Source: an uncultured Acidobacteriaceae bacterium
Lineage (GTDB): Bacteria; Acidobacteriota; Terriglobia; Terriglobales; Acidobacteriaceae
Length of the DNA: 64,000 nt
Direction: 5' to 3'
Assembly (NCBI GenBank): GCA_963710875.1
Contig: CAVQBW010000005.1
Location: 272,577 to 336,576, forward strand
Part shown: piece by piece, positions 1 to 64,000 of the stretch
Layout: every line of letters starts with the position of its first letter
Position numbering within the stretch: the stretch's first letter is position 1
Translations under genes and position numbers: made by a program
The notes under the pieces: model-generated
What the model saw: only the letters and a program-made list of their open reading frames with translations
Told to the model about the DNA's origin: nothing
Database searches by the model: none

Positions 1-864
1 TCAACCTCTTCAAATGCGTCGCCGCAGGCGGTCGAGTCCCAGCCCACCCTTTCGCAGGCCGCAGCGGCGTGGCCCGCGGCTCGCGTCGAGCCCTCCCAAG
101 CCGAGCGGCTGCCGGAGCTGGTCGGCAACGCTCCCTGCATGCTCGAAGTCAGCCGCCGCATCCGGCTGGTGGCCCCGCGATCGACCCCTGTACTGATCGA
201 GGGGCCCACCGGCTCGGGCAAGGAACTGGTGGCCGAGGCTCTACACCGGCTCTCGGCCAGAAGCCGCAAGCCCTTCGTCGCCATCAACTGCGCAGCCATT
301 CCCGAGGCGCTGCTCGAAGCCGAGCTCTTCGGCCACACCCGCGGGGCCTTTACCGGCGCCGTGCAGGGACGCGTCGGGCGGATCGAGGCGGCCGACGGCG
401 GGACGCTGTTTCTGGACGAGATCGGCGAGATGCCGCTCGCGCTGCAATCCAAGCTGCTGCGCTTTGTCGAGTGCGGCGAGCTGCAGCGGGTGGGCGACAA
501 CGAAACGGTGAAGGTGGACGTGCGCATCGTGACCGCGACCCATCAGCCGCTGGCCCAGCAGACCCAGAGCGGGGGCTTCCGCGCCGACCTCTACTACCGC
601 CTGGCCGTCTTCCTCATCCGCACGCCCTCCCTGGCCGACCACAGCGAGGATCTGCCGCTGCTGATCGATCATTTCCTGGCGCACATGGGCCGCGAGGCTC
701 CGCTCAAGCGGGTTGACCCCGGCGCGCTGGCCAAGCTGGCCCAGCACGACTGGCCGGGCAACGTCCGTGAGCTCGAACACGTGCTCGAACGGGGCGCCAT
801 TCTGGCCGGCGAGGAGGCTGTGCTGACCGCGCGCGAGATCGACTTTGGAGCGGAGATGAACTAG
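1..864 (+). CDS. Sigma-54 bacterial enhancer-binding protein (AAA+), 5'-truncated by the window edge, lacking a C-terminal HTH; probable flagellar activator
   Basis: Frame open from base 1. Contains Walker A GPTGSGKE, GAFTGA loop, LFLDEIGE and WPGNVRELE. Stop comes about 25 aa after WPGNVRELE. Lies directly upstream of flgB. Confidence 0.9.
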   Translation, partial: STSSNASPQAVESQPTLSQAAAAWPAARVEPSQAERLPELVGNAPCMLEVSRRIRLVAPRSTPVLIEGPTGSGKELVAEALHRLSARSRKPFVAINCAAIPEALLEAELFGHTRGAFTGAVQGRVGRIEAADGGTLFLDEIGEMPLALQSKLLRFVECGELQRVGDNETVKVDVRIVTATHQPLAQQTQSGGFRADLYYRLAVFLIRTPSLADHSEDLPLLIDHFLAHMGREAPLKRVDPGALAKLAQHDWPGNVRELEHVLERGAILAGEEAVLTAREIDFGAEMN

Positions 865-869
865 GAACG

Positions 870-904
870 CAGCTTCCAGCTCCTAGCTTCTAGCCGGAAG
901 CTTC
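870..904 (+). repeat. Degenerate heptamer tandem repeat (YAGCTTC)n
   Basis: cagcttc cagctcc tagcttc tagccgg aagcttc between the activator stop and the flgB RBS; same unit as 28027-28152. Confidence 0.6.
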
Positions 905-928
905 TCCGTCAGGAAGGAGGGGATTGCG

Positions 929-1291
929 ATGCGGGTCGAGACGCAACTCAGCGACCAGATAGAACGCTACCTTGACCTGGCCACCAGCGAGGCCAAGCTG
1001 ACCGCGGCCAACATGGCCAATATCGATACCCCCGGCTACGGGGCCGTGGGCATGGACTTCGCGACGGAAATGCGGGAGGCGATGGCCGGAGTCGAGCAGG
1101 GAGCCCCGCCGCGCCCGGTGCGCGTGACCCCGGTGGATGGGCTGGTCTCCCGGCCCGACGGCAACAACGTCTCGATGGACCGGGAGGGGCTGAATCTGGC
1201 CGAGGCGCAATTGCGATTCAAGACCGGCGTCGCGCTGCTCCGCGAGGAGTATCAGCGCGTCTTGGACGCCATCCATGCAGATGGCAAGTAA
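929..1291 (+). CDS. flgB: Flagellar basal body rod protein FlgB
   Basis: ANMANIDTPGY and RPDGNNVSMDRE motifs; first gene of the flgB-flgC-fliE block; GGAGG RBS. Confidence 0.93.
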   Translation: MRVETQLSDQIERYLDLATSEAKLTAANMANIDTPGYGAVGMDFATEMREAMAGVEQGAPPRPVRVTPVDGLVSRPDGNNVSMDREGLNLAEAQLRFKTGVALLREEYQRVLDAIHADGK

Positions 1292-1338
1292 GCTGGAGGG
1301 CCGCGTGCAGGGACTCGTTTGAGAAAGGAGGCGCAGGA

Positions 1339-1902
1339 ATGAACCTCTTTGCGATGATGGAGACTTCGGGCGGAGCCATGCAGGCCGAGCGGATGCGCGC
1401 CGAGGTGGTGGCGGCCAATATGGCCAACGCGGAGACGACCCGCACCGCCGATGGCGGCCCTTACCGCCGGCAGCATGTGATCTTTGCCGCCCAGCAGGGC
1501 GAAGCGGGCTTCGCCAACACTTTCAATGCAGCCTCGGGAGATGCGGAGATGGGCGATGCTGCCTCGGGGAGCCTTGCTGCGGCCTCCTTACCCCCGCTTC
1601 CGGCGCCCATGCCTCTGCTCCATCCGGCCGATGGCCTGAACAGCTTGGGGAACGGCTCCGGGCCGGTAGCGCCGGGGGTCAGGATTGCGGGCGTGGTCGA
1701 GGACAACTCGCCTCCGCTGAAGCGCTACGACCCCGGAGATCCGGAGGCCGGGCCGGACGGCTATGTCTCGTATCCGGACATTAATCCCCTCACAGAGATG
1801 GTGGACCTGATGGGGGCGACGCGTGCATATGGTCTGAATAGCTCTGCCGTGCAGGCCGAGAAGGGCATGATCGTCTCGGCCCTGGAGATCGCCAAGTCGT
1901 AG
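1339..1902 (+). CDS. flgC: Flagellar basal body rod protein FlgC with a central low-complexity insertion
   Basis: NMANAETTRT..GGPYRR and YDPGDPEAGPDGYVSYPDINPLTEMVDLM motifs. Confidence 0.95.
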   Translation: MNLFAMMETSGGAMQAERMRAEVVAANMANAETTRTADGGPYRRQHVIFAAQQGEAGFANTFNAASGDAEMGDAASGSLAAASLPPLPAPMPLLHPADGLNSLGNGSGPVAPGVRIAGVVEDNSPPLKRYDPGDPEAGPDGYVSYPDINPLTEMVDLMGATRAYGLNSSAVQAEKGMIVSALEIAKS

Positions 1903-1980
1903 CCGCCGGACATCGCTCTTGGGCCTCGGACCGGAGCTTGGGGAGGCTGAAAGCGGCGGCGGAGCAGGAAGGCAGATTCG

Positions 1981-2310
1981 ATGTCGATGCTGATGAACCC
2001 CGCGACGATCACCCCACTGGCCCTTCCCGCGGCGACCGGCCCCGGCGCAACAACGGCCTTGACTATCAGCCATGGAGCGGGTGTTTCGCCGGCTCCATTC
2101 TCCGATCTTTTCACCGACGCGGTGGGACAGGTGAACCAGCTGGAAGGCCAGGCGCGCGCCGCCGTCACCGGGCTGATGAGCGGCTCCGGGGTGGATGTGC
2201 ACCAGGCGGTGATCGCCGCCCAGAAGGCGAGTATGGCCTTCGAGCTGGCGCTGGCCGTGCGCAACAAGGCGGTGCAGGCCTACCAGCAGGTGATTGGAAT
2301 GCAGTTTTGA
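1981..2310 (+). CDS. fliE: Flagellar hook-basal body protein FliE
   Basis: C-terminal DVHQAVIAAQKASMAFELALAVRNKAVQAYQQVIGMQF is typical of FliE; operon position. Confidence 0.93.
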   Translation: MSMLMNPATITPLALPAATGPGATTALTISHGAGVSPAPFSDLFTDAVGQVNQLEGQARAAVTGLMSGSGVDVHQAVIAAQKASMAFELALAVRNKAVQAYQQVIGMQF

Positions 2311-2313
2311 AGG

Positions 2314-2405
2314 CAGCTGTCAGTGGTCAGTGGTCAGCACCGGGCGATGAGGCAAGGGGCTGATCACTGACCACTGTTCACTGACCACTGTTCACTGACC
2401 ACTGA
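2314..2405. repeat. Inverted heptamer arrays (CAGTGGT)n ... (ACCACTG)n
   Basis: Left arm 2314-2337 cagctgt cagtggt cagtggt cag; right arm 2360-2405 ctgatca ctgacca ctgttca ctgacca ctgttca ctgacca ctga; the arms are reverse complements of each other. Confidence 0.85.
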
Positions 2406-2416
2406 GAGCGGAGACC

Positions 2417-4072
2417 ATGGCCACGGGAACACAGATGGAGAAGAGCGCGCCGGCAGTGCACGGACAGCCGCGGCCCGGAGAGCCGCAGTTCGCCGACCGG
2501 CTAGCCGGCCTGTGGGGACGGGCGCGGGTCGGCTGGGCCGGGATGCATCCGGCGCAGCGCGGCTGGACACTGGTGGCGGCTCTGCTGCTTGCGGCGCTGG
2601 TCGGCGGCCTCTTCTGGTACGGACTGCGTCCCGACTGGCGGGTTCTCTATGCGGAGATGGAGCCGGAGGATGTGCGCCAGGCCGGGCAGATCCTCTCCCA
2701 GGCGCAGATTCCCTTCCAACCGACTCCCAGCGGGTCGGGGATCATGGTTCCGGCCGCGCAACTGGACAAGGCGCGGCTGCTGACCGCCGCCAAGGGCCTG
2801 AAGAGCGGGCGGCTTGGCTTTGAGCTCTTCGACAAGCCCAACTGGGTGGGTTCGGAGTTCGACGAACAGGTCAACTATCAGCGGGCCCTCGAAGGGGAGC
2901 TCGAGCGCACCATCGCCTCGCTCTCCGACGTCGAGTCGGCGCATGTGCATCTGGTACTGCCGCACGATTCGCTCTTTCGAGATCAGGACCGCCCCGCCAA
3001 GGCTTCCGTCGTGCTCAAGCCCCGCCGTCGCACCCTGGCCGACGGAGAACCGGAGGCGATCCGCAACCTGGTAGCCTCGGCGGTCGACGGCCTTGAGCCG
3101 GACCGCGTGGTGCTGGTCGATGCCGACGGTCACCTGCCGCTGGGGCCCAAGACCGCCGAAGCGATCGAGTTGAGCGCCGAGCAGGCTTTGGAGGAGAAGC
3201 TGATCGCGACCCTCGAGCCGGTAACCGGCGCGGGCAACGTGCGCGCATCCGTGACCCTCAACTACGATCCGCAGGCCACCGAGGAGACCGAGGAGAACTA
3301 CGACCCGGAGCAAACGGTGACGCTCTCGATGCAGCGCACCGAGCAGACCTCTGGGGCCCAGCCAGTGGCCGCCGGGATTCCCGGAGCCGCCTCGAATGCG
3401 CCCAACACGCAGCCCCTGCCCGTCTATCCGCAGTTGAGCAGTGCGCCGCAGACCGCCAAGAGCGAGTCCGGGACCTATGCGGCTTCAAAGACCGTGCGCC
3501 ATGTCGTTGAGAATCCGGGAAAGGTGAAGAGGATGACCGCGGCGATCGTGGTGAACGACCGGCTCATCCAGACCGCCTCCAAAGGCAAGGCGGCGCAGTG
3601 GCAGGCGCGTTCGCCCGAGGAGTTGCGCAACCTTACCGCGCTGGCTCAGGCGGCGGTGGGCTTCAATGCCTCGCGCGGGGACATGCTTGAGGTCGAGGAT
3701 CTGGCCTTCGAGGAGAACCGCTTTGCGACCCCGGTCACCTTGCCCGGCCAGTTGCTGGCCACGGCCGAGAGCTCGCCGGTGCTGGTCAAGTATGCGGCGC
3801 TGCTGGCCTGCGTCTTTCTTGTGGTCGCCTTCGGGGTGCGTCCCGCCTTGCGCCATGCCCGCCTGGGTCCTGGGCCGAGGCACCAGGGGACAAAGGAGCT
3901 GCCAGGGCGCGCCGAGGCAGCCGAACAGCGGGTCTTGAAGCCGCCCGAGCCGGCCGAACTCGACCCGGAGCGGGTCAGAACGCAGGAGATCTTCGAGCAA
4001 GTTACCAGCCACCTCAAGCGCGAACCCACGCAAAGCTCGCGCCTGCTGCAGAGCTGGATTCACTCCGACTGA
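2417..4072 (+). CDS. fliF: Flagellar M-ring protein FliF
   Basis: Two TM segments; GFELFDK...EFDEQVNYQRALEGELERTI and VHLVLPHDSLF motifs. Confidence 0.96.
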   Translation: MATGTQMEKSAPAVHGQPRPGEPQFADRLAGLWGRARVGWAGMHPAQRGWTLVAALLLAALVGGLFWYGLRPDWRVLYAEMEPEDVRQAGQILSQAQIPFQPTPSGSGIMVPAAQLDKARLLTAAKGLKSGRLGFELFDKPNWVGSEFDEQVNYQRALEGELERTIASLSDVESAHVHLVLPHDSLFRDQDRPAKASVVLKPRRRTLADGEPEAIRNLVASAVDGLEPDRVVLVDADGHLPLGPKTAEAIELSAEQALEEKLIATLEPVTGAGNVRASVTLNYDPQATEETEENYDPEQTVTLSMQRTEQTSGAQPVAAGIPGAASNAPNTQPLPVYPQLSSAPQTAKSESGTYAASKTVRHVVENPGKVKRMTAAIVVNDRLIQTASKGKAAQWQARSPEELRNLTALAQAAVGFNASRGDMLEVEDLAFEENRFATPVTLPGQLLATAESSPVLVKYAALLACVFLVVAFGVRPALRHARLGPGPRHQGTKELPGRAEAAEQRVLKPPEPAELDPERVRTQEIFEQVTSHLKREPTQSSRLLQSWIHSD

Positions 4073-4136
4073 TCCGGGCAGGAGCGAGCGGATTCAGGAA
4101 CGGGAATCATGGGGCGGCAGGGAAAGGACCGGGATC

Positions 4137-5186
4137 TTGGCCGACGAGGGAAACCAGAACGAGGCGCGGCGCCGTTCGACGGCCAACCTGAGCGGGGTGC
4201 GCAAGGCTGCGGTCCTGCTGGTGGCCGTGGGCGAGGACCTGGCCAAGGAGATTCTGCGCGCCCTGCCGGAGGTGGACGTGCAGCGGCTCACCGAGGAGCT
4301 GGCCGAGCTGCGCGGCATCACGCCGGAGATGTCGGCCGCCATCCTGGAGGAGTTTTGGCAGTTGCTCGAGACGCAGAACTTCATGGTGCATGGGGGCCTG
4401 GACTACGCCAGCCGGCTGCTGATGGAGACCTTCGGCAAGGAGCGCGCCGACGACCTGCTGATGATGGTGCGCCAATCGCAGGAGGCGGCGCAGGGCAATC
4501 TGGCCAAGCTGCAGCGCACCGACCCCCAGCAGTTGGGCAAGCTGCTCGACTCGGAGCACCCGCAGACCATCGCGTTGGTCCTGGCCCATCTCGACCCGCG
4601 GCGGGCCTCGATGGTGCTGGACAATTTGGGAGAAGAACACAAGGTGCTCTCCATCCAGCGGCTGGCCGAGATGCGGCAATTCTCGCCGGAGATGGCGCAG
4701 AAGGTGGCGCATATTCTACACCGGCGCCTGGAGAGCGTAGGCGACACGGCGCGCAAGAGCTACTCGGGCTTCAAGGCGGTGGCCGATCTGCTGAACCGGC
4801 TGAATGCCGAGGAGTCGAAGAAGATTCTCGAAACCATCGAGGACGGTCAGCCGGAGCTGGCCCTGAGCATCCGCAACCTGATGTTTACCTTCGAGGACTT
4901 GGTGACGGTGCCGCCGGCCACCATCCGCGAGATCGTCTCCGGAGTGGACAAGCGGCAACTGGCGCTGGCCCTGCGCGGCACCAAGGACGAGTTGCGCGCG
5001 CAGATCTTCAAATCGATGAGCTCGCGGGCCGTCGAGATGCTGAAGGAAGACATGGAGGTTCTGGGCCCGGTACGCTCGCGCGAGGTGGCTCAGGCCCAGC
5101 AGGAGATTTTGAACCTTGCGCGGCGGCTGGAGGCCGAGGGCAAGGTGGTTCTGAAGCTCGAGACCGGCGACGAGATGCTGGCGTAA
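4137..5186 (+). CDS. fliG: Flagellar motor switch protein FliG
   Basis: SGVRKAAVLL, EHPQTIALVLAHL, MFTFEDL and MSSRAVEMLKEDME motifs; TTG start. Confidence 0.96.
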   Translation: MADEGNQNEARRRSTANLSGVRKAAVLLVAVGEDLAKEILRALPEVDVQRLTEELAELRGITPEMSAAILEEFWQLLETQNFMVHGGLDYASRLLMETFGKERADDLLMMVRQSQEAAQGNLAKLQRTDPQQLGKLLDSEHPQTIALVLAHLDPRRASMVLDNLGEEHKVLSIQRLAEMRQFSPEMAQKVAHILHRRLESVGDTARKSYSGFKAVADLLNRLNAEESKKILETIEDGQPELALSIRNLMFTFEDLVTVPPATIREIVSGVDKRQLALALRGTKDELRAQIFKSMSSRAVEMLKEDMEVLGPVRSREVAQAQQEILNLARRLEAEGKVVLKLETGDEMLA

Positions 5187-5187
5187 A

Positions 5188-5328
5188 CAGAGATCAGAGA
5201 ACAGAGATCGGTGGCACATAAAAGGGAGTCGAAGAACCGGGGGCCGAGAGCGATCAAAAGGTGGCCATCGATGTTGGAGCGGCCGATGAACTGATCCCTG
5301 ATCCCTGATCTTTGATCTCCGATCTCTG
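5188..5328. repeat. Inverted heptamer arrays (CAGAGAT)n ... (CTGATCY)n enclosing an 82-nt spacer
   Basis: Left arm 5188-5208 cagagat cagagaa cagagat; right arm 5291-5328 ctgatcc ctgatcc ctgatct ttgatct ccgatct ctg. Confidence 0.85.
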
Positions 5329-5349
5329 GCCCCTGAAAAGAGGCTTTCC

Positions 5350-6144
5350 TTGCAGCAGGCCGAAGCAGCAACGCGCAGTAGCGCCTCGGAGCTTGTCGAG
5401 CTCTTCGCCTACCCGGCGGACCCCCATGCCCCTCCGCCGCGGATGTGGCAGGGTTGGGCGAGCGCCGATGGAGCTGCCTCTGGCGCGCCCGGCAAGGCGG
5501 CGGGCGGGATTGCGGATAACCCCGGCCGCGCGGAGCACGAACAGCGGTTGGCCGAGGAGACGCGCAAAGCCTTCGAGGGCGGCCGCGAGCGGGGCCGCCA
5601 GGAGGGGGGCCAGATGGAGCGCGAGGCGCAGGCCGCCTCTCAGGCCACGGCGGAGCAGCGACGGGCCAGCCAAGCCGTCGAGCTGATCGAGAGTTTTCGC
5701 CAGGAGCGGGAACGTTTCCTGCATGCCGTCGAAGGCGAGGTGGTGAAGCTGGCGCTGGCGGTGGCGGCGCGCATTCTGCGCCGCGAGGCGCAGATGGACC
5801 CGCTGTTGCTGACCGGCGCGGTCAGGGTGGCGCTGGGACAGCTCTCCGGATCGACCCAGGTGCGGCTGCGCGTGCCGCCGGCCGAGCTTGATCTCTGGAC
5901 CGAGGCGATGGTGCTGGTGCCCAATCTGGCTGTCAAGCCCACTGTTGAGGCTGGCGAGGGAATGCGGCTGGGCGACTGCAGGATCGAGACCGGACTGGGG
6001 TCGGTGGACCTGGGAATTCGCGCCCAGTTGAGCGAGATCGAGCGGGGCTTCTTCGACCGCGCCGGAGGCACGAGAGCCACGCCCCCAATAACCGATGCCG
6101 CCGTGCCGGTTGGCGCCGCCATTAATCGGGAGGACCGCCTGTGA
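5350..6144 (+). CDS. fliH: Flagellar assembly protein FliH
   Basis: AFEGGRERGRQEG GxxxG repeats; C-terminal GDCRIETGLGSVD; between fliG and fliI. Confidence 0.88.
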   Translation: MQQAEAATRSSASELVELFAYPADPHAPPPRMWQGWASADGAASGAPGKAAGGIADNPGRAEHEQRLAEETRKAFEGGRERGRQEGGQMEREAQAASQATAEQRRASQAVELIESFRQERERFLHAVEGEVVKLALAVAARILRREAQMDPLLLTGAVRVALGQLSGSTQVRLRVPPAELDLWTEAMVLVPNLAVKPTVEAGEGMRLGDCRIETGLGSVDLGIRAQLSEIERGFFDRAGGTRATPPITDAAVPVGAAINREDRL

Positions 6145-7454
6145 CGCTGCTGCTGGCCCGTTATTTTGGCCGTTTGGAGCGCGGCCAGCCCTGGCGCTGG
6201 CGCGGGCAGGTGCTCGAATCTGTCGGCCAGACCATCGAGTCAGCGGGGCCGCTGGCCTCGGTCGGCGAGTGCTGCGAGATTCAGGACCAGTTTGGGCACG
6301 CGCATCTGGCCGAGGTGATCGGCTTTCGCGGCTCGAACGTGCTGTCGATGCCGGTCGAGAGCACCGAGGGCATCCGCTTTGGGAATACCGTCGAGGCCTT
6401 GGGCGTACATCCGGAGATCGAGGTGGGGCCGGCGCTGATGGGCCGGGTTCTGAATGCGCTGGGCGAGCCCATCGACGACGGCCCGCAGCCGGCCGTCTCC
6501 CTGGCGCTGCCTCTGGAGGGGGTGGTGCGGCGGCCGCTGGAGCGGGTGCCGATCCGCACCCCCCTGGGCACGGGAATTCGGGTTCTCGACGCGCTGCTGA
6601 CGGTGGGCCGCGGGCAGCGAGTGGGCATCTTCGGAGGTTCGGGGGTGGGCAAGAGCACGCTGATCGGCATGATGACCCGCAACACCGAGGCGGATGTGAC
6701 GGTGGTGGGCCTGGTGGGCGAGCGGGGCCGCGAGGTGGCCGAGTTCCTTGAGGATTCGCTGGGACCGGAGGGCCGGGCGCGCTCGGTGGTGGTGGTCTCG
6801 ACCTCCGACCAGTCGCCGCTGATGCGCATGAGAGCTGCCCTGGCTGCTACCACCATCGCCGAGTTCTTTGCCGATCAGGGCAAGCATGTCCTGCTGGTGC
6901 TCGACTCGCTGACCCGCTTCGCCATGGCGGCGCGGGAGATCGGCCTGGCCGCCGGAGAGCCGCCGACCAACAAGGGCTACACGCCCTCGGTCTTTACCCG
7001 CCTGGCGCGGCTGGTCGAACGCACGGGTCAGTTCCGTGTGGGTTCGATTACCGCCTTTTATACAGTTTTAATGGAGGGCGACGACCAGCAGGACCCGCTG
7101 GTCGATGCGGTCCGTGCGCTGTTGGACGGCCATGTGGTGCTCTCGCGGACGCTGGCCGCCGAGGGCTGGTACCCTCCCGTTGAGCTGCTGGACTCGATCA
7201 GCCGCTTGATGCCGGCCGTGACCCAGCCGGCGCATCGAGAGAACGCGGGGCTGCTTCGGAAGCTCGTGGCCGTCTACGCGCGCTCGGAGGATCTGGTCCG
7301 GATCGGGGCCTACAAGCCCGGCTCGGACCCGGATCTGGACCGCGCCCTCAGAGCCCGCGGGGCGATGCGGGCCTTCATGACCCAGGACTCGCGTGAGCAC
7401 GTTCGCTTTGCCGACTGCGTGAGCCGGTTGGCGGCGCTGGCCGCGGAGCTCTGA
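6141..7454 (+). CDS. fliI: Flagellar export ATPase FliI
   Basis: Walker A GGSGVGKST, DSLTRFAMAAREIGLAAGEPP and ILDGH-like LLDGHVVLSR. Confidence 0.97.
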   Translation: MTLLLARYFGRLERGQPWRWRGQVLESVGQTIESAGPLASVGECCEIQDQFGHAHLAEVIGFRGSNVLSMPVESTEGIRFGNTVEALGVHPEIEVGPALMGRVLNALGEPIDDGPQPAVSLALPLEGVVRRPLERVPIRTPLGTGIRVLDALLTVGRGQRVGIFGGSGVGKSTLIGMMTRNTEADVTVVGLVGERGREVAEFLEDSLGPEGRARSVVVVSTSDQSPLMRMRAALAATTIAEFFADQGKHVLLVLDSLTRFAMAAREIGLAAGEPPTNKGYTPSVFTRLARLVERTGQFRVGSITAFYTVLMEGDDQQDPLVDAVRALLDGHVVLSRTLAAEGWYPPVELLDSISRLMPAVTQPAHRENAGLLRKLVAVYARSEDLVRIGAYKPGSDPDLDRALRARGAMRAFMTQDSREHVRFADCVSRLAALAAEL

Positions 7455-7457
7455 GCC

Positions 7458-7994
7458 ATGGCCGCTTCGCGCGCTCTGCGGCGCCTCTTGCGCATCCGCG
7501 ATCTCGAGGAGGAGCAGTGCCGTCTGGCTCTCGAATCGGCTCTCGGCGAGCTCAGTCGCCTGGAAGATGCGCTCAAGGCCGCCGTCGACCGGGAGCGCCG
7601 GGGCCGCAGGCTGGTCCAGGCCAGCGCGCGGACGGGCGAGCTGCCGGACAGGCTGGCCGGCATCGAGGAGACGCACGCCGCCGACCGGCTCTTCGCCGTG
7701 CTTGGACCCCGCATCGCGGCCAAGGAAGAAGAGGTCGTCGCACGCCGGCAGGAGTTTCTCTTGAAGAGAGTGGAGCGGCGCCAGGCCGAGACCCTGATCG
7801 AGGAGTCCGAGGCACAGCAGGCGATCGTGACGGACCGGCGCGGCCAGCAGGAGCTGGACAACTGGTACGGCTCCCGGCAGTATCGCGAGGGAGTCGAGGC
7901 AGAGCCGCCAGCGTCAGAAGGAGCCTCCTGTCAAGCTCCGGCTGGCCCCGGAGCACGGGCCGGCCAGAACAAGTGGATTGTGGATGAAACTTGA
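7458..7994 (+). CDS. fliJ: Flagellar export chaperone FliJ
   Basis: Coiled-coil protein directly after fliI; starts with RALRRLLRIR and has a QQELD motif. Confidence 0.75.
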   Translation: MAASRALRRLLRIRDLEEEQCRLALESALGELSRLEDALKAAVDRERRGRRLVQASARTGELPDRLAGIEETHAADRLFAVLGPRIAAKEEEVVARRQEFLLKRVERRQAETLIEESEAQQAIVTDRRGQQELDNWYGSRQYREGVEAEPPASEGASCQAPAGPGARAGQNKWIVDET

Positions 7995-8084
7995 GGGAAA
8001 ATCCATCGAGAACCCAGATAGCCATCCTGAATCGGGATTTCCGGTTCCATTCCTGACAAGGTTCTAACCCCTTCCGGCATCCTT

Positions 8085-8100
8085 TGGCACGCCTTCTGCT
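8085..8100 (+). promoter_or_regulatory. Sigma-54 (-24/-12) promoter upstream of fliK-flgD-flgE
   Basis: TGGCACGCCTTCTGCT has GG and GC separated by exactly 10 nt, matching TGGCAC-N5-TTGC; intergenic in a flagellar operon that carries a bEBP. Confidence 0.8.
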
Positions 8101-8111
8101 CCACTCCCTGC

Positions 8112-10205
8112 ATGACCCTCGCCGCAGGAATCGAGATTGCAGTGGACGGAACTCCGGCGCGTGGCTCGGGCAAGCAGGCCGGAGCGATGCCCGGCACAGG
8201 ACGTGCTGGGATGGCCTCGCAAGCTCTCTTGCCTTCGATGGCTCCTGGGGCTGCTGCCGGGACCGTTGCTGAGGCGAAGAGCTTTCGCGAGGGCTGGCAA
8301 TCGCTGCTGGCCTCGCTGGACTCCAGTGCGGGAGGCCTCAGCGGGGCCGAGCCGGAGACGGGTCGAGGAACTTCATTGGCCGGATCGGCGGCCGCCGCGA
8401 AGCCGGGAGCGCGAGAGGCGGCAATCAGACCCTCCGCGGCGACTCCAGCCTTGGCCAGAGGCGGTGCTTTGAGCTTGAGGCAGGGAGCGGAAAAGAAAAG
8501 CAACGAGGCGGGCGTGGAGGCAAAACTCTCTGCTGCTTGCGCTCGGAATGAAGCCTCGCTGGCGCGTCTTGCGGACGGGGTTTCCAAGACGGCCTTCTTG
8601 AACAGAAGAATAGCCGCGGGCAGGATAGACGAGAAAAAGTCGGCGGCCGGACGGAAGTCCGAATCGGAGAGGAAGGCGCAACCAGCCCATTCCTCCCATG
8701 AGGTCAAGCTGGAGGCAGCCGTCCCGGAGGCCATGCCAGGCTTGCTCCCGTCAGCAAGTGCAACTCTTTCGATGACCGTGCCGGCGCCCGTGATTGTCCC
8801 TCCGGCGGCTCAGGGCACGAATTTCAAGGCGCATGCGGCTCCGCCCGATCTCTCTTCGGCCAAGCCCGTTCGTCGCCAACCCGCCGAAATTGCTTCCGCA
8901 TCCTTGATTCCACATCTGCCGAATCTTCCGCATCCGCCGGCCCAGAATCGCTCCAGCGCGGTTACCGCTGCGGAGCGCGCCTCGGTGCAGGAGACGGCGG
9001 ATGGAGACGAGACGCCCGCCAGACAAGAGCGGCTCATGCCTCTTCCCAGCGTGGGCGAGCCATCCGGCCCGGCACTCAACCGGATAGAACTGCCGAGTGC
9101 GCCGGAGGATGCCGAACCGGCGGGCGCGATGCGCGCCGCAAGCCTGAATCTGTCGGAAACGCCAGCAGCGCCGGCTAGGAACCCGGCTCAGACGGTTGCG
9201 CGGAGCCAGGATTCGCCACAATCGGCCGTCCCCATCCAGATTCCGGCGGAGACGACGGCACCGGGCCTGACTCTGGCATCTGCGCCGAGCCGGGACTCGT
9301 CTCAGACGCTTCAACAGAACCAAGCCGACCCTTCGACGCAGCCTGTGAAGCAGGTGGACCAGAGCGCGCCGGCCTTGATCGGCAACGCGATCCCGGATCG
9401 CCTAGCAGCCTTTGCGGGCACTGCCGCCGCCCCATTCATTCAGCCCTTGCCTGAAGTCGCGGCTGCCGGCGCTCCAGACACTGCAGTCAGCGGCAAGAGC
9501 CGGGAGTCAGGCTCTTTGCGGCCTGCGCGCGGAGCCGGCAAAGCCGGTTTGGCTGAGCAGGACGCTCACTCCGTCGAGGGACAGCCTTCCAGCCCGGCCA
9601 TGGATGCATTCGCGATGGCGCGCGATGGAGCGGGCCTTCGCGGAGCGGTGAGAGGGACCGGCGAGCCGGCGGGAGCTTTCACGGTTTCGCCGGCCAGTTC
9701 AGAGCCCCGCGAGACCTTTGCCGCGCTTGATGCAGGGGATGCGGTGGCGAAGCCGGCCTGGATTCATGCCGGGATGCAGAGGGCCGAGGCGGGCTTTGAG
9801 GATCCGGCCCTGGGCTGGGTCGGTGTCCGGGCGGATACGAGCGGGGGCGGGGTTCATGCCCAGTTGGTGCCCGGCTCGGCCGATGCAGCCCAGGCGCTGA
9901 GCGGCCACCTGGCAGGATTGAACTCCTATCTGGCAGAGCATCATACGCCGGTCGAGACGCTGACGATGGCTGCACCCGAGAGCGGGTGGGCCGGGCAGAG
10001 CGGCACGGGCGGGGGCCAGCAGATGCAGCAAGGGGCAGGGCAGCAGACGGCGCAAGGAGCCGATTCCGGCTCACAATCCAACCCACCCGGGAATGCACCG
10101 GTTCAGCCAGCGGCCATCTCCGGGCCTCCGGCATTTCACAGGGGGTTGGACGGGAGTGCGGAGGCGGCAAGGCCGGGGGGCATCCACATTTCGGTGATGG
10201 CCTGA
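8112..10205 (+). CDS. fliK: Flagellar hook-length control protein FliK (long, Ala/Pro-rich); start uncertain
   Basis: Long low-complexity N-terminal region plus a C-terminal FliK-C-like fold (LGWVGVRADTSGGGVHAQL...LAGLNSYLAE), followed by a Gln/Gly-rich tail; position before flgD. Confidence 0.82.
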   Translation: MTLAAGIEIAVDGTPARGSGKQAGAMPGTGRAGMASQALLPSMAPGAAAGTVAEAKSFREGWQSLLASLDSSAGGLSGAEPETGRGTSLAGSAAAAKPGAREAAIRPSAATPALARGGALSLRQGAEKKSNEAGVEAKLSAACARNEASLARLADGVSKTAFLNRRIAAGRIDEKKSAAGRKSESERKAQPAHSSHEVKLEAAVPEAMPGLLPSASATLSMTVPAPVIVPPAAQGTNFKAHAAPPDLSSAKPVRRQPAEIASASLIPHLPNLPHPPAQNRSSAVTAAERASVQETADGDETPARQERLMPLPSVGEPSGPALNRIELPSAPEDAEPAGAMRAASLNLSETPAAPARNPAQTVARSQDSPQSAVPIQIPAETTAPGLTLASAPSRDSSQTLQQNQADPSTQPVKQVDQSAPALIGNAIPDRLAAFAGTAAAPFIQPLPEVAAAGAPDTAVSGKSRESGSLRPARGAGKAGLAEQDAHSVEGQPSSPAMDAFAMARDGAGLRGAVRGTGEPAGAFTVSPASSEPRETFAALDAGDAVAKPAWIHAGMQRAEAGFEDPALGWVGVRADTSGGGVHAQLVPGSADAAQALSGHLAGLNSYLAEHHTPVETLTMAAPESGWAGQSGTGGGQQMQQGAGQQTAQGADSGSQSNPPGNAPVQPAAISGPPAFHRGLDGSAEAARPGGIHISVMA

Positions 10206-10304
10206 GGCAGAAAGCGCAGGCATCCAGAGGCCGAAGAGCGAGTCAAGACTCCGGCAGAGCGAAACCGGAGAACGCAAGCAGGAGAGAGATGCGAGGGAGG
10301 AACG

Positions 10305-10826
10305 ATGGCAGCAGCAGCGGGAATCTTGAATCACCATGAAACGGCGGCGCAGGCGCTTGCGGCGAAAACCGCAACCCCTGCAGCGGCGACCAGCAGCAGC
10401 TCGAGCAGCTCAAGCGGCGACTCGGCCACCATCTCGGCCAACGACTTTCTCACCCTGCTGGTGACCGAGATGCAAAACCAGGACCCGACGGCGGACACGG
10501 ACCCCAACGAGTACATCAACCAGTTGGTGAATGTGAACAGCCTGGAGCAGCTGATCTCGATCAACCAGACGCTCACAACGGATCTCGGCACCCCGGCGAC
10601 CGGTTCAAGCGCCACAGCTTCCACCCAGGCCAGCGGCGCAACCACGAGCCTGCCGGGCGGCGGAGCGGGTGCGCAGCCGGCCATCCCGGGCGCGGCGCCG
10701 TCGCTACCTGCCTCCCTCAACGCGGCAGTCGGCAAACTGGCGCCGGGCAATCTCGGCATTCCCGCGGCTATTCCCGCGGCTCAGAGCGTGGCCCAGGCCC
10801 TCAGCGGCCGGCCTCGCGTGCAATAG
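10305..10826 (+). CDS. flgD: Flagellar hook capping protein FlgD (short, N-terminal domain only)
   Basis: ANDFLTLLVTEMQNQDPTADTDPNEYINQL signature. Confidence 0.93.
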   Translation: MAAAAGILNHHETAAQALAAKTATPAAATSSSSSSSSGDSATISANDFLTLLVTEMQNQDPTADTDPNEYINQLVNVNSLEQLISINQTLTTDLGTPATGSSATASTQASGATTSLPGGGAGAQPAIPGAAPSLPASLNAAVGKLAPGNLGIPAAIPAAQSVAQALSGRPRVQ

Positions 10827-10916
10827 CGATGCCGCGAGCTTGAATGAGCCCGGCAACAACTGTTCCGCCGCCAGCCGTCGAGGCCCGCGCCAATCCAGAT
10901 CGAGAGGAGATTCACC

Positions 10917-12065
10917 ATGCCCAACTTTTACATTCCGCTCAGCGGTCTCAACGCCGATTCGACGGCGCTGAACACCATTGCCAACAACCTGTCCAACATG
11001 AACACCACCGGCTTCAAGGGGCAGACGACCAACTTCAGCGACCTGTTTTACCAGCAGGCCGGCACGACCGGCTCGGGAGATGAGATTCAGGTCGGCACCG
11101 GCGTGCAGGTGGCCTCCAACAGCACCGATTTCACAGGCGGTTCGATCTCCTCGACCGGCGTCTCGACCGATGCGGCGATCGATGGCGCGGGCTTCTTTGT
11201 GCTGGACAATAACGGAAGCCAGCTCTACACCCGCGACGGCAACTTCCAAGCCAGTTCGGCCGGCACGCTGGAGAGCACCGGAGGCCAGGCGGTGATGGGC
11301 TATGCGGCAGTGAACGGCCAAGTCAATCCCGGCGGCGGGCTGACGGACGTTGTCCTTCCCATCGGGACGGTGATGCAGCCCCTGGCGACCTCGAACTTCA
11401 GCATGACCCAGAATCTGGATTCATCGGACCAGATCGGCGCCACAACCGCCGGCACGGTGACGGTTTACGATTCTCTCGGCCAAAGCTACTCCGCTACGGT
11501 GACCTACACCAAGACCGGAACGAACCAGTGGTCCTATGGCATCGCCATACCGGATACGATGACGGCGGCTCCGGCAACCGACCCTGCGGCAACTGTCCTG
11601 CCGGTGACGCCGGGCGCGGCGACCAACTCGACCACCGCCGCCGCGCTGGCGCCCAGTTCGGCCGTTTCCGCTGGGAATACGACCTACAGCTATAACTTCG
11701 GCTCCGGCGGCACGGTCGATTCCACGACGAATCTGAGCATTGCAGGATCGGTCATTTCCATTCCCAGCACGGGGGAATCGGTCAACGCGCTCGAAACACA
11801 GATCAACGCGCTTACCGCGACGACCAATGTATCGGCGAATGTGTCCACAGTAAACGGCAGCACCGTGCTGACCGTCACCGGGCCCACAGCCACCATACCG
11901 ACCGCCGCGTCGATCGGTTCGATCGTTGCGGATTTGCCGGTCTCGACCACCAGTTACGACTTCGGCTCAACGGCCACGGTCGATGCCGCGACGAGCCTGA
12001 CGATCGCCGGGCAGGATGCCACCGGTCAGCCGTCGTCGGTTACCGTGACGAGCTGGCGCCAATGA
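10917..12065 (+). CDS. flgE: Flagellar hook protein FlgE, N-terminal part (frameshift at about 12049-12062)
   Basis: LSGLNADSTALNTIANNLSNMNTTGFK, DAAIDGAGFF and YTRDGNF motifs; ends in out-of-character SWRQ*. Confidence 0.9.
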   Translation: MPNFYIPLSGLNADSTALNTIANNLSNMNTTGFKGQTTNFSDLFYQQAGTTGSGDEIQVGTGVQVASNSTDFTGGSISSTGVSTDAAIDGAGFFVLDNNGSQLYTRDGNFQASSAGTLESTGGQAVMGYAAVNGQVNPGGGLTDVVLPIGTVMQPLATSNFSMTQNLDSSDQIGATTAGTVTVYDSLGQSYSATVTYTKTGTNQWSYGIAIPDTMTAAPATDPAATVLPVTPGAATNSTTAAALAPSSAVSAGNTTYSYNFGSGGTVDSTTNLSIAGSVISIPSTGESVNALETQINALTATTNVSANVSTVNGSTVLTVTGPTATIPTAASIGSIVADLPVSTTSYDFGSTATVDAATSLTIAGQDATGQPSSVTVTSWRQ

Positions 12066-12069
12066 ATCC

Positions 12070-13086
12070 GTGGCCGCCTATTACGCCCAGGTCAATGCGG
12101 CGCTGGCGGCGGCGGCAGCAGCCGGCAACCTCACCAATGCGTCGGCGGCAAACACCGGCAACCAGTTGTCGATTGGCGGCGCGGGCATCGCGATCACCGG
12201 CAATGCCTCCCAGGATTTGAGCGCCTCCACCATCAATTACAACTTCGGATCGAGCAATGGCACGGTCGCCGCGGTCGATCCCTCGACGAATCTCGCGATT
12301 ACCGGATTGAACTCCAGCGGCGTCTCGACCAGCATCGCCGCGCCCATGGTCACCGCCGGAGAGACGGTGGCGCAATATGCCGCGGCCCTCGAAAATGCCC
12401 TGGTGGCTGCCGGCATCGGCGGTGTGACGGTCAACTCGACGGCTGGCGGCCAGTTGTCGATCACCGGCGCGAATGTCACGACCACCGGCAACCTGGTTCA
12501 GGATCCAGTGGCTTCGGCCAATGGTACCGGCACTCTCACCTTCGATGCCAACGGCAATTTGGTAAGTCCGGCGGCAAACGTAGCCAACATTACCTTTGCG
12601 GGTCTCTCCGACGGCGCAGCGCCGATGAACATGACCTGGGATCTGTTCGGCGCGAGCGGATCGGGAACCATCAGCCAGACCGCGGCCGCCTCCGGGCAAT
12701 CGGCGGAAAATGCGAACGGTTATACCAGCGGCGCCTATAACGGCTTCAGCATCGATTCGAGTGGCGTGGTATCGGCCACTTATTCTAACGGCCAGACGCA
12801 GAACGTGGCCCAACTGGGAATTGCGACGGTCAGCAACCTGCAAGGTCTGGCCGACGTAGGCTCGACCGAGTACGAAACCACCACGGCTTCGGGCCAGGCC
12901 AACGTCGGGGTGGCCGGCTCGGATGGACTGGGGACCATCGACGGCAGCTCTCTCGAGGCCTCCAACGTCAACATCTCCGCCGAGTTCTCCGACCTGATTG
13001 TGGCGCAGCGCGCCTTCGAGGCCAACGCCAAATCGGTGACAACCTTCGACACCATCACCCAGGAAACCATCAACATGATTCACTAA
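12070..13086 (+). CDS. flgE: Flagellar hook protein FlgE, C-terminal part (+1 frame relative to the N-terminal part)
   Basis: GTLTFDANGNL and SLEASNVNISAEFSDLIVAQRAFEANAKSVTT C-terminal axial-protein motif; this frame is open from 12049. Confidence 0.9.
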   Translation: MAAYYAQVNAALAAAAAAGNLTNASAANTGNQLSIGGAGIAITGNASQDLSASTINYNFGSSNGTVAAVDPSTNLAITGLNSSGVSTSIAAPMVTAGETVAQYAAALENALVAAGIGGVTVNSTAGGQLSITGANVTTTGNLVQDPVASANGTGTLTFDANGNLVSPAANVANITFAGLSDGAAPMNMTWDLFGASGSGTISQTAAASGQSAENANGYTSGAYNGFSIDSSGVVSATYSNGQTQNVAQLGIATVSNLQGLADVGSTEYETTTASGQANVGVAGSDGLGTIDGSSLEASNVNISAEFSDLIVAQRAFEANAKSVTTFDTITQETINMIH

Positions 13087-13090
13087 TCCG

Positions 13091-13118
13091 CAAGGGGCGG
13101 CCCGGCGGCCACCCCTTG
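13091..13118. terminator. GC-rich hairpin after flgE
   Basis: CAAGGGG...CCCCTTG stem just after the flgE stop, between convergent genes. Confidence 0.45.
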
Positions 13119-13244
13119 GCTTCCAGGCTTCTCACGAGAGGGTTCGATCAGCAGGTTCAGGCGCGGTGTGAGCGATGCGCCTGAGCCTCCCTCGGCGATC
13201 AGATCGCCAGGCGGCGGCTCGAAACCCGTGCCTTCGGTGCTCAC

Positions 13245-13685
13245 TCACGAGCCGTGGCCGGTGCGGATCTCGATAAACAGGCCTTTCGCGCGCGCGAGAA
13301 GATGGCCTTTCTCGTCGAGAATCGTGGCTTCGGACCAGTGTTTCCGGCCTTCGCTGCGGATCAGGCGGCCCTCCAGGCGAATCGGCGCAGCGGAGTGCAC
13401 GGGACGCAGGTAGTCGATCTCCATCTGGCGGGTCATCGCCGTCAATCCCAGCGCGCGTACCGATTTGCTCATGCTCTCGTCCAGCAGCGTGGCGATGATG
13501 CCGCCATGCACATAACCGGCCGGCCCCTCGAAGCGATCCGGAATCGTAACCGGGCACACCACGGTTCCATCTTCGGCAAGCAGGAACTCAAGGCGCAGGC
13601 CGGCTTCATTGGCCGGGCCGCAGCCGAAACAGCGGCTCTGGGCCTTGTGCGCCATGGGGGTGAGTCTCTCGGCAGATGAATCCAT
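13245..13685 (-). CDS. PaaI/hotdog-fold thioesterase
   Basis: CFGCGPANEAGL and HGGIIATLLDE motifs; start moved to ATG 13685, 6 nt downstream of a TATGCT -10 box. Confidence 0.88.
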   Translation of the reverse strand: MDSSAERLTPMAHKAQSRCFGCGPANEAGLRLEFLLAEDGTVVCPVTIPDRFEGPAGYVHGGIIATLLDESMSKSVRALGLTAMTRQMEIDYLRPVHSAAPIRLEGRLIRSEGRKHWSEATILDEKGHLLARAKGLFIEIRTGHGS

Positions 13686-13779
13686 GGCCTCAGCATAGCG
13701 GAAGAGGCGCCTTTCAGAGTGCATTCGCAGATTCGGCTTTCTTTACGTAAACTTTCTCCAGGGGAAGAGCAGCAGCCGA

Positions 13780-14130
13780 ATGGTGCGATGGAAGATCGGA
13801 TGGTTCTTTGTTTGCCTCGGGTTGACGGCCTGTCTCAGTGGCTGCCGACCGGCGCCGGCTCTCACTCCGCAAGAGGCGGAAGGGAAGCAGCTCTACGAGA
13901 TTCGCTGTGCCCACTGCCACGAATTCAACGATCTCGCTCTCAAGAAGGTTCCGCCGGACCTGCACGGCCTCTTCAACCGCAAGACCTTACCCAGCGGAGC
14001 TCCTGCGACCGACCAGGCGGTGCGTCACAATATCCTGGCGGGGAAGGGAATGATGCCGCCCTTCACAGGCCGATTCACCGACGAGCAGATGGCCGCGCTG
14101 CTGGCCTATCTGCACACCGGACTGCCCTGA
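13780..14130 (+). CDS. Monoheme c-type cytochrome, probable lipoprotein
   Basis: CAHCH heme motif, distal Met in GKGMMPPF, signal peptide ending LSGC. Confidence 0.88.
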   Translation: MVRWKIGWFFVCLGLTACLSGCRPAPALTPQEAEGKQLYEIRCAHCHEFNDLALKKVPPDLHGLFNRKTLPSGAPATDQAVRHNILAGKGMMPPFTGRFTDEQMAALLAYLHTGLP

Positions 14131-14189
14131 TTCTTCGTATCCTGCGAAGAAAGTCGGAGCACCAAAGTCACCTCCGAACCGCGCCCGAT

Positions 14190-14205
14190 TGTGATATGGA
14201 TCACG
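14190..14205. promoter_or_regulatory. CRP/FNR-family-like binding site
   Basis: TGTGA-TATGGA-TCACG, a 9/10 match to TGTGA-N6-TCACA, in the AT-rich region upstream of 14391. Confidence 0.5.
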
Positions 14206-14250
14206 TTTAGCTATAAGAATTACCAAAGTACTGGGCATCTACGGCAAACC

Positions 14251-14278
14251 TCTACACTTCCGTAATGTAAAGTGTAGA
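14251..14278. repeat. Perfect 9-bp inverted repeat (operator or hairpin)
   Basis: TCTACACTT-N10-AAGTGTAGA. Confidence 0.6.
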
Positions 14279-14390
14279 TTATTGAGATGGGGACCTACCT
14301 CTCTTCAGCGTTTCTGCCGATCAGCGTGTTTGCGCGTGCTGCAGGTCGCTTCACGCTGTACTAGAGATGACGAACGGAAGGATGAAGACA

Positions 14391-15914
14391 ATGCCTAAAA
14401 AGATTTGCACAAACTATGGCAAATGCGCGCTTGCTAACGCTCATGAGGACTTTTCCCATGAGAAGAGGTCGATGACCTATTGCCCACTCTGTGACAAAAG
14501 ACTCAGCCTAGTCTCACCCCCATCCAGGGATATAGCGGCCAAGATCGTCCTCGGAATCTCTACGACGTTTATTCTTTTTGTTCTCTTCGGTTACGCAGTT
14601 GAAAAGAAATGGATCAACGCTCCCGGAGACACGAACGCCGCCGAGTTGAGGAGCACCCAGCCGCCCATCCTTCGCCTGGCCGACTCGAATACCATGCAAG
14701 ACAGCCTGGGACCGGCGCTGGCCGAGGCCTTTCTCAAGGCTCAGGGAGCCAGGAATATCCAGATTATTCCCGGAGCCAATCCGCAGGAAGAGACTGTTCA
14801 GGGCGCTTTGCCCGGCGATACAAGTGTTTCGTCGATCGAGATAGCCGCTTATGGCTCTGGAAGCGCCTTTACCGCACTGGCCGAGAACCGTTGCGACATC
14901 GGGATGGCCTCGCGGAAGATGAAACCCGCCGAAGCCGGCAAGTTCGCATCGAAGGGTGACCTTCACCCGGCGGACAGCGAACATGTCCTCGGGCTTGATG
15001 GCATGGCGGTGATCGTCAACGCCTCCAATCCGCTCAGCGAACTTCGAAAAGACACGATCAAGCGAATCTTTACCGGGGAGATTACCGACTGGTCGAAGAT
15101 CGGAACTTATCGCGGCCCCATTCAGATTTACGCGAGAGACGAGGGGTCTGCGATCACCGACTCCTTCAGAAGCTCGGTGCTTTCCGGAATGGCTCTGGCG
15201 CCATCGGCCCGCATGTATGGGGACAGCAATGCGGTGACCGAGGCGGTGGCCGACGATCCGAACGGTATCGGTTTCGTAAGTTTTTCCGTCGTTCACGGCG
15301 CAAAATCCATTGCCGTATCGGACAAGGGAACCGGCGCGCTCAAGCCGACCCGGTTGACCGTCTCTACGGAAGACTACCCTCTATCGAGGCGCCTCTACCT
15401 TTACGCTTCAGCGACTCCCCACAGCTCATATACAGGGAAGTTCGTCGAGTTTGCCCTTTCCAAGGAGGGTCAGGAAGTGGTTGCGGCCAACGGCTTCGTT
15501 GCTCAGGAGGTTGTCGCAGCGCCGCAACCTGTAGCCATTACAGCTCCTGATGAGTACAAACAGTTGACCCAGGGCGCGGAACGGCTGTCTCTGGATCTTC
15601 GGTTTAACACGGGAGACCTGGCCAAAGACAGCAAGGCTCAGGCGGATTTGGACCGGGTTGTCTCCATGGTTGCCGACGAAGGGGGCGCGAAGGACCGCAT
15701 TCTGCTCTTCGGCTTTACCGACAACAGCGGCAGCGCCGACGACAGTCAGACCGCATCGTTGAACCGGGCCAAGCTGGTCGAGAAGGAGTTTATCCAGCGG
15801 GGCATCAAGCCAGCGGTCGTCAAGGGCTTTGGTTCCGAGCTTCCCGTTGCCTCAAACGACACAGCCGAAGGCCGCGCGATGAACCGGCGCGTCGAGATCT
15901 GGATGAAGAAGTGA
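14391..15914 (+). CDS. Zn-ribbon / TM / PstS-like periplasmic binding domain / OmpA-like peptidoglycan-binding protein, copy 1
   Basis: N-terminal CTNYGKC...CPLC, one TM, PBP fold (CDIGMASR, GLDGMAVIVN, YPLSRRLYLY) and OmpA C-terminus (GFTDNSGS...NRRVEI). ORF track start is 14367; ATG 14391 is preferred. Confidence 0.85.
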   Translation: MPKKICTNYGKCALANAHEDFSHEKRSMTYCPLCDKRLSLVSPPSRDIAAKIVLGISTTFILFVLFGYAVEKKWINAPGDTNAAELRSTQPPILRLADSNTMQDSLGPALAEAFLKAQGARNIQIIPGANPQEETVQGALPGDTSVSSIEIAAYGSGSAFTALAENRCDIGMASRKMKPAEAGKFASKGDLHPADSEHVLGLDGMAVIVNASNPLSELRKDTIKRIFTGEITDWSKIGTYRGPIQIYARDEGSAITDSFRSSVLSGMALAPSARMYGDSNAVTEAVADDPNGIGFVSFSVVHGAKSIAVSDKGTGALKPTRLTVSTEDYPLSRRLYLYASATPHSSYTGKFVEFALSKEGQEVVAANGFVAQEVVAAPQPVAITAPDEYKQLTQGAERLSLDLRFNTGDLAKDSKAQADLDRVVSMVADEGGAKDRILLFGFTDNSGSADDSQTASLNRAKLVEKEFIQRGIKPAVVKGFGSELPVASNDTAEGRAMNRRVEIWMKK

Positions 15915-15923
15915 TGCGGCGTG

Positions 15924-15960
15924 GCGAGTTGACCGCAAATTGTAACGGCGGTCGACTCGC
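15924..15960. terminator. 13-bp stem hairpin after copy 1
   Basis: GCGAGTTGACCGC...GCGGTCGACTCGC with one G-U pair. Confidence 0.5.
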
Positions 15961-16218
15961 AGATGGATTGCCTGCAATCGAGGAAAGGGTATTCACATTT
16001 CGTTGATGATCCGCACCGACGCCACGAACTACTGTGTGCGGAGTGACTATTCTATAACCCCCGCGCAGGCGTTGCCACCGGAATAGCGGAACGTTCGTCG
16101 TACCTGGCCTTGGCAAGCCTTCAGGCGGGCTTTACTCAATGAGATTGGGTTAGCGGCCGTTCCTTTGGCCGGATGACAAAAGAGACAAGCGGCAATAGGC
16201 CGAAAGGCAGGAGAATCG

Positions 16219-17742
16219 ATGGTAATAGCGCGGCAGGGGAAGTGTGCAAATCTGAAGAAATGTCCGGTGTCCAGAACAAATGAGATTCATACGATCCCAG
16301 CGGGCTCGGATTTCGACTGTCCGGTATGCGGACAAGAATTGCAGGAAATTGCAGCCAAGGCCCGGCCGAAACCCATTCGGTCCATTCATGTAGCGGCGGC
16401 AGTTTTGCTGTTGCTCGTTGGTGGGCTTGCCATCTCAAAGAACTGGATCAAGCTGCCGTTGCGGGTTAATGCTGCCGATTCAATGAGAGGGGAGAACACG
16501 ATCCTTCGATTGTCAGGCTCCAACACCATCGGAGAGACCCTGATGCCCGCGCTGGCCGAGGCTTTCCTAAAAAGTCGCGGAGCCACGGGTGTCCATACGG
16601 TTGACGGGTCCAAGGCCCAGGAGAAGTTCGTTCTAGGCACACTGCCTGGCGATACAGTCCCTTCGTCGATTCGAGTTGCGGCGCATGGTTCGGCAACCGC
16701 CTTCACCTCTCTGGCTGACAACAGTTGCGACATCGGCATGGCGTCCAGGCGAATCAAGCCGGATGAAGCGTCCAAGCTCTCGTCACTGGGCGACATGCTT
16801 TCTCCCACGAACGAACATATCGTGGGCCTGGATGGTATCGCCGTAATTGTCAATTCAGCCAATCCTCTTAACGAGCTCTCCAAAGACGAAATCATGCGCA
16901 TCTTCACGGGTGAATCAGCCGACTGGCCCAAGGGTTCCCTTGGAAGAGTCACGGTGTATGCCAGAGACGATAAATCCGGAACCTACGACACTTTCAAGAG
17001 CCTCGTTCTTGCTGGGAAACCATTGTCGGCTGCTGCCAAGCGCTTCGAGAACAGCGATGAGCTATCGGATGCTGTTGCCAACGATCCCAATGGAATCGGA
17101 TTCATCGGCCTTCCTTTCGTTCATAGCGCCAAACCCCTGGCAGTCTCGGAGAAGGGAACGCGGGCGCTGTTGCCTACCAAGTTGACGGTTGCCACCGAAG
17201 ACTATTCACTCTCCAGAAGACTCTATCTCTACACTCCCGCCACCCCCGCCAATCAGCTCACGCGGCCTTTCATTGACTTTGTTCTTTCAAAGCAAGGTCA
17301 AGACCTGGTTGCTGAAAACGGATTCGTTGCCCAGAATATTGCGAAGGAATCGCAAGCTGTCGCCGAAGATGCACCGGCCGACTATAAGAAGTTGACGCAG
17401 AACGCAGAGCGTCTTTCTTTGGACTTCAGGTTTCAGGCTGGTCAATCATTGCAGGACAACAAAGCTCAAGTTGATATGGACAGGGTTGTGTCTATGATTT
17501 TTGATCAAGGGGCAACGGGACAAAAGATCTTGCTGCTCGGATTTGCCGACAGCGTCGGCAGCAACGCCTCGAATCAAGCTCTTTCGCTGAACAGGGCCAG
17601 GATTATCGAAAGCGAACTTGTCCGGCGTGGCCTGAAACCCGCAGTGGTTCGGGGGTTTGGCTCCGAGCTTCCAGTGGCTTCGAACGACACAGCCGATGGC
17701 CGCGAGAAGAACCGGCGCGTTGAGATCTGGATCGAAAACTGA
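16219..17742 (+). CDS. Zn-ribbon / TM / PstS-like periplasmic binding domain / OmpA-like peptidoglycan-binding protein, copy 2
   Basis: CANLKKC...CPVC, TM, LSGSNTIG, RDDKSGT, YSLSRRLYLY and GFADSVGS...NRRVEI; AGGAG RBS. Confidence 0.88.
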   Translation: MVIARQGKCANLKKCPVSRTNEIHTIPAGSDFDCPVCGQELQEIAAKARPKPIRSIHVAAAVLLLLVGGLAISKNWIKLPLRVNAADSMRGENTILRLSGSNTIGETLMPALAEAFLKSRGATGVHTVDGSKAQEKFVLGTLPGDTVPSSIRVAAHGSATAFTSLADNSCDIGMASRRIKPDEASKLSSLGDMLSPTNEHIVGLDGIAVIVNSANPLNELSKDEIMRIFTGESADWPKGSLGRVTVYARDDKSGTYDTFKSLVLAGKPLSAAAKRFENSDELSDAVANDPNGIGFIGLPFVHSAKPLAVSEKGTRALLPTKLTVATEDYSLSRRLYLYTPATPANQLTRPFIDFVLSKQGQDLVAENGFVAQNIAKESQAVAEDAPADYKKLTQNAERLSLDFRFQAGQSLQDNKAQVDMDRVVSMIFDQGATGQKILLLGFADSVGSNASNQALSLNRARIIESELVRRGLKPAVVRGFGSELPVASNDTADGREKNRRVEIWIEN

Positions 17743-17823
17743 TGCGGCTGGGCCGCGATTGGCGCGTCCGGCTCCGCAGGGAGCGAGGATCAAAACGCCA
17801 ATCGCGGTATACTCAGAATTGTT

Positions 17824-19143
17824 ATGGCAACCGAAAAAACCTTCTACCTTGAGACCTTCGGCTGCCAGATGAATGCCCATGACTCGGAGAAGGTCATTGG
17901 CACATTGCAGCAGCAGGGCTACCGGCAGGTCGAGTCGGAAGAGGAAGCCGGCCTGATTCTCTACAACACCTGTTCGATTCGCGACAAGGCGGAGCAGAAG
18001 GTCTTCCACCGGCTGGATGAGTACAAGCGGCAGCAGAGGATGGGGAAGCGCTTCGGCGTGCTGGGTTGCGTGGCGCAGCAGGAGGGAGAAAAGATCTTCG
18101 AGCGAGCGCCTTACGTGTCGCTGGTTTCGGGATCGGCGTCCTACCGCAAGCTGCCCGAGATGCTGGCGCGCCTTGAGGCCGGCGAGACGCGCGTCACCGG
18201 CCTGGACGACAGGCAGACCGACGAAACCTTCGAGACCGAGTTCACGGCCCGCAAGAATCCCTATCGCGGCTACATCACCATCATCGAGGGCTGCGACAAA
18301 TTCTGCTCCTATTGCGTGGTGCCGTACACGCGGGGCAAAGAGCGCAGCCGCGGCTCGGACTCCGTGTTCGCCGAGGCGCGGCGCATCGCCGACCTGGGTT
18401 ATACCGAGATTCAGCTCCTGGGCCAGAACGTGAACAGCTACCGCGACCCGGAAGGGAAGCGCAGCTTCGCGGAACTGCTGGCCGCCGTGGGAGAAGTTTC
18501 AGGCATTCGCCGCGTGCGTTTCACCACCAGCCACCCGCGCGATTTCACCCGCGACATCGTCGAAGCCATCGATGCGGTGCCTACTCTCTGCAACCACGTG
18601 CATCTGCCCGTCCAGTCCGGCTCCTCGCGAATCCTCAAGCTGATGGCTCGCGAGTATACGCGCGATTGGTACCTGGAGCGGATCGCTTGGATCAAGGCCG
18701 CGCGCCGCCCCATCTCGATCTCGACAGATATAATCGTCGGATTTCCCGGCGAGACCGCGGAGGATTTCATCCAGACTATGGACCTTCTTGCCGAGGTCGA
18801 GTACGATTGCGTCTTCGGCTTCAAGTACTCGGGCCGGCCCAACACTCCGGCATTGACCATGATTGATTCCATCCCGGACGGCGAGAAAGCTGCCAGACTT
18901 CAATTAGTGCTTGACCGCCAACGGGAGATTCAAAGGATCAATTATGCCAGGCATCTGGGAGAGATATTGGAAGTTATGGTCGAAGGCTCGAACCCGGCGC
19001 GAGGGCAGATTATCGGACGTAGTAGCCAGAACAAGCCGGTCAACTTCACCTGTGCGCAGCCCATCGATCCCGCGCCAGGCAGCTACAAGCTGGTAAGGAT
19101 TACCGCGACCCATCCGAACAGCTTGACAGGCATTGCAGTCTAA
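17824..19143 (+). CDS. miaB: tRNA-2-methylthio-N6-dimethylallyladenosine synthase
   Basis: ETFGCQMNAHDSE, radical SAM CDKFCSYC and C-terminal TRAM domain. Confidence 0.96.
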   Translation: MATEKTFYLETFGCQMNAHDSEKVIGTLQQQGYRQVESEEEAGLILYNTCSIRDKAEQKVFHRLDEYKRQQRMGKRFGVLGCVAQQEGEKIFERAPYVSLVSGSASYRKLPEMLARLEAGETRVTGLDDRQTDETFETEFTARKNPYRGYITIIEGCDKFCSYCVVPYTRGKERSRGSDSVFAEARRIADLGYTEIQLLGQNVNSYRDPEGKRSFAELLAAVGEVSGIRRVRFTTSHPRDFTRDIVEAIDAVPTLCNHVHLPVQSGSSRILKLMAREYTRDWYLERIAWIKAARRPISISTDIIVGFPGETAEDFIQTMDLLAEVEYDCVFGFKYSGRPNTPALTMIDSIPDGEKAARLQLVLDRQREIQRINYARHLGEILEVMVEGSNPARGQIIGRSSQNKPVNFTCAQPIDPAPGSYKLVRITATHPNSLTGIAV

Positions 19144-19172
19144 GATTTAGGGCAACAAAGGGAGGGGGATCC

Positions 19173-19661
19173 ATGGAAATCGAGGTGCGAATACGCGGAT
19201 TGATGATGGACCCGGCGACAAGCATGCCGATCGTTGTGCTCAAGGACATCGCTTCAGAGACGGTGATGCCCATCTGGGTGGGGATCTTTGAGGCCAATGC
19301 AATTGCGATCGAAATCGAGAAGGTAGCGGCGCCACGCCCTATGACCCACGATCTGACCAGAAACCTTATTCAACACTTGAACGCCAAACTGGAAAAGATA
19401 GTAATTACTGAACTTAAAGATGATACATTTTTCGCGCACTTGTGGCTCCGGCAGAACGATGAACCTCTCGTTGTCGATGCGCGGCCGTCCGACGCGATCG
19501 CTCTGGCGCTGCGCGCCGATTGCCCGATCTACGTGACGGAAGAGGTGATGCAGACCGCCAAGCTGAACACCTCGGGTCCCCCCGAAGGCCCCACGGCCGA
19601 GCAGTTGCGCGGCTGGTTGGAGGGCCTGAATGACGAAGATCTAGGGCGCTATAAGATGTAA
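19173..19661 (+). CDS. Bifunctional nuclease family protein (DUF151)
   Basis: PIWVGIFEANAI, RPMTHDL and DARPSDAIALALR motifs. Confidence 0.92.
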   Translation: MEIEVRIRGLMMDPATSMPIVVLKDIASETVMPIWVGIFEANAIAIEIEKVAAPRPMTHDLTRNLIQHLNAKLEKIVITELKDDTFFAHLWLRQNDEPLVVDARPSDAIALALRADCPIYVTEEVMQTAKLNTSGPPEGPTAEQLRGWLEGLNDEDLGRYKM

Positions 19662-19675
19662 CCGCCGGAGGAAGA

Positions 19676-19993
19676 ATGCCCGAAGAGGCAACTTGCAGCT
19701 CCATCGAAGAGGTTCGCGCAAATATCGACCGGATCGACCGGCAGCTCGTTCAACTGCTCGCCGAGTGCGGCGGTTATGTGAAGCAGGCAGTCCAGTTCAA
19801 GAAGACGGCAGAGGATGTGAGAGCGCCGCAACGCGTCGAACAGGTGATTGAAAAGGTGAAGGCTCTCGCTGAGGAACTGGGAGCGGATCCGTTTGTCACA
19901 GAGCAAGTTTACCGGACGATGATCCGCGCTTTCATCGACGCGGAGATGGCTGCACTCGCCGCAAGGCCGGGGAGCGCGCACGGGAAGTGCTGA
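19676..19993 (+). CDS. Monofunctional AroQ/PchB-like chorismate mutase family protein
   Basis: EVRANIDRIDRQLVQLLAE...K...APQRVEQV pattern; the usual LLAER Arg is Cys here. Confidence 0.85.
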   Translation: MPEEATCSSIEEVRANIDRIDRQLVQLLAECGGYVKQAVQFKKTAEDVRAPQRVEQVIEKVKALAEELGADPFVTEQVYRTMIRAFIDAEMAALAARPGSAHGKC

Positions 19994-20228
19994 ACGTCCT
20001 GTGAATTCAGGCATGCAAACCGCTTCAGATGGCCGGGAAATAGCCAGCGGTTGTGGCCGGCTATCAGTATACAGAATATACGTTATCAGACGTTGCGGTT
20101 CTCTGATTCTGGAACAATGGAAGCCTGCCGGCACGAGATTGGCAATCGCCAGCGTGTTCGTGCTTCGAAGGCGCCGCATCCAGCAGGGCTGCCGCGAATC
20201 AAAGAATTTGTCAGGAGCAACGCCTTCA

Positions 20229-21191
20229 ATGAAATGTGCACTCGTAGAGAGTTACGGCCGTGCGCCGCGCTATGGACAGTTCCGGGACCCTGTGGCACAA
20301 CAAGATGGGCGACGATTGGTGGCAGTTCGTGCGGCAGCGCTCACTCCGCTTGCAAAGAGCATCGCTGCCGGCAAACACTACAGCAGCAGCAATAGCCTCC
20401 CCTTCGTGCCGGGGGTGGACGGCGCAGGCCGGCTTGAAGACGGGCGGCGCGTTTGCTTTTCCTTTCCGCCATCACCCTTCGGATCGATGGCCGAGAAGTC
20501 GGTGGTGGAAGCATCCAAGTGCGTTCCGATTCCGGATGAGCTGGACGATCTGACCGCGGCAGCGGCGGTGAATCCCGGCATGTCGTCGTGGGCTGCGTTG
20601 ACCGAACGTGCGGAATTTGTGGCGGGCGAAAGCGTCCTGATCAACGGAGCGACCGGTGCGGCCGGCCGCCTCTCCATTCAAATCGCAAAATTCCTGGGTG
20701 CAAAGACGGTGATTGTAACCGGCCGCAATCAGGCCGGCGTGGTGCCGCTCGCCGCCTTAGGCGCCGACGTTCTTATCCCGCTGGATGAGGAGCCAGGAAA
20801 ACTGACCGAGACATTTCGCCGCACGATCAGGGAGTCGGGCGTTAGCGTGATTCTCGACTATTTGTGGGGCGCGTCGGCCGAGAGCATCATCAACGCGATC
20901 TCAGGGCATGGATCAGTCATGGGCGAACCGCCGATTCGATTTGTGCAGATTGGATCGATAACCGCGGAGGCCCTCACTCTGCCGGCGAACGCTCTGCGCA
21001 GCTCCGGACTGAAACTGATGGGCAGCGGGCTGGGTAGCGTCTCAAATGCAGGACTGATTCGGTCGATTGGAGGGCTGATGAACGCGATCGTGCCCGGCAA
21101 ATTCCGCGTTGATGCTGAGCCGGTCCAGCTCAGCGAGGTGGAAAGCGCATGGAACCGCGATGCAAGTGGCCGAATCGTGCTGGCCGTCTGA
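20229..21191 (+). CDS. MDR-family quinone oxidoreductase / zinc-type alcohol dehydrogenase-like protein
   Basis: PFVPGVDGAG and VLINGATGAAG nucleotide-binding motif; start reassigned to ATG 20229 with a CAGGAG RBS. Confidence 0.88.
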   Translation: MKCALVESYGRAPRYGQFRDPVAQQDGRRLVAVRAAALTPLAKSIAAGKHYSSSNSLPFVPGVDGAGRLEDGRRVCFSFPPSPFGSMAEKSVVEASKCVPIPDELDDLTAAAAVNPGMSSWAALTERAEFVAGESVLINGATGAAGRLSIQIAKFLGAKTVIVTGRNQAGVVPLAALGADVLIPLDEEPGKLTETFRRTIRESGVSVILDYLWGASAESIINAISGHGSVMGEPPIRFVQIGSITAEALTLPANALRSSGLKLMGSGLGSVSNAGLIRSIGGLMNAIVPGKFRVDAEPVQLSEVESAWNRDASGRIVLAV

Positions 21192-21247
21192 GCCTGGAAC
21201 TGGCCCGTTGCACCCAGTTTGTAGTTTGATCGCGGCTATGGATTGAT

Positions 21248-21321
21248 TGGCTGGCCCTCAGGGAGTCGAACCCCGATATGCTGCTCCAGAGGCAGCTGTC
21301 CTACCATTGAACGAAGGGCCA
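21248..21321 (-). tRNA. tRNA-Gln(CTG)
   Basis: Minus strand TGGCCCT...AGGGCCA-G-CCA acceptor stem, anticodon arm GCTGC-CTCTGGA-GCAGC and GGTTCGACTCC T-arm. Confidence 0.95.
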
Positions 21322-21437
21322 ACATGTAAGCATCGGTGAGATAAGCGGCCTCATGCCGATCACTCAATCCAACTTGTACATCATAAGGGGATTCTCCGCC
21401 GCCGGTCAATTCCCTGCTGCGTCTTTCCGGGGCGCTG

Positions 21438-24122
21438 CTACTCCTCGCGCAGGACCTCCAGCGGCCGCAATCCCAGAATCCGGTAGCTCGCGATCCAGCC
21501 TGTCGCCGTGGCCAAGATTGCCGTGCCGGCCAGCGCGATCAGCGTAGCTCCCCATTCGATGTGAAATCCCACTTCGAGCTTGCGCAGCAGCACCCGCGTC
21601 AGCAAATTCGCAAAAACCACGCCCACCGATCCCGCCAGCAGGCCCAGGACGCTAAACTCGACGCTGAAGGTGCGTACGATACGCATTCGCGTGGCTCCCA
21701 GAGTCTTCAATACCACCGCCTCGCGCATCCGCCGGAAGCGCGTGCTGGCAACGCTCGAAGCCAGAATCATCAATCCCGCGAAGATCGAGAATCCGGCCAG
21801 AAACCGCACCACAAACGTGATCTGATCGACTACACTCTCGATCCGTTCGAGCACATCGGCCAGGCTGATGACCGACACCGTGGGATAGGCCGCGAAGAGC
21901 GCCCGTTCCATCGTTGCCACCTGCTTCGGATCGACGTGCGCGCCGCCGTACCAGGTGGCCGGCTCATCCTTGAGCAACCCAGACGGAAGAACGAACGCGA
22001 CCTGCGCCCCCAGGTGCTGCCCATCGGCGCGATAGATGGCGCCGACCTTGAGCGCCCGCACCGTTCCGCCGATCTCCAATTCCACGCTAGAGCCTACGCC
22101 CAGATGCAGCCGCTGAGCCACGCCCTCGGCAACGGCAAACTCAGTCGCGCCTCCTCCACTCCACCACTTCCCTTGCGTCACCTTATCGCCTTCGGGAGCC
22201 GCATCGGCCCAACTCAGCCGCGCGTTTTCAAGCATCCGCTGCGGGAAGTGCTCGCCCTTGAGCTGCTCCACCGGCTTTCCGTTGAGCGAGACAAACCGCC
22301 CAGTCACGACCGGCATCAGATCAAGACCCTGACCCGTCGCCTGGCTCACTCCCGGCTGGCGGGCAAAGAACTCCTTGACGTCTGCAACCTCGTCGCTGGC
22401 GACATCGATGAGAAAGATGTTGGGCAGCTTGGGCGAGGCCGTCTCGCGCAGGTCGCGCAAGAGCGACGCCTGCATCAGGTAGACGGCCAGAATCAGCATG
22501 ACGCCGGTGCCCAGCGCGGCCAGCACCGCCGCCGACTGATTGCCTGGCCGGTAAAGATTGGCCAGCCCCTGGCGCAGGAACGAAGGCAGCCGCAGCCGCA
22601 CGCGATTGAGCAGGAAGCGCAGCGTCCAGAGCGCCACGGCGGCCAGCACGAGCAGGACAATCAGCGCGGCGCTGAACAGAGCAGCGAACCATGCGCCTAC
22701 CTTGGCGGAGTCCGAGAGTGCCCAGGCAATTCCACCCAGCGCAAGGACTACGATCGCCGAAAGCCCCAGTTGCAGCCGCCGCGCCCACCAACGCGCGAGC
22801 CAGGCTTCGACTGTCGCCAACATTCTAGCCAACGCTCTCCAGGCAAATCTTGGGAGCACACGCCGCACAATGTAGATGACCATTGACCGCTCAATAAAAT
22901 CTTCAACGTCCACTACTGACCCCTGCTCTACAAGCCTCCGCAAGACCAGCACAGGCCGCACGGCGCGCACATCCAACAACGGCGGCAGGCAAAAGAGCAG
23001 CGTGGTCAGGAGCCCGGTTCCCAGTCCGGCGGCGACCGACTCCCAGGGAAACTCGATATGCGCGTGAATTGGCAGCAGATTGCCAAAGACGGCCGGCAGC
23101 GCGGCCATCACGCCTACACCGGCGGCCACGCCCAGCAGACCTCCGGCCAGCCCCAGAGCCAAAGTCTGAAGCAGGAAAATCCGCAGCAGATCGCTCGACC
23201 CCGCGCCAACGGCCTTCAGAATAGCCAGCATATCCATGCGCTGTTCGAGATGCGCGTGCATGGCCATGGCTACGCCGATGGCTCCCAGCACCATCGCCAC
23301 CAAACAGATCAGGCTCAGAATCGCCGTCGCGTTATCCAGCCCGTGGGTCAGTGCGGGGTTGCCCTCGCGATAGTCCATCACCTGCGCGTCGGGCAGCGCG
23401 GCCTCAAACTGCTTGCGCAGCGCGACAAGATCTGTTGGATGCTTGCTCTGCTCTGGCAGCTTGACCAGCAGCCGCTGGCTGGCGCGGCTGCCCGGCGCGA
23501 TGAGGCCCGTCCGGGCAAGCGCCGCCTGCGAGATCATCACGCGCGGCCCCAGTCCCCCTCCGGCAGTGATGCGATCCGGCTCCTGCTTGAGCACCGCGGT
23601 AATTCTGAATTCCCTGCCCCCCAGGCGCAGCGATTGGCCCACATGCGCGTTCAGCCGAATGAGAAACTCATCGGCCACCACCGCCGAGTCGCCCTCCAGA
23701 GCTTGCCGCAAACTCGTCGCCGGCTCTAGCTCGGCCTTGCCATAGTAGGGATACTCGCTCGGGTCCACGGCTTTAAGCGAAACCAGAAGCGGCACCGGGT
23801 CCGGCGGGACAGAGGCCATCGAGACGGTCTCCGTCACCCAGGTTGTCTGAAGCTTGTCCTGCTTGACGATGGCCGCGAGCTTGTTTGTCTCTTCCGCATC
23901 CGGCTGATGAAAGAGCCGCGCACTCAGGTCGCCGGCCATCAGCGAGCGCGCTTCTGTCGAGAGCGTGCGGCGGAAGCTGTCGCTGAAGCCGCGCACACCG
24001 ACCAGCGCCGCAACACCCACGGCGACCGAGAGCACCACAAAGCCGAATTTGGCCGGCGCGGAGCGCAGATCGCGCCAGCCGATGGCTGCGGCCCTTTTCC
24101 AGCTCAGTGCGCGCTTAGCCAT
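21438..24122 (-). CDS. ABC transporter permease, YbbP-like (two FtsX modules)
   Basis: Multi-TM protein; EARSLMAGDLS, AILKAVGA and VVLKTLGATR FtsX motifs; start at MAKRALSW overlapping the ATPase stop. Confidence 0.9.
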   Translation of the reverse strand: MAKRALSWKRAAAIGWRDLRSAPAKFGFVVLSVAVGVAALVGVRGFSDSFRRTLSTEARSLMAGDLSARLFHQPDAEETNKLAAIVKQDKLQTTWVTETVSMASVPPDPVPLLVSLKAVDPSEYPYYGKAELEPATSLRQALEGDSAVVADEFLIRLNAHVGQSLRLGGREFRITAVLKQEPDRITAGGGLGPRVMISQAALARTGLIAPGSRASQRLLVKLPEQSKHPTDLVALRKQFEAALPDAQVMDYREGNPALTHGLDNATAILSLICLVAMVLGAIGVAMAMHAHLEQRMDMLAILKAVGAGSSDLLRIFLLQTLALGLAGGLLGVAAGVGVMAALPAVFGNLLPIHAHIEFPWESVAAGLGTGLLTTLLFCLPPLLDVRAVRPVLVLRRLVEQGSVVDVEDFIERSMVIYIVRRVLPRFAWRALARMLATVEAWLARWWARRLQLGLSAIVVLALGGIAWALSDSAKVGAWFAALFSAALIVLLVLAAVALWTLRFLLNRVRLRLPSFLRQGLANLYRPGNQSAAVLAALGTGVMLILAVYLMQASLLRDLRETASPKLPNIFLIDVASDEVADVKEFFARQPGVSQATGQGLDLMPVVTGRFVSLNGKPVEQLKGEHFPQRMLENARLSWADAAPEGDKVTQGKWWSGGGATEFAVAEGVAQRLHLGVGSSVELEIGGTVRALKVGAIYRADGQHLGAQVAFVLPSGLLKDEPATWYGGAHVDPKQVATMERALFAAYPTVSVISLADVLERIESVVDQITFVVRFLAGFSIFAGLMILASSVASTRFRRMREAVVLKTLGATRMRIVRTFSVEFSVLGLLAGSVGVVFANLLTRVLLRKLEVGFHIEWGATLIALAGTAILATATGWIASYRILGLRPLEVLREE

Positions 24123-24822
24123 TCTGCGCCTGCTCCGCGGCGGCAACAGCAAAAGGCAACGAATCCTCGACGATCAATCCGTCTTTGAGGACGATCTTGC
24201 GGTCGGCGCGGCTGGCCACCTCGGGGTCGTGCGTCACCAGCACCAGCGTAGTTCCCGCCTTGCGGTTGCGTTCGAGCAGCAGGTCCAGCACAAGCCGCCC
24301 GTTGACGGAGTCCAGGTTCCCAGTCGGCTCATCGGCCATCACGATCGGCGGCTCGACTACAAAGGCTCGCGCCAGCGCCACGCGCTGCTGCTCGCCGCCG
24401 GAGAGTTGCACAGGGTAGTGGTCCATGCGCTCCGCCAGGCCCACCTCGTCCAGCAGCCGCCGCGCCTGTTCGAGGCCGCTGCCCGCCAGATTCAGTTCAA
24501 AGGGGAGCAAGACGTTTTCGAGAGCCGTAAGGGTTTGAATCAGTTGGTAGGACTGGAAGACAAAGCCGATCTTGGCGCCGCGCACCGCGGCCAGTTCCCT
24601 TTCGGCGAGATTATGGATCGGCACGCCGTCGAGCCAGATCTCGCCGGAGCTGGGTGTGTCGAGGCCAGCCAGCAGGCCCAGCAGAGTGCTCTTGCCGCTG
24701 CCGCTCGCGCCGAGGATGGCGACAAACTGGCCGACCGGAATGGTCAGCGTAATCCCCTTCAGAATCTCCACGCGCCGCGCGCCGTTCTGAATCCACTTTT
24801 TCGCGTCACGAACCTCAATCAC
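24115..24822 (-). CDS. ABC transporter ATP-binding protein, YbbA/LolD-like
   Basis: GASGSGKST, LSGGEQQRV and ADEPTGNLD motifs. Confidence 0.95.
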   Translation of the reverse strand: MIEVRDAKKWIQNGARRVEILKGITLTIPVGQFVAILGASGSGKSTLLGLLAGLDTPSSGEIWLDGVPIHNLAERELAAVRGAKIGFVFQSYQLIQTLTALENVLLPFELNLAGSGLEQARRLLDEVGLAERMDHYPVQLSGGEQQRVALARAFVVEPPIVMADEPTGNLDSVNGRLVLDLLLERNRKAGTTLVLVTHDPEVASRADRKIVLKDGLIVEDSLPFAVAAAEQAQNG

Positions 24823-24869
24823 TCGTCCGGCCTCCGAATCGCCAAAATGTAGCGCCTAGTTCCCTGCCC

Positions 24870-24875
24870 TACACT
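24870..24875 (+). promoter_or_regulatory. -10 box for a probable leaderless tesA transcript
   Basis: TACACT then 6 nt then the GTG start; no SD sequence. Confidence 0.6.
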
Positions 24876-24881
24876 ATTGAT

Positions 24882-25514
24882 GTGTACGTTCGCCGATCCC
24901 TCTTTGTTTCGCTTTGGCTGATTCTTCTTGCGGCTCCGGCCCTGACCGCGCTAGAGAAGGCCGCCAAGCCGCTGCTCGTCTGCTATGGCGACAGCATCAC
25001 GGCTGGCTACGGCCTCCAGACCGGCCAATCCTTTCCCGATGCTCTGCAAAGAGACCTGAACGCCCAAGGCTATCGCTACAAAGTCAGCAACCAAGGCACA
25101 AGCGGCGCGACAACCAAGGATGCCGTTGCCGGTTTGAGCGTGATTCTGCGCATACGCCCGGAGATAGTGATCGTCGAGTTCGGCGGCAACGACGGCCTGC
25201 GAGGCCTGCCGCTCGACCAGACCCGCCACAATCTGGACACTGTGCTGACGGCGCTCGAGGCCGCCCACATCAAGATCCTGCTCGCCGGAATCACCCTTCC
25301 GCCTAACTATGGCCCGGATTACATCCGGCAATTCGATCAGATCTTCCGCGAACTGGCCCAAAAGCACCACGTCGCCCTCGTTCCCATGATCTATAAAAAC
25401 CTGGTCAACGTTCCGGGAACGATTCAGTCCGACGGCATCCATCCGACGGCTAAAGGCTCGGAGATCATCGCGCGAACGCTCTTGCCAGCGCTGACGCCGC
25501 TCTTGAAGAAGTAA
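24882..25514 (+). CDS. tesA: Arylesterase / acyl-CoA thioesterase I (SGNH/GDSL)
   Basis: GDSIT, GGNDG and DGIHP blocks; divergent from the ybbA/ybbP-like pair as in the enterobacterial locus. Confidence 0.88.
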   Translation: MYVRRSLFVSLWLILLAAPALTALEKAAKPLLVCYGDSITAGYGLQTGQSFPDALQRDLNAQGYRYKVSNQGTSGATTKDAVAGLSVILRIRPEIVIVEFGGNDGLRGLPLDQTRHNLDTVLTALEAAHIKILLAGITLPPNYGPDYIRQFDQIFRELAQKHHVALVPMIYKNLVNVPGTIQSDGIHPTAKGSEIIARTLLPALTPLLKK

Positions 25515-25520
25515 TCAGCT

Positions 25521-26405
25521 TCAATTCATCACGACCACAGGCTGAAAGAGTGTCCCGGCCACTCGCTTCGCAATCCCGGCCAGCTCTCGCTGGCCGGCAA
25601 AGACCTTGACCAGGGTCGCCCCCGAGAACTCCGGAAGGTTGGCCTGAGCGCCGTTGCGCAGCCGCCCCAGGCTCTCTGCGTCGCCGGTCACCGAAGGCAT
25701 CCCGGACAGCAGTGTGCGCGGATGCACGCAAATCGCTTCGAGCGCCTCCTCGTTTTCGGCCAGCGATTGCAACTCGTCCAACGTGTGCGCCTCGGCCAGC
25801 GTGAAGACTCCGGCTTGCGTGCGCCGCAGACTGCTCAAGTGCGCCCCGCAACCCAGCTCCTGACCCAGTTCGTGCGCCACGGAACGCACATACCCCCCGG
25901 CGCTGACCGTCATCGCAAAAGCAGCCTCGGCGCCGTCGAGCGCGACAATCTCGAAGGCGGCAATCTGAATCGTGACCGGCTTCAGATCCACGGGCTTGCC
26001 TTGTCGGGCCAGCTTGTAAGCGGGCGTTCCGGCGATCTTCTTCGCCGAAAAGGCCGGCGGCATCTGTTCGATCTCGCCGTGGAAGCGGCTGGCCGCCGAG
26101 CGGATTCTCTCTAAAGACAATGTTCCCTGCGGCCAGCAGTCCGGTCCTGCAGGCTGGCCTTCGGCGTCATAGGTGTCCGTCGCAAAGCCGAAGCGAATCG
26201 TGCCGCTATAGCTCTTTTCCGCCTCGCTGAAGTACTGCGCAAGGCGCGTAAACTTGCCCAGCAGCAGCGGCAAAACGCCGGTGGCCATGGGGTCCAGCGT
26301 GCCTAAGTGTCCAATGGATCGCTCCCCGGTGATCTTGCGCAGCCGGTTCACCACATCGTGGCTGGTCATGCCGGCTGGTTTGTCGATGACAAGAAGTCCG
26401 TTCAC
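25521..26405 (-). CDS. truB: tRNA pseudouridine(55) synthase
   Basis: DKPAGMTSHDVV, GHLGTLDPMATGVL, PPAFSAKK and GGYVRS motifs. Confidence 0.96.
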   Translation of the reverse strand: MNGLLVIDKPAGMTSHDVVNRLRKITGERSIGHLGTLDPMATGVLPLLLGKFTRLAQYFSEAEKSYSGTIRFGFATDTYDAEGQPAGPDCWPQGTLSLERIRSAASRFHGEIEQMPPAFSAKKIAGTPAYKLARQGKPVDLKPVTIQIAAFEIVALDGAEAAFAMTVSAGGYVRSVAHELGQELGCGAHLSSLRRTQAGVFTLAEAHTLDELQSLAENEEALEAICVHPRTLLSGMPSVTGDAESLGRLRNGAQANLPEFSGATLVKVFAGQRELAGIAKRVAGTLFQPVVVMN

Positions 26406-26442
26406 CTAATCACTGTAGCTGACCGGCCCCTCACTCGGACCG

Positions 26443-27081
26443 TCAGCCTTCACTGCCGGTCTGGCGCACCAGCGAGAGGAACTCCAGGCGCGTCTCTTTC
26501 TGGCGGAAGCAGCCCACCATCGCGCTGGTCACAGTGGACGAATGCTGCTTCTCGATGCCGCGCATCATCATGCACAGGTGGCGGGCCTCGACAACCACGC
26601 CCACGCCCTGCGGCTGGATGGCGTGCTGAATGGCGTCGGCGATCTGCCGCGTGAGCCGCTCCTGCACCTGCAAGCGACGCGCAAAGACCTCGACCAGGCG
26701 TGGAATCTTGCTGAGGCCGATGACCTTGCCCTTGGGAATATAGGCCACATGCACCTTGCCGAAGAACGGCAGCATGTGATGCTCGCAGAGCGAGAACATC
26801 TCGATATCCTTGACGATGACCATCTCGTCGTAGTCCTCGTCGAAGAGCGCCCCTCGCAGGATCATCGTCGGGTCTTCGTTGTAGCCCTTGGTCAGATGGG
26901 CCAGCGATTTCTCAACGCGGCTCGGCGTGGCCAGCAATCCCTGACGGCTGGGGTTTTCGCCCAACCGGCTCAGAATCTCGCGGACCATCTCCTCGAAGCT
27001 GAATTCGCTGAGGCCTTCGCCCATGCTTTCCAGCCTTGATACGGGTTTGCCCATTGCCATAGGCTGCGCCATGATCTTCAT
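26443..27081 (-). CDS. folE: GTP cyclohydrolase I
   Basis: [25 protein letters not shown] and HLCMMMRG motifs. Confidence 0.97.
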
Positions 27082-27108
27082 CCTTTCGTACTGGGGAATA
27101 ATGCGTCG

Positions 27109-27516
27109 TTACTCGCCATGACACTCAAAGAAATTATTTTCGGTCTCTTCCACGCGCACATGCGCGAGTTCGCCGCCGGACAGCGCATCCTTCAACAACC
27201 CGAAGACTGCTCTGCAAAGATTCTCCGTCGTCGGCACCCGATTCACAAAGAGGGGATCGAGATTGAGGTTGGTGTGATCAAAACGGCCGATCACTTTTGT
27301 TCGTACAGTCTCATCCAGCGCAACCATGTCGACCACCATACCAGTCTCCGGATCGACCGTTCCGCCGACCAGCACCTCCACAATGTAGTTGTGCCCGTGG
27401 CCGCGGGGATTGTTGCATTTGCCGTAGGTTGTGCGGTTCTCTTCGTCCGAGAGCGCCTCGGTGTGCAGGCGGTGGCTGGCGGAGATCAAGTAGCGGCGTC
27501 CGAAGCTGGCTCTCAT
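27109..27516 (-). CDS. 6-pyruvoyl-tetrahydropterin synthase family protein, PTPS-II-type motif (copy B)
   Basis: GKCNNPRGHGHNY (Cx5HGH), FDH, PTTENL and C-terminal ETE. Confidence 0.9.
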   Translation of the reverse strand: MRASFGRRYLISASHRLHTEALSDEENRTTYGKCNNPRGHGHNYIVEVLVGGTVDPETGMVVDMVALDETVRTKVIGRFDHTNLNLDPLFVNRVPTTENLCRAVFGLLKDALSGGELAHVRVEETENNFFECHGE

Positions 27517-27974
27517 CGCTGACCTCGGTCGTCCACCCCACGAACGAAGACCTGTTCGTGGGGACCCCGGAATTCGGCGAAGATCTCCGGCGTCTCATAG
27601 ACGCGAATCCGGCTCAACTGCGCTCCGCCGGCGGCTGTCACTGCCGATTCCATGCGATTCCAGGCTGCGATGGCGAGATTCTCCGTGGTCGGAATCGCCG
27701 CGGCAAACTCGGGAACATCGAGATTCAGATTGCGATGGTCCCAGGCGTCGAGCACCTCTCGCTCCATCGCAGCCTTCAGCCACTTCAGATCGACGACGAA
27801 GCCGGTGACCGGGTCCGCTTCGCCAGCCACCGTGACCTCCAGCGTGTAGTTGTGCCCGTGTCCGTTGCGATTGGCGCAGCGGCCGAAGACCTGTTGATTC
27901 TTCTCCTCGGTCCACGCCGGGTTCCAATAGTAGTGCGAGGCTGAGAAGGTGGCCCGCCGCGTCAGGAAAATCAT
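27513..27974 (-). CDS. 6-pyruvoyl-tetrahydropterin synthase family protein, PTPS-II-type motif (copy A); C-terminus extended by a palindromic repeat
   Basis: GRCANRNGHGHNY (Cx5HGH), WDH, PTTENL and YET; start MIFLTRR with a GGGAGA RBS. Confidence 0.9.
   Translation of the reverse strand: MIFLTRRATFSASHYYWNPAWTEEKNQQVFGRCANRNGHGHNYTLEVTVAGEADPVTGFVVDLKWLKAAMEREVLDAWDHRNLNLDVPEFAAAIPTTENLAIAAWNRMESAVTAAGGAQLSRIRVYETPEIFAEFRGPHEQVFVRGVDDRGQR
27527..27568 (-). repeat. REP-like palindrome inside the 3' end of PTPS copy A
   Basis: Minus strand GGGGTCCCCACGAAC-AGGTCTTC-GTTCGTGGGGTGGACGACC; perfect 10-bp stem 27536-27545/27554-27563. Confidence 0.75.
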
Positions 27975-28026
27975 CTTTCTCCCTCGATGATTGGATGCTT
28001 CAGTCTCGGTCAAGGCTTCATGGGTT

Positions 28027-28152
28027 GAGCTTCTAACTGCCAGCTTCCAGCCTCTAGCTCTTAGAAGCCGCGTAAATCACCATTCACAACGCCCGAACCT
28101 GCGGTAACGACCACAAACCAGCTAAAAGCTGGAAGCTAGAAACTAAAAGCTG
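28027..28152. repeat. Inverted heptamer arrays (YAGCTTC)n ... (GAAGCTR)n
   Basis: Left 28027-28061 gagcttc taactgc cagcttc cagcctc tagctct; right 28119-28152 cagcta aaagctg gaagcta gaaacta aaagctg. Confidence 0.8.
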
Positions 28153-28155
28153 TTT

Positions 28156-29334
28156 TTACGCCGCGTAGCTCCTGCCCTTCCAGCTTACCCGCTTCAGAAT
28201 GTGAACTTCGTACCAACTGCTGACGAGCAACATCACAAACAACGGCAGACCCAGCGGCGCCAGTGCGCAATCGAGAAAAGGAAAGTTCGACTTGGCTACG
28301 CGGCCATAGAAGCGGAAGAGATTGCGCGCCCACAGCAGCGCCAAAACCCAGCCCGCAGCCAGCCATTGCAGGGAGTGCGCCGCAAAGTGTGCGTTCCACA
28401 GCCAGACAGCGAGCACCGGCAACAGGACCAGAAGCGCAATGTCGAGCACGCGCCACAAAGCCAGTGCCAGGGAGTTCGAGAACAGCAGCGCCAAATTCTT
28501 GCTCCAGCCCTCGATCATCGCCGCCGTCGAGCGGTACATGCGCGTCGAAAGCGCGTCCGGCGCATAGCGGAATTGGAGACCGATCTTGCGCCGTTTGGCC
28601 AGGAAGGCCAGCTCCACGTCTTCCAGCACCTTATCCGCGACCGAAGGGTGCCCTCCGATGCGGCGATAGGCCTCTCGCGCAACCAGAATGAATTGCCCGT
28701 TGGCCGCGGCGATGCGCTGATTGGGGTCGGAGACTTTCGCAGACGGATAGGCCATGGACAGTTCGCTGAAGACCAGCGGCATCAGCGAGCGCTGCAAAAG
28801 CCCTTGAACAATCTGCCGCGGCGAGTAGCTCAACATGCCGGCCCGGTGTTTGACAGCCTCATGCATCGCGCGGTGCAGGTTGCCCGGTTCGTGAATCGTA
28901 TCCGCGTCGGTGAAGAGCAGCCAGCGCCCGCGCGCTCGCCTTGCAGCCGTCCAGACAGCGTTGTTCTTGCCCACCCAGCCAGGCTCCAGCTTGTCCGCCT
29001 TGATCACGGTGACCCCGGCAAAGCCACGGGCAATCTCTGCCGTCCGGTCAGAGGAGTCGTCGTCCACTACGATCAGCTCCCAGTCCCGGCCCAGCATAAA
29101 AAACTCGTCTGCCTGGCTGACCAGCGATTGCAGGCACTCGGCTAGACAGTCTTCCTCGTTGCGCGCGGGCACGATGACGGTCAGCTCGATCAGCTCCTCC
29201 GGCTCGGGCTGCGCATAGACCGTTCCCGGAACCGCTTCCCACGTCAATGGCAGCGCAGCCGGCGCATCGGAAAGCCCAAGCACCGGCTTGAAGCCGGCCT
29301 TCCCAACTGCTCCGATCCCCAGATTCTTCTCCAT
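28156..29334 (-). CDS. Family 2 glycosyltransferase (HpnB/CrtQ/CruC-like, lipid acceptor likely)
   Basis: VIVPARNEE, VVDDDSSD, GWVGKNNA, FTDAD, ANGQF and EDVEL motifs; C-terminal TM helices. Confidence 0.88.
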   Translation of the reverse strand: MEKNLGIGAVGKAGFKPVLGLSDAPAALPLTWEAVPGTVYAQPEPEELIELTVIVPARNEEDCLAECLQSLVSQADEFFMLGRDWELIVVDDDSSDRTAEIARGFAGVTVIKADKLEPGWVGKNNAVWTAARRARGRWLLFTDADTIHEPGNLHRAMHEAVKHRAGMLSYSPRQIVQGLLQRSLMPLVFSELSMAYPSAKVSDPNQRIAAANGQFILVAREAYRRIGGHPSVADKVLEDVELAFLAKRRKIGLQFRYAPDALSTRMYRSTAAMIEGWSKNLALLFSNSLALALWRVLDIALLVLLPVLAVWLWNAHFAAHSLQWLAAGWVLALLWARNLFRFYGRVAKSNFPFLDCALAPLGLPLFVMLLVSSWYEVHILKRVSWKGRSYAA

Positions 29335-29382
29335 CCGTCCTCAGCCTTTCCCAGGAACCCTTTTGCTCCGTATTATAGGGAT

Positions 29383-29874
29383 GTGCGGCTCCATCGGTTC
29401 CTTTCTCCCGGTTTGCTTCTGCTGTTGGCGCTTGCGCCTGGCTGCGACCGGGGCGCGCATCCGGCCCAGACGGACAAGCCAGCTCCTGACTTCACCGTCT
29501 CCGACGGCGCCACGACGGTCCATCTTGCCAGCTACCGGGGCCGCGTGGTGCTGCTCAACTTCTGGGCCACATGGTGTCCGCCCTGCATCGAGGAGATGCC
29601 GTCGCTGATCGAGCTTCACCACGAGCTGCCTAATCTTGCCGTTGTGGCCGTCAGCGTCAACGAAGACTCGGACGCATACAGCCGCTTTCTCGCCCGCCGC
29701 CACGTGGATCTGATCACGGTCCGCGACCCCACTGAGAAGGCCGCCCGGCTCTACCACTCCGCGGCGTGGCCCGAGACCTACGTCATCGACCGCAAGGGGA
29801 TCATCCGGCGCAAGTTCGTCGGCCCCCAGGACTGGACCAGCCCCGAGATCCGCGACTACCTGAATGGCCTGTAG
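29383..29874 (+). CDS. TlpA/ResA-like thiol-disulfide reductase lipoprotein
   Basis: LNFWATWCPPC, PETYVID and a lipobox-like LAPGC. Confidence 0.92.
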   Translation: MRLHRFLSPGLLLLLALAPGCDRGAHPAQTDKPAPDFTVSDGATTVHLASYRGRVVLLNFWATWCPPCIEEMPSLIELHHELPNLAVVAVSVNEDSDAYSRFLARRHVDLITVRDPTEKAARLYHSAAWPETYVIDRKGIIRRKFVGPQDWTSPEIRDYLNGL

Positions 29875-29894
29875 TTTCTTGTTATGATTCCTGT

Positions 29895-30158
29895 ATGACT
29901 TCAGTGGAGATCCTCTATCGCTATGCCACGCCGCCTACCGAAGCGGTAACCTTTGCGCTGGCCGATGCCCGCGAGGTTTACGGCATTCACCGGCTCAAGT
30001 TTGATCGCGCCGCCCGCACACTCTCTGTCGAATATGACGCCACGCGGCTCAACGCGGCCGCCGTCAGCAAGCTGGTGCGCCAGGCGGGACTGGAGATCGA
30101 AGCCGAGCTGCCGTTGATCCTGCCCCAACCGGCTCTGGAACCGGCGCCCGCGGCATGA
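29895..30158 (+). CDS. Small hypothetical protein, possibly a ferredoxin-like/HMA-like fold without CxxC
   Basis: 87-aa ORF with typical codon usage; extended -10 TGTTATGAT 6 nt before the ATG. Confidence 0.65.
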   Translation: MTSVEILYRYATPPTEAVTFALADAREVYGIHRLKFDRAARTLSVEYDATRLNAAAVSKLVRQAGLEIEAELPLILPQPALEPAPAA

Positions 30159-30235
30159 GACGATGCCGGGGTCTGATTGCGCGGCTCCAGCAACCCTGAT
30201 ATTCTGTCTATGGTTTCGCCGGAAACCAGCCGTGT

Positions 30236-30312
30236 GCGCCCGTAGCTCAGCTGGATAGAGCGACTGGCTACGAACCAGTAGGTCGGGAGTTCGACTCTCT
30301 CCGGGCGCACCA
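30236..30312 (+). tRNA. tRNA-Arg(ACG)
   Basis: GCGCCCG...CGGGCGC-A-CCA acceptor stem; anticodon loop CTACGAA; GGAGTTCGACTCTC T-arm; 77 nt. Confidence 0.96.
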
Positions 30313-30379
30313 TTAAATATAAGAAAATAAATACAGATACTCGTTTACAAGAAACAGCTCTTCCCGATCGATCATTTCA

Positions 30380-30398
30380 TGTCAACACTCTGTCAACA
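30380..30398 (+). repeat. TGTCAACA direct repeat with an 11-bp period
   Basis: tgtcaaca ctc tgtcaaca in the AT-rich tract 70 nt downstream of tRNA-Arg. Confidence 0.55.
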
Positions 30399-30570
30399 GC
30401 TTGTGGCAAAGATCTTCTGCCCCGCTTCATGCGGGGACAATGCGCTTCGACGAAGAATTCGGCGAGGTTTTGCGCTTCATCGGAGCGTTAGGCAACCGGG
30501 GGAAGTGTTGCAGTCTTCGGTTAGCCGGTCATCCGGCCGGAACTCCGGAATTTCCTTGCGAGACGGCCGA

Positions 30571-30891
30571 TTAACGCCTCGGAGGTTTTGCGCTTACTGA
30601 GAATGCGTCGGCCCAGCTCCAAGGTAGAAAGTTCCTGCCGGACCTCACGAATGCCTCCGAATTCAGAATGATCTCTCGGTAGTAGACACTAGAAAGCATG
30701 CCCTTGGTGTGCTCGCTTGCGACCATTCTCTGCTGACCTATCTGCACATTCGGTAAGTAATCCTGCAAAAGAGCGCCTGACGATCAATCGGCCTCTTCAT
30801 CGGCTCCATGGACGATCCTATAATTACTGCTGTCGACTAGGTCTATGAAGCTCGAATCGAGTTTCGCGAAGAGATCCTGAACCTCCAACAT
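30571..30891 (-). pseudogene. AT-rich gene remnant with an internal TGA
   Basis: ATG 30891 with a GAGG RBS, in-frame TGA at 30786-30784, then the same frame continues to TAA 30573-30571. Confidence 0.45.
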
Positions 30892-30968
30892 GCGTTAGGC
30901 CTACCTCATGAAGGCGATCATACGTCCTCGTTCAAAAAGACTCCAATTCTGCTACATTATGAAGCATT

Positions 30969-31967
30969 GTGAATTATAGTGAATCCATTGTGTCAAACCA
31001 TTTAAGTAAGACTTCCCACCAGCCCAATCTGGCTCTGATCGAGTCGATTGTCCAACGCGCGTTCCTGGAGTGCGCCGGCCAAAGCGCACTTCAGCCGGCG
31101 GAGAGCGGCGATCCGCATGAACTTTTCCATTCCGCTGCCGTGCTGGCGATCAAGAAAGAGATCGTGCGCATGGGCAGGAAGCTGTGGAAGCGGCAGTATG
31201 TCGACGGCAACGGGGGAAACATCTCGGCGCGCGTCTCGGACGAGTACGTCGTCTGCTCTCCGACTCTGCTGAGCAAAGGCGACCTGAAGGTGGAGGATCT
31301 CGCGCTGGTCGATCTCGACAACCGGCGCATCTGCGGGCATCGTTCCCATACCAGCGAGTTGCTGCTGCACCTGGAGATCTATAAGACCGTTCCGCAGGCC
31401 AAGGCGATCATTCACTGTCATCCGCCGTATGCCACGGCACATGCGATCGCCGGAGTCGTTCCGAAGGGCAATCTGGTGCCCGAGCAGGAGGTTTTTATCG
31501 GTCCAGTGGCCCTCTCGCCGTATGAGACGCCAGGCACGCCCGAGTTCGCTCGCACTGTTCGTCCGTTGGCCAAGAACCACAACACCATCCTTCTGGCGAA
31601 TCATGGAGTGGTCTGCTGGGCGGATACGGTAACCCACGCGGAGTGGTACGTCGAGATCGTCGATACCTACTGCAAGACCATTCTGATCGCCTCACAACTT
31701 CAGCCGGAACTCAAGGAGATCTCTCCCGGCAAGATCGCCGACCTGGTGGCAATGAAGCAGAGACTTGGAATGAGCCTGCCGGACCTGCGGTATGCAAGAG
31801 CTAAGGCGGCGGAGCCGGAGAAGTTGGAAGCCGCCATCGATGCCTGCGCCGGTGCCGCCACTCCGGCGCAATTACCCTTGAGCGGAGGCCTGGACGCGGC
31901 CGAAATCGATCAATTGGTCCGCCATCTTTCGTTAGAGATTGCGGCCTTCCTTGAAAAAAAGAGATGA
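30969..31967 (+). CDS. Class II aldolase/adducin family (fuculose/rhamnulose-1-phosphate aldolase-like)
   Basis: GNGGNIS, TSELLLH, IHCHPPYA and LANHG Zn-binding motifs; start uncertain. Confidence 0.9.
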   Translation: MNYSESIVSNHLSKTSHQPNLALIESIVQRAFLECAGQSALQPAESGDPHELFHSAAVLAIKKEIVRMGRKLWKRQYVDGNGGNISARVSDEYVVCSPTLLSKGDLKVEDLALVDLDNRRICGHRSHTSELLLHLEIYKTVPQAKAIIHCHPPYATAHAIAGVVPKGNLVPEQEVFIGPVALSPYETPGTPEFARTVRPLAKNHNTILLANHGVVCWADTVTHAEWYVEIVDTYCKTILIASQLQPELKEISPGKIADLVAMKQRLGMSLPDLRYARAKAAEPEKLEAAIDACAGAATPAQLPLSGGLDAAEIDQLVRHLSLEIAAFLEKKR

Positions 31968-33466
31968 CGCAGACCGCCAATTTCATTGCCGCCGATCTTG
32001 GGGCATCCAGCGGACGGATCATGCTCAGCCGATGGAATGGCAAGGTGTTTTCTTTGCAGGAGTTGCATCGTTTCTCCAATGGTGGGGTGCGGGCGGGCGA
32101 CGGACTTTATTGGGACATTTTGAGTATCTTGTCGCAGATCAAGGCAGGATTGACGAAATACCATGGCCTATGCGCGCAGCCGCCACAGGGCATTGCCGTG
32201 GACGCATGGGGCGTGGACTTCGGTCTGTTGGATAGTGCCGGACATCTGATCGGAAATCCCCGGCACTATCGCGACCCCAGAACCGCCGGCATCCCGAACC
32301 TTGCATTCGAGGTCGTTCCGGAGAGGAAGTGGTTCACGGAGACCGGTGTCCAGACGATGCCGATCAATACGCTGTTTCAGCTTTTCAGCATGGTTCGCGC
32401 CCATGATCCTGCCCTTGTCTCGGCTGAGATGCTGCTGACGATTCCCGACCTGTGCGCGTATTTCCTCTGCGGCGAAAAAACCGTGGAGTGGACCGAGGCA
32501 GCCACAACGCAGATGTATTCGACTAAGCGAAAGGATTGGGCTCGCGGGCTGTTGAACGCCTTGGGTGTGCCGGTTTCCATCCTGCCGGCGGTGACGCGGC
32601 CGGGAACCGTCTTGTCGCTGGTGCGCGCAGACGTGGTCGAGGAGTGCGGCTTCACCAAGACGTTTCCGGCGATTGCGGTGGGCTCGCACGATACGGCAAG
32701 CGCCGTGGCGGCTATCCCCAATATGGATGAGGAAAGTGTCTTCTTGTCCAGCGGCACCTGGAGCCTGATGGGCGTCGAGGCGGCGGAGCCGGATACCTCT
32801 GAGGAGGCGATGCGCCTGGGCTTTACCAATGAAGGCGGCGCGGACGGAGCGGTGTTGCTGCTCAAGAACATCACCGGGCTGTGGATCGTGCAGGAGTGCA
32901 TGCGGCAGTGGGCAAGCGAAGGCCGCAAAATCGAGTGGAACGAGTTGGCGTCGGCTGCTGGGGCAGCAAAGGCCTTTCAATGCTTCATCGATCCCGATGC
33001 GCCCGGCTTTCAGGCGCATTGCGATATGCCGCGCGCGATTCACCAATACTGCGCGGCGAGCGGGCAAGCGGTGCCGGAGTCGGCGGGCGAGATCGCGCGT
33101 TGCGCATTTGAGAGCCTCAGTATGAAATACCGCTCGGTACTTGAGTCGCTGCGAATGCTGACAAGGCGCGGCCTGGGCACGATCCGCGTGGTTGGCGGTG
33201 GAGGCCTGAACGCGGTATTGTGCCAGATGACGGCAGATGCGTGCGGCTGCCAGGTGGTGAGCGGCCCAGCCGAGGCGTCGGCCCTGGGCAATGCGATGCT
33301 GCAGGCGGTGGCGACCGGGCATTTGGCCGATGTGCGCTCGGGACGCGCTGCCCTTGCGGAATCGGGGCAATGTTCTGTTTTCGATCCCCATCGATCCGAT
33401 CGATGGGAAGAGGCGTATGCGCGCTTCCGCGCGCTGGAAGCGAATGGAATCAACCGTGCCGCGTAG
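31964..33466 (+). CDS. Rhamnulokinase/fuculokinase (FGGY family, RhaB-like)
   Basis: AADLGASSGR, DAWGVDFGL, YRDPRT, HDTASAV, SSGTWSLMG and NITGLW motifs. Confidence 0.92.
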   Translation: MTQTANFIAADLGASSGRIMLSRWNGKVFSLQELHRFSNGGVRAGDGLYWDILSILSQIKAGLTKYHGLCAQPPQGIAVDAWGVDFGLLDSAGHLIGNPRHYRDPRTAGIPNLAFEVVPERKWFTETGVQTMPINTLFQLFSMVRAHDPALVSAEMLLTIPDLCAYFLCGEKTVEWTEAATTQMYSTKRKDWARGLLNALGVPVSILPAVTRPGTVLSLVRADVVEECGFTKTFPAIAVGSHDTASAVAAIPNMDEESVFLSSGTWSLMGVEAAEPDTSEEAMRLGFTNEGGADGAVLLLKNITGLWIVQECMRQWASEGRKIEWNELASAAGAAKAFQCFIDPDAPGFQAHCDMPRAIHQYCAASGQAVPESAGEIARCAFESLSMKYRSVLESLRMLTRRGLGTIRVVGGGGLNAVLCQMTADACGCQVVSGPAEASALGNAMLQAVATGHLADVRSGRAALAESGQCSVFDPHRSDRWEEAYARFRALEANGINRAA

Positions 33467-33521
33467 AAAATAAGGTGTGCCGGCCGTGCGGAAGCTGGAG
33501 AGTTTGTGAAGGAGACAGTTC

Positions 33522-35162
33522 ATGGCAGCTTATGTTGTTCCTGTTCTAGAAGCGCAAACTCCGGTGACGGCCGACGAGGTGTTGCTGATCGCCAGCGGAG
33601 ACCTGCGCCTTTCGGCCAATCAGACTTGTTGGCCCGCGCAGTCGCAGATGGAAGCGAAACTGACGGAGGCTTTCAAGGCCGAAGGATTCACCTTGCGCCG
33701 CGCGCATGCCTACGATCCGCAGCTCAAGCACGGCTTCATCTATAACCAGCGCATGGGCATGGATGTCTTCGCGCACATCCCCGCGGATGCGCCCCTTGTG
33801 GTCGCCGAGGCGGTGTGGCAGTACAGCAACCATGTTCTAGCCGGCCTGCTGAGCCATCGCGGACCGATCCTCACCGTGGCAAACTGGTCTGGTGAGTGGC
33901 CGGGATTGGTGGGAATGTTGAACCTGAACGGCTCCCTCTGCAAAGCTGGCGTCAAGTTCAGCACGCTATGGAGCAAGGACTTTAGGGACGAGTTCTTCCG
34001 TGCCGGGCTGCGGCAATGGCTCAAGGAGCACCGCGTCGATCACGACCTGAGTCATGTGCACGATTGTGTTCTGGCGGATCTTCCGGAGGCCGAGCGGGAG
34101 TTGGGGCGTTCACTGGCCAAGGTCCTCCAGGCCCGCAAGGCAATCATGGGAGTCTTCGACGAAGGCTGCATGGGCATGTACAACGCCATCATCGAGGACT
34201 ACCTGCTGAATCCGCTGGGAGTTTACAAAGAGCGGCTCAGCCAGTCCGCGCTGATCGCCGCCATGCGCGAAGTCTCCGATGAGGAAGCACAGCGGATTCG
34301 CGCGTGGCTGGATGCGCGCGGAGTCACCTTCAAGACCGGTCCAATCGAAGAGACAGATCTGACCGACGCACAGATTCTTTTGCAGTGCAAGATGTATATC
34401 GCAGCGATGCGCATCGCCGACAGCTTCGGCTGTGACGCCATCGGCATTCAATATCAGCAGGGGTTGAAGGATATGGCGCCGGCGTCCGATCTGGTGGAGG
34501 GCTTGCTGAATAATGTCGAACGTCCACCTGTCTTCTCGCAGGACGGCAGGGAACTCTATGCGGGGCGGGCGCTGCCGCATTTCAATGAAGTGGACGAGTG
34601 CGTCGGGCTCGATTCGATTATCACCAACCGCGTTTGGAGCGCGATGAAGCTCGATCCGGCGACCACGCTGCACGATGTTCGGTGGGGTGAGCACTACACA
34701 GGCCAGGGCATCGACGACTTTGTGTGGGTCTTTCAGATTTCGGGCGCAGTGCCCGCCTCGCACATTCTCGGAGGATATTCAAAGGCGGTCAGCGAGCGCC
34801 AGCCCGCGATGTACTTCCGGCTGGGCGGAGGCACGCTGAAGGGCGTCTGCAAGCCCGGCCCGGTAGTCTGGAGCCGCGTGTTTGTGGAAGACGGCAAGGT
34901 GCACGTGGATATCGGCCGCGCGACCGCGGTCGAACTGCCGGAAGCGGAGACGGAGCGGCGCTGGCAGGAGACAACCTCGCAGTGGCCCATCATGCACGTG
35001 CTGATCGAGGGCATTACTCGGGATCAATTCATGGCCCGGCATCGCGCCAACCACGTGAATGTGGCCTATGCGCCCACAGCCGAGATTGCCTACCGGGCGC
35101 TGGCAGCGAAGGCCGCAATGTTTACCGAGCTTGGCGTTCGCGTACATCTCTGCGGCATCTGA
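33522..35162 (+). CDS. L-fucose/L-arabinose isomerase family protein
   Basis: CDAIGIQYQ, NEVDEC and TLHDVRWG metal-site motifs; operon context. Confidence 0.8.
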   Translation: MAAYVVPVLEAQTPVTADEVLLIASGDLRLSANQTCWPAQSQMEAKLTEAFKAEGFTLRRAHAYDPQLKHGFIYNQRMGMDVFAHIPADAPLVVAEAVWQYSNHVLAGLLSHRGPILTVANWSGEWPGLVGMLNLNGSLCKAGVKFSTLWSKDFRDEFFRAGLRQWLKEHRVDHDLSHVHDCVLADLPEAERELGRSLAKVLQARKAIMGVFDEGCMGMYNAIIEDYLLNPLGVYKERLSQSALIAAMREVSDEEAQRIRAWLDARGVTFKTGPIEETDLTDAQILLQCKMYIAAMRIADSFGCDAIGIQYQQGLKDMAPASDLVEGLLNNVERPPVFSQDGRELYAGRALPHFNEVDECVGLDSIITNRVWSAMKLDPATTLHDVRWGEHYTGQGIDDFVWVFQISGAVPASHILGGYSKAVSERQPAMYFRLGGGTLKGVCKPGPVVWSRVFVEDGKVHVDIGRATAVELPEAETERRWQETTSQWPIMHVLIEGITRDQFMARHRANHVNVAYAPTAEIAYRALAAKAAMFTELGVRVHLCGI

Positions 35163-35189
35163 GACGGGTTGAAGTCAAAGGAGGTTCCT

Positions 35190-36659
35190 ATGAGCGCAAC
35201 GACCGGGACGACCGCGGCGATCAGGCAATGCAAGATGCTGATCGACGGTGAGTTCACCGGCAGCAAAACCATGCTTCCGGTGACCAATCCCGCAACAGAA
35301 GAGGTGATCTCCGAGGTACCGGCAGCGACGCCTGAACAAGTGAACGACGCGGTGCTGGCGGCCGAGCGGGCACAGACGGAGTGGGCGCGGCTGCCTGCCA
35401 TCCGGCGCGCACAGCATCTGCGCGAGATTGCCGCCGCAATCCGCGCGAAGAAAACACATCTCGCGCAAACCATCGTCGAGAAACAGGGAAAGATTTTGCC
35501 TCTTGCCGAGGTCGAAGTCGATTTTTCCGCCGACTACCTCGACTACATGGCCGAGTTTGCCCGCCGCTATGAGGGCGACATCGTTCAGAGCGACCGTCCG
35601 GGCGAGAACATCCTGATCTTCAAGGCCCCCATCGGGGTCGTGGCCGGCATTCTGCCCTGGAATTTTCCGTTTTTCCTGATCGTGCGCAAGTTGGCTCCCG
35701 CGCTGGTTACCGGCAACACGATCGTGATCAAGCCGAGCGGCGAAACGCCCAACAACGCCTGCGAATTCGCAAAGATCGTAGCGGAGTCGTCGCTGCCCAA
35801 GGGCGTCTTCAATATGGTGACCGGCAAGGGCTCGGTGGTTGGGATGGCGCTCGCCGGGCATCCCAAAGTCGGAATGGTGAGCCTCACTGGAAGCGTGGAC
35901 GCTGGCACGGCAGTGATGCGGGCGGCGGCGCCTAATATCACCAAAGTCTCCCTGGAACTGGGCGGCAAAGCACCGGCTATCGTGATGGCGGATGCCGACC
36001 TCGATCTGGCGGTGAAGGCGATTCGCGACTCGCGCATCATCAATACCGGCCAGGTGTGCAACTGCGCGGAGCGCGTTTACGTACATGAGTCCATCGCCGA
36101 TGAGTTTGTGGTGCGCATGACGGAGGCGATGCGAAAGACGGTCGCAGGCGATCCATTTGTGGCGGGCGTGGAGATGGGACCGCTGGTCAGTCAGGCGCAA
36201 CTGCACAGCGTGCAGGCCGCCGTCGAGCTGGCCGTGAAGGATGGTGCACAAGTCACAGCAGGCGGCCAACGCGACGATCGAGGGCGCGGCTACTACTATC
36301 AGCCCACCGTCCTGACCCACTGCAAGCAGGAGATGGAGATCATGCGCCAGGAGATCTTCGGGCCGGTTCTGCCGATTGCCACATTCATCGATATCGACGA
36401 GGCCATCGCCATGGCCAACGACTGCGAGTACGGGCTCACGTCCTCAATCTTCACCCCCAGCCTTGACGCAGCCATGCGCGCCGCCAACGAGTTGAAGTTC
36501 GGCGAAACCTATGTGAACCGCGAGCATTTCGAGGCCATGCAGGGCTTCCACGCCGGATGGCGCAAGTCCGGCATTGGCGGTGCGGACGGACGCCATGGAT
36601 TGGATGAGTTCCTGCAAACCCACGTCGTCTACATGAATCACAACAGAGATGCAAATTAG
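35190..36659 (+). CDS. aldA: Lactaldehyde dehydrogenase
   Basis: ILPWNFPFFLI, LELGGKAP, NTGQVCNCAER, EIFGPV, ETYVNRENFE-like and QGFHAGWRKSG motifs; GGAGG RBS. Confidence 0.92.
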   Translation: MSATTGTTAAIRQCKMLIDGEFTGSKTMLPVTNPATEEVISEVPAATPEQVNDAVLAAERAQTEWARLPAIRRAQHLREIAAAIRAKKTHLAQTIVEKQGKILPLAEVEVDFSADYLDYMAEFARRYEGDIVQSDRPGENILIFKAPIGVVAGILPWNFPFFLIVRKLAPALVTGNTIVIKPSGETPNNACEFAKIVAESSLPKGVFNMVTGKGSVVGMALAGHPKVGMVSLTGSVDAGTAVMRAAAPNITKVSLELGGKAPAIVMADADLDLAVKAIRDSRIINTGQVCNCAERVYVHESIADEFVVRMTEAMRKTVAGDPFVAGVEMGPLVSQAQLHSVQAAVELAVKDGAQVTAGGQRDDRGRGYYYQPTVLTHCKQEMEIMRQEIFGPVLPIATFIDIDEAIAMANDCEYGLTSSIFTPSLDAAMRAANELKFGETYVNREHFEAMQGFHAGWRKSGIGGADGRHGLDEFLQTHVVYMNHNRDAN

Positions 36660-36689
36660 AACAATTACCGTGCTTCTCTTTGGAGGAAG

Positions 36690-38021
36690 ATGCTGACCCC
36701 CGCACCTGAGACGCAGAAGCACGCGGCGAATGCGACGCGCCTCGTTCCGATTGGAATGGGTCTGCCCTTCGTTCTGGTCACGTCATTGTTTTTTCTCTGG
36801 GGCGTGCCCAACAACCTGAACGATGTGCTGATCCGGCAGTTCATGAAATCGTTTGCCATCTCGCGCTTTCAGGCGGGGCTTGTGCAGTCGGCGTTCTACC
36901 TGGGCTACTTTTTGCTGGCTGCGCCGGCCGCGTTGCTGATGCGCAGGTACGGGTACAAAGCCGGCTTCCTTGCCGGGCTATGCCTCCTGGGGACAGGGAC
37001 TCTGCTCTTCTGGCCGGCGGCCATTGTAGCGCGCTATTCCTTTTTCCTGTTTGCCCTGTTTGTCATCGCCAGCGGGCTCTCTCTTCTTGAGACCGCCGCA
37101 AACCCATTCATCGCGCAACTGGGAGATGGAGCGGGGGGCGCGCGGCGGCTCAATTTCTCGCAGGCATTCAATCCTCTGGGATCGATCCTCGGCGTTCTGG
37201 TGGGGACCATCTTCATCTTTTCAGGGGTGGAGCTGAACGAGCGGCAGATCGCGGCAATGCAGGCCGCGAATACTTACGAAGCATATCTTCGCCGCGAGAC
37301 GCTGCGCGTCGTTAATCCCTATCTGGTTCTTGGTGGGGTCGCATTTCTTCTTGCTTTTCTGATCTGGCGCACGAAGTTTCCCGTTGTCGCCGGCGAGGAG
37401 AGCACGGCAGAGGGCAACCACGGCCGCTTCCGCGATCTGCTGCGCTACCCGCACTTTCTCCTGGCCATTCTGGCGCAGTTTATGTATGTCGGCGCGCAGG
37501 TGGGCACATGGAGCTATTTCATCCAGTACGTGCAGGACTCGACTCATCAGCCGGAAAAGGTGGCGGGGTACTTTCTTACCGGAACGCTGGCGGCATTCGG
37601 AGTTGGACGCTTCTCTTCTTCGGCGCTTATGAAGTACGTGAAGCCCGGCCGTTTGATGGGACTCTACAGCGTGATCAACATCGCGCTGGTTGCAGTGGGC
37701 ATTCTGCATCCGGGATGGGTAGGGTTGTGGGCAATCTTTGCAACCAGTTTCTTCATGTCCGTGATGTACCCGACGATCTTCGCGCTGGGGATCGAGGGAT
37801 TGGGAAGGAATACCAAGATCGGCGGATCGCTCATTGTGATGGCAATCGTCGGCGGCGCGGTGCTCACGCCCGCCATGGGGCTGCTGTCGCAGTATACGCA
37901 CAGCATCGCCGATGCCTACGCGATTCCGCTCGTCTGCTATTTCTTTGTTGCCTTCTATGCTTTTATCGGTTGCAGAATAGGGCAGAAGAACAGCGCAAGC
38001 CTGATTGAGGAAAGCGTTTGA
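36690..38021 (+). CDS. fucP: L-fucose:H+ symporter (MFS)
   Basis: LFFLWG, LETAANP, RLNFSQAFN, YVGAQVG and MYPTIFAL motifs. Confidence 0.9.
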   Translation: MLTPAPETQKHAANATRLVPIGMGLPFVLVTSLFFLWGVPNNLNDVLIRQFMKSFAISRFQAGLVQSAFYLGYFLLAAPAALLMRRYGYKAGFLAGLCLLGTGTLLFWPAAIVARYSFFLFALFVIASGLSLLETAANPFIAQLGDGAGGARRLNFSQAFNPLGSILGVLVGTIFIFSGVELNERQIAAMQAANTYEAYLRRETLRVVNPYLVLGGVAFLLAFLIWRTKFPVVAGEESTAEGNHGRFRDLLRYPHFLLAILAQFMYVGAQVGTWSYFIQYVQDSTHQPEKVAGYFLTGTLAAFGVGRFSSSALMKYVKPGRLMGLYSVINIALVAVGILHPGWVGLWAIFATSFFMSVMYPTIFALGIEGLGRNTKIGGSLIVMAIVGGAVLTPAMGLLSQYTHSIADAYAIPLVCYFFVAFYAFIGCRIGQKNSASLIEESV

Positions 38022-38092
38022 TTGAGTACGATGAGGGTTACGCGGAGTATTCTCAATGCGACGAAAATAGAGAGCAATAACAGGATTCGATT

Positions 38093-38290
38093 ATGCGCAC
38101 ATCCCTTTTTATCACCTGCTATAACGACACACTTTTCCCCGAGACGGGCCGGGCGGTCGTGCGGCTGCTGGAGAGGCTGGACGTTGCACCTGAGTTTCTC
38201 CCCCAACAGACCTGCTGCGCCCAGATGCACGCCAACACCGGCTTCCGCGCTGAAGCCTTCTCCCAAGCAAGGCGGTTCGTCGGCCTCTAG
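38093..38290 (+). pseudogene. lutA: Truncated LutA/YkgE Fe-S (CCG-domain) protein
   Basis: SLFITCYNDTLFP...QTCCAQMHANTG is the N-terminus of LutA; TAG after 65 aa; no lutB or lutC follows. Confidence 0.8.
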
Positions 38291-38382
38291 GTGGAGAGTG
38301 CAGACGCTGATTCCAAGTTCTGTGCATACGAAAAAACGGAGCGCCAGCGCGCCCCGCTCTCTCCGCTCGAACCGCCCAGTCT

Positions 38383-39468
38383 TTAGTAGAGCCGGAAGTT
38401 GATTTCGACGTTGACCATCACCGGAACCGGGATCTTGCCGTCTTTCATCGCCGGCTTGAACTTGTACTTCATCACGGCTTCGAGAGCCTTTTGGTCCAGC
38501 CCCATGCCCAGCGGGCGCACCACGCGCGGATTCTGCGGATTGCCATGCGCATCCACGATGATCGAGACAATGCAGACGCCCTGATACTTGGCCCGCCGCG
38601 CCTCGTCGGAGAACTCCGCATCCGGCGAATACAGTGGGACGGGAGCGGAGACGCCGCCGCCCACGCTATAGAGCCCTCCGCCGTAGTTGCCGTCGGTTCC
38701 CGGTCCATAACCGTTGCCGTTTCCTGGCCCCATGCCGTCGCCATATCCGGTACCCATGCCGCCGCCGCCGCCCTGGCCGTTCGATGCGAGCTTGACGTTG
38801 ACAGAGTCCTTGAAACCAACGTTGGGCAGAGACATATCGTTCGGCAGCTTGATCTCCGGCTGCACATTGATAGCCGCTTCCACCGGCAGTTTAGGCTTGT
38901 CCAGCGCCTGCACCTGGGGAGGAGTGATCGGATCCTTCTCAAACTTGGGCAGCTTGCCTTTGCTGGGATCGATGATGCTGTGGTCGCCGCCACCCCCTCC
39001 GCCGCCTGCCTTTTTAGCAGCCTGGGGTCCCTTGAAGTCCCCCACATCGATGTCGGTCAAATTCAGCGGCAGCTTATTATTGGCGACGATCTGCTTGCCG
39101 ACAAAAAAGAGCGCAACCAGCAAGATTCCCACGTTGACCGTGCTGGCAATGCCCCAGGCCCAGGGGTTGCGTTTGACCGCCATCCGGTCCGGCACCGGAA
39201 TCGGCGTCGAGGTCAACTCCAGCGGAGGATAATGGGGCGGAAAAAAGACGTCGCGGATGCTCTCGTAGAGATCGACCCAGATGGGCCTTTCCTTGATGGG
39301 AATGCCGAAGCTGACATCAAGCTCAACGCCCCCCGCAGTGTCTGAGGCGGCTTGAGACTCCGAGTCGGGCTGGATGAGCAGGTCGTTTGCCATATCTGCG
39401 GATGGTTCCGTGGCCTCTGGACGCTTGGTTTGCCGGGGGATCGGAGGGGGCTCCATCTCCGGACTCAT
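38383..39468 (-). CDS. TonB-family energy transducer (TM, Pro/Gly-rich linker, TonB_C)
   Basis: YSDEARRAK-like FSDEARRAKYQG, LGMGLDQKALEAVMKYKFKPA and VEINFRLY; start reassigned to ATG 39468. Confidence 0.88.
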   Translation of the reverse strand: MSPEMEPPPIPRQTKRPEATEPSADMANDLLIQPDSESQAASDTAGGVELDVSFGIPIKERPIWVDLYESIRDVFFPPHYPPLELTSTPIPVPDRMAVKRNPWAWGIASTVNVGILLVALFFVGKQIVANNKLPLNLTDIDVGDFKGPQAAKKAGGGGGGGDHSIIDPSKGKLPKFEKDPITPPQVQALDKPKLPVEAAINVQPEIKLPNDMSLPNVGFKDSVNVKLASNGQGGGGGMGTGYGDGMGPGNGNGYGPGTDGNYGGGLYSVGGGVSAPVPLYSPDAEFSDEARRAKYQGVCIVSIIVDAHGNPQNPRVVRPLGMGLDQKALEAVMKYKFKPAMKDGKIPVPVMVNVEINFRLY

Positions 39469-39704
39469 GTCTCCATTATGCTTGACTCCGCCTGTTTGTG
39501 TCTTGTCCGGAAGGGACTCGCAATCCAGGCCCTCATATTCCGGCGCAGTCAGGCTTCCCATAAACAATAGACGGGGGTGCTTTGCAGTCGTTACCCTCGG
39601 CGGAGACAAAGAAAGCGGAAAAAAGAGGACTTCGCCCGGCCAATTGTCCTGCTGCCGCCTGCTCTCCCGCGCCTCTTTGCTTTGCCCGCCATTTACACTA
39701 AAGA

Positions 39705-42700
39705 ATGAATCAGATCGGGAGAACCCAGGAAGTGACGATGTCCCCAGTACCGGAGTTGAAGGCAACCCTTACTTTGCCGCAAACCGCCTTCCCAATGAAG
39801 GCGAATCTGCCCCAGAACGAACCGCTCCGGCTGGCCCGCTGGGCCTCGATGGGGCTCTATCACGAGCTGCGCAAGGCCGGCGCCGGCCGTCCCGCGTATC
39901 TTCTGCACGACGGCCCGCCCTACGCCAACGGTCCCATCCACCTGGGCCATGCGCTCAACAAGGGGCTCAAGGACTTTGTCGTCAAGTCGAAGACCATGGC
40001 CGGCTTCGATGCTCCTTACGTGCCCGGCTACGACTGCCACGGGCTGCCCATTGAGATCAAGGTGGACGAGCATCTGGGACGAAAAAAGCTGGAGATGCCT
40101 GTTCCTGCGGTTTTGGAGGCCTGCCGCGCCTACGCGCAGAAGTATGTGGACCTGCAAACCTCGCAGTTCGAGCGCATCGGCTGCTTTGGCCGCTGGGAAA
40201 AGCCCTACAAGACGATGGCCCGCGACTACGAGGCGCGCACCCTTGAAGCCTTTTACGGCTTTCTGGAAAAAGGCTTCGTCTATCGCGGCCTCAAGCCGGT
40301 CTACTGGTGCATCCACGACCGCACAGCCCTTGCCGAGGCCGAGGTCGAGTACGACCAGCACACCAGCCCTTCGATCTACGTCCGCTACCGGCTGACCTCG
40401 GACCCGGCAGCGATTCACCCGGCGCTTGCGGGTAAACAGGTCTCGACGATGATCTGGACCACCACCCCCTGGACGCTGCCGGCGTCGATGGCCGTGGCCT
40501 TCCATCCTGACTTTGATTATGTGGCGCTGGAAGTGAAATCCACGGCTGACGAGCGACAAACTCCGGGTGCCCCATCCTTTCCGCGTTCCTCAGCGGAATG
40601 GGCGGGAAACCATGAACCCGGACCGGTGTACATCGTCGCAGCCGAGTTGGCTACCCAGGTGATTGCGGCCTGCAAACTCGGAGAAGCCGCTGAACTTGCC
40701 CGCTTCAAAGGCAGCCAGTTCGACCGCGTCACCTTCCAGCATCCCTTTCTCGAGCGCTCGATCCTCGGCGTCAACGCCACCTATGTCACCGCCGACACGG
40801 GCACCGGCGCGGTCCATACCGCGCCGGCACACGGCGCGGACGACTTCTCAACCGGCCAGCGTTATGGCCTCGACCCCACCTGCCGCGTCGATGCGACCGG
40901 CCACATTCACTTTGATCCGAGCGCATGGAATCTTGCCTCACCCCCCGCCTTCGACGGCCTGAAGGTATGGGCCGCCAATCCGGTGATCCTGGCCATGCTC
41001 GAAGAGCGTAACGCGCTGCTGGCCGTGAGCGACCTGGAGCACTCCTACCCCCACTGCTGGCGCTGCCACAAGCCGGTCATCTACCGCGCCACCGAGCAGT
41101 GGTTCATCGGCATGGAGACGCCGGTCGAGCGTGCCGACGGCTCGGAGACGACCTTCCGCCAGTTGGCCATCGAGGAGATCGACAAGGTGGTTTGGGACCC
41201 AGCCTGGGGCAAGGAGCGCATCACCAACATGATCGCTACGCGCCCCGACTGGTGCATCAGCCGCCAGCGCATCTGGGGCGTGCCCATCGCTGTCTTCCTG
41301 TGCGAGGGCTGCCAGAAGCCGATCGCCGACCCGGCGCTCAACCGGCAGATCGTCGATCTCTTCGAGCGCGAAGGCGTCGAGGCGTGGCACACGACCGATG
41401 TCGCCAGCCTGCTCCCGGCGGGCGTTGCCTGCGCTCACTGCGGCGGCAAGAGCTTTCGCAAGGAGACCGACATTCTCGATGTCTGGTTCGACTCCGGCAC
41501 AAGCTGGTTTGCCGTCTGCGAGTCCGATGCGGAGTTGAAGCCCGCCTACACTTCTTTTCAAGAGAACGACGGCACGCAGGTTCTATACCTCGAAGGCGGC
41601 GATCAGCACCGTGGCTGGTTTCACTCCTCGCTGCTGACTTCGGTGGCTCTGCGCGGCCGCGCGCCCTACTCGCACGTCGCCACGGCAGGCTGGACGCTGG
41701 ACGAACAAGGCCGCGCGATGTCGAAGTCGCTCGGTAACGGCGTCGATCCGGTGGATATTGCCAACCGCATGGGCGGCGAGATCGTCCGGCTCTGGGTCGC
41801 CTCCGTCGACTTCCGCGAAGACATGGCGGCCAGCGAAAACCTGATGGCCCGCTGCGCCGAGATCTACAAGAAGCTGCGCAACACCTTCCGCTTCCTGCTG
41901 GGCAACCTCAACGGCTTCGATCCCGCGCGCGACCGCGTCGCCGAGGCCGATCTGCTGCCGCTCGACCGCTACATGCTGGCCCGCACACGCAAGCTGACCG
42001 AAGATATTCTCGACTGGTATGCCGCCTTCGAGTTCCATCGCGTCTACCACGCCGTGAACGAGTTCGCAATCGTGGACCTGAGTTCCTTCTATCTCGACGT
42101 GCTCAAGGACCGCATGTACACCTTCGCGCCCACCAGCCACGCCCGCCGCTCGGCGCAGACCGTGTTGTGGCAGATCACCGAGGCGCTGGTGCGGCTGGTC
42201 GCGCCGATCCTGAGCTTCACAGCCGATGAGGTCTGGGAACATCTACCCAAGGTCGAGGGCCGCGAGGCCAGCGTGCATCTGGCTCAATTCCCTGCCCCGG
42301 CTGAGATATTCCCTGAGGACCCGGCACCACTGCTGGAAGAGTGGCAGCAGCTTTTTGAAATTCGTGATCGCGTGCTGCGTTTGCTTGAAAGAGATCGCGA
42401 GGCAAAGGATATTGGCAAGGGCCTTGAGGCTGAGATTGAAATCACCACGTCGGGCGAAAAGTTTGCCCTTTTGCAGCGCCACGCCGAGGGCCTGAAGGAG
42501 ATATTCAATGTCTCAAAGGTCAACGTCGTCGACGGAATGCATCTTGTGGAACCGGACGACGAAGACGGAATTATATTGGGCCCTCAGGGAAGCCAACTGA
42601 GGAGGACCCAGATCAGGTCCGCGCCAGCGTCCGGCCACAAGTGCGCCCGCTGCTGGAACTTCATGCCAGAGGTCTCAAGCTACGGCATCTGGCAAAATGT

Positions 42701-42761
42701 CTGCACCCGCTGCCAGGATGCGCTCAGGGAAATGAAGATCGCTCCACCGGCCGCCACATAG
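39705..42761 (+). CDS. ileS: Isoleucine--tRNA ligase (type 1) with an in-frame repeat-derived insertion
   Basis: HLGH, WTTTPWTLP, DWCISRQR, AMSKSLGN and C-terminal CARC...CTRC Zn finger; alternative start 39738. Confidence 0.97.
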   Translation: MNQIGRTQEVTMSPVPELKATLTLPQTAFPMKANLPQNEPLRLARWASMGLYHELRKAGAGRPAYLLHDGPPYANGPIHLGHALNKGLKDFVVKSKTMAGFDAPYVPGYDCHGLPIEIKVDEHLGRKKLEMPVPAVLEACRAYAQKYVDLQTSQFERIGCFGRWEKPYKTMARDYEARTLEAFYGFLEKGFVYRGLKPVYWCIHDRTALAEAEVEYDQHTSPSIYVRYRLTSDPAAIHPALAGKQVSTMIWTTTPWTLPASMAVAFHPDFDYVALEVKSTADERQTPGAPSFPRSSAEWAGNHEPGPVYIVAAELATQVIAACKLGEAAELARFKGSQFDRVTFQHPFLERSILGVNATYVTADTGTGAVHTAPAHGADDFSTGQRYGLDPTCRVDATGHIHFDPSAWNLASPPAFDGLKVWAANPVILAMLEERNALLAVSDLEHSYPHCWRCHKPVIYRATEQWFIGMETPVERADGSETTFRQLAIEEIDKVVWDPAWGKERITNMIATRPDWCISRQRIWGVPIAVFLCEGCQKPIADPALNRQIVDLFEREGVEAWHTTDVASLLPAGVACAHCGGKSFRKETDILDVWFDSGTSWFAVCESDAELKPAYTSFQENDGTQVLYLEGGDQHRGWFHSSLLTSVALRGRAPYSHVATAGWTLDEQGRAMSKSLGNGVDPVDIANRMGGEIVRLWVASVDFREDMAASENLMARCAEIYKKLRNTFRFLLGNLNGFDPARDRVAEADLLPLDRYMLARTRKLTEDILDWYAAFEFHRVYHAVNEFAIVDLSSFYLDVLKDRMYTFAPTSHARRSAQTVLWQITEALVRLVAPILSFTADEVWEHLPKVEGREASVHLAQFPAPAEIFPEDPAPLLEEWQQLFEIRDRVLRLLERDREAKDIGKGLEAEIEITTSGEKFALLQRHAEGLKEIFNVSKVNVVDGMHLVEPDDEDGIILGPQGSQLRRTQIRSAPASGHKCARCWNFMPEVSSYGIWQNVCTRCQDALREMKIAPPAAT
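40565..40618 (+). repeat. REP-like palindromic element inserted in frame in ileS
   Basis: GGGTGCCCCATCCTTTCCGC-GTTCCTCA-GCGGAATGGGCGGGAAACCATGAACC (54 nt); ends shared with 42765-42810 and stem shared with 45050-45095. Confidence 0.85.
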
Positions 42762-42764
42762 CCT

Positions 42765-42810
42765 GGGTGCCCCCGGTCCCTAGCTTTTGGGGACCGGGGA
42801 TACCACGAAC
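42765..42810 (+). repeat. REP-like palindromic element between ileS and lspA
   Basis: GGGTGCCCC-CGGTCCC-TAGCTTTTG-GGGACCG-GGATACCACGAACC. Confidence 0.85.
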
Positions 42811-42838
42811 CTCAACTCTCCGTTCATAAAGGAACGAA

Positions 42839-43342
42839 ATGAAATTCGCCGCGCCCCGCCGTCTCCACTGGCTGCTGCTCATCTCCGCCGCGATCATCTT
42901 TCTTGACCGGCTGACCAAGACCTGGGTCACGCAGCACATCAAATACGGAGGCGCGATCCCGGTCATCCCTCACGTTCTGCGCATCACGCACTGGACCAAC
43001 GACGGCGCGGCTTTCTCGCTCTTTGCCGACTCGGCCAAGCCTCACCTGGTTCGTTGGGGGCTGGTGGGCTTTACCTCGCTGGCGGCGCTGGTGATTCTCA
43101 TCGTGTTGATCCGCATCGGCAATCGCATCACGCTGACTTCGGTCGCGCTGGCGCTGGTCTTTGCCGGCGCGCTGGGCAACGTTCACGACCGCATTGTCTA
43201 CGGCTCGGTGGTGGACTTCATCGAGGTCCACATCTTCAGCTATCACTTTCCCGACTTCAACATTGCCGACTCCTCGGTCTGCATCGGCGCATGCCTGCTG
43301 CTGATCGACTCGATCCGACCCAGGAAGAACCCAATCCAATAA
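42839..43342 (+). CDS. lspA: Lipoprotein signal peptidase II
   Basis: NDGAAFS, GALGNVHDR, VVDFI and FNIAD motifs; conserved ileS-lspA order. Confidence 0.96.
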   Translation: MKFAAPRRLHWLLLISAAIIFLDRLTKTWVTQHIKYGGAIPVIPHVLRITHWTNDGAAFSLFADSAKPHLVRWGLVGFTSLAALVILIVLIRIGNRITLTSVALALVFAGALGNVHDRIVYGSVVDFIEVHIFSYHFPDFNIADSSVCIGACLLLIDSIRPRKNPIQ

Positions 43343-43353
43343 CCGGACTACTC

Positions 43354-44058
43354 ATGCCGCAATTCCCTCCAGGCCAGACGCTGCTGATCGACGCCGACGA
43401 TACGCTGTGGGAGAACAATGTCTACTTCGAGCGCGCCATTGCGGCCTTTATCAGCTACCTCAACCACCACGAGTATTCGTCGGCCGAGGTGCGCCAGGCT
43501 CTGAACCAGATCGAGCGCGAGACGATCCTCGCCCACGGATACGGGCTGCCGAGTTTTACCCGCTCGCTGGTCACCTGCTTCGACCGGTTAAGCCCGGAGC
43601 CGGTCACCGAAGAGAAGGCCAAGCGTATCCTGGGCTTCGCCCGCTCGATCGCCGAGCAGGAGATCGAACTGCTGCCTGGCGTGGCCGAGACGCTGGCCGA
43701 GCTGGCCACGCGCCATCGGCTTATCCTGATGACCAAAGGCAACGAGGCCGAGCAGGTTGACAAGCTCTCTCGCTCCGGTCTGGAGAGTTACTTCTCCGTG
43801 GTCGAGATTGTGGCTGAAAAAGACGCGGCGAGTTACCGCGAAGTCATGCTTCGTTACGGGCTCGAGCCGCGAAGCAGTTGGATGATCGGCAACAGCCCCA
43901 GGAGCGACATCAACCCGGCTCTCGCCGCCGGCCTCAATGCCGTCTTTCTCTTTCACAAAGACACCTGGGTGCTGGAACACGCCACGCTCGACGCAGCGCC
44001 CGAAGGCCAGCAGTTAATTGAACGCGATGCCTTCGCGAAGCTCGCGGCTATCTTCTGA
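43354..44058 (+). CDS. HAD-superfamily hydrolase
   Basis: DADDTLWENN, TKGN, EKD and MIGNSPRSD motifs; start reassigned to ATG 43354. Confidence 0.9.
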   Translation: MPQFPPGQTLLIDADDTLWENNVYFERAIAAFISYLNHHEYSSAEVRQALNQIERETILAHGYGLPSFTRSLVTCFDRLSPEPVTEEKAKRILGFARSIAEQEIELLPGVAETLAELATRHRLILMTKGNEAEQVDKLSRSGLESYFSVVEIVAEKDAASYREVMLRYGLEPRSSWMIGNSPRSDINPALAAGLNAVFLFHKDTWVLEHATLDAAPEGQQLIERDAFAKLAAIF

Positions 44059-44081
44059 CTCTTTGGAATTTCTCGAATGAA

Positions 44082-44987
44082 TCAGCCTGCGCTTGACGCC
44101 GACAGTTTCATGTCTGCCAGCACCTGCTCCGGCGTCCACTCGTTGCCGGGATAGAAGCGCACGACCTTGCCATTGGGGCCGATCAGCGTCGTCGAAAGCG
44201 TGTGCGTGATCGTCGTATCCTCATTCACGGTCATTCCCAGGTCGAAGAATCTGGCCATCTCGACCAGCACCGGCTTCTCCGGCGCGGCAAACTCCCAATG
44301 CGCAAAGGCATTCTTCGCGTCGCTTCCGATATAACTCGCTCCATAGGCACGAAGCCGTTCGGGCGTGTCATGCTCCGGGTCAAAGCTGACCGAGAGCAGT
44401 TCGGTCTTGCCATAAAGCGCCGGATTGGCCGCCAACTCCTTCTCCAAAACAGCAAAGTTATGCGTCACCAGCGGGCAGAAGTTGGGCGATGGGCAGCGCG
44501 TGTAGATGAATGTGATCACCAGCGCACGCCCGCGAAACTGACCGAGATGAATCGCGCGGCCATCCTGGTTGCGCAGCTTGAAATCCGGCACCGAGTCGCC
44601 CAGAGCGGGCACATGGTAGAAAACCGGCGGCTTGTAATCCGGCTTGGCCTGCGCCACCACGACGATGTGGTCCAGAAGAATGTCGGCATCAGGGTCCTGC
44701 GAGACCAGCACGTCGGCGGTAATCACGTCGCCCGGATGCAGTTCGCTCAGGATTGCCGCATCCTTGAGCTTGTAGGGCATGGTCATCGCATCCATAAATC
44801 CGGGAATCGCCTCATGGTTCAGCGTGACTTCGCCCGTGGCGGCATCGGTGGAGACAACCTTGCCGCGCAGTTTGTAGACCTTGAAATGGTCGGCGGAGCT
44901 TTGCTGAGAGGGCGCGTTCTGGCTGGAGTGGCATCCAGACAGCACGAAGAGAGCGAGCAGCGAGCAAGCGATCAATCGACGCATCAC
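44082..44987 (-). CDS. CusF-like copper-binding domain fused to a SCO domain, lipoprotein
   Basis: LSGC lipobox, HEAIPGFMDAMTMPY, TRCPSPNFCP and distal His ITHTL; GTG 44987 lies 6 nt after TACACT. Confidence 0.85.
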   Translation of the reverse strand: MMRRLIACSLLALFVLSGCHSSQNAPSQQSSADHFKVYKLRGKVVSTDAATGEVTLNHEAIPGFMDAMTMPYKLKDAAILSELHPGDVITADVLVSQDPDADILLDHIVVVAQAKPDYKPPVFYHVPALGDSVPDFKLRNQDGRAIHLGQFRGRALVITFIYTRCPSPNFCPLVTHNFAVLEKELAANPALYGKTELLSVSFDPEHDTPERLRAYGASYIGSDAKNAFAHWEFAAPEKPVLVEMARFFDLGMTVNEDTTITHTLSTTLIGPNGKVVRFYPGNEWTPEQVLADMKLSASSAG

Positions 44988-45049
44988 ACGCTCAGTGTAC
45001 AACCACCTGCGGTGGGGCCCGTGTCCTTCAGCATCAAAAAATGAGCTGT

Positions 45050-45095
45050 TGGTCTCCAGCCCTTTCGCCAGAACAAGAGCGAAAGGATGGGGCGC
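45050..45095 (-). repeat. REP-like palindromic element, intergenic
   Basis: Minus strand GCGCCCCATCCTTTCGC-TCTTGTTCTG-GCGAAAGGGCTGGAGACC. Confidence 0.8.
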
Positions 45096-45099
45096 GGAA

Positions 45100-46208
45100 T
45101 CAGAGTGTGCGCTTAAAGAGCGAGGTTGCGATGAGCAGCGTGCCGATACCGAAAGTAAAGAGAAAGATCAGGTCAAACTCGATCGAAGCAAAGCCGCCAT
45201 CCTTGAGCAGGATGGATTTGAATCCGTGAATGCAGTACGTGAAGGGGTCCACGATAGCGATGGCGCGGAGCCATGTCGGGAACGCCTTGATGGGATAGAT
45301 GGCTCCCGAGGGGAAGAAGAGCAGCGTGTTGAGAACGCCGAACATGGCGCGTGGAACCAGCGGATCGTCAACGCGAACCATCATGAGAAACATCATGCCG
45401 TTGAATGCGATGGAGGTGCCCAAGATCAGCAGCAACAACTGAAGCATCGCCATGGGATGGAAGATCGTTCCCAGGCCGGCCATCAGCGAGCCGATGACGG
45501 TGAGCGATATGCCGGCGAGCACGGCTTTGATGGAGCCGGCTATATTGAGGCCCATCACCAGTTCGAGCTTGGTGATGGGCGTAACGAGATAGCCCTCGTG
45601 AACGCCGCGGGCCTTGTCGTCGATGTACAGCATCCCGCCGCCGATCATGACCGAGATATACATGGCCAGGGCGATCGATCCCGAGAGCAGGTACTTCATG
45701 TATTCGACAAAGGGGTAGAGTTCGACGATCTGGAGCGCAATGTTCTTGACGACGCGATCCTGGATGACCGGGGCGTTGAGCGCGTCGATCAGCGACTGCA
45801 TCTCGGCCTCGATGCTGCCGCTCATGAACTGATCGGAGTTGTCTACGACGAGGCCTATCTTCGGCGCGTCCTGGGCATAGACGCGGCGCGAGTATTGCGC
45901 GGGAATGATGACGGCGGCGTCCAGCTTGCCGGTGCGCACATCTTCGCGGGCCAGGCGCTGGTCGGCGTAGTCAACCGTGGTAAAGGTGTCGATGTTGGCG
46001 GCGATGGCGGCAAAGGCCTCGCGGATTTTGACCGCCTGAGGGCCGTGGTCGTAGTCCACCACAGCGACCCGGGCACCGCGAATCTTTCCCCCGAAGGCGT
46101 TGCCCAGAATAACGAGCTGCACCAGGGGAAGCATCATGGACATGATCATCAGGACCGGCGAGCGGAAAAATTTGCGCATCTCGCGCTCGACGATGGCGAG
46201 CATTCTGT

Positions 46209-46212
<4 letters not shown>
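45100..46212 (-). CDS. ABC-2 type exporter permease (YbhS/R-like)
   Basis: REMRKFFR, periplasmic domain, six TMs and DPFTY motif; start at MNRMLA. Confidence 0.9.
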
Positions 46213-47251
<1,039 letters not shown>

Positions 47252-47255
<4 letters not shown>

Positions 47256-48319
47256 TGCTTCACCAGCTTGCTTTTGGGGATATAGACCTCGGCGGTCATG
47301 CCAGGGACAAAGCGTTCGTCCGGGTTGGGGATAAGCAATTTGATCTGTACGGTCTCGATGTCGCGCTTGCGGCCGCCGTTGATGTCGCGCTGCGTGGCGA
47401 AATCGGCCTCGGAAGCCTTCGAAATGACTTGACCCCAGACGGTTGCTCCCGAAGGCATCACGACGCGCAGGCTGTCGCCAAGTTTCACTGAGTCGGCCTC
47501 GGTTTCGGGCAGCGGCGCGTAGACCCAGGTCTGGGTCAAATCCATCACGGTGACGATGGTTCCTCCAGCCGGAAGGACTTCGCCCTGGCGAGCGGCGAGC
47601 ACGTTGACCCGGCCGCTGAGCGGCGCGTAGACCTTCGCGTAGCCCAGCTCCACCTGGGCCTGTTCGGCCAGCGCGCGGGCGTTTGCGACGTCGGCGCGGG
47701 TAGAGTTCACGGTGCGCGCCGAAGCCGCGGCGAGCAGCTCATGGGCGCGGGCCTGGCGAAGGCTCGCCTGGGCCGCGGCCAGGCTCTCGCGCGCCGCGTC
47801 CTCGGCGGACTTGGAGGCTTGCAGGCTGGTGACCGCCTCGTCCTTGGCCTGTTCGCTCATGATGCCTTGCTTGGCCAACGCGACAGTCCGGCTGGTGTCG
47901 GCCTGCTGGTGCGCGTAGTTGGCCTTGGCCTCGGCCAGCGAGGCTTGCGAGGCCTTGACCTGCGCTTCGGCGTTGAGCGTGGCGCTCGAGGTTTCGCCGC
48001 GGTTCTGGCGCTCGGTCTCCACCGATTCGCCCAGCTTCCACTGGTCGCTGGAAACGGTCGCCTGGGCGGCTTGGTGCGCGGCGGCGAGATCGGCGCTCTC
48101 GATGACCGCGACGAGTTGGCCTTCCTTCACTTCCTGCCCTTCGTCGACCGCCAGCGTCTGAACGCGGCCCGGAATCTTGCTGCTCACCAGCACCTCATTG
48201 GCATCCACAGTGCCGATCAGCTTCAGTTCGCCTGATGTCCGCGCGGTGAACACATACCAGATGAACGACCCCACAGTCAAAATGCCCAATATGAGAAAAA
48301 CTCGATTGCGTGCGTTCAT
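47252..48319 (-). CDS. HlyD-family membrane fusion protein (YbhG-like)
   Basis: N-terminal TM, lipoyl-like VSSKIPGRV..VDEGQ, coiled coil and PGMTAEV. Confidence 0.92.
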
Positions 48320-49116
48320 TTGTGCCTCGTTTCATTTGCAGACGTCTGAGCGGCTTCGATATTGCAGCTTTTGAAATTTGCATTGCGGGAATGATCGGCT
48401 GGCGCGTCCATCGAGTCCGGCATGGGCGTCGAGGCCAGCACTCGCGCAGCCACCTGCGCGCCGTGTTCCCGGTCAACAAATATAGTCTGGCCTAGATACT
48501 CGACAGCGGCTATGCGGCGAAACTCCATTACGCTCCGCTCGAATGGATCGAACTCCATCAGCATTCCCATCACCGGCGCGGAGAGAAAGTAAAAGACATT
48601 GGCCCCCAGCGCCGCATACATGATTTGCATTTCGTCCACCCTGATCAGCTCTCCGGTACCGCTGCCCTCCGCAACCACTTCGCGAAGCCGGAGCATCATG
48701 GGCCGAAAGACCTTGTCCACCAAGAGGGCAAGCGCATTCTCTTCCCCCCGGTGCATGCGGATCATCTCCTGTTGCATCAAGCTTTGAAACTCCCGTTGGG
48801 AGTGAATCCGGTCAAAGTGGTTCAGGGCAAAGTGAACCAGACGCTCTCCCGCCGAGCACTCTGAGCCCATCGCGGCCATGCTGCTTGCCACGACGCGATC
48901 GGCCACAGACTCCAAGGCGGCGGCGTACAAGGCGTCCTTGCTTTTGAAGTAGTAGTACAGCAGCGCCTTGTTGACGCCAGCGGCCTCGGCAATCTGCTCG
49001 GTACGCGCCCCGGCGAGGCCGTACTCGCTGAACTGGCGGATGGCGGCCTCAAGGATGCGCGCACGAGTGAGGTCGGCGCGCTCGGTCTGGCTTCGAGGTG
49101 GATTCAGGATGTTCAT
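48316..49116 (-). CDS. TetR/AcrR family regulator
   Basis: RARILEAA...GARTEQIAEAAGVNKALLYYYFKSK HTH. Confidence 0.94.
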   Translation of the reverse strand: MNILNPPRSQTERADLTRARILEAAIRQFSEYGLAGARTEQIAEAAGVNKALLYYYFKSKDALYAAALESVADRVVASSMAAMGSECSAGERLVHFALNHFDRIHSQREFQSLMQQEMIRMHRGEENALALLVDKVFRPMMLRLREVVAEGSGTGELIRVDEMQIMYAALGANVFYFLSAPVMGMLMEFDPFERSVMEFRRIAAVEYLGQTIFVDREHGAQVAARVLASTPMPDSMDAPADHSRNANFKSCNIEAAQTSANETRHK

Positions 49117-49122
49117 AAATTA

Positions 49123-49144
49123 ACTAACCAGTTAGTAAATTATA
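49123..49144 (-). promoter_or_regulatory. TATAAT -10 box with an overlapping TetR-type palindromic operator
   Basis: Minus-strand TATAAT at 49144-49139; palindrome ACTAAC-CA-GTTAGT at 49123-49136 covers the predicted start site. Confidence 0.7.
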
Positions 49145-49259
49145 TGAAGCTGTGCCAAAATGCAACCCGCTGCGATGAATTCTCTGGAAATATAAGACTC
49201 GGAAGGCTCAAACACCCAATCATCCGGCAGAATCTGGGGTCGGCCCCTCCTCACCCCGC

Positions 49260-50387
49260 CTATTTCAGACCCGCCTTGACCGCCTGCCAGAAGCTGAGAT
49301 TCTCATCGCCCATCTGCCACATCGAGATGCCTGCCAGGTGATACCGCTTCACCAGTGCAACCTTCACTTGAATGCTCTGCGAATTCTCGAACCAAGCCTC
49401 ATGCTTTGACCCACCGGAGCCTATGTAATCGACATAGGGGGAGCTGCTAACCGCATCCCAACTTGCGGTCTGGGTTGGCTTTTGCGTCCAGGGAATTATT
49501 CCCAGGTAATTCGAGTTGCCGGCAACCCAGGCGCCATTGGCCCTTTGTTCCCAATCGTATCCGTAGGCAGGCAGACCTAACAGCAGCTTCGACGGCGCCA
49601 CAACGGTAATCGCGTACTGGATGCAAGCAGCGACCCAGTCGCTTCCGGAGACCGGACCGGGAGCGCCAGAGCCGGGAATGTGCTCATCGTAGGTCATCAA
49701 CTGGAGCAGGTCCGCATCCTGCCCAATGGCCGCATAGTCCATGGCGCCGGACCAAGTGTTCGTTGGGTCGTCCGATTGCTCGGCCGGAACGCTGAGGATG
49801 AGCTTCAACGCGCTTGCGTGCAGCGTGCCCGCCAGATCGTGAACGAACTTGCTATAGGCGCCGCGGTCCTGCGGATTGAGCCCTTCAAAGTCAAGGTCGA
49901 TGCCGTCGAACCCGCCGTTCTTCGCCAGGCCAGCAAGATGGCCGATCACGATGGCTTCGTTGGAGGTCATGGCAGAATGGCCCAGCTTGGCATTGAATCC
50001 GCGAGAGTCGGCATTGCTCACAGAGGCGTAGGTGCGGATGCCATGCGCCCTGTCGAAGCGGAGCACCTGGCTGGTTGCGATGCTTTCGTCGATGGCGCCC
50101 GTGGCATCGACACTGTAGACGGCGGCCGAGATCGTGTTGATGTAGGCAGAGAAGGACTGGAGCGAGTTGAAGGAGGCGTTGGGGCCCATGTACTGCGTGT
50201 AAAACCCCAGGGTGATATAGGCCGGTGCGACTGGATTGGGCGCTGCCGGCGGAATGGCTGGCGGAACAATGGGTGCTGGGGTTGTCCTCGGATCTCCCGG
50301 CCCACGGGATTGTACAAGCATGCCTGAAGGCATCAGGCCAAGCAAAACCACGCCGATCCAATAGAACTTCACCGGCAGCCTTCGCAT
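49260..50387 (-). CDS. Glycoside hydrolase family 18 (secreted, YaaH/SleL-like catalytic domain)
   Basis: FDGIDLDFE (DxxDxDxE), LMTYDEH, LLLGLPAYGYDW and GISMWQMG; signal peptide and Pro-rich linker. Confidence 0.9.
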   Translation of the reverse strand: MRRLPVKFYWIGVVLLGLMPSGMLVQSRGPGDPRTTPAPIVPPAIPPAAPNPVAPAYITLGFYTQYMGPNASFNSLQSFSAYINTISAAVYSVDATGAIDESIATSQVLRFDRAHGIRTYASVSNADSRGFNAKLGHSAMTSNEAIVIGHLAGLAKNGGFDGIDLDFEGLNPQDRGAYSKFVHDLAGTLHASALKLILSVPAEQSDDPTNTWSGAMDYAAIGQDADLLQLMTYDEHIPGSGAPGPVSGSDWVAACIQYAITVVAPSKLLLGLPAYGYDWEQRANGAWVAGNSNYLGIIPWTQKPTQTASWDAVSSSPYVDYIGSGGSKHEAWFENSQSIQVKVALVKRYHLAGISMWQMGDENLSFWQAVKAGLK

Positions 50388-50499
50388 TCCATCTTGTGTG
50401 AGCGAACCACTGGCTCGAATTATAGCGCCCGAGCGCTTTCGGAATCACCGGCTTCCTATCGGTGAAGCGATCCGTCAGAGTGCCACGTCTCCCGGCTTT

Positions 50500-50772
50500 C
50501 TAGGCAAAGAAGCTGATCTCCTGCCTTGCGCCGTCCAGGCTCTTGCCGGCCTTCGGCTTCGCCTCGACTTGAGAATCGGATTCCTCCCGATCCTCCGCTG
50601 TGTCCTCATCGTCCTCGAAGCCGCTTGCGGCCTTGTTGCCGCCGGGCGAGTAGGTCTCGTCGCCGGTCCTGGAAGAGCGCTCGACCTCGAAGACATCCGT
50701 CAGCCCGAGGTCGGTCTCTCTCGACTTGAACGCCGGCACGATGCGAACTCCGGAAATCGGGCTGATCTCCAT
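50500..50772 (-). CDS. Small acidic hypothetical protein, predicted sigma-28 regulon member
   Basis: 90-aa ORF with a GAAGGGA RBS, D/E-rich core and C-terminal ISFFA; consensus FliA promoter upstream. Confidence 0.75.
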   Translation of the reverse strand: MEISPISGVRIVPAFKSRETDLGLTDVFEVERSSRTGDETYSPGGNKAASGFEDDEDTAEDREESDSQVEAKPKAGKSLDGARQEISFFA

Positions 50773-50813
50773 CTTCGTCCCTTCTCTCGTCGAGAGATCC
50801 TATCCTCAAACGT

Positions 50814-50840
50814 CTATCGGCTTGTCAACGAAGAACTTTA
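50814..50840 (-). promoter_or_regulatory. Sigma-28 (FliA/SigD) promoter
   Basis: Minus strand TAAA-gttcttcgttgacaa(15 nt)-GCCGATAG versus consensus TAAA-N15-GCCGATAA. Confidence 0.82.
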
Positions 50841-50856
50841 ATCCGTAAACAATCTA

Positions 50857-50976
50857 TGTCCGAATTTCGGACAGTTGGCCGCTCAAATTCTGCAATTGCC
50901 CGCAAATTCCGAACTCCGCCGGCGATGCGGCGGTGACTTTGGAGATTTTCCGTGTCTGAATTTGAGACAGTTGGCC
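50857..50976. repeat. Two copies of a 24-nt dyad motif, 96 nt apart
   Basis: tgtccgaatttcggacagttggcc (50857-50880) and tgtctgaatttgagacagttggcc (50953-50976), 3 mismatches; core TGTC-N9-GACA. Confidence 0.75.
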
Positions 50977-50995
50977 CCGGAGCCGGCAGCGATCT

Positions 50996-51865
50996 TCACC
51001 GATCCGGGTTTTGACGGCTCATGGCAATGCTAGCCGGCGATAGCAGGGCGCCGCTCGCCTCAGACTGATCGAGCAACGTAATCCCCTGAACCAGATTCAT
51101 GCCTGCTGGAACGGGCAGAAAGCCGCCGCGGAGCTCGCTGGTCTCGCGAGCGATGGTCTTGAAGAGCATGGCACGACCGGCCATGTGCACCTCCAGACGC
51201 TCGGTCTTCCAGTCCGTCGCGTTGACCCGCGTCCGTTGCAGCCGGAACCAGCCGCCTTTATAGAGCCGGCCTAGGATGCCGAAGCCGAAATCGACATTTT
51301 CCTCGAGGTGGCCGTCAAGCCGCGCCAGGCGCTTGTAGCGCTGGCTGACCCACAGTTCCCCGCGCATGGCGTGAAAAATGCGGGCCTCGATGGAGTGGGC
51401 CGCATAATCGGGGTTAGGGCGGAAGCTAAGGCGGTAACAGCCGTTCTCCTCGCCGGCATACTCATAGAGAAACGCTTCCGGCAGCAGCGCGACGATGCGG
51501 CCGATGCGCTTTTCGTCCTCGGCATGTTGCTGACGGTAGCGGGCTTGTTCGGCGGGAGAGCTAAGCAGGCTGCGGAGACGGCTCTCCTCCGCAAGGCCCT
51601 CCGCTGCGCTCAGAGGATGGCCGTTGCTCGATTCAAGGCGCGCGACGGAACCCTCGGCCGTCTCCACCTGCTCTTCCAGGTGCATCTCCTTTTGCGATCG
51701 GAGCTCAATCCAGTAGCGCCAATAGCCATGCCGTTCGTGGTCGTGAAGCTCGTTGTAGACGACCTCGCGCACCAACTGAGCGGCCGGCATCGGCGGCTGA
51801 GCATGAACACAGCCAACTCCTTGCGCCAGGATGAGAACCCCAAGCAGTCCGCATAACTCGCGCAC
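50996..51865 (-). CDS. Exported hypothetical protein (beta-rich; LolA/MucB-like fold is a guess)
   Basis: GGAGG RBS with GTG 51865, signal peptide ending VHA, typical codon usage; no recognised motif. Confidence 0.7.
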   Translation of the reverse strand: MRELCGLLGVLILAQGVGCVHAQPPMPAAQLVREVVYNELHDHERHGYWRYWIELRSQKEMHLEEQVETAEGSVARLESSNGHPLSAAEGLAEESRLRSLLSSPAEQARYRQQHAEDEKRIGRIVALLPEAFLYEYAGEENGCYRLSFRPNPDYAAHSIEARIFHAMRGELWVSQRYKRLARLDGHLEENVDFGFGILGRLYKGGWFRLQRTRVNATDWKTERLEVHMAGRAMLFKTIARETSELRGGFLPVPAGMNLVQGITLLDQSEASGALLSPASIAMSRQNPDR

Positions 51866-52046
51866 TGTACAGCCTCCTTGACGAACGACCGAGACCCAGG
51901 CGCAGTATGCAGGTAAGTTAGTGAAAAAACGGGAAGATTCCGGTGAAGAAACCAACAAAACAGCGGAAGAACCCGGAAGCATAAGCGACGCCCTTTTCGA
52001 GTGGGCGGCAACGGTCCGCCCAGGTCGGAGTTGTTACACTGGCTCC

Positions 52047-52370
52047 ATGATGGACGAACTGGAGTTCCGCAGTCTGGCCGAAATAGCTCTCAGCTCGCTG
52101 AAGCAGCATTTGATTTTGCGCGAGGAAGAGGCGGAGGCCGGTTTTGAAGTAGAGGAACAGGGCGGCGTATTAAATGTCGAGTTCGAGGAGCCGCCGGGCA
52201 AGTTTGTGATTACGCCCAACACGCCGGTGCGCCAGATCTGGATTTCGGCGCTTTCAACCAGCTTCAAGCTCGACTGGAATCAGGCGGCCTCGGCGTTTAT
52301 CCTGCCGCGCACGGGCGAGCATCTTGTGGCCCTGGTTGACCGGCTGATTGAGGAACGCCTGGAGGGGTAG
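52047..52370 (+). CDS. cyaY: Frataxin-like iron donor protein
   Basis: FEVEEQGGVLNVEF, VITPNTPVRQIWIS acidic frataxin pattern; ATG 6 nt after TACACT. Confidence 0.85.
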   Translation: MMDELEFRSLAEIALSSLKQHLILREEEAEAGFEVEEQGGVLNVEFEEPPGKFVITPNTPVRQIWISALSTSFKLDWNQAASAFILPRTGEHLVALVDRLIEERLEG

Positions 52371-52378
52371 CAAGCAAA

Positions 52379-52432
52379 GCGAAACCCCGCCCTCGCCGCA
52401 ATCACAACGATGCGGAGATGGTGGGGTTTCGC
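52379..52432. terminator. Long hairpin between convergent cyaY and pstS (bidirectional terminator or REP variant)
   Basis: GCGAAACCCC...GGGGTTTCGC outer stem with an inner CCGCA/TGCGG stem. Confidence 0.65.
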
Positions 52433-52448
52433 ACAATTCTCAGGGTTT

Positions 52449-53450
52449 CTACTGCAGCGAATAGACGGTCTTCAGTACCTTTTCCGCCACATTATCAGGC
52501 AGCGGCGCATAGGAGAGAGCGGAGACTTCGCTCTCGCCCGACTTGACGATCCAGCTCAGCAGATCCTTGAGAACCTTGCCCTTCACCGGATCGGCGGCAT
52601 GAATGGGAATCAGCAGATAGGTGAAGCTGGAGATGGGATAGGAGCCAGCGCCGGGAGCGTTGGTGATCGAGACACGGTAGTCGGCGGGCATATCCTTCAC
52701 GTTGGCAGCCGCCTCGGTGACGCCACTGATAGAGGCCTTCAACCAGTTACCCGCGGCATTCTGCACTTCGCCGTAGCTCATATTGTTTTGCAGGGCATAG
52801 ATCAACTCGACATAGCCGACTGCGCCAGGCAACTGGCGAACCAGGCCGGCCACGCCCTCATTGCCTTTGCCGCCAACCCCGACCGGCCAACTGGGCGAGG
52901 TGCCTTTGCTGGGGCCGCTGGCCCACTCTTTACTCACCTTGCTCAGGAAGTCGGTCCAGATGAAGCTGGTGCCGCTGCCGTCCGAACGATGAACGACGAT
53001 GATCTTCTGGTCGGGCAGCTTCACGCCGGGGTTGTCCTTGGCGATGCGCGCATCGTTCCAGTTGTTGACCTTGCCCAGGTAGATATCGGCCAGCAGCTCA
53101 CCGCTGAACCTGAGATCGTTGACGCCGGGAACATTGAAGACAGGCACAACAGCTCCCAGCACGGTGGGAATGTGGATCAGCTTGACCTTGGAACTGGCGA
53201 GCATCTCGTCGGTCATGGGCATGTCGGAGGCGCCGAAGTCCACAAGGCCTGAGGTGACCTGGCGGATGCCGCCGCCAGAGCCGATCGACTGGTAGTTGAT
53301 CTCGACGCCGGGATGGGCGGCGCTATACTCGCTGAACCACTTCGAGTAGATCGGGTAGGGGAAAGTCGCACCCGCTGCGGTCAATTTCTGAGCCTGAGCC
53401 GTGCTCAAGGCCAACAACGACAACACTAAAGCAACCAGAATCTTTTTCAC
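52449..53450 (-). CDS. pstS: Phosphate ABC transporter substrate-binding protein
   Basis: AGATFPYP, YQSIGSGGG, DFGASD, RSDGSGT and GNEGV motifs. Confidence 0.95.
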   Translation of the reverse strand: MKKILVALVLSLLALSTAQAQKLTAAGATFPYPIYSKWFSEYSAAHPGVEINYQSIGSGGGIRQVTSGLVDFGASDMPMTDEMLASSKVKLIHIPTVLGAVVPVFNVPGVNDLRFSGELLADIYLGKVNNWNDARIAKDNPGVKLPDQKIIVVHRSDGSGTSFIWTDFLSKVSKEWASGPSKGTSPSWPVGVGGKGNEGVAGLVRQLPGAVGYVELIYALQNNMSYGEVQNAAGNWLKASISGVTEAAANVKDMPADYRVSITNAPGAGSYPISSFTYLLIPIHAADPVKGKVLKDLLSWIVKSGESEVSALSYAPLPDNVAEKVLKTVYSLQ

Positions 53451-53893
53451 TGAGATCTCCCTCGCAGTTTAACTGCCGGGTACGATTGTCTATGGTCAAT
53501 GTTAACGGCGTTTGAATCGAGGGCAAATTTGCGATTTTCATTCGGTGCATTCGAGAAGGAGAGCAATCCGGAGCCAAACGATGTCAACTAAAGAGAATGA
53601 AGTTGACATGATAGCTCTCTGGAGAGTCCGGCGCGGCTCTGTGACCATTCTTCTCGGCGTTAATCTGGCTGAAAGTGCGGGTGCGGCTTGGAACGCCAGC
53701 AGCAAAGGGGCTATAGGAAAACCAGGGAAGATGTATCCCGGAGCCAGGGATCTCAAGTGAACGCGACCATCAGGGAGCGGCGACCCTGAACAAGGCCAAT
53801 CAGGATATAGTATCCCTGGTTTTGCTCTAGCTGCCTCAATCCGTAGGCTTTATACTGGCATCTCGTAGGATTCCCTTTCCTGGAGGTTCCCGA

Positions 53894-55540
53894 ATGCTTC
53901 GTTTTCCCTGCATCTCCGCCGCCCTCGTCGTGGCGTCTCTTCTCTTTGCGCCTGCTTTGGTTAGAGCCGCCGACAAGCCTGCCGCAGACAAACCTGCCGA
54001 CAAAAGCGCTGAAAAGTCCGATGAGAAGGCTCCCCCGGCCGATGTGACCACCGAGGGCACGATCGATGCCGGCGGACAGAAGATTGCCTATACCGCCATC
54101 GCCGGCACGCTGGTCGTGGGCTCGACCGATGCGCAGGACGCACAGTTGGGGCTGGACGGAAAGCCACAACCCGGCAGTCAGCTTGCCTTGGACGAACCTA
54201 AGGAGCCAAAAGACGCAACCCCCATGGCACGTATGTCTTACGTGGCTTACTTCATGAAAGACACGAAGGCTGAAGATCGGCCTGTGACGTTCTTCTACAA
54301 CGGCGGGCCGGGCAGCTCGACAGTTTGGCTGCACATGGGCTCGCTGGGCCCCAAGCATGTGGTGACCAGCGGCGACCAGCACCTGCCGGCCGCCCCCTAC
54401 AAACTCGTGGACAACCCCTACTCCTTGCTCGATACCAGCGATCTGGTTTTTGTCGATATGCCCGGCACCGGCTTCGGCCGCCTCACGGGCAAAGACGCGG
54501 GAAAGGCTTTTTGGGGCGTGGATGAAGACGCCAACGCTTTTGCGCGCTTCATTCAACGTTTCATCACCAAGTACAACCGCTGGAACTCGCCCAAGTACAT
54601 CTTTGGCGAGAGCTACGGCACCACGCGCTCGGCGCTCCTGGCCAACATTCTGGAGAACGACAAGAGCATCGATTTGAACGGCGTCATCCTGCTCTCGCAG
54701 ATCTTCAACTTCACCACGGACATCGACGATCCCAACGTCAACCCCGGCGTGGACCTGCCCTACATGCTGGCGCTGCCCACCTATGCCGCCACTGCCTGGT
54801 ACCACAAGAAGCTGCCGCAGCAGCCGGCGGCGCTTGAGCCCTTCCTGAAAGAGGTGGAAGAGTATGCCATGGGTCCGTACTCCCACGCGCTCGCCGTGGG
54901 CACCGACCTGAGCAGCGAAGAAAAGCAGCAAGTGGCCGAAAAGCTGCACGAATACACTGGCCTCCCGGTGGCCTACCTGCTCAAAGCCAATCTGCGGGTA
55001 AACGGCGGCGAGTTTGAAAAGACCCTGCAGGATGACCAGGATCTGACCACCGGCCGGCTCGATACGCGCTTCTCCGGCCCCACGCTCGACGCGCTCAGCC
55101 AATATGCCGAGTACGATCCGCAAAGTTCGGCCATCTCGTCGGCTTACGTCGCGCTCTTCAACGACTATGTGCGCCGCGACCTGAAGTATGGAGAGGGTCA
55201 GACCTATCTGCCCGAGGCGCTCTTTGCCGGAGCGCATTGGGATTGGGTGCACCACGGCAACCCCATCGGCCTGAATGTCGCCAACGACCTGGCCGCCGCG
55301 CTCAAGACCGATCCTCGGCTGAAGATCATGGTCAACGGCGGCTACTACGACCTGGCGACGCCCTTCTTCGCAGCCCAGTACGAAGACAAGCACCTGCCCA
55401 TTCCCGAGTCGCTGGCCAAGAACATTGAGTACGACTGGTACGAGTCCGGGCACATGGTCTACGTGCGCGACGAGTGCCTCAAGCAGTTGCACGACCGGGT
55501 TGCCGCGTTCATCAAGAACACGCAGGCGGAGAGCAAGTAG
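53894..55540 (+). CDS. S10 family serine carboxypeptidase (secreted)
   Basis: NGGPGSS, GESYG, GYYDLATP and ESGHMVY motifs; signal peptide. Confidence 0.92.
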   Translation: MLRFPCISAALVVASLLFAPALVRAADKPAADKPADKSAEKSDEKAPPADVTTEGTIDAGGQKIAYTAIAGTLVVGSTDAQDAQLGLDGKPQPGSQLALDEPKEPKDATPMARMSYVAYFMKDTKAEDRPVTFFYNGGPGSSTVWLHMGSLGPKHVVTSGDQHLPAAPYKLVDNPYSLLDTSDLVFVDMPGTGFGRLTGKDAGKAFWGVDEDANAFARFIQRFITKYNRWNSPKYIFGESYGTTRSALLANILENDKSIDLNGVILLSQIFNFTTDIDDPNVNPGVDLPYMLALPTYAATAWYHKKLPQQPAALEPFLKEVEEYAMGPYSHALAVGTDLSSEEKQQVAEKLHEYTGLPVAYLLKANLRVNGGEFEKTLQDDQDLTTGRLDTRFSGPTLDALSQYAEYDPQSSAISSAYVALFNDYVRRDLKYGEGQTYLPEALFAGAHWDWVHHGNPIGLNVANDLAAALKTDPRLKIMVNGGYYDLATPFFAAQYEDKHLPIPESLAKNIEYDWYESGHMVYVRDECLKQLHDRVAAFIKNTQAESK

Positions 55541-55569
55541 GCATATCTCATCCGATTGGCGAACGGCCG

Positions 55570-55989
55570 CTACAGAAGGTCGGTAGCCCAATTCGCGATT
55601 GCGTGAAGATCATCCACCTGAGCGAATGCTTTGTCGTTCGTCACCAACACCGCGCCGGTAGCGATGGCATGGGCGGCAATTTGCAAGTCCATATTTTCGA
55701 GGGTCTTGCCCGAGGACTCCAGCTTTGCTCTGAGCGCTCCATAGGCCTTGGCCTCATCGCGGCCCCACGGCAGCACCTTCACAGCGGCGAGAAACCATTC
55801 TATGCGTTCATGCAACAGGGTTGCTTCAGGCCTCTTAGCGAGACCATAGCGAATCTCCGCTTCGGTAATCGCCGAAAGACAGACAACCTCATCCTCCCTC
55901 AGGTTGAGCATACGAGTTCGGGCAGCTTTTGAGTGACCCTTGGCGATGTAGCTGACCATATTCGTGTCGAGCATATAGACAGAACTCAT
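55570..55989 (-). CDS. vapC: PIN-domain toxin VapC
   Basis: YMLDTN, ITEAEI and DLQIAAHA...LVTND motifs. Confidence 0.93.
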   Translation of the reverse strand: MSSVYMLDTNMVSYIAKGHSKAARTRMLNLREDEVVCLSAITEAEIRYGLAKRPEATLLHERIEWFLAAVKVLPWGRDEAKAYGALRAKLESSGKTLENMDLQIAAHAIATGAVLVTNDKAFAQVDDLHAIANWATDLL

Positions 55990-56240
55990 AGCTCAGGCCG
56001 TTTTTGGGGAACTCCCTGAGCGCGGTCTGAGAGAGAGAGGAAATCCTCCGGCACTCCTACCTCATCGAGTGCGGCAAAGATCTCTGCCAAGCTCGCCGGC
56101 GCCTGAGAGAGGATCACGTCTCCGCTCCTCGGGTCACGGCGAATGTAAACTTCGCTCGTGGGAAAGCGGAAGTGCGCCGGGATGCGGACAGCCTGACTCC
56201 GTCCACTCATGAAGACCCGGGCTTTTTCAAGTTGCGCCAT
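55986..56240 (-). CDS. vapB: AbrB/SpoVT-type antitoxin VapB
   Basis: KARVFMSGRSQAVRIPAHFRF; 4-nt overlap with vapC. Confidence 0.92.
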   Translation of the reverse strand: MAQLEKARVFMSGRSQAVRIPAHFRFPTSEVYIRRDPRSGDVILSQAPASLAEIFAALDEVGVPEDFLSLSDRAQGVPQKRPEL

Positions 56241-56253
56241 TGTTCACCTCTGC

Positions 56254-56271
56254 CATATAGCATGATATATG
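56254..56271. promoter_or_regulatory. Probable VapBC autoregulatory operator
   Basis: CATATA-gcatga-TATATG palindrome just upstream of the vapB RBS. Confidence 0.6.
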
Positions 56272-56389
56272 ACAAATGAAAAGTCAAGCAGAATACCAGG
56301 GACTAGTGTCCTCAGGAACATCTCTGATGACATGTCAGGTCAGGCGCAATCCTCGACCGGATTTCAACCCGCGCTGTAAACTAGCCAAC

Positions 56390-58090
56390 ATGAAGCGCCT
56401 CGCATTTGCCCTCGCCATGCTGTTCCCAGCCGCTCTCGCCGCGCAATCGTTCTCCGTCACATTCCCCAAGGAAATCAGCGCGCAGCCGCTCGACGGGCGT
56501 CTGCTGCTGTGCCTCTCGACCGACCCCAGCGACGAGCCGCGCAACCAGATCGACGACAGTCCGCGTTCGCAGATGGTCTTTGGCCTGACAGTGGATGGAT
56601 GGAGGCCCGGCCAACCCGCTGTGGTGGACACGAGCGCCTGGGGCTACCCGATCCGCACCCTCAAAAACGTGCCCGCAGGCGAGTACACAGTCCAGGCCGT
56701 GCTGAACAAATACGAAACCTTTCATCGCAGCGACGGTAAGACAGTGAAGCTGCACATGGACCAGGGCGAGGGACAGCTCTGGAATATCTCGCCGGGCAAC
56801 CTGATCTCGAAGCCCATGAAAGTCACGGTCAAGCCGGGCGGCCAATTCTACATCGCGCTCACCGAGGTGATTCCGCCCATCGTTCCGCCGGCCGACACCA
56901 AATACATTCGCCACATCCGCATTCAAAGCGCATTGCTGACCAGATTCTGGGGCCGGCCGATGTTTTTGAGCGCCATCGTGCTGGTTCCCGAAGGCTTTGA
57001 CAACCACCCCAACCCCCACTTCCCGCTGATGGTCTTCCACGACCACTTTGTGGACGGTTTCAGCGACTTTCGCACCACGCCGCCGGACCCCAAGCTCGCG
57101 CCCGACTACAGCGAGCGCTTCCACCTGGCCGGCTACAACCGCATCCAGCAGCAGGAGGCCTACAAGTTCTACCAGCAGTGGATCGCGCCCGGCTTTCCGC
57201 GCTTTCTGGTCGTGAAGCTGCAGCACGCCAATCCTTACTACGACGACTCCTACGCCGTGAACTCGGCCAACGTGGGTCCCTATGGCGACGCCATCGAGAC
57301 GGAGCTGATTCCGGCCATCGAGAAGCAGTTTCGCGCCATCGGCCAGGGTTGGGCGCACTTCACTTACGGCGGTTCGACCGGCGGCTGGGAGGCGCTGGCC
57401 GTGCAGATCTTTTATCCCGACCACTACAACGGCGCGTTTGCCGCCTGCCCGGACCCGATCGACTTCCACGCCTTCACCAACATCGATCTCTACAACGACG
57501 AGAACGCCTTCTATCTTGAAGGCGCGCACAAGCGGGTTGCGCAGCCGGCGATGCGCGACTACCTGGGCCACACATTCATCACTACCGAGGAGATCAACGC
57601 CTACGAACTGGCCTTGGGCGATCATGGCCGTAGCGGCGAGCAGTTCGACATCTGGCAGGCGGTCTACGGGCCGGTGGGCGCCGACGGCTATCCGCAGCCG
57701 ATCTTCGACAAGGTGACGGGCGAGATCGATCACGGCGTGGCCGCATACTGGCGCCAGCATTACGACCTGGAAGGGATTCTGGAGCGGAATTGGACGAAGC
57801 TGGGCCCCGAGTTGGAGGGCAAGATTCACATCTACGTGGGTTCCGACGACACCTACTTCCTGAACGACGCCGTCTATCGCATGGAGGATTTTCTCGACTC
57901 GACCAACGCTCCACCCTACGGCGGCGAAGTGGCCTACGGGTCGCGCGCCGAGCACTGCTGGAATGGCGACCCCACGCTGCCCAACGCCTGGTCTCGCCTG
58001 CACTACGAGACGCAGTACCTGCCCCGGATCCTCGCGCGCATCGAGGACACTGCGCCCAAGGGAGCCGACCTGACCAGTTGGCGCTATTAA
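56390..58090 (+). CDS. Secreted alpha/beta-hydrolase (putative esterase family)
   Basis: Signal peptide MKRLAFALAMLFPAALAA, nucleophile elbow GGSTGG, VGSDD and AEHCW; start reassigned to ATG 56390. Confidence 0.82.
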   Translation: MKRLAFALAMLFPAALAAQSFSVTFPKEISAQPLDGRLLLCLSTDPSDEPRNQIDDSPRSQMVFGLTVDGWRPGQPAVVDTSAWGYPIRTLKNVPAGEYTVQAVLNKYETFHRSDGKTVKLHMDQGEGQLWNISPGNLISKPMKVTVKPGGQFYIALTEVIPPIVPPADTKYIRHIRIQSALLTRFWGRPMFLSAIVLVPEGFDNHPNPHFPLMVFHDHFVDGFSDFRTTPPDPKLAPDYSERFHLAGYNRIQQQEAYKFYQQWIAPGFPRFLVVKLQHANPYYDDSYAVNSANVGPYGDAIETELIPAIEKQFRAIGQGWAHFTYGGSTGGWEALAVQIFYPDHYNGAFAACPDPIDFHAFTNIDLYNDENAFYLEGAHKRVAQPAMRDYLGHTFITTEEINAYELALGDHGRSGEQFDIWQAVYGPVGADGYPQPIFDKVTGEIDHGVAAYWRQHYDLEGILERNWTKLGPELEGKIHIYVGSDDTYFLNDAVYRMEDFLDSTNAPPYGGEVAYGSRAEHCWNGDPTLPNAWSRLHYETQYLPRILARIEDTAPKGADLTSWRY

Positions 58091-58656
58091 CTGGCCCTTG
58101 GGACCCGGCTTCCACGCCCCACTTCCGGGCAAGCAGAGGGCAAGTTGCTGATTGCGCTCACGGAATCCAGCCGCTTCTGGTAGGTCAGCCCCGCCAGGCC
58201 CTGGGGATAAAAGTTCTCTTTCCGGCCCTGGCAGCAGTAGCCTTGCGCCTCATAGAGCCGGATGGCGCCCCTGTTTTCAGCCTCCACGTGAAGCCACATC
58301 AGCGCGGCGCCGGCCTCTCTCGCGGAACCCTCGATCCGGTTAAGCAGTTCCCGGCCAACGCCATGGCGGCGGGCTTCCGGAGCGACTTCGATGGTCTGAA
58401 TGTACGCCGTGATTTCGGTCTTTCGTCCCAACGGCGAAAGCCTGTCACCGAGGACCCCGTTCTTTCGCTGCGTCCACTCGACAACCGCAAAGCCGGTCAT
58501 TTGTCCATTCTCTTCTGCAATCCAGGTGGCGGAATTGGGCCGTTGGACAAGCGCCCTCATGGTCCGGCGGCTAAAACGGAAGGGCGGCTCGAAGCAAAGC
58601 ACTTCAAGCGCGTACAGCCGGTCGAAGTCCTCGTCGTTGTAAAGGCGGTAGATCAC
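58087..58656 (-). CDS. GNAT N-acetyltransferase (RimI-like)
   Basis: IEVAPEARRHGVGRELL and LHVEAENRGAIRLYEAQGY motifs. Confidence 0.9.
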   Translation of the reverse strand: MIYRLYNDEDFDRLYALEVLCFEPPFRFSRRTMRALVQRPNSATWIAEENGQMTGFAVVEWTQRKNGVLGDRLSPLGRKTEITAYIQTIEVAPEARRHGVGRELLNRIEGSAREAGAALMWLHVEAENRGAIRLYEAQGYCCQGRKENFYPQGLAGLTYQKRLDSVSAISNLPSACPEVGRGSRVPRAS

Positions 58657-58678
58657 AGTTCAACTCGATGGCAGACAG

Positions 58679-58723
58679 AAAGCAGGAAGCCACCCACTTT
58701 GTTAGAGGATGGCTTCCTGCTTT
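58679..58723 (-). terminator. Intrinsic terminator of the PFK gene
   Basis: 14-bp stem AAAGCAGGAAGCCA/TGGCTTCCTGCTTT; on the minus strand it is followed by TTTCTG. Confidence 0.7.
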
Positions 58724-58788
58724 GCGATTCTATAGGTTGTCTCCCGGCCTCTGGCCGCCAAAACAGATGTGTGGCGAGAGAGAAGGCG

Positions 58789-59826
58789 CTAGACCTTCGC
58801 TTCCAGGTCGGCAATCACGTCGAAGAAACGCTGGTCGAGGCGCCTATTGGTCGCGATGGCTTCCTTGATAGTGATGTCGGTGATGTCCAGGCCCCTGAGC
58901 ACGGCGATGCGGCCCCACTTCTTGTCGTGGACCATGTCGATGGCGTGCAGGCCGTAGCGTTGTCCGAGAATGCGGTCAAAAGCCGTGGGAACGCCGCCGC
59001 GCTGGGTATGGCCCAGGTTAACCGAGCGGGTCTCATAGCCGGTCTTCTCCTCGATCAGGTCAGCCAGAGCCTCGCCGATGCCGGAGAGACGCGCATGTCC
59101 GAAAGAATCCAGTTTGGCTTTTTCGTTGACAACCTGACCGACCTTGGGCAATTTGGCGCCCTCTGAAACCACCACCAGGCCGTAATGCTTTCCGCTGTCG
59201 TAGTTGTGCTTGAGCAGCTTGCAGACGTGGTCGATGTCGATCTCTTTTTCGGGAACCAGAGTGACATCGGCGCCACCGGCAACACCGGCGGCATAAGCGA
59301 TCCAGCCGGCGTCGCGTCCCATCACTTCGATCACGATCACGCGATTGTGCGAGTCGGCGGTGGTGCGGATGCGGTCCACGGCCTCGGTGGCGATCATGAC
59401 GGCCGTGTCGAAACCAAACGTCTGATCCGTCCCGCTGAGGTCGTTGTCGATGGTCTTGGGCACGCCCACGCTGGGCATGCCGTGCTCGCTCAGAAACAGC
59501 GTTACCGACTGGGTATCGTCGCCGCCCAGAGCGATCAAGGCGTCTAGTTTGTTGGCCTTGAAGACCTCCTGCACCTTCTCAATCCCGCCGGGAATCTTCT
59601 TCAGGTTGGTGCGCGAGGAGTGCAGAATGGTGCCGCCCTGCAACTGAATGCCGTCGATAGTCTCCAGGGTGAGCGGAATGAAGCTGTTGTCCAGCACGCC
59701 GCGCCAGCCGTTGAGGAAGCCGATGAACTCATCGCCATAGTGGTTGATGCCCTTGCGCACGGCCGCGTAGATCACCGCATTCAGTCCGGGGCAGTCGCCG
59801 CCGCCGGTCAACAAAGCAACTCGCAT
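58789..59826 (-). CDS. pfkA: 6-phosphofructokinase, PPi-dependent signature
   Basis: TGGGDCPGLN, GGDD, PKTIDND, EVMGR and LGHTQRGG motifs. Confidence 0.93.
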   Translation of the reverse strand: MRVALLTGGGDCPGLNAVIYAAVRKGINHYGDEFIGFLNGWRGVLDNSFIPLTLETIDGIQLQGGTILHSSRTNLKKIPGGIEKVQEVFKANKLDALIALGGDDTQSVTLFLSEHGMPSVGVPKTIDNDLSGTDQTFGFDTAVMIATEAVDRIRTTADSHNRVIVIEVMGRDAGWIAYAAGVAGGADVTLVPEKEIDIDHVCKLLKHNYDSGKHYGLVVVSEGAKLPKVGQVVNEKAKLDSFGHARLSGIGEALADLIEEKTGYETRSVNLGHTQRGGVPTAFDRILGQRYGLHAIDMVHDKKWGRIAVLRGLDITDITIKEAIATNRRLDQRFFDVIADLEAKV

Positions 59827-60022
59827 CGTAAAATCTCCTGATCGAAGGCGCGGCTTTCAGTGCCGGGCCGGAAGTCTGTCGTGGATTTTGGGTCCAGAAC
59901 GCGGCTATTGCCGGTCTCAACGCCTTGATCAGTCTACTCTACCGCTGTAAAGACAAATCGTGACCCCGCTCACGCGCTTCTGGCTGGGGAACACAAATAC
60001 ACGGTTCAAAGAACATCATATT

Positions 60023-60040
60023 TATCACTATTTGGTGATA
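60023..60040. promoter_or_regulatory. Probable operator of the second vapBC, overlapping a TAGAAT -10 box
   Basis: TATCAC-tatttg-GTGATA palindrome; TAGAAT at 60039-60044. Confidence 0.6.
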
Positions 60041-60063
60041 GAATAGGTGATATGGAGGTTTCT

Positions 60064-60261
60064 ATGAGAGCAACAGTAGCACTCGATGACGAGTTGGTAC
60101 GCAAGGCTCAAGAGCTCTCGGGCGTAAGGGAGAGAACAGCCCTGCTCCGGGATGCCTTGAAGGCGTTGATTCACCTTGAGGCTTCGCGCAGGCTCGCGGC
60201 AGTTGGGGGCACGGAACCGGGTTTAAAACACATCAAGCGAGTAAGAGCTGACAACCTGTGA
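60064..60261 (+). CDS. vapB: VapB-family antitoxin (RHH-like)
   Basis: MRATVALDDELVRKAQELSG...ALKALI; GGAGG RBS supports ATG 60064; overlaps the PIN gene. Confidence 0.88.
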   Translation: MRATVALDDELVRKAQELSGVRERTALLRDALKALIHLEASRRLAAVGGTEPGLKHIKRVRADNL

Positions 60262-60626
60262 TTCTGGCCGACACATCCATCTGGATAGATCATCTTCGGG
60301 ACCGCAACACGAAGATGGAGACTCTCCTGGGCCGGGGAGAGATCGTGATGCACCCCTTTATCGTCGCGGAGATTGCCCTTGGCTCTCTGCGCAACCGGCA
60401 AGAGAGGCTTGAAGAACTGGAAACGCTGCTTGAAGTAAGAGTGGCCAAGCTCAACGAAGTGCGGCACATGATTGAGGCTCACTCGCTCTATTCAAGGGGC
60501 ATTGGCCTTACGGACGCGCATCTGATCGCGTCCTGCCTGCTTACGCCGGGAACGCAATTGTGGACGCGCGACGCCGCCTTGCATAAAGTGGCCAAGACCC
60601 TGGCAATCCACGTCAATCTCCCTTGA
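60258..60626 (+). CDS. vapC: PIN-domain toxin VapC
   Basis: ILADTSIWIDHLR, HPFIVAEIALG, IGLTDAHL and LWTRD motifs. Confidence 0.92.
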   Translation: MILADTSIWIDHLRDRNTKMETLLGRGEIVMHPFIVAEIALGSLRNRQERLEELETLLEVRVAKLNEVRHMIEAHSLYSRGIGLTDAHLIASCLLTPGTQLWTRDAALHKVAKTLAIHVNLP

Positions 60627-60686
60627 GAACGGGCGCTGCCTCGGCAATTCTTGGAAAGAAGACGCCGCAAAGTGCTTCAATAAGAT

Positions 60687-61343
60687 ATGCCCGGAACCGG
60701 TGCGCTGATCTTGCTGGCCTTCGCCAGCCTTGTTGTTGTCCTGCTGCTGATCCTGCTGCAGTTGACGCGGCTGGGCTTTCTCGTCCGCGCCACCATCCCC
60801 GACCGGCCGCGACGGCGCATGTTCATTGCGTCGGTCTCCTTCCTGGTTACATTCGTGGGGGTTCGCGTCCTGGTCCACCGCATCGTGAACCATGAAGGTC
60901 ATTTTCAGTGGGTGATGATTCATGGAAGGCACATCCACCACCTGGTCTGGGGGATTCTGATCCTGCTGCTGGTCGGTTACGGCTGGCTGATGGACCTGGG
61001 CCGGTCTCACTCGCCGGTGTCGATCTTTTTCAGCCGGCTGATGTCGGTGGGCTACGGCGTGGGCGCGGCGCTGACTCTGGATGAGTTTTCCATTTGGCTG
61101 GATCTTGACCCGGACGCTTACTGGTCCCACGGGCGGCTCAGCATCGACGCCGTCATACTCTTCGGCAGCCTGCTGGCCGTGGGCGCATGGGGCGCGCCGT
61201 TCTTCCGCGGCCTGGGCCGCATGTGGAGCGAGCGCGGGCTCTATGGCAGAGGAATTGGCCGGGGCCTGGCATTTCCTATTCGCCGCGCGCGGTTGCTTCG
61301 TCCGCGTAAAGTGCGTCGATCAGGGCCGCGTATTGCTCCGTGA
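60687..61343 (+). CDS. Integral membrane hypothetical protein with an HIHH motif
   Basis: About 5 TM segments; RHIHHLVWG and LTLDEF; the 3' end overlaps the convergent ligase by 68 nt. Confidence 0.7.
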   Translation: MPGTGALILLAFASLVVVLLLILLQLTRLGFLVRATIPDRPRRRMFIASVSFLVTFVGVRVLVHRIVNHEGHFQWVMIHGRHIHHLVWGILILLLVGYGWLMDLGRSHSPVSIFFSRLMSVGYGVGAALTLDEFSIWLDLDPDAYWSHGRLSIDAVILFGSLLAVGAWGAPFFRGLGRMWSERGLYGRGIGRGLAFPIRRARLLRPRKVRRSGPRIAP

Positions 61344-63081
61344 TGACCCGCCGCTTCAGCTTCATGGAGGGTGTCAGCTCGCCCGTCTCCTGCGACCACT
61401 CGTCGGCCACCACGCGAAAGCGCTTCAGGCTTTCGAAGTTGGCCAGGCTGCCGTTCACCTCCCGCACGATCTCTGCGTAGAGGGCAACCACGCTGCTGTC
61501 GGAGACCAGTTCGGCCCGGTCCTTTGCCTCGACGCCGTGGCGCGTGGCCCACTCCTCCAACGCCGTAAAGTTAGGTGAGAGGATGGCCGAGATGAACTTG
61601 TGCCGGTCGCCCACCAAAGCGGCCTGGGCCACCAGGATATTGTTCTTGAGCTTGTTCTCGATCGGCTGCGGCGCCACCATCTTGCCCCCCGAGGTCTTAA
61701 GCAACTCCTTCTTGCGATCGGTAATGTAGAGGAAGCCCTCCGCATCCATGTGGCCGATGTCGCCGGTGCGAAACCAGCCCTCAGGGTCCATGCATTCAGC
61801 CGTCATAGCCGGTTTGTTCCAATAGCCCGAGAAGACCGAGGGTCCGCGCACCAGCAACTCGCCATCCTTGGCCAGCTTCAGCTCGATATTGGGCATGGGC
61901 ATTCCTACCGCGCCCATGCGATGGGTAAGCGGCGTGTTGAGAGCGATCACCGGCGAGGTCTCGGTCAGCCCATATCCTTCCCAGAGAGCAATTCCCACCG
62001 AGGCGAACCATTTTGCCGTGTCGATGCCCAGCGGTGCGCCTCCGACCACAAAGATTCTCACTCGCCCGCCAAAGGCCTCGCGCACCTTCGAATAAGCCAG
62101 TTTGCTGGCCAGCTTCCACATCCTCGACGCGGGCTGGCGGCCGTCGTAGACGGTGTCGCTGTGTTTGCTGCCCACCCCAATCGCCCAGGCGATAATCCGC
62201 CTCTTGATCGGCGAAAGCGCGGCGCGGCGTTCCACCTCCTGCCGAATCTTCTCGAAGACGCGCGGCACGCCCACAAAGACCGTCGGCCGGACCTCGCGCA
62301 TGGCCTCGGGCAGCTTGTCGAACTTGGAACAATAAGCGACCTGCGCTCCGCTGGTGTACATCACGTAGTCCAGCGCCCGGGCCGTGATGTGCGAGAGAGG
62401 CAAAAAGGAGATGCAGGCGTCGGCCGGGGTAAATCCGAAATCGGCGGCGGCGACATTTTGATTCGCTGCGATGTTGCCGTGCGTGAGCGCCACGCCCTTC
62501 GGCTCGCCGGTGGTTCCGGAGGTGTAGATCAGCGTGGCCAGGTCCGTGGGCTCGATCGAGCGAGCCAGCGCATCGAAGACCGGGTCGCGTTCGGCGGCGC
62601 GATCGTCGGCCTTCGCCAGCACCTCGCTGAATGCGACCGCCCCCGATGGCGCCGCAGCGGAGTCCATGATCAGGATGCGATCGAGCGGAGTCTGCCCGCG
62701 CACCGCGTTCAGCTTGTCGAACTGCTGGCGGGTCGAAACAATCGCAATCCGGCAGCCGGCGTCATGCACCAGCGCGGCGATCTGCTCGCCGGTCAGTGTT
62801 GGGTAGATGGGCACATTCACCGCGCCTATGGCCAGCACGGCGAAGTCGCTGACAGCCCACTCCCAGCGGTTTTCGGCGATCAGAGCGATGCGCTCGCCCT
62901 TTCGCGCCCCCCAACCGAGAAGCGCCTGAGCCAGGGCGCGGACCCGCTGGTAGATCTGATCGGAGGAGATGGGCTGCCACTGGCCGAACTCGTCCTGCCA
63001 GAGGATGGCGCGTGGATTGCCTGCCGCCGCAACGCGGCAGAACAGGTCGTTGATGGTTAGCAGTGGAGGGTTCTCTGTCAT
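61276..63081 (-). CDS. Long-chain fatty acid--CoA ligase (AMP-dependent synthetase)
   Basis: YTSGTTGEPKG, GYGLTET, FRTGDIG and DRKKEL motifs; start reassigned to MTENPP. Confidence 0.92.
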   Translation of the reverse strand: MTENPPLLTINDLFCRVAAAGNPRAILWQDEFGQWQPISSDQIYQRVRALAQALLGWGARKGERIALIAENRWEWAVSDFAVLAIGAVNVPIYPTLTGEQIAALVHDAGCRIAIVSTRQQFDKLNAVRGQTPLDRILIMDSAAAPSGAVAFSEVLAKADDRAAERDPVFDALARSIEPTDLATLIYTSGTTGEPKGVALTHGNIAANQNVAAADFGFTPADACISFLPLSHITARALDYVMYTSGAQVAYCSKFDKLPEAMREVRPTVFVGVPRVFEKIRQEVERRAALSPIKRRIIAWAIGVGSKHSDTVYDGRQPASRMWKLASKLAYSKVREAFGGRVRIFVVGGAPLGIDTAKWFASVGIALWEGYGLTETSPVIALNTPLTHRMGAVGMPMPNIELKLAKDGELLVRGPSVFSGYWNKPAMTAECMDPEGWFRTGDIGHMDAEGFLYITDRKKELLKTSGGKMVAPQPIENKLKNNILVAQAALVGDRHKFISAILSPNFTALEEWATRHGVEAKDRAELVSDSSVVALYAEIVREVNGSLANFESLKRFRVVADEWSQETGELTPSMKLKRRVITEQYAALIDALYADEATARGE

Positions 63082-63125
63082 CTTGAGTCGAATGGGGCGC
63101 GTGGAGATTCGCCATCCCCGATCAC
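63078..63125 (-). other. Candidate leaderless 15-aa upstream ORF coupled to the acyl-CoA ligase
   Basis: TGTTACACT, 6 nt, GTG ATC GGG ... AGA TGA; its TGA overlaps the ligase ATG (ATGA). Confidence 0.4.
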
Positions 63126-63204
63126 TACGAGAGTGTAACAGCGCGGAGCAGCCAAGGTCGCAGGGAATTTGTTTGCCCTGCAAATCGCTTCGCGAGCCCC
63201 CATT

Positions 63205-63243
63205 CTTGCATACTTATACAGATCTGATGTATATTTATACGGG
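63205..63243. promoter_or_regulatory. Tandem ARG boxes
   Basis: Cores TGCATACTTATACA (63207-63220) and TGTATATTTATACG (63228-63241) form two 18-bp boxes 3 bp apart upstream of argR. Confidence 0.8.
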
Positions 63244-63295
63244 TGCGGCTGATCCGCTGCGAGGCGCGCCATTTTTATTTGTCGGGAAACGGTGA

Positions 63296-63775
63296 ATGAA
63301 GACTCTGCGGCACAATGCGATTCGCGAACTGGTAACCCACGCGCAGGTAGCCAGCCAGGACGAGCTGCGCCGCAAGCTCCGCCGCCGCGGCTTTGCCGTG
63401 ACCCAGGCCACGCTCTCGCGCGACATTCACGAATTGAGACTCTCCAAAGGCCCCGGCGGCTACACTTTATCGAGTGGGACTCGATCGACTGGGCCTGGCG
63501 GCAATGGTTTCGCTCCGCCGGTCGAGGACAACAGCCCCCCTTCGGTGGCGGAGATGATTGAGAGCTTCGGCCTGCGCGTGAAACAGGCCATGAATCAGGT
63601 GGTGATTAGCACGGTGATGGGCGGGGCGCAGCCCTTCGCCGCGGCCCTGGACTATGAGGCTTGGCCTGAGGTTGTGGGCACCGTCGCCGGCGACGACACG
63701 GTGCTGGTGATCTGCCCCGACATTCGGCGCGCCACAGAAGTAGAATCCCGATTGAGGACGATGCTGGAATCATGA
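63296..63775 (+). CDS. argR: Arginine repressor
   Basis: SQDEL...VTQATLSRDI winged helix and GTVAGDDT arginine-binding motif. Confidence 0.96.
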   Translation: MKTLRHNAIRELVTHAQVASQDELRRKLRRRGFAVTQATLSRDIHELRLSKGPGGYTLSSGTRSTGPGGNGFAPPVEDNSPPSVAEMIESFGLRVKQAMNQVVISTVMGGAQPFAAALDYEAWPEVVGTVAGDDTVLVICPDIRRATEVESRLRTMLES

Positions 63776-64000
63776 CAGAAACAGTGCAAACGGCGGTGGT
63801 GGGAGTCACCGGGTACGCGGGCATGGAGTTGGCCAGGCTGCTGCTGCGGCATCCCCGCCTGAAGGGCAAGCCCCCGGTCTTCGCGGGTCGCGTCGAGGCC
63901 GGCGATGCTGCGCGCGGAGGCATTCCCCTGGCCGAGATCCATCCCCAGCTCGCCGACAGCCTGGGCAGCGGAGCCCTGCGCCAGCAGCCGTTTTCGTGGG
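63772..64000 (+). CDS. argC: N-acetyl-gamma-glutamyl-phosphate reductase, 3'-truncated by the window edge
   Basis: AVVGVTGYAGMELARLLLRHP; ATGA overlap with argR. Confidence 0.92.
   Translation, partial: MTETVQTAVVGVTGYAGMELARLLLRHPRLKGKPPVFAGRVEAGDAARGGIPLAEIHPQLADSLGSGALRQQPFSW

Follow-up and report, generated by a model that had tools for sequence, protein, structure and literature searches.

A tandem pair of PstS-like/OmpA-like proteins with a four-cysteine head in an uncultured Acidobacteriaceae bacterium: a candidate trans-envelope receptor or scaffold

The window, by which we mean the whole 64,000-nucleotide stretch of DNA that was analyzed, contains two open reading frames on the same strand, at 14367/14391–15914 and 16219–17742 (Table 1). 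For the upstream frame, the start at 14391 agrees with the family alignment (MPKKIC...) and has the sequence GGAAGGA 5' of it. With this start, both products, here called P0001 (upstream) and P0002 (downstream), are 507 amino acids long. They are paralogs, 52% identical over 501 amino acids, and share one order of parts: a head with four cysteines (Cx5C...CxxC), a single transmembrane (TM) helix, a PstS-like domain and an OmpA-like domain. The preliminary description had reported two paralogs of about 510 amino acids with a four-part architecture and the same TGCGGC after both stops, and all of this was found: the four parts are present in each protein, and TGA is followed by TGCGGC in both genes. 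In P0002, K/R-rich residues lie directly before the TM helix. A candidate processing site, VNA|AD, lies 13 residues beyond the TM helix. In our reading, P0001 and P0002 each cross the inner membrane once, keep the N-terminus inside and reach from the cytoplasm as far as the wall.

Table 1. Features of the gene pair and the adjoining upstream gene (positions in the window).
Feature	Position	Strand	Basis or remark
Small c-type cytochrome gene, directly upstream of the pair	13780..14130	+	Syntenic in Terracidiphilus loci; no functional link shown
P0001, upstream paralog, "ZnB" type	14391..15914	+	Longest ORF from 14367
P0001 four-Cys head, predicted cytoplasmic (ICTNYGKC...CPLC)	14391..14519	+	61 bits to head profile
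P0001 single TM helix, predicted, approximate	14538..14600	+	Hydropathy
P0001 PstS-like (PBP_like_2) domain, periplasmic, approximate	14655..15506	+	Profile match
P0001 OmpA-like peptidoglycan-binding domain	15609..15911	+	Profile match
P0001 stop TGA + TGCGGC, motif common to both paralogs	15912..15920	+	
P0002, downstream paralog, "ZnA" type, same four parts	16219..17742	+	
P0002 four-Cys head (C9, C15, C34, C37), predicted cytoplasmic	16219..16353	+	
P0002 single TM helix, predicted, residues 55–73	16381..16437	+	AF2, hydropathy
P0002 PstS-like Venus-flytrap domain, residues 94–370	16498..17328	+	Pfam, PDB matches, Foldseek
P0002 OmpA-like peptidoglycan-binding domain, residues 396–506	17404..17736	+	GFADxxGS...N..LSxxRA and NRRVEI motifs
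P0002 stop TGA + TGCGGC	17740..17748	+	Opens a 5-bp GC hairpin (GCGGC TGG GCCGC)

The two genes have third-position GC contents (GC3) of 0.681 (upstream gene) and 0.604 (downstream gene), compared with 0.76–0.80 in the immediate flanks. Among 2343 ORFs of the genome, these values rank at the 32nd and 11th percentiles, so that the genes are more AT-rich than their neighbors, yet are not compositional outliers. The earlier remark on AT-rich third positions thus holds relative to the flanks, while the values are ordinary for the genome, and recent horizontal transfer was rejected as a conclusion from composition. The family is patchily distributed: six carriers were found among 24 genomes in the genus, and two among 300 sampled from the phylum Acidobacteriota. 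The carriers share synteny at the locus. The ZnB type forms a monophyletic, Terracidiphilus-specific clade (support 98/91) common to eight loci, and the ZnB gene adjoins an intact ZnA gene wherever this could be assessed. Because the paralog clade is common to eight loci, the duplication is older than this genome. The proposal that the genes were horizontally acquired and duplicated calls for qualification: the spread is patchy, but GC3 is unexceptional, the locus is syntenic and the duplication is old.

The head is a distinct domain without a Pfam model; the only Pfam matches were below threshold and fell on the CPxCG knuckle. Both paralogs have the spacing C-x5-C...C-x2-C. An alignment of 28 full-length relatives showed no variation at C9, C15 and C34 and conservation of C37 in at least 90%; all four cysteines are invariant in 30 of 30 diverse heads. 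A lack of cysteine conservation, which would have spoken against the interpretation in the preliminary description, was thus not observed. The head probably binds Zn. AF2 modeled the P0002 head with a pLDDT of 78–88 within the whole protein and of 85 when folded alone, the isolated model consisting of three strands and one short helix. A Foldseek search with this model gave no significant fold match (all E > 1), the top ones being Zn-ribbon proteins. A profile search with the head, as had been suggested for cataloguing its partner domains, retrieved about 1000 protein clusters in which it nearly always stands at the N-terminus; behind it come one TM helix and periplasmic domains of various kinds, including Big_2, TPR, MORN, Sel1, LysM and TonB_C. 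Because proteins with structural or adhesive ectodomains (Big_2, TPR, LysM, TonB_C) bear the head too, it may be a mere anchor or topology element. A relay through the Zn ribbon, as put forward earlier, is hypothetical; many single-pass proteins carry this head as a generic N-terminal module.

The PstS-like domains of P0001 and P0002 scored 91.5 and 89.4 bits, respectively, with the Pfam model PBP_like_2 (cut-off 27). With the PstS family model TIGR02136, they reached 153.7 and 154.5 bits, below the cut-off of 206.6, and neither protein matched the second PstS model, TIGR00975. The P0002 domain matched the solved PstS structures 4q8r and 4gd5 by sequence (E ≈ 1e-31) and 1twy and 4gd5 by Foldseek (E ≈ 1e-13). 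P0002 retains the anion-binding motifs GSNT, HGS, DIGMASR and ARDDKSGT, whose general forms, GSNT, HGS, DIGM(A/S)SR and ARDxKSGT, are kept in different phyla and in different architectures; S158, D171, R249 and S253-G254-T255 are kept in alignment with solved PstS proteins. The first binding loop of PstS proteins carries Thr or Ser; in P0002, loop 1 is GSNT with an invariant Asn, and it could not be mapped onto the PDB structures by sequence. In comparison with the PstS of PstSCAB systems (family-2 structures 4gd5/4q8r, 1twy and 4omb), the type-II binding-protein fold is the same and the GS, D-I-G-M-x-S-R and R-x-x-x-S-G-T loops align with the phosphate-binding loops, whereas the window proteins have an extra beta-hairpin, loop insertions and the loop-1 Asn. 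They are also joined to a TM helix, to a head on the cytoplasmic side and to an OmpA anchor, and the ZnB paralog is missing the loop Thr. P0001 has a degenerate anion loop, with SAI replacing SGT, and a G100D substitution; the loop Thr is changed to Ile or Val in eight of eight members of the ZnB clade. As judged by these residues, the probable ligand of P0002 (ZnA) is phosphate or a phosphoryl group, while P0001 (ZnB) has lost part of the anion site and is probably a non-binding or differently binding partner or co-receptor of ZnA.

The OmpA-like domains scored 45.3 (P0001) and 54.0 bits (P0002) with PF00691 (cut-off 27.2). D444 is invariant and R459 is present in at least 90% of relatives, and the NRRVEI motif is conserved. 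The domain aligns to those of TagL, OmpA and Rv0899, with TagL (5m38/7bba, E = 4e-11) among the best matches in the PDB. We infer that this domain fixes the protein to peptidoglycan. PADLOC gave only weak ZorB/MotB matches, located on the OmpA-like domain, and a role in anti-phage defense was rejected.

In relatives, the PstS+OmpA module, 42–63% identical over about 410 amino acids, is joined to other heads. A Pkinase head was found at 14 loci (Verrucomicrobiota, Thermodesulfobacteriota, Myxococcota and Acidobacteriota), a PilZ head at two, and Response_reg+DUF4388 and Zn_Ribbon_1 heads at one locus each. A hydropathy scan placed a TM segment between head and PstS domain in six of seven kinase or receiver forms. 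In the tree, the kinase-headed proteins fall among Zn-headed ones, requiring at least two to four changes of head. P0001 and P0002 themselves contain no kinase domain by Pfam and have only the ectodomain in common with the kinase forms, at 45–50% identity. There are also forms of the module with only a signal peptide, e.g., in Pseudomonas; the core module can thus do without a cytoplasmic part, as would be expected if its role were purely periplasmic. The fusion of the module to signaling heads elsewhere favors signaling or scaffolding across the envelope over ABC transport. Since PilZ and receiver domains are input domains, the direction of signaling is ambiguous.

Several known systems offer precedents. 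Venus-flytrap ectodomains are known from receptor Ser/Thr kinases of bacteria and from other sensors, and the P. aeruginosa PstS serves as the ligand-loaded partner of the chemoreceptor CtpL. The window proteins share with flytrap sensors the use of a binding-protein fold as sensory input, and their direct relatives are such kinases, but they carry a 45-amino acid Zn head in place of the kinase. We know of no characterized flytrap sensor that, like the window proteins as we read them, has its ectodomain fixed to peptidoglycan. A peptidoglycan-binding domain takes part in envelope signaling in YfiB, the OmpA-like lipoprotein of YfiBNR, and in LapD-type inside-out receptors, cytoplasmic c-di-GMP input controls a periplasmic domain, a precedent that the PilZ-headed relatives fit. 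Beyond the OmpA-like domain, however, there is no sequence relationship to YfiB or LapD, and partners and topology differ.

Other neighbors of the pair are miaB and a thioesterase gene on the opposite strand. In agreement with the preliminary description, no ABC permease or ATPase gene lies next to the pair. A canonical pstS is located at 52449–53450 in the window (TIGR00975, 375 bits), and the pstCAB genes of this genome are on another contig, C7, without an adjacent pstS. A 10-mer, TATTCACATT, is found upstream of both P0002 and pstC, and ACATTGACC upstream of both pstC and pstS. Among 83 related genes, none has either of these, or a PhoP-like repeat pattern, in its upstream region, and the motifs were therefore treated as chance rather than as Pho boxes. 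The neighborhoods of related loci contained no conserved partner gene of the pair or its relatives; conserved neighbors in other clades (TamAB, acyl-CoA dehydrogenase, FTR1, MacB, PBP2, GidA and a helicase) were set aside as unrelated genes. In six related loci only, a Tubulin_2 (FtsZl1) gene encoding about 1000 amino acids ends 1–24 nt before a Zn-headed PstS–OmpA gene. Makarova and Koonin (2010; PMC2875224) described OmpA-family and kinase genes beside FtsZl1; the OmpA proteins in those neighborhoods are MotB-like and have MotA/ExbB partners, in contrast to the present pair. FtsZl1 was rejected as a general partner of the head: Tubulin_2 (PF13809) gave no match in this genome (97.8% complete), and none of 14 Tubulin_2 loci from nine Acidobacteriota genomes had a head-bearing neighbor.

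The preliminary description had drawn a parallel to MotB and to the TagL/TssL proteins of type VI secretion systems (T6SS). MotB, TagL and long TssL are like the window proteins in having a single TM helix with the N-terminus inside and a C-terminal OmpA-like domain with the D/R motif, and the pair lies downstream of fliK-flgD-flgE both here and in relatives. An accessory anchor, either MotY- or MotB-like for the neighboring flagellar apparatus or TagL-like for a T6SS, would account for this position and for the resemblance of the OmpA-like domain to those of TagL, MotB and MotY. We nevertheless consider this explanation highly improbable. The gap between flgE and the pair holds the thioesterase and cytochrome c genes, with a superoxide dismutase gene in addition in relatives, and outside the genus no flagellar or T6SS neighbors were seen in related loci; with the position kept only within the genus and unrelated genes intervening, the flagellar link was rejected. 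No MotA/TolQ/ExbB gene lies next to the pair, and hydropathy and sequence place no acidic residue, such as the TM aspartate, in the core of the TM helix of either protein. With TIGR03350 (T6SS TagL/long TssL), the two proteins scored 42.9 and 45.6 bits, not reaching the cut-off of 139.8, and the T6SS sheath gene tssC is far from the pair on another contig (C7), for which reason a T6SS link was rejected for this genome. The window proteins also differ from MotB and TagL/TssL by a 280-amino acid flytrap inserted between TM helix and anchor. The parallel remains an analogy.

Two other explanations keep the flytrap at the center. The proteins might be PstS variants tethered to both wall and membrane that concentrate periplasmic phosphate and hand it over to PstCAB or another importer, the Zn head being an anchor. 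The conserved binding-loop motifs, aligned with phosphate-bound PstS structures, are in keeping with this, as are the annotation pipelines, which label the family as phosphate transport binding protein, the signal-peptide-only forms, and a pstCAB without a neighboring pstS. We still regard capture as unlikely: a bona fide PstS is present, P0001 and P0002 score below the PstS family cut-off, and an adjacent pstCAB was found at none of about 80 related loci. Fixation at both ends would presumably hamper docking on a permease, ZnB has been maintained despite the loss of a ligand residue, and the kinase, PilZ and receiver fusions are hard to square with a scavenger. Alternatively, the pair could be a structural tether that staples the inner membrane to peptidoglycan without passing a signal, in which the ligand of the PstS fold would be a phosphorylated component of the envelope (such as a lipid head group, polymer or precursor) and the head would fix the topology or cluster the proteins. 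Here, the combination of Zn head and TM helix shared with scaffold-like ectodomain proteins and the retained peptidoglycan-binding residues are consistent with such a role, and the invariant loop-1 Asn may point to a ligand other than free phosphate. However, orthologous modules bear signaling rather than structural heads, and a core structural role is at odds with a rare and patchy gene, present in about 1% of the Acidobacteriota that were sampled. A tether of this kind, too, does not seem likely to us.

That the pair is a trans-envelope receptor or scaffold, rather than the binding protein of an ABC importer, is the reading we prefer, although we give it only about an even chance. It had been put forward in the preliminary description as a wall-anchored receptor or scaffold not concerned with transport, and it gained from the orthologous modules on kinase, PilZ and receiver+DUF4388 heads, from the PstS scores below cut-off and from the separate PstS and PstCAB of this genome. 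In such an arrangement, the four-Cys head would lie inside, the flytrap domain in the periplasm and the OmpA-like domain on peptidoglycan. With the C-terminus fixed to the wall, movement of the flytrap could pass through the TM helix: opening and closing would act via the helix on the head, or the head on the flytrap in the opposite direction, and the head would engage a cytoplasmic partner. The ligand, the pairing of ZnA with ZnB, and the direction and output of signaling are elements that we infer. A more detailed version, tentative and somewhat unlikely as a whole, is a flytrap switch braced against the wall, which, on closing around phosphate or a phosphorylated component of the wall, would shift the TM helix by mechanical means. 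Output heads (Ser/Thr kinase) and input heads (PilZ, receiver) would be interchangeable, the undescribed Cx5C...CxxC head would dock cytoskeletal or other partners (FtsZl1 in some lineages), and the Terracidiphilus proteins would form a heterodimer of an intact receptor and a binding-dead paralog.

NCBI has a name for the architecture. A literature search on PstS+OmpA fusions, PstS-like kinases and the NCBI family name found no characterization, including as the simple phosphate-scavenging lipoprotein that would have spoken against a receptor, and the automatic annotation of the family as a transporter component is probably misleading. The newly defined module of Zn head plus TM helix, with its roughly 1000 protein clusters, marks a class of single-pass envelope proteins. 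Bacterial phosphate sensing is thought to be indirect, by the PstSCAB-PhoU-PhoR route. If our reading is correct, a PstS-type domain wired to kinases, c-di-GMP receptors and receivers as well as to the wall would give a separate, direct link between the cytoplasm and either the phosphate of the periplasm or the state of the wall. This family is widespread, and cultured organisms with kinase-headed relatives, e.g., Trichlorobacter thiogenes and Vitiosangium, make the idea testable.

The two genes encode paralogs with 52% identity across 501 residues, P0001 (upstream, ZnB type) and P0002 (downstream, ZnA type; see table). A start at 14391 for P0001 fits the family alignment (MPKKIC...) and has a GGAAGGA 5' of it, making both proteins 507 aa. 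Each begins with a C-x5-C...C-x2-C motif and matched Pfam PBP_like_2 (91.5 bits for P0001, 89.4 for P0002) and OmpA (45.3 and 54.0 bits). The AlphaFold2 model of P0002 (mean pLDDT 72) comprised a small β-rich head (residues 1–45, pLDDT 78–88), a helix (55–73), a binding-protein domain (94–370) and an OmpA-like domain (396–506). K/R residues stand just before the hydrophobic helix, an arrangement typical of N-in proteins, from which we infer that the head is probably cytoplasmic. Among 28 full-length relatives, C9, C15 and C34 did not vary and C37 was present in at least 90%; all four cysteines were invariant in a set of 30 heads drawn from Acidobacteriota, Pseudomonadota and Chloroflexota. The preliminary description, made from the sequence alone, was thus borne out in its account of two neighboring paralogs with a cysteine head, a transmembrane segment and PstS-type and OmpA domains, with the head cysteines conserved, and in noting the same TGCGGC after both stops (each a TGA).

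Features of the gene pair, its surroundings and related loci (window positions unless a locus or contig is named)
Feature	Position	Strand	Remark
fliK, flgD, split flgE	upstream of pair		
flgE pieces	10917–12065 and 12070–13086		two ORFs, different frames
thioesterase gene	upstream of pair	opposite	
small c-type cytochrome gene	13780–14130		directly upstream of pair
P0001 ORF	14391–15914	+	ORF call; longest ORF from 14367
P0002 ORF	16219–17742	+	ORF call; same strand as P0001
miaB, bifunctional-nuclease-domain gene, alcohol-dehydrogenase-like gene, MacB-like permease gene	downstream of pair		
canonical pstS	52449–53450	−	TIGR00975, 375 bits; sole one in genome; stands alone
pstC, pstA, pstB	G000:C7:607783–610354 (same genome, another contig)		no pstS adjoining
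Tubulin_2-linked loci of relatives	L021:4991–9521; L037, L047, L049, L050, L051		

Four motifs of the binding domain are conserved over all phyla and head types: GSNT(I/L/V)G, (A/S)HGS, D-I-G-M-(A/S)-S-R and A-R-D-x-K-S-G-T. The family profile aligned the last three with the loops that bind phosphate in solved PstS structures (4q8r/4gd5, E ~1e-31), by which P0002 retains the Ser, Asp, Arg and Ser-Gly-Thr ligand positions, and Foldseek grouped the model with PstS structures (1twy, 9l8j, 4gd5; E ~1e-13). In the first loop an Asn is invariant where PstS proteins have Thr or Ser. Sequence comparison gave no match of this loop to solved structures; its position at a strand-to-helix turn in the model (E94–100, H102–119) suggests a role in binding. 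The OmpA-like domain keeps the motifs GFADxxG...N..LSxxRA and NRRVEI, in which D444 does not vary and R459 is present in at least 90% of relatives, and aligned best with the peptidoglycan-binding domains of TagL, OmpA and Rv0899.

P0001 and P0002 are not the genome's phosphate transporter. They reached 154 bits with the NCBIfam PstS family model, below its cut-off of 206.6; the genome has a canonical pstS elsewhere, and no pstCAB neighbor of a family gene was found in ~80 related loci.

The two paralogs are not equivalent, judging from their sequences. Eight proteins including P0001 form a monophyletic ZnB clade (support 98/91) that lies within the ZnA proteins of Terracidiphilus/Acidobacteriaceae, to which P0002 belongs. 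In all eight the loop Thr is replaced by Ile or Val (SAI in P0001), and in most the first loop is also altered (G100D or N102D/G), while all retain the four cysteines. Retention of ZnB despite its degenerate site suggests a partner or regulatory role, and ZnA and ZnB might heterodimerize. Wherever the contig permitted a check, a ZnB and a ZnA gene were neighbors with the same orientation, and either of them could come first. The shared clade and this adjacency show that the duplication is old and not confined to this genome.

The pair had also been described as horizontally acquired, with third positions richer in AT than the flanks. The latter is correct (GC3 0.681 for P0001 and 0.604 for P0002, against 0.76–0.80 in the immediate flanks), but neither value is an outlier in this genome: among its 2343 ORFs they rank at percentiles 32 and 11. 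The locus is syntenic in Terracidiphilus, with flgE, thioesterase (opposite strand), superoxide dismutase, cytochrome c, one or two family genes, miaB and the nuclease-domain gene in order; we found no functional tie of these neighbors to the pair. The Fe/Mn superoxide dismutase gene that precedes the cytochrome gene in relatives is absent from that place in the window, although the cytochrome gene is present (68% identity to its counterpart at L026, a relative's locus); the genome's sole dismutase match is on contig C1. The split in flgE reflects either a frameshift or an assembly indel, and the gene has an insert of ~225 aa relative to FlgE of a related contig. Given the ordinary composition, the syntenic locus and the old duplication, recent acquisition is a weak claim. 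Of 24 other genomes in the genus, 6 have a family gene, as do none of 16 from the sister family and 2 of 300 high-quality ones drawn from across the phylum; this rare and patchy occurrence marks the gene as accessory.

As the preliminary description had envisaged, partner domains of the head were catalogued with an N-terminal profile (44 positions), searched against 1.84 billion representative proteins. This yielded 994 clusters at E ≤ 1e-3 (151 at E ≤ 1e-10), with varied ectodomains and the match nearly always at residues 2–45. Among 93 matches of at least 180 aa, Pfam identified PBP_like_2 (16), Big_2 (12), OmpA (11), MORN (6), TPR (5), DUF4384 (5), SBP_bac_3 (2), LysM (2), and single cases of an FGE-sulfatase domain and Sel1. 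One hydrophobic segment followed within 80 residues in 108 of 119 matches long enough to judge. The head thus appears to be a general-purpose cytoplasmic cap found on single-pass envelope proteins. This weakens the idea of a dedicated signaling output; the remaining roles are anchoring, topology or the docking of a partner. It is a previously unmodelled, probably zinc-binding module: no Pfam model reached its cut-off on the head, with only weak matches on the CPxCG knuckle. Folded alone, it gave three strands and a short helix (pLDDT 85), and Foldseek returned no significant match, the best non-significant ones being zinc-ribbon proteins. In its own genome the head occurs only in P0001 and P0002. 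Some proteins of 240–310 aa (P0122, P0125, P0144) carry two copies, and in an Acetobacteraceae MAG (L086:8135–11251) the gene immediately 5' of a Zn-headed PstS–OmpA gene encodes a TonB_C protein that also bears the Cx5C...CxxC head.

Gene neighborhoods of the family are diverse. The sole recurrent non-syntenic neighbor is a ~1000-aa Tubulin_2 (FtsZl1) gene, which ends 1–24 nt before a Zn-headed family gene at six loci scattered over the tree, one of them in a Comamonas; this spacing suggests a translationally coupled pair. FtsZl1 has been described with vWA, OmpA-family and kinase neighbors, but the OmpA proteins there were MotB-like (PMC2875224). Our genome has no Tubulin_2, and none of 14 Tubulin_2 loci in nine other Acidobacteriota genomes had a head-bearing neighbor, making it at most a lineage-specific partner. 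One linked locus, L021, also has ParG-like and integrase genes nearby; at another (L050:3012–5537, Solibacteraceae), the Zn-headed ORF is 841 aa long, with ~340 aa beyond the OmpA-like domain in which no Pfam match was found. A defense-system reading was rejected, PADLOC giving only weak ZorB/MotB matches on the anchor domain, as was a T6SS link in this genome, whose T6SS is on another contig. A tentative Pho-box-like motif did not hold against 83 related upstream regions.

A word-index search returned at least 3551 relatives among the matches listed, all PF12849+PF00691. Literature searches found no published study of this two-domain architecture, but it is already catalogued, as 'phosphate transport system substrate-binding protein' (JGI) and 'phosphate ABC transporter substrate-binding/OmpA family protein' (NCBI). 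Scanning one genome per species confirmed 589 relatives, and the best 80 of these 589 loci span Acidobacteriota, Pseudomonadota, Verrucomicrobiota, Thermodesulfobacteriota, Myxococcota and Chloroflexota. Their PstS+OmpA part is 42–63% identical to P0002 over ~410 residues, whereas the part N-terminal to it varies. Among the examined loci, 42 members have the Cx5C...CxxC head; at 14 loci a complete Ser/Thr protein kinase domain stands there instead (in Trichlorobacter thiogenes, Vitiosangium, Akkermansiaceae, Chthoniobacterales, Blastocatellia and Pyrinomonadaceae, for example). In two Acidobacteriota (L056:9431–11431 and L059:9338–11431) PilZ replaces the zinc head, giving PilZ–TM–PstS–OmpA; one Desulfocapsaceae genome has Response_reg+DUF4388, and one Pyrinomonadaceae genome a different zinc ribbon, Zn_Ribbon_1. 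Some gammaproteobacterial members have unassigned heads of ~115 aa, and those of Pseudomonas and others only a signal peptide. On a Thiohalomonadaceae contig (L099:5611–13776), two tandem genes of the signal-peptide form have a third, shorter PstS-like gene nearby.

By hydropathy, six of seven kinase or receiver forms scanned have a transmembrane segment between the head and the PstS domain. In the maximum-likelihood tree of the ectodomain, kinase-headed proteins were interleaved with Zn-headed ones, at least 2–4 changes being required for the kinase heads, and two Acidobacteriota kinase forms were nested within the Zn-headed Acidobacteriota clade. This head swapping supports the earlier proposal of a receptor or scaffold anchored to the wall, and not of a part of a transporter. 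Repeated fusion to kinases, to a c-di-GMP receptor domain and to a receiver domain makes membership in a trans-envelope signaling device the best reading of the PstS+OmpA ectodomain. The pair itself would be a presumptive sensor, in which a binding domain of PstS type is combined with an anchor of OmpA type, both of known kinds. PilZ and receiver domains are themselves inputs, and information may therefore flow inward in some versions of the device and outward in others.

Follow-up and report, generated by a model that had tools for sequence, protein, structure and literature searches.

Palindromic repeats that lie in frame within essential genes, leave them undisrupted, and are read as extra peptide occur in Rickettsia as the Rickettsia palindromic elements (RPEs). 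RPE-1, at roughly 100-150 bp, is longer than the element described here. In Pseudomonas and the Enterobacteria, REPIN/RAYT systems comprise vertically inherited, high-copy REPs that form clusters and inverted doublets, with the RAYT gene situated between inverted REPs. The REPs of the GTAG and CGTC super-families, the former linked to RAYT genes, are mostly extragenic; a minority lie wholly inside known ORFs, where they encode 20-30 residues as singles or dimers, sometimes twice per gene, and tRNA synthetase genes are among their reported targets (Di Nocera et al. 2013, PMC3733652). Among acidobacteria, that study names only Koribacter, for TIR repeats. Intragenic REPs and RPEs, including those in tRNA synthetase genes, are therefore already described; what is new here is the CP1 loop of isoleucyl-tRNA synthetase (IleRS) as a multi-insertion hotspot and the covariation of a hairpin inside an ORF.

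The window, the whole 64,000-nucleotide stretch of Acidobacteriaceae DNA that was analysed, contains an ileS gene in which a first-pass annotation had seen a palindromic repeat inserted in frame. As in the GTAG/CGTC REPs, the repeats of this genome are short palindromes, mostly extragenic, with some copies in ORFs and a tRNA synthetase among the targets. They differ from those REPs in their head (GGGTGCCCCA) and their acidobacterial host, and in an alignment of copies neither strand carries a GTAG or CGTC tag at the base of the stem, so we keep the family out of the two super-families. The RPEs share in-frame placement in essential genes, but they belong to reduced intracellular genomes; the present genome has a cognate RAYT, and ∼97% of its REP copies lie outside genes. 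The two are probably unrelated in sequence, and an Rfam scan of positions 38000-48000 of the window, which contain its three copies, returned no known RNA family. With the REPIN/RAYT systems the family shares copy number, gene arrangement, clustering, the occurrence of inverted doublets, and inheritance; the difference is that one genome here joins several interchangeable classes of stem to a head and tail that stay fixed.

The repeat family and its RAYT gene

Each repeat is built from the head, a variable complementary stem, and the tail TGGGANACCACGAACC, with GGGTGCCCC and GGGANACCA as the invariant head and tail sequences. The exact pattern occurs 55 times genome-wide, with cores of 38-64 nt (mostly 38-53). 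A fuzzy flank pattern that allowed one mismatch per flank gave 158 matches against 52 in a shuffled genome and was dropped in favor of HMM and CM searches. By nhmmer, the genome holds 243 REP matches at E<1e-3 on six of its seven contigs, which puts the family at 243 copies at least; the CM search returned at least 150. In the consensus structure, 5 of the 11 conserved pairs show compensatory changes; the flanks are conserved and the stems covary. The CM matches that scored 44.1 bits were considered as an IS-borne source of REPs and rejected, as they represent a separate MITE with identical scores (14 inspected).

The genome has 11 Y1_Tnp matches. The ORF at L079:1541-2077 (C5:429540-430076) scores 106.9 bits against NCBIfam NF047646, "REP-associated tyrosine transposase", for which the cut-off is 80, and TnpA-REP (4er8) is the PDB entry that it matches best. 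This gene sits between inverted REPs, one upstream at 1418-1485 (+) and one overlapping its 3' end at 2033-2106 (-). An NF047646-passing gene enclosed by inverted REPs identifies the family, at the level of sequence, as a REP/RAYT system. The family is widespread among relatives, with a match in 52 of the 101 genomes searched, and is vertically inherited.

The first-pass annotation had taken the palindrome inside ileS for a relative of intergenic repeats, and this is borne out with a significant CM R1 score (Table 1). Two stretches of the window (40565-40612 and 42765-42805) fit the pattern GGGTGCCCC-N-GGGANACCA, where shuffles predict 0. Resemblance had been claimed for two intergenic copies. 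It holds well for the nearer one, which lies in the ileS-lspA spacer, begins 3 nt past the ileS stop codon, and has counterparts at the same position in several relatives; the second copy is related but degenerate, with a stem similar to that of the ileS copy and decayed flanks. An alignment to 21 other copies places the conserved core of the ileS REP at 40565-40612 and its tail as far as ∼40628. The 54 nt initially assigned to the element fall somewhat short of the stretch conserved from head to tail (∼40563-40628).

Table 1. Features of the ileS region of the window; CM R1 scores were obtained with filters off
Feature	Position	Strand	Evidence
ileS, isoleucyl-tRNA synthetase, 1018 aa	39705-42761	+	Pfam and PDB matches
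Variable loop in the CP1 editing domain, 33 aa (residues 275-307)	40527-40625	+	Structure and orthologue alignment
REP copy inside ileS, sense orientation, reads ...TPGAPSFPRSSAEWAGNHEPGP...	40560-40632	+	CM R1 66.2 bits, E=1.6e-16
Hairpin in the ileS REP, arms 40566-40584 / 40593-40611, 8-nt loop	40566-40611	+	Arm pairing
Intergenic REP copy, GGTCCC stem class (differs from the ileS copy)	42760-42825	+	CM R1 60.5 bits, E=5.8e-15
Degenerate intergenic REP copy	45033-45100	-	CM R1 14.3 bits, E=0.038; nhmmer 7.6e-5
Predicted tryptic peptide spanning the IleRS insert, start SSAEWAGNHEPGPVYIV			

The extra segment of IleRS and its distribution

The gene product matches the Pfam family tRNA-synt_1 (1.3e-117) and, as its best PDB match, 8c9e (9.6e-248). 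It is the single close IleRS match of this genome, the other own-genome matches reaching at most 36% identity over part of the query. In the alignment to 8c9e, query residues 277 to 306 face chain residues 257 to 259, which leaves ∼27 residues without a counterpart. The net gain over solved IleRS structures and most relatives is ∼26 aa, in agreement with the ∼25 extra editing-domain residues reported at first reading. The predicted translation of the insert is a Gly/Pro/Ser-rich loop, GAPSFPRSSAEWAGNHEP. We note that about 10 residues 5' of the REP (KSTADERQT) are likewise extra, and the REP model does not account for them. An AF2 model was built from 38 close homologues; its mean pLDDT of 51 makes it too poor as a whole for comparing folds or measuring distances. 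In this model CP1 has a pLDDT of 72-90, and the chain between its strands 271-277 and 308-312 is modelled as coil at residues 280-305, with pLDDT<50. The insert is probably a disordered loop, as this model predicts.

An alignment of IleS orthologues, which had been suggested as a check on presence or absence of the insert, reveals a short loop of 6-7 aa in 8 of the 21 genomes from the same genus. The loop is equally short in each of seven genomes of another (outgroup) family, where it has 7 residues. REP-derived loops measure 26-57 aa, and the number of REP-derived segments at this site ranges from 0 to 3 among Terracidiphilus-like genomes, with at least four changes of REP state on the IleRS tree. 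In five relatives, the insert DNA matches the REP model with E-values from 7.7e-13 to 2.7e-4. Loops of intermediate length, such as LATAGAPGRSGP, resemble deletion remnants. The filled and empty ileS sites that can be paired among relatives are all too distant to show where the insertion begins and ends or which sequence it targeted. Because the insertion is common to many Terracidiphilus-like species, it is old. Its presence in >100 independently assembled IleRS genes, taken with the CM E-value and the absence of pattern matches in shuffles, rules out chance resemblance or an assembly artefact as the origin of the repeat.

One might suppose that the editing domain has gained the peptide adaptively, perhaps as a new contact to tRNA or a partner, and that selection at the protein level keeps it. 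Across 24 distinct versions of the 33-residue loop, a sample chosen by similarity to the insert itself, mean pairwise identity is 69% in the REP part and 49% in the adjacent linker, which would fit such selection, but that choice of sample weakens the comparison and the value falls below the 77-86% of the enzyme core. Close relatives lack the segment, have a shortened version, or carry it two or three times; it is predicted to be disordered, and its peptide frame recurs in unrelated enzymes. We regard protein-level adaptation as very unlikely.

Conservation of the hairpin within ileS

Among 12 ileS-internal copies from different species, 92.6% of stem cells are paired, compared with 38-48% in slid controls. 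Of the 17 pairs, 6 have compensatory changes on both sides; the score for covariation reaches 0.231, while shuffles give 0.074 (0/500). One compensatory pair couples a synonymous change of a Pro codon with a Val-to-Ala change. Across a 109-sequence IleRS tree, the protein states I-W, F-R, L-R and M-W switch ∼20 times with almost no mismatched intermediates. The ileS copies also have in common an 8-nt loop (YTCYTCAG-like) that all other copies of this genome lack. Retention of the hairpin with compensatory changes is not expected of a purely neutral passenger.

All of these observations would agree with selection on the hairpin itself as a nucleic-acid element, acting, for instance, in mRNA decay or translation pausing or as a RAYT/ssDNA site, with the peptide as the price. 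We nevertheless hold this explanation to be improbable: the segment has been lost in many close relatives with no sign of harm, the fold has a z-score of only -2.0, and some hairpins are decaying, with two mismatches (T.T and A.C) relative to perfect copies in the window's ileS copy and ∼4 in that of G002. In addition, E. coli genetics offers a route to concerted arm changes without selection, namely, template-switch correction of quasipalindromes at replication, which would account for the pattern seen here and which we put forward as a candidate mechanism only.

The stem variants could instead have arisen by repeated independent insertion or replacement by REP variants, through RAYT or gene conversion, rather than from one ancestral insert. 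The same variants are present in intergenic copies of this genome, e.g., the ATCCATTCCGC and ATCCTTGCCGC stems, and REPs adjoin each other elsewhere in the genome. A second, GGTCC-type stem class has clearly arrived independently at the IleRS site, upstream of the first in some relatives and downstream in others. However, the upstream linker NPTPxEPQTL is kept across stem variants together with the ileS-specific loop, and replacement of the whole element would lose both. The loop in particular favors one orthologous insert changing in place, and repeated insertion is in our judgment an unlikely source of the variants. Over repeated re-insertion, we favor either template-switch correction in the hairpin or weak selection on nucleic-acid structure as the cause of hairpin retention. 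Tentatively, and with low expectation, one may go further and suppose active maintenance of the ileS hairpin, and possibly of its counterparts in ispE and the gene for the oligopeptidase, at the level of nucleic-acid structure over genus-level time, via selection or a strong repair bias templated by the hairpin. Selection could operate through a function in mRNA or ssDNA, or through a substrate for seamless RAYT-mediated excision and re-insertion that switches the length of the protein loop.

Other coding copies and the proposed history

A scan of coding sequences for further in-frame copies, also suggested at the outset, found REPs in three more proteins. One lies in a ptrB-like oligopeptidase (Peptidase_S9_N/S9), most orthologues of which are without the segment and one of which (G018) has two REPs. 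IspE contains a pair of inverted copies, located in a loop of 29-67 aa across the genus, and a further REP forms part of the linker of a GlcD/FeS oxidase. In IleRS, the oligopeptidase and IspE, the REP preserves the frame of an intact ORF and is missing from orthologues. A weaker match falls in a PTPS_related (PF10131) membrane protein. Genome-wide, by heuristic gene calls, 8 of the 243 REPs sit in a frame that stays open and coding-like to either side, ∼6 of them in verified genes. We did not count the copies associated with a cytochrome c, a PDZ protein, DUF190 and a TolC-like OEP, where the element is 5' of the first Pfam domain and probably before the true start; a copy in a UDG frame (C5:510671) is ambiguous and was also left out, as it precedes the region homologous to solved UDGs, which starts at residue 111. 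The second coding copy that the first-pass annotation had placed in the PTPS gene (27513-28013, -) proved not to belong to the family: neither nhmmer --max nor the CM with filters off at E<=10 finds a REP there. What this gene does have is an unrelated palindrome of 10 bp (27536-27563), located past the PTPS homology in a C-terminal tail of 16 residues.

These data suggested to us that, very probably, a REP of the RAYT-linked family landed in frame in the IleRS loop, was tolerated, and was later deleted or joined by more REPs. The Acidobacteriaceae lineage would have maintained the REP family together with its RAYT genes, which presumably mobilize the repeats. A single REP, in sense orientation and of frame-preserving length, would have entered the turn of a beta-hairpin in the CP1 editing domain and been read as an extra loop, putatively surface-exposed and neutral, that the enzyme tolerates. 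Some lineages would then have lost all or part of the insert; in others, additional REPs from a different stem class may have landed beside it, as in the intergenic clusters. The remaining coding copies would have passed the same filter of sense orientation, "GAPS" reading frame, and a surface loop or linker. The RPE-like, protein-remodelling repeat system envisaged at first reading is thus retained in part: REP-like repeats of this lineage do lie in frame in IleRS and other proteins, but a remodelling purpose is not upheld, since patchy presence among close relatives and partly deleted remnants fit tolerated passengers in permissive loops better than adaptive remodelling.

For annotation and phylogenetics, REP-derived segments risk being taken for lineage-specific protein motifs. 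The compensatory stem changes within an ORF provide a clean natural data set that could separate selection on structure from template-switch repair, and if the hairpin were in fact actively maintained, it would be a natural case of DNA or RNA structure dictating covarying amino-acid pairs. The IleRS editing domain contains a permissive site that takes 0 to ∼70 extra residues, and REP/RAYT elements can add loops to essential enzymes in free-living soil Acidobacteriaceae, beyond Rickettsia or the Proteobacteria.

A REP/RAYT family with a copy inside ileS

The first-pass annotation had described a REP-like palindrome (REP, short repetitive palindrome) lying in frame within the IleRS gene, and both the DNA and the protein bear this out (see the table for the model score). 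The window spans C5:272577-336576 of the 4.87-Mb genome. The repeat pattern that the first-pass annotation proposed, GGGTGCCCC-N(15-45)-GGGANACCA, matches it at 40565-40612 and 42765-42805, two sites against zero expected, and the whole genome has 55 copies. In an alignment of 22 of the genome's REP copies, the head GGGTGCCCC(A) is invariant and the tail is conserved as TGGGANACCA(C/T)GAACC(ccaacc), while the stem and loop differ in sequence and length (38-53 nt cores, several stem classes). In the RNAalifold consensus, 11 pairs form a helix interrupted by a 2x2 internal loop, and compensatory changes are seen at five of them. A covariance model (CM) derived from this alignment, R1, was used to score the window with filters off. 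Genome-wide, the census gives at least 150 significant CM matches and 243 nhmmer matches at E<1e-3, and in a sample of 101 genomes from the same taxonomic family, 52 carry matches at E<=1e-5. An Rfam scan of window positions 38000-48000 returned no family matching the REP region.

The Y1_Tnp domain has 11 matches in the genome, and one ORF passes the family model for REP-associated tyrosine transposases (RAYTs); its closest solved relative is E. coli TnpA-REP (4er8). A plus-strand REP copy lies 56 nt upstream of this ORF and a minus-strand copy overlaps its 3' end. A RAYT gene between inverted REPs is the classical arrangement, and the family is a REP/RAYT system. Di Nocera et al. (PMC3733652) define two REP super-families by a GTAG or CGTC tag; in contrast to those REPs, the acidobacterial head has neither tag, and we therefore assign the system to neither super-family.

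The REP position in the ileS-lspA spacer is conserved in this genome and several relatives, in which a copy also directly follows the ileS stop (L135:3246-3323, L138:3252-3328, L139:3241-3310, and L142:3250-3335, all fetched loci); such a location is typical for REPs that follow a gene. Elsewhere in the genome, BIME-like tandem clusters are found at C1:684845-685595 (at least seven copies, spacing ∼89 bp) and C2:11897-12112 (three copies, spacing 82 bp). A GC-rich hairpin at window 52386-52425, between the convergent ORFs 51921-52370 (+) and 52449-53450 (-), matches the stem part of the REP model marginally (E=0.09) and may represent either a terminator or a REP in advanced decay. A separate MITE of ∼118 bp, distinct from the REP family, is present in at least 14 identical copies, for example at C1:158530-158650, C1:385090-385210, and C5:34600-34720, all outside the window. 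It has terminal inverted repeats GGTCTTTGACCG/CGGTCAGAGACC, a REP-like hairpin in the middle, and CTAG on both flanks, probably a target duplication; one copy sits within a REP of the GGTCC stem class.

Features of the window (plain positions) and of contigs C1-C6 of the same genome
Feature	Position	Strand	Remarks
PTPS gene	27513-28013	-	homology to solved PTPS stops at residue 150; 16-residue C-terminal tail
ileS	39705-42761	+	IleRS ORF, 1018 residues; coding copy
ileS-internal REP	40560-40632	+	CM R1 66.2 bits, E=1.6e-16
REP after ileS stop, ileS-lspA spacer	42760-42825	+	CM R1 60.5 bits
Degenerate REP	45033-45100	-	CM R1 14.3 bits, E=0.038
RAYT ORF	C5:429540-430076 (= L079:1541-2077)		NCBIfam NF047646 'REP-associated tyrosine transposase' passed, 106.9 bits (cut-off 80)
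Oligopeptidase, Peptidase_S9_N + S9	C2:567995-570214		coding copy; segment absent in most orthologues
IspE	C6:91268-92470		two coding copies, inverted
GlcD/FeS oxidase			coding copy in linker between Fer4 and CCG domains; known from own genome
PTPS_related (PF10131) membrane protein	C1		weak hit; probable coding copy
UDG frame	C5:510671		copy upstream of where homology begins; ambiguous
ORF without Pfam match	C5:111552-113168		uncertain coding copy

The IleRS loop and other coding copies

The ileS product matches Pfam tRNA-synt_1 at 1.3e-117 and an anticodon-binding domain. In a PDB comparison it is closest to chain 8c9e_A ('Isoleucine--tRNA ligase', 9.6e-248), to which it aligns in two stretches (query 17-277 with chain 2-257, query 306-1009 with chain 259-916), leaving about 27 query residues opposite a single residue of 8c9e. 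This break falls ∼20 residues past the WTTTPWT motif of the CP1 editing domain, and the DNA of the extra segment contains an imperfect palindrome with arms at 40566-40584 and 40593-40611. Other matches to the query in this genome are at most 36% identical over only part of its length; because no second close IleRS was found among them, the enzyme carrying the insert is presumably the working one. An AF2 model built from 38 homologues is poor as a whole, at a mean pLDDT of 51, but CP1 is modeled with reasonable confidence (residues 221-280 and 311-360 have block means of 72-90). Strands 271-277 and 308-312 flank residues 280-305, which are modeled as coil at pLDDT<50, in agreement with the break in the PDB alignment; this suggests that the insert may be a disordered excursion at a β-hairpin turn.

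The alignment of IleRS orthologues that the first-pass annotation had called for found the insert present in some relatives and absent from others. We searched 40 related genomes and took the loop between DF(D/E)YVA and VYIVA from 30 fetched loci. The loop has 7 residues in all seven genomes of the neighboring family; within the genus it has 6-7 residues in eight genomes, 10-16 in seven, and 26-57, REP-derived, in six including this one. Some of the 10-16-residue loops, e.g., LATAGAPGRSGP, look like deletion remnants. The loop holds one element in this genome, one of the GGTCC class in G013 and G019, and two in G009, G003, and G002; the insert DNA of these five relatives matches the REP model at E values of 7.7e-13 to 2.7e-4. 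When the loop is masked for tree building, the REP state is dispersed over the IleRS tree; five changes are required, at least four of them imposed by well-supported branches, and the sequence nearest to ours (G018) is without the insert. In a further database search, seeded on the insert region, the loop measures 26-80 residues and contains one, two, or three REP-derived segments in more than 100 distinct IleRS sequences; NCBI names the closest metagenomic proteins 'Terracidiphilus sp.' These patterns of presence, absence, and multiplicity among orthologues make the loop a long-standing insertion hotspot. The first element, of the ATCC(T/A)T(T/G)CCGC stem class, is widely shared; GGTCC-class elements then joined it upstream or downstream, and losses, some partial, came afterwards.

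We applied a codon log-odds score trained on long ORFs to the 243 REPs, requiring an open, coding-like frame on each side; the eight that passed were then checked against Pfam and PDB. In five of six verified coding copies the REP lies in sense orientation and its head reads (Q)T(L/P)GAPS(F/L); the tail in most reads VG(N/D)xEP. By our reading of the consensus, the remaining frames give hydrophobic, Cys-containing peptides, and the shared frame resembles the outcome of a survival filter more than that of targeted insertion. At the oligopeptidase site this genome has one REP-derived segment; G018, which lacks the IleRS insert, does hold two there, of two stem classes (L090, G018:C3:53076-56423). 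The IspE loop that contains the two inverted copies has 15 residues in PDB 4dxl vs about 55 here in that alignment, and, measured between two flanking motifs, spans 29-67 residues across the genus. In G021 and G019 (L127 and L131) it contains another segment that looks repeated, GAPxPALSLSKGLDFETW, which may derive from a different family of palindromic elements.

The reading of these insertions as a system resembling the Rickettsia palindromic elements (RPEs) was largely right, except for its implied purpose and for a second coding hit in the PTPS gene, which was not confirmed. The tail of that gene has a perfect 10-bp palindrome (27536-27563, minus strand; CCCCACGAAC/GTTCGTGGGG, 8-nt spacer) just before the start of a second PTPS paralogue (27109-27516). 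It has only CCACGAAC in common with the REP tail, and nhmmer --max and the CM with filters off report nothing there; by the model it is not a family member.

Retention of the hairpin within the ORF

An unexpected result is that the hairpin survives inside the ileS ORF. We retrieved the ileS DNA for eight metagenomic proteins and aligned the REPs inside it with the corresponding copies from this genome, G009, G003, and G002. Standard pairing is seen in 92.6% of the cells of the 17-pair stem; sliding the partner by 1-3 columns lowers this to 38-48%. Both sides have changed at six pairs (15 cells). The covariation score is 0.231 vs 0.074 in shuffles and was equaled in 0 of 500, a type of test that related sequences inflate. 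At the protein level this appears as covarying residues, in the combinations I-W, F-R, L-R, and M-W. A tree of 109 IleRS sequences shows ∼20 switches between these states, with mismatched intermediates almost absent; the F-W copy of this genome is one such intermediate. In one compensatory pair a synonymous Pro-codon change is coupled to a Val-to-Ala change, which suggests that a constraint or bias acts on the nucleic acid rather than on the protein. Such a bias could arise without selection: template-switch correction within quasipalindromes can yield covarying arms, and could lie behind the covariation seen here. The hairpins of this genome and G002 show decay, and the fold z-score of the ileS hairpin is only -2.0. 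Across species, the ileS copies have similar 8-nt loops, and no other copy in this genome has this loop, which favors a single orthologous insert that changed in place over repeated replacement.

The intragenic REP phenomenon is already known. Di Nocera et al. (PMC3733652) describe REPs contained entirely within known ORFs, where they encode 20-30 residues, occur singly or as dimers, and are sometimes present twice in a gene; among the catalogued genes are tRNA synthetase genes of Xanthomonas oryzae, Erythrobacter, and Sphingopyxis, and the authors equate some intragenic REPs with Rickettsia RPE-4 and RPE-6. We found no literature on REPs in coding sequences of Acidobacteriaceae. New here are the details, namely this REP family and its host lineage, the hotspot in IleRS CP1, and the covariation of a hairpin within an ORF, and the weight of the finding lies mainly in the retained hairpin.
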